A program made the translations under genes and the position numbers. From Euglena gracilis (taxonomy: Eukaryota), in the NCBI GenBank assembly GCA_039621445.1, contig CP154954.1, positions 18,648,642 to 18,712,641 on the forward strand: a stretch of 64,000 nt of DNA, written 5' to 3'. Numbering within the stretch: the stretch's first letter is position 1; the number at the start of each line of letters is the position of its first letter. The notes under the pieces are model-generated. The model was not told the DNA's origin, searched no databases, and worked only from the letters and a program-made list of their open reading frames with translations. Below are positions 1-64,000 of the stretch, piece after piece.

Positions 1-357
1 GTTAATCCGCCTCTAAAGCGGAAGCTGAAGTTGGAGGACATGGGTGCGGCCGACGACTGCACCAGCTCCTGCAGGAATGCGGCGAGGTGGTCGGCGTACC
101 TGAACTGGCACGCAGACCCGGCGCCGGAAGGCGCCACCGTTATCCAAATTCTGTCTGCTGTCCCTTCCGTGTTCCCACCCGCACCCCCATCTTCTATTCC
201 GTTGTGCCCGCGGTGTGGTGTGCGTGCTTTTAGTGACACGGATGTGGCTGCAGCCAAAAGTGTTCGTTGTTCCGTTTGTGGCGAGACGTATCATTTTGTG
301 TGTGCTGAGTTGCGTCGCGCGCCGAAAAAAGCGTGGATTTGTCAGGGTTGTCGTTGA
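1..357 (+). CDS. C-terminal fragment of a PHD-finger protein (5' part outside window); possibly transposon-encoded
   Basis: Frame is open from base 1 to TGA at 355-357. C4HC3 pattern CPRC...CSVC...HFVC...WICQGC. Followed by CACCCGTGAAC-type repeats and a CCAGCTATG terminus like the hAT-like MITEs at 18649 and 19446. Confidence 0.6.
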   Translation, partial: VNPPLKRKLKLEDMGAADDCTSSCRNAARWSAYLNWHADPAPEGATVIQILSAVPSVFPPAPPSSIPLCPRCGVRAFSDTDVAAAKSVRCSVCGETYHFVCAELRRAPKKAWICQGCR

Positions 358-956
358 GTTATCCGTCCTGTTGTTCCTCTGACCATGCCGAAAGGCATCG
401 CGAGCATGTGCCTCGCACCGAAATTTAGTTTGCCGCGTGTCAATTCCCTATGCCACCTCTTGCATTCCTGCCCTTTCCTGCCCATTCACATCCTCTTCCC
501 TACTGCGTAAATGTTTTTCCTTTTTTATGTAAAACTCCGTCCACGGCTGCCGTCTGTGCACCCGTGAACCGACCACGGGTGCGCATATGTGAAAACGGGG
601 TCCGTTCACGGGTGTCGTAGTGCGCACCCGTGAACGCACCCCGTTTCCTCACGTGGGGAAGCCCGTGAACGGTTAACGGTTTTAAAAAAAACAAAAAAAA
701 CACCAGCTATGGTAGGAGGTGAGAAAGCCTATACCTACCACCCCCCCCCAGAATTGACCCCCCCCCATAATTGACACCCCCCCCCCCGACCGAAAATTTT
801 TTCAGCCGCTCGCGTCCACGGACCAAGGGGTTTGTCAGGAGTCCCTTGTATTTTGCCTTGTCCGTTCGGACCCCCCCCCATAATTGACACCCCCCCATAA
901 TTGACACTACCTGGGGGGTTTGGAGGGTGTCGGGGGTGTCAATTATGGGGGGGGGG

Positions 957-1030
957 GTATACCTATACCTATACCTATACCTATACCTATACCTATACCT
1001 GTACCTGTACCTGTACCTGTACCTATACCT
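957..1030. repeat. (TATACC/TGTACC)n hexamer microsatellite
   Basis: Direct reading of tandem hexamers. Confidence 0.9.
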
Positions 1031-1289
1031 TCCAATATCCCTATATCCCTATATCCAGCCCTGGGTGCGCATTTTGGGCTCACACGGGATTTTGTGATTT
1101 TGGGTGTTTGGGCCATCCTTGCCTTGCACACAACGTTATTTTGGCCGGGGTCCGGGGGGTGTTGGGTGGTCGGCCCCCCCAATCGACTTGCGCCCATACC
1201 TTGAGATGAGCCGACACAGCTAGAGGTAAGCTCGTGATCGTCGGAATTTGGCAAAATGCAAATCAGCGAGACATTCAGATTAGTGGTGG

Positions 1290-1474
1290 GAGATTGGTCC
1301 TGGGAGTGTCCTTTGACTGAAGGTTGGGGACGCCGGTTTTGTTGTGAACCTGGCGTCCCAAAAACGCCGCTTTAAGACAGGGGTGGTGGACGCCGGTTCT
1401 GTCGTGAACCCGGCGTCCAGGGACGCCGGGTTTACGACAAAACCGGCGTCCCCCACCCCTTTTCTGATATAGTG
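1290..1474. mobile_element. End of a CACTA/EnSpm-like element with GACGCCGG/CCGGCGTC subterminal repeats
   Basis: Ends ...TTTCTGATATAGTG (reverse complement CACTATATCAGAAA). Related blocks at about 8210-8345, 14060-14300, 15820-15920, 28800-28940 and 29545-29735; the 14060 and 29545 blocks end TTTTTGTAGTA. Confidence 0.55.
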
Positions 1475-1481
1475 TGCCCCG

Positions 1482-1912
1482 GAGGCTAGGCGCGCCGCTC
1501 GGGGGGTCCGGGACCCCCCCCCCCCGCGCGGCCCCTGCGCGGCCGCCCGCGCGGCCGCTCGCCCCCCCCCCTGGACCCCCCCTCCCCCCACTGTGCCTAG
1601 CATAGTCAAGGGAAAAAATTTTGGTGAAAAATCGCGATTTTTTGAGGCCCAAAAATGACCAAAAATGACCATTTTCGGACACAAAATGGTAAATTTGGGG
1701 GCCGCGCGCTCTGCGCGCGGCCAAAAAAGCACTTTTTTGGTCAAAAATGGCCCAAAAATGGCAAAAAATGACCACCTTTTGGACCCGAAAATCACCGATT
1801 TTAGGATGTGTTCCGCCCGCGCGGCCGCCCTCGGCCCCCCCCCCCCCCCCCCCCCGCGCGGCCGCCCACGGCCGCTCGCTTCCCCCCTAGCCCCCCCATT
1901 GTGCCTAGCCTC
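1482..1912. mobile_element. MITE with GAGGCTAGG...CCTAGCCTC terminal inverted repeats
   Basis: TIRs visible. Further copies at 15264-15573 and a split copy at about 8630-8848 plus 13928-14056. Confidence 0.75.
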
Positions 1913-2399
1913 CTTCGCCATCTCGAGAGGACCACAATGTAATTTGTTGAATTTTTTTGCAGTGCCTCCCATGAGAGCTCCGAGCAGAGATGTTGCTATT
2001 TTTGCGGACGAAATTTTGCATGCTCGCAACACGTCATTCACTTACATGCCGACAAGCAACAACAGAGCAGGGTGAGCATCGCATGCCATTGTGGAAACTG
2101 CTGAAGTACTGAAGTAAGTAAGTAACGTGCACGACCTGGGGAGGTCCTCAATGTGTTTATTCCACGCTTTTGCAGAGTCAAACGGTCGTCATCGGGGTGG
2201 TGACAAGGCACTCCAAAAGCCTTCAACCCCAACTAGGCAATGAAGGCTGTCACAAGAATTTGATGCCGGGAGTATCTGGCAGTGTTCCAAGTGGTGGAAT
2301 GGGGGGGGGCAGAAAAAAATGGAAGTTTGTTGTTGAAGTTGCGCTGCCTCCGGCGTTTTTCACCCAGCCATTTAGGGTACGGCAGGGCGCTCCGGGTGG

Positions 2400-3355
2400 T
2401 TGAAACCGTGTCTGGGGGCTCCGGTTTCATGCCCGAACCGGCGTCTGGGACGCCGGTTCGGGCGGGAAATTTCTGTGCCGAACCGGCGTCCTGGACGCCG
2501 GTTCGGGCGTGAAAACGGCGTCTGGGGGACCCAAAATAAAAAGTGCCAAAAAGTGTCCCAAAGGGTTTGTAGACAGGTGGCATTCATATTTTAGCAGTTT
2601 TTGGGTGGTCTTGGGCCAAAAAATGGGATTTTTTGAGCAACAATTTCCTTTCGGCCAATTTTGGAGATTTTCTGAAATATAATACCACGCAGCATGGCAG
2701 AAATCTAAGGCCATCTGCTGAAAACCCTTGAGAAGAGCTTTCGATCGATGGGCAACATGGCAGCTGAAAAGTGGAATTTTAGATATGCAAATGGGGTCCG
2801 AAAAATGCGGAAAAATGCGATCGCTGATTTTGAGGGCGCTTTGCAATCTGGCTGAGTTCCGTGGGCACCAAGCGAAAGGTGTTGGCGAGACCTTTCGTTT
2901 GATATGCAATATGCAACCTGAGCTGTGGGATTTGACAAATTAGGATGTCAAATTTTGGAAGACACGATCGCTGAAAATTAGCGCTGCATGCATTATGGCC
3001 GAATCCTGTGGCCATCTGTCGAAAGCCCTTTGAAAGAGCTTTCGATTAATGGGTAACATGCCTTCATAAGTATGAAATCTGCCATTTTTGACCGGCGGCC
3101 CATTTGGGCCAAAATTCCCCAAAACTGCCCCAAACATGGGTATTTTGGGCGAAATTGGCCGTGATTCCCTAGCCGCCGGTTCGGGCGTGAAACCAGAGCC
3201 CCCTAGCCACGGTTTCAAAAACTGTGTCCCAGACGCCGGTTCGGGCGGGAAACCTGTGCCTGGGACGCCAATCCCAACCGAACCGAACCCGAACCGGCGT
3301 CGTAGGCACAGGTTTCCCGCCCGAACCGGTGTCTGGGACACAGTTCTCGATATAA
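2400..3355 (+). repeat. About 950-bp dispersed repeat, copy 1 (transposon end with GAACCGGCGTC repeats)
   Basis: Near-identical to 5225-6175. Both copies end GTTCTCGATATA, resembling a decayed CACTA terminus. Confidence 0.85.
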
Positions 3356-3737
3356 TATATTCTGCCGCTTTTTACACTACGGGGGTGGTTTGGGACGAGG
3401 GGGAACACCCCCCTACGACTGAAGCGCCGGTGGGATAAAAATGTGCGACCCTGGCCCTTGTCACGACCTTCCCATGCACACACACACCACAAGTTTTTCA
3501 AGCCCCCTGTAACCACAAATTGTGTTCTAAACGTTGGAGAAGAATTATTTGCAGGAGCGGCCAAAGAGCAATTCTGGAAAGCAGAATAGCAAGTGCAGGG
3601 ATTCCCACGTCCGTTCCCGCAGGAATGTGGAAATAGTGTTTGCCGGGGCGTCAGCAAGTTCTCGGCAACAGGCGGTTGGAATGCAGCGCAGAGTGGGACA
3701 AGTTGGTGGACATGACCAGCTTTTTATCTTGCGTGCA

Positions 3738-4220
3738 TAGGGCTGTTTCGATTAATCGATTAATCGATTAATCGTTCGTCATCGCCGATTAATCGAATCG
3801 TTCGGCCCATGGCGATTAATCGTTCATTGTGGATCTAAACCACAATAGGCACAATATTTGTTGAAATCAACAAAAATTTGTGGGGTAGTCAGTCAGATAG
3901 CACACTACTTGCCGGTACACCATGAAAACTGTTGTTAAAAGTGGCCAACGAGTCAGCGAACGTGCCCATGAAACATCGCGCGATTCTGATTAGATACAGC
4001 AGTTCCTAATAAGCTTCACTCTGCCATGTCAACAGAGAATGAAACAAAATTTCGTCAGCGGGCACACAAAGAAATGGTCTATGTTCGATATTGGAATTTC
4101 TCAGGCAGATTTCATTATCAAAAATCGGAAGGGACCAATTAATCTTTAATTGTCCGAGACACCCCGATTAATCGTGATTAATCGTTCGCCAGCCCGAAAC
4201 GATTAATTGGCACAACCCTA
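3738..4220. mobile_element. hAT-like non-autonomous element with CGATTAAT subterminal repeats
   Basis: TAGGG...CCCTA termini. GCGTGCA is duplicated at 3731-3737 and 4221-4227. Confidence 0.8.
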
Positions 4221-4472
4221 GCGTGCACCTTCCTCTGACCGGCTGATGCCACTGTTGCACTGGTGAAGCGATATGACAGACATGTTGCTCTACGGCGAAG
4301 AAAATGTGGTTTGTTTTTGCGTGTTGGCGCAAGGTGTTGCACAAGAGACCCTTGAAGCAACAGCCTCTGTCCGTATGGAAGTTGGTCAACAGAACACTTG
4401 CCGCAGAAGCAATGACAGAGAGCTCAGAAACTTGGAATTTCTGGCTATTTTTTGTCTCCATCAGTATTGGCA

Positions 4473-4698
4473 ATGGAGGCTGCAGCATCCTCCATCACAG
4501 AGGACGAGGTGGTTGTGGTGGAACGTGGGCAGGAAGAAGGAGCGGAACCTGTTGTGGAGATCACCAGCTTGGGATGTTCGAAGTGCCAACGTACCGGCTT
4601 TTTCACAGCCACGTCAGTGCTTCACCTCATCATGGCCACGCAGGGACGGCTGGCCGACGGCGTGACGGAAGCCGGGTCATTTGTTCATCTGAATGAGG
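4473..4698 (+). CDS. Possible first exon of an unidentified gene
   Basis: Pyrimidine tract plus CAG (4462-4464) just before ATG 4473. Open, protein-like reading (MEAAASSITEDEVVVVERGQEE...CSKC...) up to a candidate GT at 4699. No downstream exons found. Confidence 0.3.
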
Positions 4699-4699
4699 G

Positions 4700-5160
4700 T
4701 AGCAAATGCCTAATTTGGTGTGCCAATTTGGAAATTTGAGAGGCAAATTCCTAATTTAGTGTGCCAATTCCTAATTTTGAGGACCAAATTCCTAATTTTA
4801 TGTAAAAATTCCTAATTTTGAGTGGCAAATGCCTCATTTCCGGTGTAAAAACACTGACATTTGAGTGGTAATCCCTATTTTGGTGTGCCAATGCTTGATT
4901 TTGAGTGGCAAATTCCTAATTGATAAAAAGGTTCCTAATTTTTAGTGGCAAATGCCTAATTTGCAGGGGACAATGTCCAAATTTGGGTTGGCAAATGCCT
5001 GTTTTTAGGTGAAAAATCCATTTTTCGGGTGGAAAATGCACAATTTTGGGTGGCATGAGTGGAAATGCATATCTTGGGGTGAAAATTGCTCAGTTTCAGC
5101 GGCTAATGCCTAAAGCAACATGCTTCATGTTGAGTTCAGGTGCCAAATCTTAATTTCGGA
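4700..5160. repeat. Degenerate ~20-bp minisatellite (AAATTCCTAATTTTGAGTGGC-like)
   Basis: Periodic CCTAATTT motifs. The inverse motif occurs at about 14890-15025. Confidence 0.7.
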
Positions 5161-5224
5161 TGTTCATTTTGAATTAATTTTCAAATTCTACAAGAAGGGC
5201 TTCCTTGGGCAATTTTTTGTCACT

Positions 5225-6175
5225 TGAAACCGTGCATGGGGGCTCTGGTTTCATGCCCGAACCGGCGTCTGGGACGCCGGTTCGGGCGGGAAATTTTCTG
5301 CCCGAACCGGCGTCCTGGACGCCGGTTCGGGCATGAAACCGGCGTCTGGGGGACCCAAAATAAAAAGTGCCAAAAAGTGTCCAAAAGGGTTTGTAGACAG
5401 GTGGCAATCATATTTGAGCAGTTTTTGGGTGGTCTTGGGCCAAAAATTGGGGGTTTTTGAGGAAAAGTTTACTTTTAGCCAATTTTGGAGAATTTCTGAA
5501 GTAGAATACCACGCAGCATGGCAGAAATCTAAGGCCATCTGCTGAAAGCCCTTGAGAAGAGCTTTCGATCGATGGGCAACATGGCAGCTGAAAAGTGCAA
5601 TTTCAGATATGCAAATGGGGTCCGAAAAATGCGGAAAAAATGCGATCGCTGATTTTGAGAGCGCTTTCCAAACTGGCTGAGTTCTGTGGGTACCAAGCGA
5701 AAGGTGTTGGCGAGACCTTTCGTTTGATATGCAATATGCAACCTGAGCTGTGGGATTTGACAAATTAGGATGTCAAATTTTGGAAGACACGATCGCTGAA
5801 AATTAGCGCTGCATGCATTATGGCCGAATCCTGTGGCCATCTGTCGAAAGCCCTTTAAAAGAGCTTTCGATTAATGGGTAACATGCCTTCATAAGTGTGG
5901 AATCTGCCATTTTTGACCGGCGGCCCATTTGGGCCAAAGTCGCCCAAAACAGCCCCAAACATGGGTGTTTTGGGCGAAATTGGCCGTGATTCCCTAGCCG
6001 CCGGTTCGGGCGTGAAACCAGAGCCCCCAATACACGGTTTCAAAAGCTGTGTCCCAAACGCCGGTTCGGGCGGGAAACCTGTGCCTGGGACGCCGGTTCG
6101 GGCTACCGCCCGAACCGGCGTCCCATGCACAGGTTTCCCGCCCGAACCGGCGTTTGGGACACAGTTCTCGATATA
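5225..6175 (+). repeat. About 950-bp dispersed repeat, copy 2
   Basis: Near-identical to 2400-3355. Confidence 0.85.
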
Positions 6176-9100
6176 GAAACCATTTCACACAAAATTTGAG
6201 CCAAAATTTCACACAAAATTCGTCCATTATCAAGTAAATTTTGTCAGTTCGTTGAAAATGGGACACCAGTTGAGCAATTTTTAGTTATTTGAATAATTTG
6301 AAGACAAAAATCCTTTACAATGACTATAGAATGACCCAAAAACAGGCCGAAAAGGTCAGAATATGTCAAAAAAGTGCAAAATTAGCAAACCTGACAAAAG
6401 TTAGCGAAAAATGACTTAAAATGGGCAAAAATGCAGCCTCTACTAGTGATGAACATGACCTTGAAGGGAGATTGATGACGAAATTGCTTCTTCATTGCAA
6501 GGCTCGGGACATTTTCCTGTGAGTCACACGGCTGGCCGACGGCTGGCCGACGGCAGGCCGACGGCTGGCCGACGGCGTGCTCCCCCTAAGTGAGGATTTT
6601 TCCCCCACCATTCTGGCCAAACGGTTTCGCAAACTGCCCACCAATCTTGTTTTTTCCAGCGGGTTGTTGCACTCGAGTGTTTAAAAAAAAAAGTCAAAAA
6701 AATCCCACACCAGTCAAATGAATTCCTGGTTCCCTTGGGGGTCGGCACGCCATGGCGAGCAGTCCGGCTAGGGGGAGGGGAGGGGGGGTTTTTGGCGTGG
6801 CGAGGGGGTCCCGGATGGGGGGGAGGTGCTCGAGGGTTTTCCAAGAAAATTTTCTTTGGCGCGGCTGACATGGCGTGGCGAGGGGGTCTGAAAAGGGGGG
6901 AGGGGGGTAAAATGGCGTGGCGAGGGGGGGGGTCGGGGGGGGGGGGGGAGGGGGTGTGCCAATTCCCCCCTGGTTCCCCATGGAAGCATTGGCCTGGTCA
7001 CATTGCAGGCCATGGGGAAGGATGCTGCTATGTGCCAAGGAAACGCCCGACAAACAGGCTCCGTCACTGGGTTGGCTGGTTGGGGGTGGGCGCACCCAGC
7101 CAATGATGCTGAAAATATCTCAGTGCTCTATTCCTGCTGACAGAGGGGAATGGAATGGCCCTTGTCATGAGCCCAAGCCTGAACGCCGAGGAACCTGTGG
7201 GTGTGCTGTACGTCGAGAGACGCAATTGCCCCTGTGTATGGGCTGCTCCTAAGGATGGATGGAATTGGGGGAGGGGGGATTGAACTTTTTTTGTTGTTTT
7301 TTGGACGATTTTTGGATTTTCATTATGGGACCCACCCCTTCATTGACCCCCCCAACATCAATAGGGCCCACTCCATGGAGCTCTTTTGACTGATTGAGGG
7401 TTTTGTGCCCGAAACGGGGCGCCGGGGGAAGGGGGGGTAGGGTTGACGTTTTTTTGTTTTTTCTAAAAAAAAACATGAAAAAAAAATGCAAAAAACACGT
7501 TTTTTTGAAAAAGCAAAAATTGACCCTTTTCCTTGCGAAATCGCCATTTTTTGAGGAAAATTTTTCGGGTGTGGTTCGGGTCACCGGTGGGGGGGGGGGG
7601 GTGGGGTCACAGGCATGGGTGTGGTGCCAAAGGCTTTTTTAAGAATAAAAGACCATTCCGACAATTCGACGCCGTCTGAAACGTCTTTTTCCGTCTTTTT
7701 CTTCGGGGGAAAAAAAACACGACAGTTTTAAACATTCGCGGCAATCGCGGACGGAAGGACTTCCTAATTGGGAGCAAAACTGTGCTCTCCCCTTGAAATT
7801 CGTTGTTTTTCTTTGTCTGGAACTCAGAATCGAACTATTTGAAGGATAAGGAATATATTGATGCAGGGTTTATTGAACGTCGAAGCAGGTTTGCCCCCCC
7901 CCCCGAAGGTGACTTTTGAAGAATTGTTCTCCTGGTCTTTTTTGGTGCATCTAGACCACTTTCAAAAATTTGCCATTTTTTCCAAAATACGCCCCCCTGG
8001 GTGTCAATTTTGAGTGCCACCCTCTTGTCTCTTGTGTGGCAGGTATTCTATTGTGCGTTCTGTTTTTCTATCATTTTCTGGCAGTCCATATGGTTTTCTG
8101 GTGGAGTTTTACATGAAGGAACTTTTGCTTCCATTTCACACAGAACACTTGCTGCAACTCTGTCTTTGACCCATGTTTTGGGAGTGTTTTCACCTGGCAT
8201 TGTTTAATTTTAAGCCGGCGTTTGAGACGCCGGGCTCAGGACAGAACCGGCGTCCCCCCCCACGGGCTTCCGGACGCCGGTTCTGTCCTAAAGCCCGGCG
8301 TTAGGAACGCCGGCTTTGTCCAAAGCCCGGCGTCCGATTTTCATTGGCTGTGTCAATCGTCCAGGTATAAAATCACCCCTCGATCGAAAGCCCTTTTCAT
8401 CAGACAACTGGCGATCACCACCAAATTCAGCCACGTCACCTGGAGCTCTTATTTTCTGTCACTGGGTAATCCTAATTTCACAAGTCTGGTGCCCCCTGAG
8501 ACCCTCAGGTCGTTGATTCGAAGAGGAAAAACGTTTCTGTAGGGTTTATTCAGCATCTTAAACCAAAAGTCACTGAAGATTGCTACAAGTTTCGACTCAG
8601 ATTCTGGCCGATCCGACCATCGCGAGCCCACTGTGCCTAGCATAGCCAAGGGAAAAAATTTTGGTGAAAAAAATCGCGATTTTTGAGGCCCAAAAATGAC
8701 CAAAAATGACCATTTTCGGACACAAAATGGTAAATTTGGGGGCCGCGCGCTCTGCGCGCGGCCAAAAAAAGCACTTTTTTGGTCAAAAATGGCCCAAAAA
8801 TGGCAAAAAATGACCACTTTTTGGATCCGAAAATCACCGGTTTTAGGAGGCTCCCGGATCTGGCCTGGGGGGGGGGTTGTGGGCAGACCCTAGGGTCTGC
8901 CCACGGTCGCCAAAGGTCGCCAAAGGTCGCTATGGTCGACCCCCCCCGAGGCTGTGGAGTGGGCGGCGACCCTAGAAACTCCTTGTGGGCAGACCCTAGG
9001 GTCGACTTAGGGTCGGCCCACCCCACGACCTCCCCCCCCCCCTACAACCGTAGGGTCGACTTAGGGTCGGCCCCCCCCACGACCTCCCCCCCCCCTGCCA

Positions 9101-9519
9101 GCTCAGGGTCGACTTAGGGTCGGCCCACCCCACGCCCTCCCCCCCCCTCCCAAGAAAAAAAAACGAAAATTTTGGGAGGATTCACTACGGACGCTAGGAA
9201 ATTCGCTTGGTCTGAGTTGGATACACCACCCAACAACAATGTAAAGCAAGTTCGGAAAGACCAGGTAACCACCGCAGATGGCCGGTTTCAGTGAAAGACA
9301 ACGTGTGACACATGGTGGCACTCAACGCCGACCACGACGTGCGGCGAACAGGAAGGGGTGTGTCACAGTGTGTCGTTGGGAGAAAGGAAGCAGCGACACA
9401 GAGGACCAACAAATAGGGTCAGACCATGGATCATCCGATGCAGTCTCCGCAATCCATCACACTATGCTGATGGTGCCATCCTTGGGCGCTAAAACGTTTC
9501 GCAAAATAACAAAATAAAC

Positions 9520-11232
9520 GGGCCCCAAAATAACGAAATCCCCGGTGCTGCCCAGGCGTTTTGCCGGGCAAACGCCTTTGCTGCCCAACTGTTTCAGCTC
9601 CCCAAAATAACAAAATCCCCTGTGCTGCCGAACCGTTTTCACAGCCAAACCCCTTAGCTGCCGAACCGTTTCAGGGCCCCAAAATAACAGAATCCCCTGT
9701 GCTGCCCAACCATTTTGGATGGCAAATCCCTTGCACTGCTGTCCCAGGCCTTGTGGCCCACAGAGATGGTGGTCGGCAAGATGTCCTGGGCCGTCGTACT
9801 TGTTGAGTGGGCAGGGAACGAAGAGCTGGACGATGACGCCTGCTGGGGCGGGAGCAACGAGGACGGATGACCGGGGCACTGAATTTTGTCTGCCACCGTT
9901 TTTGCAGCCGAAATAACAAAATCCCTTGTGCTGCCCAACCGTTTTGCATGGCAAACCCCCTAGCTGCCGAACTGTTTCCGGGCCCCAAAATAACAAAATC
10001 CCCTGTGCTGCCCAACCGTTTTGCCAGGCAAACCCCCTAGCTGCCCAACTGTTTCCGGGCCCCAAAATAACAAAATCCCCTGTGCTGCCCAACCGTTTTG
10101 CCAGGCAAACCCCCTAGCTGCCGAACTGTTTCCGGGCCCCAAAATAACAAAATCCCCTGTGCTGCCCAACTCAAACACAGGGCCCGTCTGTTTGACAGCG
10201 AAGCTGTGGATGGCGTGGAGCCCGCAGCCCGCGACACCAGCGACGACGAACGCGGTTGACTGGGGCCCTGAATTGTTCCAGAATGATTCAGAATCCCTTG
10301 TGCTGCCCAACCGTTTTGCATGGCAAACCCCTCTGCTGCCGAACTGTTTCAGGGCCCAGAATAACAAAATCCCTTGTGCTGCCCAGCGGTTTTGCCAGGC
10401 AAACCCCTTAGCTGCCGAACTGTTTCAGGGCCCCAGAATAACAAAATCCCTTGAGCTGCCCAGCCGTTTTGCCAGGCAAACCCCCCAGCTGCCGAACTGT
10501 TTCAGGGCCCCAAAATAACAAAAACCCTTGTGCTGCCCAACCGTTTTGCATGGCAAACCCCTTTGCTGCCGAACTGTGTCAGGGCCCCAAAATAACAAAA
10601 TCCCCTGTGCTGCCCAACCGTTTTGCATGGCAAACCCCTTTGCAGCCCAACTCAAACACAGGGCCCGTCTGTTTGACAGCGAAGCTGTGGATGGCGTGGA
10701 GCCCGAAGCTGGCGACACCGGCAATGTCGAAGGCGGATGACTGGGGCCCTGAATTGTTCCAGAATGATTCAGAATCCCTTGTGCTGCCCAACCGTTTTGC
10801 ATGGCAAACCCCTTTGCTGCCGAACTGTTTCAGGGCCCCAAAATAACAAAATCCCTTGTGCTGCCCAACCGCTTTGCATGGCAAACCCCTTTGCTGCCGA
10901 ACTGTTTCAGGGCCCCAAAATAACAAAATCCCTTGTGCTGCCCAACCGTTTTGCCAGGCAAACCCCTTAGCTGCCGAACTGTTTCAGGGCCCCAAAATAA
11001 CAAAATCCCTTGTGCTGCCCAACCGTTTTGCATGGCAAACCCCCTAGCTGCCGAACTGTTTCAGGGCCCCAAAATAACAAAATCCCTTGTGCTGCCCAAC
11101 CGTTTTGCCAGGCAAACCCCTTAGCTGCCGAACTGTTTCAGGGCCCCAAAATAACAAAATCCCTTGTGCTGCCCAGCCGTTTTGCCAAGCAAACCCCCTA
11201 GCTGCCGAACTGTTTCAGGGCCCCAGAATAAC
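9520..11232. repeat. 77-bp tandem satellite with higher-order inserts
   Basis: Unit GCCCCAAAATAACAAAATCCCTTGTGCTGCCCAACCGTTTTGC...GAACTGTTTCAGG. Interrupted by a unique insert (~9735-9910) and two copies of a ~120-bp insert (~10170-10290, ~10650-10770). Confidence 0.95.
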
Positions 11233-13681
11233 AACCGTATCCCAACTGTAACCATAGCATTAACCCTGAAACGGCCGTGAACACAAACGAAAAAAGATTT
11301 TTCTTCTCATGAACATGCAACCCGCAGAAAATGGAATGCAGTCTGGCGTGATAAATGCCGGGCCCGTTTTTCAGCTGCGGGAGGCTCCTCCTCGGTGGAC
11401 TTAACGACAGCATCCGGCCGTTCCAACAAATCCGAACCAGGAATTGGGTGCCCAGCGCCACCACGAATGTTCCGGGAGCGTGAATAAGGGTTGATAAGGT
11501 TTCATAATTGTAACATTTCACGCAATTTTCCCCGGGGTTGTATAAAAGGGTGTGCATGGTTTGGTGGGGGGGGGGGCGACGATTCCAAATCCTGAAACCA
11601 GGAACGCGGACGCCTTGGCACAGGGACACCAAACTCGTCGGCGTCACGTGCACGCTTGCGCAACCTTGTGGGCAAGATGTATGTCTTTCCCTCCAGCAAC
11701 GCCATGAGCTCCCGCGGGGTTGACATGGAAAGGGAGGACTGTGTGGAGACGGAGGGATGATTGTGAATCGGATTCCGCGCCATTCTCAGAGGCGTCATCG
11801 TCAGAATAATCGGCAGCAGGCTCCAGGTCGGCCTGCGATAGTACCAAACCCTGCGGCGCGGCATGTGTGGTGCGGGCATCCCTCACAGCGGCGGCATGGA
11901 CGTCTTTCAACAACTCCCTGATGTACCGCGCAACGGGGCGTGCCTTCCGGGTCCCCCCCAGGAGAACGACCGCGATCCAGTTCGCAACCAGCTGGTATCG
12001 GCCCATTTGCTCGGCCCCATTCTCTGATAGTGAAACCAGGGCGTCCCGTACGATCTTTTGTTCGGCCTCGCGATCCAAGGACGATTGCCAAATCAGCAAG
12101 ATTGTGCGCCGCAGGTCCACTGCTCTACCCAACGTTGTGGAGTAGAGGTTCATCAACAGTTGCATGAAGTCGAACGTGGCATACACGCGCGCCACGTGGA
12201 CGATGTAGATTGAAGGGTATGCGCCCTTGGCCAGTGCCAAGACGAGACTGCAGTGCGCGTTAAACACAACTACACCATGGTCCCCCCCTGACCAGCAAGC
12301 ACCGTGCATTGTTTGCAAAAGAGCGAGATAAAAATTGGCCCAACCCTTTTCAACTCGCTCACAAAGCAATTTCTCAACAAACCCCTACAACTGGAACGGA
12401 GGAAAAGGATGTACACAGCACTGGTAGCTCCGTGGTGATAGAATGCACTACAGGCTGGACGCATCCTTAAAAATCGGGTCTAACAAGTTCGGTTTGACGT
12501 GTACACTCCCAGCATGTGTTGCGCACTTGTAACGTTGCACGCGTATATCCTCCACACCAGATAGTGTGAGACATTTGCCATCGTAATACCCATTCCGTTG
12601 CCACGAGCAACTCCCACAAAAACCAGGAACGTTCCCCTCAGGCTTCCATTCCTGCCCTGCCATCATCCACGTGCAAACCAATGGGTCTTTCCGACGAATG
12701 CGAGAGTCGGCTGTGACCACGGTTGTCATTTGCATAGCTGGATGAGTGACATTTGAGTGTGGTCTCAAATCACCACACACAGAATTTTTTTCTCCCGGGA
12801 GTAGGGTCCAGTGCCTTTAAAAACGAATTACTCAGGAGGAACCATTGCAACGTTTATTTTAGAAAAAAAGACAAAAACAGGTTTGATTTTGTATCCCAGA
12901 TAAGGTGAAGGAATATTATTAAAAAAAAGGAATAAAAAAAAAAGCTCAGCACCGGTGCTCGTGTTTCACGTTGTTTCACGTTTTTGAGAACAAAATCCAA
13001 GGCCAGCCATGCCTGGATCCCTGCGACTGTCCAACTCCTCTGCCACCGGGCTGCCAGGCGCCTCAACTGCATCCGTCGGCTCGGCATCTGCCACAGCATC
13101 CGGTGCACATTCACCTTCGGTGATCCCCACTTCATCAACCCCTGCAGCCTCATCTCTGGCCTCGGTATTCACCACCGTCCCATCTGAATCGGCCAACTCC
13201 GCATTCGTGGGGGCCACTGGTGGTGCAACAGCCACCACTGGCGGCGCATAATCCGCTGGGCTCACCTTCCTGGTCGTTTTCTTGCGATTTAGGCATATCT
13301 CCCTAGAATTCGCATTGGTTTTTTTCCCATACTGGTAGACAATTGAGGACTCACAGACCCCGGTGCGTGTTTTGCAGTTTGTTTCTCTGTGTCTGATGGA
13401 GAGAGACACCTACCAAAAGACACACAAAACTATAATTGGAGGTATCATTGTTTTTCCATACAGCACTATTTCAGCAACCCCCCCGGGAACCATCAAAGGA
13501 GACATGTTTGGGCCTCAAAATGACGAATAATTTTTGAGGGCCTCGGAAACACAGCCTTACATATTTCGCAAACATAGTGAAAGCCTTTTGGAGAGCCACA
13601 GTTGCATGCCCAATGACGAGCGGCCTCAGCATCCACACAAGTGGGGGCCACATGGGCCGCATGGGCAGCAGCAGTAGACAT
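11200..13681 (-). pseudogene. Fragmented, probably spliced Cys/His-rich gene inside the Mutator-like element
   Basis: CAG acceptor 8 nt before ATG at 13681. Motifs CEIC...RH (zinc-finger-like) and CGSC..RNG...QRYKC..H. A 241-codon ORF at 11644-12369. Frames are broken and no catalytic motif was recognised. Confidence 0.4.
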
Positions 13682-15026
13682 GGTGGTTTCTGCAAGTAAA
13701 TTAGAGGTTGATGAAAATAACTGCAAACATTCAAATCTTGGTTTTGAAAGGGGGGAGGTCGGTGGGTGGGCAACCCTAAGTCGACCCTGGGGCTGGCGAC
13801 CCTAGGGTCGGCCCACTAGGGGGGTCTCCCGGACGGCCTATGGGGCGACCTTTGGCGACCTTTGGCGACCGTGGGCAGACCCTAGGGTCTGCCCACAACC
13901 CCCCCCCCCAGGCCAGATCTACCCCCCGGTTTTAGGATGTGTTCCGCCCGCGCGGCCGCCCTCGGACCCCCCTCCCCCCCCCTCCCCCCCGCGCGGCCGC
14001 CCGCGCGGCCGCTCGCCCCCCCCAGCCCCCCCCCCCCCCCCGGTGTGCCTAGCCTCCAGTGGTCGGAGATTGGTCATGGGAGTGTCCTTTGGCCGAAGGT
14101 TGGGGACGCCGGTTCTGTCCTGAGCCCGGCCCGGTCTCTAAAACGCCGGCTTAACAAGAAGTGGCGGACGCCGGTTTTGTCCAAAGCCCGGCGTTCTGGA
14201 CGCCGGTTCCGTCCTTCGGAACCGTCCGAAGGACGGAACCGGCGTTCGGAACGCCGGGCTTTGGACAGAACCGGCGTCCGCCACCTCTTTTTTGTAGTAA
14301 AGGACATGTGGCTTCATTCTGGAATTTTGCCAGATTTGCCATTGTTCTTTTTTTCAGTCCCATTTGTCCGTCATCCATGTTGTGTTTCATGTGTGATTCT
14401 TCCACTCACAGGTTCCACGTGTGGAATGTGAAGTTGATGTGAAGTTTTAGTCAAAGAAGTTACAAAAGAAGAAGAAGAAGTGAAGGTACCCCCCTTTATT
14501 TGCCCCCCCCCTTAATTGAGCATTTGGGTCCGGATAAATTTTTTTTTTCATGCGCCGAAGGCGCCGAAAATTTTTTTGCCCTATTTCTAAAGGAATTTTT
14601 GACCCCCCCCCCCTTATTTGACCCCCCCTTACCACCCCCCCCCCTTTATTGTCCCCCCCCTTTATTGTCCCTGGGCCCCGGCCGACAGGGGTTTTTTTTG
14701 GCCCGGCCAATGAAATTCCTTTGGTACCCCTTTATTGTCCCCCCCCCTTTATTGTCCGGTCGGGCCTCCCGGGGGCAGGCCGGTGGGACAATAAAGGGGG
14801 GGGGGTATTTGAGCATTTGGGGGGTCCTTTGGCCCGTAGGGGGGGGGGGTGGTATTGGTCACGGGGGGGTCATGGGGGAACACCACATTTTCGGTGGGCA
14901 AATTAGGAATCACCAAAAACGAATTTTGGGGGGGGATCCTTTTTGGCTCCAAATTAGGAATTTTGACACCAAATTAGGCATCACCAGTCTAAATTTTGCA
15001 AAATTTATGCCTCAAAATTAGGAATC

Positions 15027-16351
15027 TACCATGCCCCCCCCCATCAGCGGTGTCGGAACAATTTTTTCCCGGGGGGGGCGAGGAACCGACAAAATTTGGA
15101 GCGCATCCTTTTTTCCCCGGCGCGAAGCGCCGAGGAAAATTTTTTTCATGGCACAACCAAAATGTACTTTTTTCTGTCCCCCTGGCACCGAAGGGGCCGA
15201 GACGCTAACGCTTTTTTTGAAGTCCAATGCTCCAAAAACTTGAGCTAGAAAGCGAAATCATGGGAGGCTAGGCGCGCCGCTCGGGGGGGTCCGGGACCCC
15301 CCTCCCCCCCCCGGCCCCTGCGCGGCCGCCCGCGGCCGCTCGCCCCCCCCCCTCAACCTCCCCTCCCCCCACTGTGCCTAGCATAGCCAAGAAAAAGGCA
15401 TTTTTTTGAGCAAAAATGGCCCAAAAAATGGCCAAAAATGGCCACTTTTTGGACCCAAAAATGGGCCGTGCGTCGCCCGCGCGGCCGCCCTCGGACCCCC
15501 CCCCCCCCCCCCCCCCCCCCCGCGGCCGCTCGCCCCCCCCCCCGCCTCAGCCCCCCCCATTGTGCCTAGCCTCCATGGGTAGAACCCCTTTGGAAACCTC
15601 CCAACTCAACCCAACTGTCGACTTCGCAACAAAATCATTTTTTTTCGTTGACCCGAAGAGTTTCCCCCAAACTCGGCTGGTCAAGAAAATGGAGGGAGGG
15701 GGACATATGGGGATATCAGTTTGTATTCAAACAGCCAAGGTGAAAGTGGTTTGTGGGGTCCCAAAAAACAATTAGCACCAAAGGGAAAAAAAGTCGGTTT
15801 GTGGCCAAAATCCAAACCGGACGCCGGGGCCGGGTTTTGGACAGAACCGGCGTCCAGAAAACCCGTGGGGGGGCACGCCGGTTCTGTCCTGAACCCGGCA
15901 TCTCAAACGCCGGTTTAAACATCAAGAAGTGCCGTGGGGTTTTTTCAAGGATTTTTATTTCGGCCAAAGGCGGCCGAGACGGTAATGGATTTTGCAATTT
16001 CATTCTCCAAAAATGTGCCTTTAACTAGCAAGGCGGCTGCCGAAGGCAGCCGAGATGGTAACGCCCTTTGAACCATTGAACATGGCATTACAAAGAAAAA
16101 TATCACATTCATGCAGCAAAAAAATTTTCTTTCCAAAATCCCGGGGGGGGCGGCCGCCCCCCCGACCCCCCCTTGTGACACCTATGCCCCCCATATAAGA
16201 CCCCCCCCCATATAAGACCCCCCCCTGGCCGGCCGAAGGCCGGCCCTTTGGCCGGGACCGACCCCCCCATATAAGACCCCCCCCCCATATAAGACCCCCC
16301 CCTAGGATTTTGGCTCCCGAGGGGGGGTCTTATATGGGGGGGGGCATGGTA
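15027..16351. mobile_element. Tc1/mariner-pogo-like MITE(s) with TACCATGCCCC...GGGGCATGGTA ends and nested insertions
   Basis: TA-flanked inverted termini and internal TATAAGACCC repeats. Related TATAAGAC arrays at about 35170-35720. Confidence 0.5.
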
Positions 16352-16982
16352 CCTGAATATTTTGTCAAATTAGACATCACCAGCCAAGTTTTTTTCCAAA
16401 AAAAACATTGCAAAAAATTTTCCCCCAAACCCTCCATGGCGGTTTTTTTGTTTTTTTAAAAAAACACATTTTTCTTTAAAAAAAACATGTTTTTTTGTTT
16501 CAAAAAAAAGCCGTCAACCTTGGGGGGGGGGGTGGAAAAACGCTCGTTTTCGGCTCAAAAACAGTTTGTCCGGTCTGAGAGGCCAAAAAACATCGTTTCG
16601 GGCAAAAAAAATCGATTTTTTGAATTTTTTGGCCCAAAAAGGAAAAGTCGGACAGTGGATAAAGTGTTCAAAATGGCCGAAATTGGCCGAAAAGCGGCTG
16701 TATCTCGTACGCGATGAGCTGCGTGAAAACCAAAGTACCAGAGGATAAGGCGTTCCAAGGGCCTCAATTTAGGACTCCAGACATTTCCTTTGATTTTGCA
16801 TCACTTTCGAGAAAGTTTGAAAACATTCATTTTTTGACCCCCCAACCCCCGAAAACGAAGAGTGGGGAAAGTGTGAAAAATGGCCATATTGGCCGAAACG
16901 CGGGGAGTTGCGAGGAAATCAAAATACCAGTAGATAGGGCGTTCCAAGGGCTTCAAATTAGGTCTACATACATTACTTTGAT

Positions 16983-17981
16983 CAGGGTTGGGCAATTAAC
17001 CGTCATTATTGGGGTCAAGCGATTAACCATGGTTAACTGGGGGTCAACAAGCGATTAACCAATTTTCGATTAACTGTGCCTTTCCCTCGATTAATCTCGA
17101 TTAACCGCAACAAAAAATTCAAAGTGTCCCTACCCTTGAGTATGCGCTCATGTTTGTGTGAATGAATTTTCGCGCACTTGGCTATCTGACCCATTACTAG
17201 TAGACTCGGCAACGGAGATCCGCGTGGTTTTCATTTTTCTTCGTTTGTTTGGCTCATGATCCATCCAATGAATGAGAGTCTAAGCTCTGGTTTGGGGATG
17301 ATGTTTTCAGGCACCAATTTGGCAAGGTGCACAACACTCAACAGAGCAATCACTAAGGTGATTGCGCAAATCACTGGGCTCACAGCTTCTTTCATCCGAT
17401 GACAATTACCACCCCTCCTCCGAAGGGTTATGTTCGGCGTTGCGGTTGAAAATTGCCTCTTTTCCAAAAGGGAACTTCAATTACCCACACAACGAGGTCC
17501 CCCACCCGGTGTCTACCGGTAAGTCCCCAAAGGGTAGAGAAATGTTCCCAAACCCAAGACATCTTTGATTTCTGCAAAAAAAAAAAAGTCGATTAACTGG
17601 GGGGGGCACAAGCGATTAACCGTTTTTCGATTAACCATGGGGGGGTTGGTACGCCGTGGCGAGGGGGTCCGAATAGGGGGGGGGGGGAGGGGGTAAATGG
17701 CGTGGCGAGGGGGTCGGCGACCAGGGGGGGGGAGGGGTGTACCATGGTTTTCCAACAAAATTTTCGTTCAAAAAATCGCGAAAATTGCCGGTGGTGTGGC
17801 GAGGGGGTCCGGCCAGGGGGGGGGGGGAGGGGGGGTAAATGGCGTGGCGAGGCCCTCGGAGAGGGGGGGGGAGGGGTGTACCAACCCCCCATGGTTAATT
17901 GTCCCCCCCACAAACGATCGATTAACTGGGGGGGGGGGGTCACAAGCGATTAACCATTTTTCGATTAACCATCCAACCCTG
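16983..17981. mobile_element. hAT-like element with CGATTAAC subterminal repeats
   Basis: CAGGGTTGG...CCAACCCTG termini. CTTTGAT/CTTTGAC flanks. The uninterrupted host repeat is at about 45240. Confidence 0.8.
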
Positions 17982-18648
17982 CTTTGACTTTGGCTTCATT
18001 TTGGAGATATTTTGAAAATTGACATTTTTTTGGCCGAAATGGCAGAGTCCAAAGGGGGGCTTAAAAAGGGGGGCGGGCCGATCCTACCCAGTTTAGACCC
18101 CCCCCCGCGTGAATAACTCGGGCCTGGCAAGGAGTTGGGGGTCAAACTCAGGTGATTCGGAAACAAGAAATCCAGTCGCTCGCGACTGAAAAAAAAATAA
18201 GGGAACTGGGGTGGGGCGGGCTCTTACCCATAAAGGGATAAGAGCTCAGCGACCCCCCCCTAAATGAGTCCCCTGCAAAACAAAAATTAAACGACCGTAT
18301 GTTAAAATTTATTTACACTGTATGTTACGTGTAAGTTACACGCGAAACTTACACTTGTAAATTTCGTCGCAATGCTAGTTGGGACACGGGAAGGTCATGC
18401 GGGCAATGGTAACGTTCTCTGTCCCGCAAAAGAGTACAGCAGGAAGAGGAAATGGTGGTTGAAGTCGCGCGGAGGAAATCCTCTGGGGGGACTCTGCCAG
18501 CCACGTGTTGGGAGGCCTGCAAGAGCAATTGGGAGCGAGATACAGTATGCCGGGATCGTTGACAATTGACAAAAGGGCACCGGTCGTGGAGGGCGAATGA
18601 GAAAGAATCCATAGTTGGTTGAGGGACAGGTGGGGTTGGGTCCGGGAG

Positions 18649-19028
18649 CATAGTTGGCGTTTTTTTTTTGTTTTGTTTTTGGAAAAAACTTGCTTTTTTG
18701 AAAAGAAAAAAAATGACAAAAAAACATCAAAAAAAAACAAAAGGAAATTTTCATTGAAAAAAGCTCATTATGAAACACCCAAACCATACTTTGAATCCTA
18801 CTAAGTTCAAAAATTGCCAAAAATGGCCAAAACCATCCAAAAAATGCAAAAAAAATGCAACTTTATGGCTTTTTTCATGCCGGGAAGTTTTTCAAAACTT
18901 CCTAAAAAAGATTGAAAATATACATTCAAAAAAATTTCCGTGCAAAACCTTGTTGGCGTTTTTTTTCCTTCAAAATTGTTAAAATGAAAAAAAAAGTAGC
19001 GTCCAAAAAAAACAAGCTGCCAACTATG
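18649..19028. mobile_element. hAT-like MITE
   Basis: CATAGTTGGC...GCCAACTATG TIRs. 8-bp TSD TCCGGGAG/TCCAGGAG. Confidence 0.85.
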
Positions 19029-19445
19029 TCCAGGAGGTCAGGCAGGGGGTCGCTTATTCCTTCGGAGCTGCACCCTCCCAGAGGGATGGTTGCATTCCTG
19101 GGCTAGAACCTTTCCGTGACACTCGGTTCGGGGTAATTGGCAGGCCATGCCATTCAAGGCTCAATTCAAGGCACCCAGGCTGGTCAGGTCGAGTTAGTGA
19201 AGGCCCCATGGGCACCCGAACGCATGGTGCAGGGTTTGGCTCAGCCCCAGGGGAGCCTCACACCACACGACGCTCCTGACCGCTGCTCCTGCCGACCCTT
19301 CACTGTGGCTAGATGGAGATGGGCTGGTCGAGGCCAAGGCCGTTGCTGGCACCCATCCTCCTCCTGCGGTGACACCCTCGGGATTCGGGGGGGCTCACCA
19401 CTATTCATGGATCGCCTTTGTCCCGAGACCATGCTCACTCCAAGG

Positions 19446-19897
19446 CATAGCTGGCTTTTTTAAAAAAAAACGTTTTTGTTTGTTTTTTTATTTAAAAAAA
19501 ACGGGCAAAAAAAAACGGCAAAAAAAAGGGGAAAATGATGGTCCAAATTTTGCCTTTGATCGCAAGGGTGAACCAACCTTAGCTCAAAGGGCTTGAAAAC
19601 CAATACTTTTGGTTGTCATACTTTTGTTTTTTGTTTTTTTTTTGAAAAAAACATGCGTTTTTTTCAAAAAAAACGTGTTTTTTTTTAAACTTCGTTTTAA
19701 ACGAAGTGCCAGCTATGGTTGAAACATCCCAAATTTGGTGTCTTTCTCTAACCGAGGATGGGCAAAAAAAGCTAAAATTAAAGGCAAAATTTTTTTGCCC
19801 TGGACTCAATGCCGTTTTTTTTGTTTTTTTAAAAAACATTTTTTTTTAAAAAAAACGAGTTTTTTTTGACTTCGTTTTAAACGAAGTGCCAGCTATG
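19446..19897. mobile_element. hAT-like MITE
   Basis: CATAGCTGGC...GCCAGCTATG TIRs. 8-bp TSD CTCCAAGG/CCCCAAGG. Confidence 0.85.
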
Positions 19898-20368
19898 CCC
19901 CAAGGCGCCTCGACTGCTTCCACGGGGGGCTCACATTTGCCTGACTGTACATTGAGCCACCATGCGCAGGTGCCTCCACAACAACCTCCCGGCGTTTAGG
20001 TGACCAGCCGGGACCCGTTGATAGCGATCCCCGACACCGGTGCGCCACATTCCGATGTCCAGGCCACTCACCCCCACGGTATATCGAACGCTGCTTCAAG
20101 TGCACCACACTCCGAAGGTCGCCCGACCTGATGACCAACTAGCGAGTCCCACGGAACCAGGTTGATTACTGGTTGCTATCGGTTGCTGCCGTTCTAAAGG
20201 CCTCCCATCTTCCGCGAAGCACCCTGAGGACCCATGCGGTCCTGCCACTCGTTAGGGACTGGGTATCCTACGATCTCTGATCGCCAGATCCGCGACAGGC
20301 AATTAGGCATCAAAGATACCCTCCACTATCCCTCTAGTGCCTTTCACGAAGGAAGAACACTGAATACG

Positions 20369-22977
20369 ATGCCTGAAACTGGAAAGTCAAGTGACAGCGA
20401 GGAACTCTCAACAATATCCGAAATTTCGAGCGTCGCCAGTCTGACCATCGAGGAGATTGTGGAGAGAAAGCGACAAGAGCAGGCAGCCACGCAAAAGGAT
20501 GGCCAAACCAGGAGCCAGAAGCGTCGAGCAAGGCGGCTGAAGCAAGCGCTGGCACCAGCCCCCCTCCGAGTTCGATTACCCGGAATCAAGCAATCCCAGA
20601 AAAAGCCACATTTGACCAAGGTGTGCAAGCAAAAAGCCCAAAGGCAAGCCAAGCAGCACGACAACCAAGCTGTGGAGCAAAACCCTGGCGCTGGCAAGAA
20701 GAACCCGGAGTTTGGAAACCAAGGAAGCAAAGGAGACGTAAACGAACACCGCCCCCATCCCCAGCACATTCCCCATTACAATCGCCATCCCCGTTTTGTG
20801 CCCTCCCCCCCCCCTCCCCCCCCACATGTGGTGCCAATTGTCCCAATTACAGAGGCCCTGCGGGCCCTGCAAAGACAATTGGCACCACCCCTTCCCACCG
20901 AAACTTACATCAACACCAACCTACCACACACACTGCCATTCCACACCTTCTTTCCCCCTCCCCCCCCCGGCCCTCCCCACCCCTGTGGCCCAGTGGGCCC
21001 CTTCGGTGGGGATGTTGGCCGGGATGTCCCTCCCCCCCCCTGGACCACCACCTCCCAACCCCACCCCCACTATCCAAATTACAGCTGAATTATATGAACA
21101 ATTGAGGAATCATTTCCTCCCTAACCAGGCTAACCCCACCCCCCCCCTCCCAGGGCCTTCTGCACCCCCCTCCCCCATCTCAGTCGCCCCCCCCTCCCCC
21201 ACTGGCTTGGATCCCCTTTCCCTTTGTGATGAAGAAATGGAAGACCTGCGAAGTATTCTGCCGAAACTTCGGCCCCCCCCTGCCCAAACAACCTTTCTGT
21301 TGGAGTGGCTCCGCGGCCTCCCCCCCCACCCCCCACCCTGTGCAAAAGCCCTGTCTCCGCCAGTGATGGGACTGCAGTCTGCCAGATCAATGATCTACCT
21401 CCTCTGTGCCTGCCTTCTAGCCGGACTCCTCCCAAAAATGCTGGATGGGTGGGAGCGAAGGACCCCCGCCCCCACCCCGGCGGCATGCCAAAAAAGGGGC
21501 GAGCACCATGACCCCAATCCCTGCCACGACCACTATGACTTTCCCCCGGCTGCCACCCCTGGGAACTACGGCCCCACCCTCTGGAAGGTCACCTGGGGTC
21601 CGAACTGGGTCGTCCACTGCGGAGACATCCAACCAAACCCGGGTCCCCCCAGCCGGCACTTCGTCTTCCGCCCCCCCCCTCCTCTGGGGCATCCTGGACT
21701 TCTGGTCGCTCCCTCCACCGGACCTTGACCTCTTCGCCTCAGCTAGCAACGCACAAACCACCAACTTTTTCTCGGAAGCTTCCTCCGCCCTCAACAGGAC
21801 CTGGCGCCACCTGGGCTTCCTTTGGATCAACCCACCTTTCTACCTCTTGCCCCTGGTCACCAAAAAAGTCCTGCACGAACGACCGCACGCGCTGGTTCTG
21901 TTCCCTTTCAGCCAGGCTCAATGGTTCACCGACCTCACCACCGCCGCCACAAGGCTCATCACCATCCACACCACCCCCTGCTTCCTCTTCCCCGACGGCT
22001 CCCCTGCACCTCCGGCACCTTGGCCCGTGTTCATCGCCCTCATATCCGCCCCTAACATGCCTCAAACTTCGCCACACGGCACCCCCATCCTACTCTGCGG
22101 TGACGTTGAACAGAACCCCGGGCCCATCTCCTTCCATGAATTCCTTCAAAATGCCGCCACTCCTTTCATGACAGGGGTCAACCCCACAGACATCGCCCGC
22201 CACAAAACAAACCTTCTCCTCCGTTCTGCCTCCTGGGGTGAACATTGGTTCGCCTCCCTCTTCCCCGATCCCAGCCAACCCCCGGACCACGATGTCGCCC
22301 TCCAATACCTCTCGGCATACGAACTCTTCACAAGAGCCACCCTTGAACGTGGTCCTGAGGCGCTCCAGTGGACCTTCCAAGAGGACGAACTGGAGGCCCT
22401 GCGCCGGCAAGTCGCCGCCCTTTCCGCACCATCACAAAACCCACCTCCCCCAACCCTTGAAAGCCTCTCCGCCACACTCTCCCCAACCAACATCACTGCT
22501 TTCCGCTCCCTCCACCCCGGACCGACCTGGATGACCGACTTGTGCGACATCCTGGAGCGCTCCCTCTCGGGAATGACCGAGGACGACACCCTTCTCGCCG
22601 TTTGGCGCCTCCTCATCTCCACGTATTTTCGCTACCGCGCCACTTACACCTCACCGGCCGCACGACTCACCACAGATCCACACCAACCCCACATGCACCG
22701 CTCCTCCTCCTCCTCCTCCCAACAGCAAACCCATGCGCCCCCGTCCAGTCCAGCCCCTTTCTCTGCCTCCGACGCCTGCCTCATGGGAGCCTCCGCCCAA
22801 GAAAGGCGAACCCCACACGGCACATCAACTTTCCTGTTCCACCAAGGAACTGAGTATTACAAAACCCGGGAAGGAACGCTTTGGCCCACCTCCTCTCCGC
22901 CCCCAAAGGATTGCTTCAAATGCCCGGGCTCCAGGCACTGGCATTGGCAATGTCCCAAGCTTCAAACCCACAAATGA
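20369..22977 (+). CDS. ORF1 polyprotein: basic/Pro-rich N-terminus - 2A - DNA N6-adenine methyltransferase - 2A - Gag-like with CCHC knuckle (two apparent frameshifts in C runs)
   Basis: GDIQPNPGP at 21621-21647. DLDLFAS at 21721 and WINPPF at 21823-21840. GDVEQNPGP at 22099-22125. C-x2-C-x4-H-x4-C at 22912-22953. Joining the three ORFs needs shifts at poly-C tracts near 21030-21040 and 21671-21680 (inference). Confidence 0.8.
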
Positions 22978-24091
22978 CTCGCTGTGTCCCACCCCCCTAA
23001 CCCAACCCCCCCCCCAGCATACCCCTCCCCCCTCCCAAACTGCCCCCCTCCCCCCACCAATACCTCCTTGCACCATCTCCGCCCTCACCTCAGCCTCACT
23101 TAAGCTCAAAGACCACCTCGCACAGCCCGACCGCACCCCCCTGCCAGGAAACGCCCTCCTATGGCACTGGTCCACCTCCACCCTACGCACGTACTGCTCC
23201 CGTATCAATTCCCTCCTCTCCTTTTCACACACCTATCCTCCGGACACTGACCTCGTGGTCTTGGTCCCGCTCTACCTGGGGCACCTTGCCGCGGCCGGCC
23301 ACGCCTCCTCCTACAGTCGCGGTGTCCTCTCCGCCCTCCAAGCCCTCTCCACCCTTTCTTGGCTCGACCTCACCCTCCCACCAGCCTGGTGGAAGTACTC
23401 CTCCGCCGCCGACCGCATCCACGTCCCCTCCGACCGCTTGTGGTTCCCACCATCGGCTTTTTCCCAAATACGGCCGTCCACGCTGCAAGACGTCCGCACT
23501 GTCGGCCTCACCATTTTGGCGCTTTCCCTCGGCCTGCGCTACAGTGAAGCCGCCTCACTCTCCCGCTCTTCCCTCCTCTTCTCCTCCCCATCACCAACCA
23601 TACACTTCCGCGCCGCCAAGGTCCGCCCCCCACTCTCCCCGGACACCACCCGAACCCTCACCTCCTTCACCCTTTCTTGGCTCCTCTTCCTCTACGAAGT
23701 CGCCGAACCCACAGACTCACCCTTCTGCCCGCCGGCCACACTCCACCACCACTACAAACAGGTCTTCCAGCACACGCGTGCTGCTGGGTTCCCCTTCCAC
23801 TCTCTCCGCCGGGCCTGTGCCCGCATCATGTCCCAATCCGGAGTTCCCCTCGAAGCCATCATGGATTGGTGCAGGTGGAGGAACCCAAGACAAGCCCGGG
23901 AATACATTGGACCTGCACACAGCGAACCCCAACTTACTGTCCCATGGCTCTTTCCCCAACCTCCCCCCACAGTCGGAGCACCAACACCCTTCATCCCAAT
24001 CATCCCGGGCGACCTCTTCCCTCCCACCTTCCTCCCTATCCAAACCCCAACCACATCCAACAAACGACGGCGACCTTCCACCATCTCGTAA
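22733..24091 (+). CDS. Tyrosine recombinase
   Basis: Uninterrupted 452-codon ORF with LGLRYSEA (R), AAK (K), HSLRRACA (HxxR) and RWRN...EYI (W, Y). True start uncertain. Confidence 0.92.
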   Translation: MRPRPVQPLSLPPTPASWEPPPKKGEPHTAHQLSCSTKELSITKPGKERFGPPPLRPQRIASNARAPGTGIGNVPSFKPTNDSLCPTPLTQPPPQHTPPPSQTAPLPPPIPPCTISALTSASLKLKDHLAQPDRTPLPGNALLWHWSTSTLRTYCSRINSLLSFSHTYPPDTDLVVLVPLYLGHLAAAGHASSYSRGVLSALQALSTLSWLDLTLPPAWWKYSSAADRIHVPSDRLWFPPSAFSQIRPSTLQDVRTVGLTILALSLGLRYSEAASLSRSSLLFSSPSPTIHFRAAKVRPPLSPDTTRTLTSFTLSWLLFLYEVAEPTDSPFCPPATLHHHYKQVFQHTRAAGFPFHSLRRACARIMSQSGVPLEAIMDWCRWRNPRQAREYIGPAHSEPQLTVPWLFPQPPPTVGAPTPFIPIIPGDLFPPTFLPIQTPTTSNKRRRPSTIS

Positions 24092-24355
24092 TACACTGTG
24101 GGGCCTCGCTGGTCGACTCTCAAAACTCCCCTTACCCCACCCCGTTTCCCGACGATGCTTGTACCATCTCCTCCGCCTCCTCTTCCACGTCCTCACCGAC
24201 CTGCGCACGGATTCTCTCATACAACTGACAACTGGCCGCCTGCTCTCCCTCTCTCTTCGCCCTCCGCTCCATCAACTGGCTCCTCCTCCTCATACTAAAA
24301 TACTACAGTAACCCCAACCCGGCCCCCCCCCTCCAAGGAACTCGCGCTCCGCGGC

Positions 24356-25857
24356 TTGGGCCAACGCGGCTCATACGCCATCCCCCCACCTATCTGGGAT
24401 TCTGTTGTGCCCCCCACCCTCATCCGCACCCTCCTCCGACACCCGCCGCCGCCACCCTCCCTTCAACGACGCCCATCCCCACTCACCGTGATCCTCCTTC
24501 ACTCCCTGGCACGGGACGGTTTCCTCCTCCCCCTACCACCACCCTCCGGGGACTTCCACCCCTTCTCCAACCTTGCTTCCTTTATCCACCCCAAAAACAG
24601 CAGCAAAGTCAGCTTCATTGCCGACTTACGTTGGGCTAACACCTTTTCCGAGCCTCCCCCCTTCCACCTCCCATCCCTGTCCCATATCTCCGAAACCATC
24701 TCCAGGTTCCCCCCTGGCACTCTCTGGGCCACCACCATCGACTTAACCAACTTTTTCTGGAGCCTCGAACTCCCCCCCGCTGCCAAATACGCCTTCCGCA
24801 CCGCATCCTTCTACTTCCCTTGCCTCCCGTTTGGCTGGAACCTTTCCCCTGTACTTGCCCAACTCACACTCCAAGATCTTATTAACCGCGCTGTTTCCTC
24901 CCTCCCTCCCCCCCACGTTGCACCACGGCATGACGACTTCTCATCTTCACCTATTATGACACCCTATGCAGCCTTGTCACCAATACCATTACCTCCACCC
25001 TTCGATCATGCAACCTCCTCATCTCCCCCAAATCCTCGCTCCTACCCACACAAGCTATCACATGGCTGGGCAAGGTGTTCAACCTCTGCCACCGAACAAT
25101 CGGAAACACCGCCGCCACAGAGCAGAAAGCACTCGCCCTCTCACTTCTCTGCACGTTTATGCCCCTCCATCCCCAGGTCATCGACCGCCTCACCGGCTTT
25201 ATGTTGTGGTACCACCGCCCACACCGCGGAACAACACTGCTCCTTCGGGGGTGGTACCTCACAAAGTACACCCTTGGTCGTATAGACCACGCTTTCCCCA
25301 AACTCCGACGGGCCCTCTTTCACCTCCTCCTGCAAGGCCTTACGCCATGGCAGGCTGTCGACGCCATCCCCCCTTCCTTCTTCAACCCGCTGATCTTCGC
25401 CGACGCCGCCATCTCCGCCAGCGGCTGCCAAATCGGCCTTTACTGCCCAACCGTCGGCTGCCGCATCCAACGTATGCATTGCCCATCCATCTCCCAACAA
25501 CGTGCCGAGTTACTCGCCCTGGAACAGGCCGTCCACTTCGCCTATAACACTGGTCTCCACCCTTGCACCATTGTTGGTGACAATGTCTCCACCCTACACC
25601 TCCTCTCTCACTTTACCCCCTCCCTGTCAAACCAATCCCTGTGTAAGGACCTCCGCCGCTTGCTAAACTTCATTATCCGTACCAAACTCACTGCCCATCT
25701 CCTATGGTGCCCTTCCTCCATTCAACCAGCCGACCCAATCTCTCGATGGCACCTCTCCCCCCACCTATCACTCCCAAACCAATCAGTCGAAGACAGATTC
25801 GCCTCACTCTGCCAATCCTTCCACCGCTGCCGCCTCATCGGCATGCTCCACGGATGA
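24356..25857 (+). pseudogene. Reverse transcriptase-RNase H (frameshift near 24940)
   Basis: PK...FIADLRWAN, IDLTNFFW, LPFGWNLSP, HDDF, then in another frame LIFT...ISPKS...ITWLGK. RNase H: FADAA, QQRAELLAL, GDN, ADPISR. Confidence 0.9.
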
Positions 25858-26120
25858 CGGCGGGTGTGTTGTCCATTCCCATGTCTTCGCTTGCTTCGCG
25901 GATCCTACGATCTCTGATCGCCAGATCCGCGACAGGCAATTAGGCATCAAAGATACCCTCCACTATCCCTCTAGTGCCTTTCACGAAGGAAGAACACTCT
26001 CCACACCACCTCAGCTGACCACTGATGCTCCATCGTGTCCCCGTTGAGGTATTGTACGATAGCTGACCAGCTAAGAACGCTGCCGCCACCTTTGGGTGTG
26101 TTGTCCATTCCCATGTCTTC

Positions 26121-27609
26121 AGAATGGAGGGCAACAACACGGCGGGTAGCACAGCTTCACCCAGACCGTGCCCCGGGCCCAGGGAGATGTCTCTTTTGGC
26201 CCTCGCCACAAGGAGAAACTCCTCATGACTCCCTGTGCGGCCACAGGTCGCCGGTAGATACTATGGGTGTAAAGTACATAAAGGTTGTACGGAGTGCCGT
26301 GCCCGTCCTGCGGTCCATGGTTAGAGGAAAATGGGAAAGTCCCATCTTCAATATATACGGCGGCGGGGGGGGGGGAGTGTGTGCTTTGCCTGCCACTGTT
26401 GGCGTGTTTGTGTCATTGGCTGGTTGGCTGATTTGTGCCTGGGGTGGTTTCACAGCCGTCCGAGAGTGGCTGATTTGTGCCTGGGGTTGTTTCAGAGCCG
26501 TCCGAGAGTGGAGGTGAGAAAGCTGGCCTCATGGCCATTGCTTTGTGTGGGCCACCGAAGGTGGTAGAGGTGGTCGGTGCCCTGGATGAAGTCACACTCA
26601 AAAGTATGGGGAATGCGTACCACCGCTATTGCAATCAAGTAGTTGCTCAGGGCACTGTCCCCATGCCAGTTGTCTTGCCAACTCGCGCATCAAAGCCATT
26701 CCAAGTCCCTGCCATGCACTGGCCTCCACACCCCGCCTCTCCCAGCCGTTATGTTGGCTTGTTTGGAGGCGGATGCATGTGGAGACGAATCCTTGGCCTG
26801 CTTCACTCATGCCACCGTAGCAGTCCATCACCAGTGGGATAAATGTCCAGCCTCGTCGCTTGCAAGGGTCCCCATACTTGGCAATTTTGTCTTCTTCCTG
26901 TCGAGTGTGCCAATTGTCCACCTGAGCTGGAGGTGACCTGGAGGGTGCTAGTGGGTGTCTGACTGTGACATCAATGGCTGCGGGTCCATTTGCGTCAAAT
27001 CGAGTGATGAAAACATCGCCCGGTCGAGTTCCGTCCTCAGCTTTTTCTTCTCGACGTGCAGGAAAGCCAGCTCGCTGTGCCAGGTTCAGGACAAAGCTTT
27101 GCACTGCCCCGTGCCGCCGAACGAGGTTGTTACGGTGGCAGCAGACGAGGTGGTGGCCGGCTGTGTCAAGTGGGCTCATGCATCGTGGACATGCGGGAGA
27201 GTGGCTCTCTTCTGTTTTTACCACAGGAGCGCCAAGCGTCCATTGGAGGAGGGCAACAAATTCTTTCGTGGGAACAAGGGTTTTTGTGCCAGCAGAGGGG
27301 ACTGCACACGTCCAGGCCATGGCATGAGGCCTTGTTTGGCAGGAAAATCGGATGGCATCGGATCCGGACAGGGAGTTTTGCAGTTTCTTTTGGCGCAGCA
27401 TTGAGCAGACGTTCCCCCAGTGTTTCTGTGACACCATTTCTCGTGGTAGTTGGGTGGCACGGGTGGAGTCATCTGTTAAGGCCTGCAGGGGTTGACCTTC
27501 AACACCAACGATCTTCAGCAATGTCAGTGCGGAGTCAAAATCTGGTGGTTTCATACTGCGGATTACGAAGTCCGGAAGTCCCAACAACGTTTCAGCCCTT
27601 TGGAGGAAG
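26121..27609 (-). mobile_element. 5'-truncated RLE-type (CRE-like) non-LTR retrotransposon
   Basis: 12-bp TSD TCCCATGTCTTC at 26109-26120 and 27610-27621. The reading frame is open right up to the 5' junction. Confidence 0.9.
26598..27608 (-). CDS. C-terminal zinc knuckle plus restriction-like endonuclease domain of a non-LTR retrotransposon (partial)
   Basis: CPRC...HHLVCC, RRH, RPGDV, AIDVTV and EEDKIAKY motifs. Confidence 0.88.
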   Translation of the reverse strand, partial: FLQRAETLLGLPDFVIRSMKPPDFDSALTLLKIVGVEGQPLQALTDDSTRATQLPREMVSQKHWGNVCSMLRQKKLQNSLSGSDAIRFSCQTRPHAMAWTCAVPSAGTKTLVPTKEFVALLQWTLGAPVVKTEESHSPACPRCMSPLDTAGHHLVCCHRNNLVRRHGAVQSFVLNLAQRAGFPARREEKAEDGTRPGDVFITRFDANGPAAIDVTVRHPLAPSRSPPAQVDNWHTRQEEDKIAKYGDPCKRRGWTFIPLVMDCYGGMSEAGQGFVSTCIRLQTSQHNGWERRGVEASAWQGLGMALMRELARQLAWGQCPEQLLDCNSGGTHSPYF

Positions 27610-27842
27610 TCCCATGTCTTCGCTTGCTTCGCGGATCAGCCAAGCGCGGAAGATTAGGATTCAACATTTCGCCTTGAAGCCCGCGTTTCCAAGCTTTTTC
27701 TTTTTTTTTCTTTTTTTTTGAGATAATTTGGGCCAAGCTACCAATCGGGATGGTCCACATGAAATTTTGTGCCATCTTCACGGTTCATGGCAACACCACG
27801 ATTCCTCGTCCGCCTGTACAATTGTCGCAAGCGCTGATTGCC

Positions 27843-27854
27843 ATCCTTCCTCAG
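27843..27854 (+). promoter_or_regulatory. Candidate spliced-leader trans-splice (or 5'UTR intron) acceptor of the HADHA-like gene
   Basis: ATCCTTCCTCAG lies 16 nt upstream of ATG 27871. SL use is inferred from the lineage. Confidence 0.5.
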
Positions 27855-27870
27855 GATCGGACTGGAAGAC

Positions 27871-62453
<34,583 letters not shown>

Positions 62454-62606
62454 GTGAGGTGCGAACTGCTGCAGAGATTCCTTTTGGACAGAATATAAAA
62501 GGCCGAAAATTGTTTCAAAAAAAGACAAATGGCAGCTGCATGGATGGGAGTAGAGGGTGACTATACTCTGACAGCATTATTATACATGACTAAAAGGTAG
62601 AGATAC

Positions 62607-64000
62607 TGGCCGGGAAATGGGGCGAGATTGTGACGTGGATGTGTATATGAATGCAGAACTGCAATGGTGTCAACAAAGGGTGTCTACACGGGCCAGAATG
62701 GGTTTGGAGGGAGCCCAACCTGGGACGAAGGGTTGGGGGACGGGCAGTTGCTGAATTGGTGTTGGCGGGGGCGGACGGATGGTGTCCTCCTGGCAGCGGT
62801 GATGACCCCCAAGTCCCCAGAGTCATCGCATGATGGATGGTCAAACCTCAGAGAAGTCTGAGCTGCCCCCTGGAAGATTGTTCCCGGTTGGGCGGGGTGT
62901 GGGCTGGGCCGGGGTCGGCATTGGTTTCGCTTTTAGCGCACACGAAATCGCACAGCACAACAGGTGCGCACGCACACGGGCGCAGAGACACAGACCCAGA
63001 CCCAGGCGGGAAGGGGGGTTGGGGAGGAGGTGTGGTAACCAACCTGCATGGGGGCTCGATGATGCCAACCCACAAGTCTTCTGCTCTGTAATGCACATCT
63101 CAACTTGGTCGATGCTACTGAGGCCCCTGGAACACCTGTTTGGTCGTGTTCCCGCACGACAGGTGATTTTTTTTTCCAAGGCTGATTGGGGCCCGTCCTT
63201 TTCTGTTACAGCCTGCGCATTGGACGGGTGACGTTGCTGGCTGGAAAATGGGGGTTGAGAGGGCTGGCCGCGGGGTGTGGCTGCGTGGAATGGCGGCTGT
63301 TTTGGCCGCAGTCACTCCAGCGAGCAGGAGGCAGGGCCATGGGTGGTTGGCTCACCACCAACTGCGTGTTGGTGGTGAGATTTTTTCACGCAAAAAAAAG
63401 CATATTCATCCACACCCACAAACACTGTGTGGTTGTGGGTTGGTGTGGGGGGGAGGGGTTGGCAGCCTTAATATCCTCCAGCACGCCAATCCGATGGTGC
63501 TGCTGGCCGGAAAATGGGGCGAGATTGTGACGTGGATGTTTACAGGAATGCAGAACAGCAATGGTGTCAACAAAGGGTGTCTACACGGGCCGGACTGGGT
63601 TTGGAGGGAGCCCAACCTGGGACGAAGGGTTGGGGGATGGGCAGTTGCTGAATTGGTGTTGGCGGGGGCGGACGGATGGTGTCCTCCTGGCAGCGGTGAT
63701 GACCCCCAAGTCCCCAGAGTCATCGCATGATGGATGGTCAAACCTCAGAGACGTCTGAGCTGCCCCCTGGAGAATTGTTCCCGGTTGGGTGGGGTGTGGG
63801 CTGGGCCGGGGTCGGCATTGGTTTCGCTTTTAGCGCACACGAAATCGCACAGCACAACAGGTGCGCACGCACACGGGCGCAGAGACACAGACCCAGACCC
63901 AGGCGGGAAGGGGGGTTGGGGAGGAGGTGTGGTAACCAACCCGCATGGGGGCTCGATGATGCCAACCCACAAGTCTTCTGCTCTGTGATGCACATCTCAA
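62607..64000. repeat. About 897-bp tandem repeat (1.5 copies visible)
   Basis: Sequence from ~62607 recurs nearly identically from ~63504 to the window end. Confidence 0.9.

What the first reader, a model, noticed from the sequence alone, without database searches (positions are those of the whole stretch)
20369..22977. YR retrotransposon whose first polyprotein has a DNA adenine methyltransferase bracketed by two 2A-like peptides, upstream of Gag
Seen: GDIQPNPGP (21621-21647), then a Dam-like domain (DLDLFAS...WINPPF...QWF), then GDVEQNPGP (22099-22125) in frame with a Gag-like region ending in a CCHC knuckle. Established: D(V/I)ExNPGP motifs cause ribosomal stop-carry-on, and in DIRS1-like elements the methyltransferase domain normally follows RNase H at the end of pol. 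Inference: here the MTase has moved to ORF1 and would be released as a free protein at Gag-like stoichiometry. It might mark circular cDNA intermediates with 6mA or modulate host silencing. I do not know of this architecture being described, but I could not search the literature.
Basis: partly seen in the sequence, partly recalled or inferred. Interest (0 to 1): 0.9.

Follow-up and report, generated by a model that had tools for sequence, protein, structure and literature searches.

The report
Retrotransposon methyltransferase flanked by 2A peptides
A tyrosine-recombinase retrotransposon encodes its adenine-methyltransferase-like domain in the first gene, between two ribosome-skipping "2A" motifs and ahead of Gag, and many distant relatives share this layout, although this copy is broken.

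Summary
GDIQPNPGP is at 21621-21647 and GDVEQNPGP at 22099-22125. A Dam-type domain above Pfam's cut-off lies between them, and a CCHC knuckle ends the ORF.

The first 2A is in a different frame from the Dam domain, with the break in a C-run at 21671-21681. A second break lies near 21040-21090.

The architecture is nevertheless real and conserved:
- A 49%-identical protein (P0001) carries 2A-Dam-2A-Gag in one frame.
- An 860-aa relative (P0011) carries the whole X-2A-Dam-2A-Gag in one ORF.
- Among 150 cluster representatives, 18 of 18 Dam-to-Gag junctions hold NPGP.
- NPGP occurs 79 times in those proteins against 0.7 expected.
- Every contig of three DNA runs that covers the C-run has one letter fewer there, which puts 2A-1 and Dam in one frame.

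The Dam model matches N6-adenine methyltransferases (PCIF1 Z 10.7, EcoDam 9.2, T4 Dam 8.8). A YR gene and an RT/RNase H region follow, inside split direct repeats, and no methyltransferase lies in pol.

Ribosome skipping and methyltransferase activity are inferred, not shown. I found no paper describing 2A in YR retrotransposons. Verdict: a new variant of a known kind, of moderately high interest.

The parts
20265..20361 (+). Terminal repeat A1 (97 nt); the element's 5' end begins ATCCTACG
   Evidence: 100% identical to 25902-25998; sequence read
20369..21088 (+). ORF1 first segment (frame 2): N-terminal part of accessory protein X, from its ATG. It has an acidic/basic N-terminus and then a proline-rich tract.
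   Evidence: Open frame. tblastn of the P0011 N-terminus hits it at E 7e-14. No Pfam family.
21040..21090 (+). First frame break of ORF1 (frame 2 to frame 0), in a C/proline-rich tract; exact place not resolved
   Evidence: Frames. The P0011 alignment in frame 2 ends near 21040. Coverage by other copies here is poor or ambiguous.
21045..21587 (+). ORF1 second segment (frame 0): C-terminal part of X, with a hydrophobic stretch before the first 2A
   Evidence: Open frame 20742-21728. No Pfam family. BLASTP to P0011 is not significant here.
21588..21647 (+). 2A-1, 20 residues ending GDIQPNPGP (frame 0); Q stands where the consensus has E
   Evidence: The same GDIQPNPGP is in P0001 and P0023. Related DI(E/H)xNPGP occurs at this site in other relatives.
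21671..21681 (+). Second frame break: a C-run where this copy's frame changes from 0 to 1 between 2A-1 and the Dam domain
   Evidence: sequence. In one search table 4, every contig covering 21671 in runs X1, X16 and X19 has one letter fewer (depths 280.3/280.3, 9.14/9.14, 34/34).
21673..22065 (+). Dam-like N6-adenine methyltransferase domain (frame 1), with DLDLFAS and WINPPF
   Evidence: PF05869 33.1 bits against cut-off 28.1. Invariant D, F, W, W, NPP, P and W columns in 11 of 11 sequences. Model pLDDT 89.6. Best folds are PCIF1 Z 10.7, EcoDam Z 9.2 and T4 Dam Z 8.8.
22066..22125 (+). 2A-2, 20 residues ending LLCGDVEQNPGP, in frame with Dam and Gag
   Evidence: GD.E.NPGP is invariant in 11 of 11 aligned sequences. 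NPGP lies at the Dam-Gag junction in 18 of 18 representatives.
22123..22977 (+). Gag-like protein (starts at the Pro of NPGP) with a C-terminal zinc knuckle at 22912-22953, then the stop codon
   Evidence: The family alignment keeps the C..C...HW.W.C motif. Model pLDDT 87.7 but no capsid-fold match.
22577..24091 (+). Tyrosine recombinase ORF (stop to stop; first ATG at 22733). It overlaps the end of Gag in another frame. The catalytic domain is about 23486-23911, with LGLRYSE, HSLRR and REY.
   Evidence: PF00589 32 bits against cut-off 27.1, E 1.3e-7; translation
24299..25285 (+). Reverse transcriptase part of pol, damaged in this copy; no YxDD box is recognisable
   Evidence: RVT_1 24.8 bits, below the 29.6 cut-off, E 2.1e-5. 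BLASTP to the RT of P0150 gives E 1.2e-6. Other copies differ by indels at 24252, 24323 and 24443, and depth drops in 24823-25023.
24934..25857 (+). RNase H part of pol (another frame); the frame ends four bases before B1 with no methyltransferase after it
   Evidence: RVT_3 15.6 bits, below the 21.6 cut-off, E 0.015. DAA, AELLAL and GDN motifs are read.
25862..25901 (+). Repeat B1, directly ahead of A2
   Evidence: Matches 26094-26120 and 27610-27637; sequence
25902..25998 (+). Repeat A2
   Evidence: 100% identical to A1
26094..26120 (+). Repeat B2, first part, cut by a nested insertion
   Evidence: 100% identical to 25862-25888
27610..27637 (+). Repeat B2, second part. Its first 12 nt repeat the last 12 nt of the first part, as a target-site duplication of the nested insertion. 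The element's 3' end is ...GCGGATC.
   Evidence: 100% identical to 25877-25904; sequence

Best explanation
Window 20265-27637 holds one defective copy of a DIRS-order tyrosine-recombinase retrotransposon. A later 1.5-kb insertion interrupts its 3' repeat.

In its family, ORF1 is a polyprotein: X, 2A, a Dam-like methyltransferase of about 150 aa, 2A, then a Gag-like protein with a zinc knuckle. A YR gene and an RT/RNase H pol that lacks the usual C-terminal methyltransferase follow.

The most likely mechanism has these steps:
1. Ribosomes translating ORF1 skip the Gly-Pro bond at each D(V/I)xxNPG|P (StopGo).
2. X, the methyltransferase domain and Gag therefore leave the ribosome as three separate proteins from one message.
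3. No protease is needed, and none was detected in this element.
4. The methyltransferase is thus made free, in amounts tied to Gag rather than to pol.

Shown here: the architecture, its conservation, the N6-methyltransferase fold and motifs, and purifying selection on Dam-2A-Gag. Inferred: skipping at the two sites, and catalytic activity and substrate of the released domain.

My odds are about 0.95 that the layout is a real family trait, about 0.8 that at least the second 2A skips, and about 0.4 that the domain makes 6mA in DNA.
For: 1. Motifs and domain are at the stated places and beyond chance.
2. P0001 is 49% identical over 84% of the query (E 7.4e-120). It has GDIQPNPGP, Dam, GDVEQNPGP and Gag with a knuckle in one frame.
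3. P0011 (860 aa) has X-2A-Dam-2A-Gag in one ORF. Its N-terminus matches window 20369 onward at E 7e-14.
4. A profile search gave 653 hits at E<=1e-3, 75 at <=1e-10 and 14 at <=1e-30. In the best 150:
   - NPGP occurs 79 times against 0.70 expected.
   - It is at 18 of 18 Dam-to-Gag junctions.
   - It is just upstream of 26 of 29 Gag starts.
   - It is within 40 aa upstream of 24 of 85 Dam starts and within 70 aa downstream of 27 of 87 Dam ends.
   - 14 representatives have both, from my hand intersection of the lists.
5. All contigs of three DNA runs that cover 21671 have one letter fewer than the window. That places 2A-1 and Dam in one frame.
6. Of the 15 listed differences between this copy and others in 21673-22974, 12 are synonymous and 11 are at third positions (binomial p 0.0018).
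7. The Dam model has pLDDT 89.6. Its best matches are N6-adenine methyltransferases. D..FA and W.NPPF are invariant.
8. A canonical RT-RNase H-Dam pol exists among distant hits (P0150), so the ORF1 position is a relocation.
9. No peptidase family was reported for any of the window ORFs scanned against Pfam at E<=1.
Against: - This copy cannot make the polyprotein. It has two frame breaks in ORF1 and damage in pol.
- 2A-1 has Q where the consensus has E, and its activity is unknown.
- A 2026 preprint reports that most retrotransposon-associated 2A-like peptides it tested lowered protein abundance rather than skipped cleanly (70% of the ORF1p and 59% of the ORF2p occurrences, passages).
- Other eukaryotic DAM domains gave no 6mA rise in dam- E. 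coli.
- The best fold match, PCIF1, is an RNA enzyme.
- The first 2A is missing at the aligned site in 2 of 10 aligned relatives, P0003 and P0013.
- Only 40 of 213 differences between copies were visible for the selection count.
- The Gag label rests on position and the knuckle only.
Confidence: 0.72

Rival explanations
1. The NPGP motifs are conserved, but they mainly throttle translation or lower the abundance of downstream products. They would then set the level of Dam and Gag rather than separate the proteins cleanly. Much of the product would stay fused or be lost.
For: A 2026 preprint found that 70% of ORF1p-associated and 59% of ORF2p-associated 2A-like peptides it tested fell in a 'reduction' class (passages). 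2A-1 departs from the consensus (Q for E).
Against: 2A-2 matches the class A core LLxCGDVExNPGP closely. The motif always sits exactly at a domain boundary (18 of 18). Some relatives have up to five sites between short modules (P0035), which fits separation of the products.
Confidence: 0.13
2. The released Dam-like domain is not a DNA 6mA enzyme. It may act on RNA or on the RNA:DNA hybrid or single-stranded cDNA of the element, or it may serve only as a nucleic-acid-binding module. This rivals the function step only, not the architecture.
For: The best solved-structure match is the RNA cap m6Am enzyme PCIF1 (Z 10.7, Foldseek E 2.4e-3). Other eukaryotic DAM domains were inactive on E. coli DNA. 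The domain is minimal, about 150 aa.
Against: EcoDam (Z 9.2) and T4 Dam (Z 8.8) follow closely. The Pfam family is a DNA methyltransferase family. The NPPF catalytic motif and an invariant D..FA motif are kept at under 50% identity.
Confidence: 0.4
3. The arrangement is an accident of this locus: a decayed or chimeric copy in which unrelated pieces happen to lie side by side.
For: The copy has frame breaks, and another element is nested in its 3' repeat.
Against: The same order occurs in one frame in many proteins from other sources at 26-49% identity. Other copies in three runs have 2A-1 and Dam in one frame.
Confidence: 0.02

Closest known systems
DIRS1-like and PAT-like retrotransposons (DIRS order)
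   Same: - Gag-like ORF1, a tyrosine recombinase and RT/RNase H.
- A Dam-like methyltransferase of unknown function.
- Gene order Gag, YR, pol as in DIRS1, and split direct repeats as in PAT (PMC3266345, passages).
- ATC lies at both ends and at the B1-A2 junction. This fits the 3-bp junction model of integration without target duplication.
   Different: - The methyltransferase is not the C-terminal domain of pol. It lies in ORF1.
- It is bracketed by 2A motifs.
- An extra N-terminal protein X precedes it.
- No inverted repeats were found (0 pairs), so the termini are not of DIRS1 type.
2A-like sequences of APE-type non-LTR retrotransposons (L1Tc, Ingi, CR1, L2 and others)
   Same: D(V/I)ExNPGP motifs lie in frame near the N-terminus of retrotransposon proteins and are shown there to recode translation (PMC3708506, search listing and start of abstract; passages).
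   Different: The element order differs (YR-encoding, not LINE). There are two or more sites per ORF, and they isolate an enzyme domain upstream of Gag.
Retrotransposons carrying DNA methyltransferases: DAM-LTR, EpiLTR, SymbioDIRS-Dnmt3, SymbioLINE-Dnmt
   Same: Mobile elements that encode their own DNA-modifying enzyme. The Dam domain here belongs to the same broad eukaryotic DAM family, since P0116 (Ty3-type) and P0074 (Dam plus C5 methylase) are hits of the same profile (bioRxiv 10.64898/2026.05.21.726589; PMC5890265).
   Different: In the passages I read, those enzymes are fused inside pol, or are ORF1 itself. No 2A or Gag-linked position is mentioned: 0 occurrences of NPGP, 2A-like, skipping, ORF1 or capsid in the preprint's main text. 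Its figures and supplements were not seen.
Multi-2A polyproteins of RNA viruses (class A 2A such as T2A)
   Same: The same core motif, and the same logic of several proteins from one ORF without a protease (passages).
   Different: This is a cellular retrotransposon, not an RNA virus, and the released unit is a nucleic-acid methyltransferase.

Membership tests
DIRS order (YR retrotransposons) | Encodes a tyrosine recombinase instead of a DDE integrase | tested here: met
   PF00589 32 bits against cut-off 27.1. R, HxxR and Y motifs are read. No rve hit in the element's ORFs.
DIRS order (YR retrotransposons) | Reverse transcriptase and RNase H | tested here: met
   RVT_1 E 2.1e-5 but 24.8 bits, below the 29.6 cut-off. 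RVT_3 is weak. BLASTP to the RT of an RT-RNase H-Dam protein (P0150) gives E 1.2e-6. The domain is damaged in this copy.
DIRS1-like superfamily | Inverted terminal repeats with an internal complementary region | tested here: not met
   0 inverted repeat pairs in 19000-28000
DIRS1-like and PAT-like superfamilies | Methyltransferase domain as the last domain of pol (RT-RH-MT) | tested here: not met
   The pol frame ends at 25857, before B1, with no Dam hit. Dam lies in ORF1.
PAT-like superfamily | Split direct repeats A1 ... B1 A2 B2 | tested here: met
   A1 and A2 are 97 nt and 100% identical. B1 lies next to A2. B2 is present but sits 95 nt after A2 and is cut by a nested insertion.
Ngaro / VIPER | No methyltransferase domain in the element | tested here: not met
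   A Dam domain is present in ORF1
Pfam PF05869 Dam (N6-adenine methyltransferase) | Profile score above the curated cut-off and the (D/N)PP(Y/F/W) catalytic motif | tested here: met
   33.1 bits against 28.1. WINPPF is present, and NPP is invariant in 11 of 11 sequences.
Pfam PF05869 Dam (N6-adenine methyltransferase) | Rossmann-type SAM methyltransferase fold like known N6-adenine enzymes | tested here: met
   Model pLDDT 89.6, pTM 0.83. 6irx Z 10.7 (rmsd 3.4, 135 aligned), 2ore Z 9.2 and 1q0s Z 8.8.
Pfam PF05869 Dam (N6-adenine methyltransferase) | Methyl transfer to adenine N6 in DNA | not testable with these tools
   Other eukaryotic DAM domains were negative in dam- E. coli.
Class A 2A / StopGo peptides | C-terminal D(V/I)ExNPG|P with a hydrophobic upstream part | tested here: met
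   2A-2 is PILLCGDVEQNPGP. 2A-1 is WVVHCGDIQPNPGP, with Q in place of E.
Class A 2A / StopGo peptides | In frame with coding sequence on both sides | tested here: inconclusive
   2A-2 is in frame in the window. 2A-1 is not in frame with Dam in this copy. It is in frame in P0001, P0002 and P0011 and in the contigs of three runs.
Class A 2A / StopGo peptides | Peptide-bond skipping during translation | not testable with these tools
   No reporter or proteomic data were available.
Retroelement Gag | CCHC zinc knuckle | tested here: met
   CFKCPGSRHWHWQC at 22912-22953. C..C...HW.W.C is kept in relatives.
Retroelement Gag | Capsid-like fold | tested here: inconclusive
   Model pLDDT 87.7, pTM 0.47. 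Best VIA Z 6.0, on helical hairpins only. Best Foldseek E 0.7.

The most novel reading that the evidence does not exclude
A large, old clade of retroelements uses StopGo recoding in place of a protease to build modular ORF1 polyproteins. It includes YR elements like this one and relatives where Dam-knuckle-2A precedes an RT. Its constant module is a free Dam-like methyltransferase made in step with Gag. That would be the first recoding-based polyprotein processing in tyrosine-recombinase retrotransposons. It would also mean that the long-unexplained DIRS methyltransferase works in trans, for instance by marking the element's cDNA or RNA inside the particle, rather than as part of the polymerase.
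Probability: 0.5. Interest if true: 0.75.

Novelty: new variant of a known kind. Interest (0 to 1): 0.62.

Why it matters
- The role of the methyltransferase domain of DIRS-type elements has been called unknown since their description (PMC3266345). A lineage that detaches it from pol and makes it as a separate protein with Gag gives a natural, testable handle on what it does and on what substrate.
- It extends 2A/StopGo recoding to another order of retrotransposons. The papers I could search place it mainly in non-LTR elements, with single reports in LTR-type and other reverse-transcribing elements.
- It suggests how an element in which no protease was detected can still process a polyprotein.
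- The family offers dozens of natural 2A variants, including DIQP and DIHP forms, for the 2A field.
- For annotation, ORF1 of these elements should be read as three or more products.

Tried and rejected
- **Whole-genome copy census.** No genome is held for this window. Only one copy lies in the window.
- **Public contig collections.** Two scans of metagenome contigs and one of viral contigs found no relative. I therefore could not see the YR or pol context of the homologous proteins.
- **Protein atlas.** There was no usable hit for P0001. The YR query returned only generic integrase clusters.
- **PDB by sequence.** The Dam segment gave nothing significant (best E 1.7).
- **Expression.** No RNA holder was listed. 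In RNA run X24, 121 reads were laid. A share of 0.98 of them run on unlike sequence, and they pile on C-rich low-complexity tracts. This gives no evidence either way.
- **Gag fold.** No capsid-like match was found.
- **Host clue.** A recalled dinoflagellate spliced-leader motif has 0 matches in the window. I make no claim about the host.
- **X protein, second half.** BLASTP against P0011 was not significant. Only the N-terminal part is demonstrably shared.
- **Possible third, decayed 2A.** AVEQNPGAG at about 20669-20695 has no counterpart in P0011, so I dropped it.
- **First frame break.** Minority insertions at 20993, 21031 and 21138 occur in one run. Depth is near zero in the other two. I cannot say how other copies read there.
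- **Earlier notes of this scan.** Three look-ups returned nothing on this genome or sequence. The two notes on Naegleria PAT-like elements did not bear on this finding.
- **Cluster look-up.** For 10 relatives it gave no informative names or accessions: one member is labelled 'hypothetical protein' and the rest carry no name.
Full report
**What is in the sequence**

On the + strand, three long open frames overlap head to tail between 20369 and 22977.
- 20369-21088 is read in frame 2.
- 20742-21728 is read in frame 0.
- 21421-22977 is read in frame 1.

GDIQPNPGP lies at 21621-21647 in the second frame. GDVEQNPGP lies at 22099-22125 in the third. These are the only two D[VI]xxNPGP matches in six-frame translation of the whole window. 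None occurred in 100 block shuffles.

Between them the third frame scores 33.1 bits on Pfam PF05869 Dam, above the 28.1 cut-off, with DLDLFAS and WINPPF. The frame ends in a CX2CX4HX4C knuckle (22912-22953).

In this copy, however, the first 2A is not in frame with the Dam domain. The change of frame falls in a C-run at 21671-21681. A second break lies near 21040-21090.

**The element around it**

Downstream come these parts.
- A tyrosine recombinase ORF at 22577-24091. PF00589 scores 32 bits against a cut-off of 27.1.
- A damaged reverse transcriptase at 24299-25285. RVT_1 gives E 2.1e-5 but falls below the cut-off. BLASTP to the RT of an RT-RNase H-Dam protein, P0150, gives E 1.2e-6.
- An RNase H part at 24934-25857.

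That frame stops four bases before the 3' repeats, so pol carries no methyltransferase.

The repeats are direct, and no inverted pair was found.
- A1 (20265-20361) and A2 (25902-25998) are 97 nt long and identical.
- B1 (25862-25901) abuts A2.
- B2 is split into 26094-26120 and 27610-27637. The two pieces share a 12-nt overlap, the signature of a later insertion of about 1.5 kb.
- ATC lies at the start of A1, at the end of B2 and across the B1-A2 junction. This fits the published model in which these elements integrate through a 3-bp junction sequence without target duplication (PMC3266345, passages).

**Is the ORF1 layout real or an accident of a dead copy?**

A word-indexed search found one relative, P0001 (506 aa, 49% identity, E 7.4e-120). 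It carries GDIQPNPGP, the Dam domain, GDVEQNPGP and the knuckle-bearing protein in one frame.

A profile of the two sequences, searched against 1.84 billion cluster representatives, gave 653 hits at E<=1e-3, 75 at <=1e-10 and 14 at <=1e-30. I examined the best 150.
- NPGP occurs 79 times in 50,843 residues against 0.70 expected from composition. Almost every occurrence has a D(V/I)E-type prefix.
- NPGP sits at 18 of 18 junctions where a complete Dam C-terminus is followed by a complete Gag N-terminus.
- It sits just upstream of 26 of 29 Gag starts that have upstream sequence. The misses are P0016, P0040 and P0050.
- It lies within 40 residues upstream of 24 of 85 Dam starts.
- It lies within 70 residues downstream of 27 of 87 Dam ends.
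- Fourteen representatives have both flanks, from my hand intersection of the two lists.

Most of the Dam-bearing hits without 2A are short, unclassified fragments. The few I scanned include a canonical RT-RNase H-Dam pol (P0150), a Ty3-type element (P0116) and a Dam plus C5-methylase protein (P0074).

In an 11-sequence alignment at 26-43% identity to its first row, the second 2A (GD.E.NPGP) and the Dam columns D, F, A, W, W, N-P-P, P and W are invariant. The first 2A is present at the aligned site in 8 of 10 relatives. P0003 and P0013 lack it there.

P0011 (860 aa) carries the whole X-2A-Dam-2A-Gag in one ORF. Its N-terminus matches the window from the ATG at 20369 (tblastn E 7e-14).

**Other copies in sequencing runs**

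Nineteen of the 24 listed runs hold half or more of the element's sampled words (a twentieth holds 0.38), and those 20 rows come from 15 studies. I laid three DNA runs, coded as organisms A, B and C, and one RNA run.

At 21671, every contig that covers the place has one letter fewer than the window. The depths with the difference over total depth are 280.3/280.3, 9.14/9.14 and 34/34. That puts 2A-1 and Dam in one frame in those copies. I cannot tell whether the window's extra C is a private mutation or a homopolymer error of its assembly.

The contigs also differ from the window by indels at 24252, 24323 and 24443 in all three runs. Depth falls across 24823-25023, so pol of this copy is damaged as well.

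The tool printed 40 of 213 single-letter differences, and I classified those.
- In 21673-22974 (Dam-2A-Gag) there are 15. Twelve are synonymous and 11 are at third codon positions (binomial p 0.0018).
- In the X region there are 13, and 10 change the residue.

So Dam-2A-Gag has been under purifying selection among copies, while X evolves fast. The count rests on the visible subset only.

**The methyltransferase**

An AlphaFold model of window residues 21673-22098, built with 39 relatives, has pLDDT 89.6 and pTM 0.83.
- Foldseek ranks the cap adenosine N6-methyltransferase PCIF1 first (E 2.4e-3, TM 0.61-0.64). All the other top rows are SAM methyltransferases.
- An independent all-against-representatives alignment gives PCIF1 Z 10.7, E. 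coli Dam Z 9.2, T4 Dam Z 8.8 and Mcbe1 Z 8.4. Generic rRNA methyltransferases follow at Z 7-8.

Fold and motifs therefore fit an N6-adenine methyltransferase. The substrate is open, because the top match acts on RNA. A 2026 preprint saw no rise in 6mA when it expressed other eukaryotic DAM domains in dam- E. coli. Its authors suggest misfolding or a need for a hybrid substrate (bioRxiv 10.64898/2026.05.21.726589, section 9 read in full).

**The Gag label**

The model of the C-terminal product is confident locally (pLDDT 87.7, pTM 0.47). It matches no capsid protein. The best VIA Z is 6.0, on helical hairpins, and the best Foldseek E is 0.7. Gag-like therefore rests on position, the zinc knuckle and family conservation.

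**Relation of the 2A-flanked domains to the rest**

A quick maximum-likelihood tree was built from 93 Dam domains: 92 domains from the 150 representatives plus the window. I kept only domains that cover profile positions from 12 or lower to 120 or higher. The tree uses 135 columns, the careful search did not finish, and many forks are unresolved.
- The 2A-associated label needs 9 changes, against a shuffled mean of 26.1. None of 500 shuffles was as low.
- One group of 51 rows (support 90, below the 95 mark) holds 50 rows without 2A and one with.
- A well-supported group of 16 (support 99) holds a second 2A-rich lineage. It includes proteins where Dam, a short knuckle piece and a 2A precede an RVT_1 domain (P0054 and P0059).

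This suggests a few origins of the 2A-flanked state and movement of the module between element types. It is suggestive only.

**How it most likely works**

Shown: the conserved order X, 2A, Dam, 2A, Gag; selection on it; and the fold. No peptidase family was reported for the window ORFs I scanned against Pfam.

Inferred from the established behaviour of D(V/I)ExNPGP peptides: the ribosome releases the nascent chain after the Gly and continues from the Pro. One message then yields X, a free 150-aa methyltransferase and Gag. 2A-2 is close to the class A core. Most class A candidates tested in a 2025 survey were active (14 of 17; PMC12338488, passages). 2A-1 carries Q, or H in some relatives, where E is usual, and it may be weaker.

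What the free enzyme does remains open.

**Literature**

- No held paper contains both 'NPGP' and 'tyrosine recombinase', or both '2A-like' and 'DIRS'.
- The DAM-retrotransposon preprint has 0 occurrences of NPGP, 2A-like, skipping, self-cleaving, ORF1 or capsid in its main text.
- Four 2A surveys or studies have 0 occurrences of methyltransferase. The three searched for recombinase have 0, and the two searched for DIRS have 0 (passages only).
- One survey mentions dinoflagellate 2A peptides. Another mentions a 2A on a Ty3-like RT.
The long peptide lists there may include members of this family without comment.

**Verdict**

Its functional steps are still inference. It is a new variant of known kinds: DIRS-order elements with a Dam-like domain, and retrotransposon 2A peptides.

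Noticed in passing
window 26121-27621: A nested insertion of about 1.5 kb splits repeat B2. It is flanked by a 12-nt duplication (TCCCATGTCTTC). It belongs to a far more abundant repeat: summed contig depth for 26029-26200 is 235,042 in run X1, against about 700 over the YR element. It holds a minus-strand open frame at 26598-27635 (345 aa stop to stop) with no Pfam match better than E 0.21.
   Followed up: partly
proteins P0035, P0023, P0020, P0055, P0067 (relatives): Some relatives carry three to five 2A sites in one ORF. These cut it into short modules of 39-220 residues besides Dam, and most modules belong to no known family. P0023 has a weak HNH hit (E 0.0063).
   Followed up: partly
proteins P0054, P0059, P0063, P0113: A second layout exists: Dam at the N-terminus, then only the C-terminal knuckle piece of Gag, then a 2A. 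In P0054 and P0059 an RVT_1 reverse transcriptase follows in the same ORF.
   Followed up: partly
window 20369-21620: The N-terminal protein X matches no family. It is shared with P0011 only at its N-terminus. It changes fast between copies: 10 of the 13 listed differences alter the residue. It has a hydrophobic stretch just ahead of the first 2A, as do P0011 and P0007.
   Followed up: partly
window 24823-25023: The RT catalytic region of this copy looks rearranged. No YxDD box appears in either frame. Depth of other copies drops to 162 from about 1000 in run X1. A contig of run X19 that joins at 24959 carries other letters upstream.
   Followed up: no
window 26425-26508: Two tandem 42-nt units, 95% alike, lie inside the nested insertion.
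   Followed up: no
window 20265, 25899-25904, 27635-27637: The trinucleotide ATC is shared by the element's first bases, its last bases and the internal B1-A2 junction. This is as expected if a circular junction recombines with an ATC in the target.
   Followed up: partly
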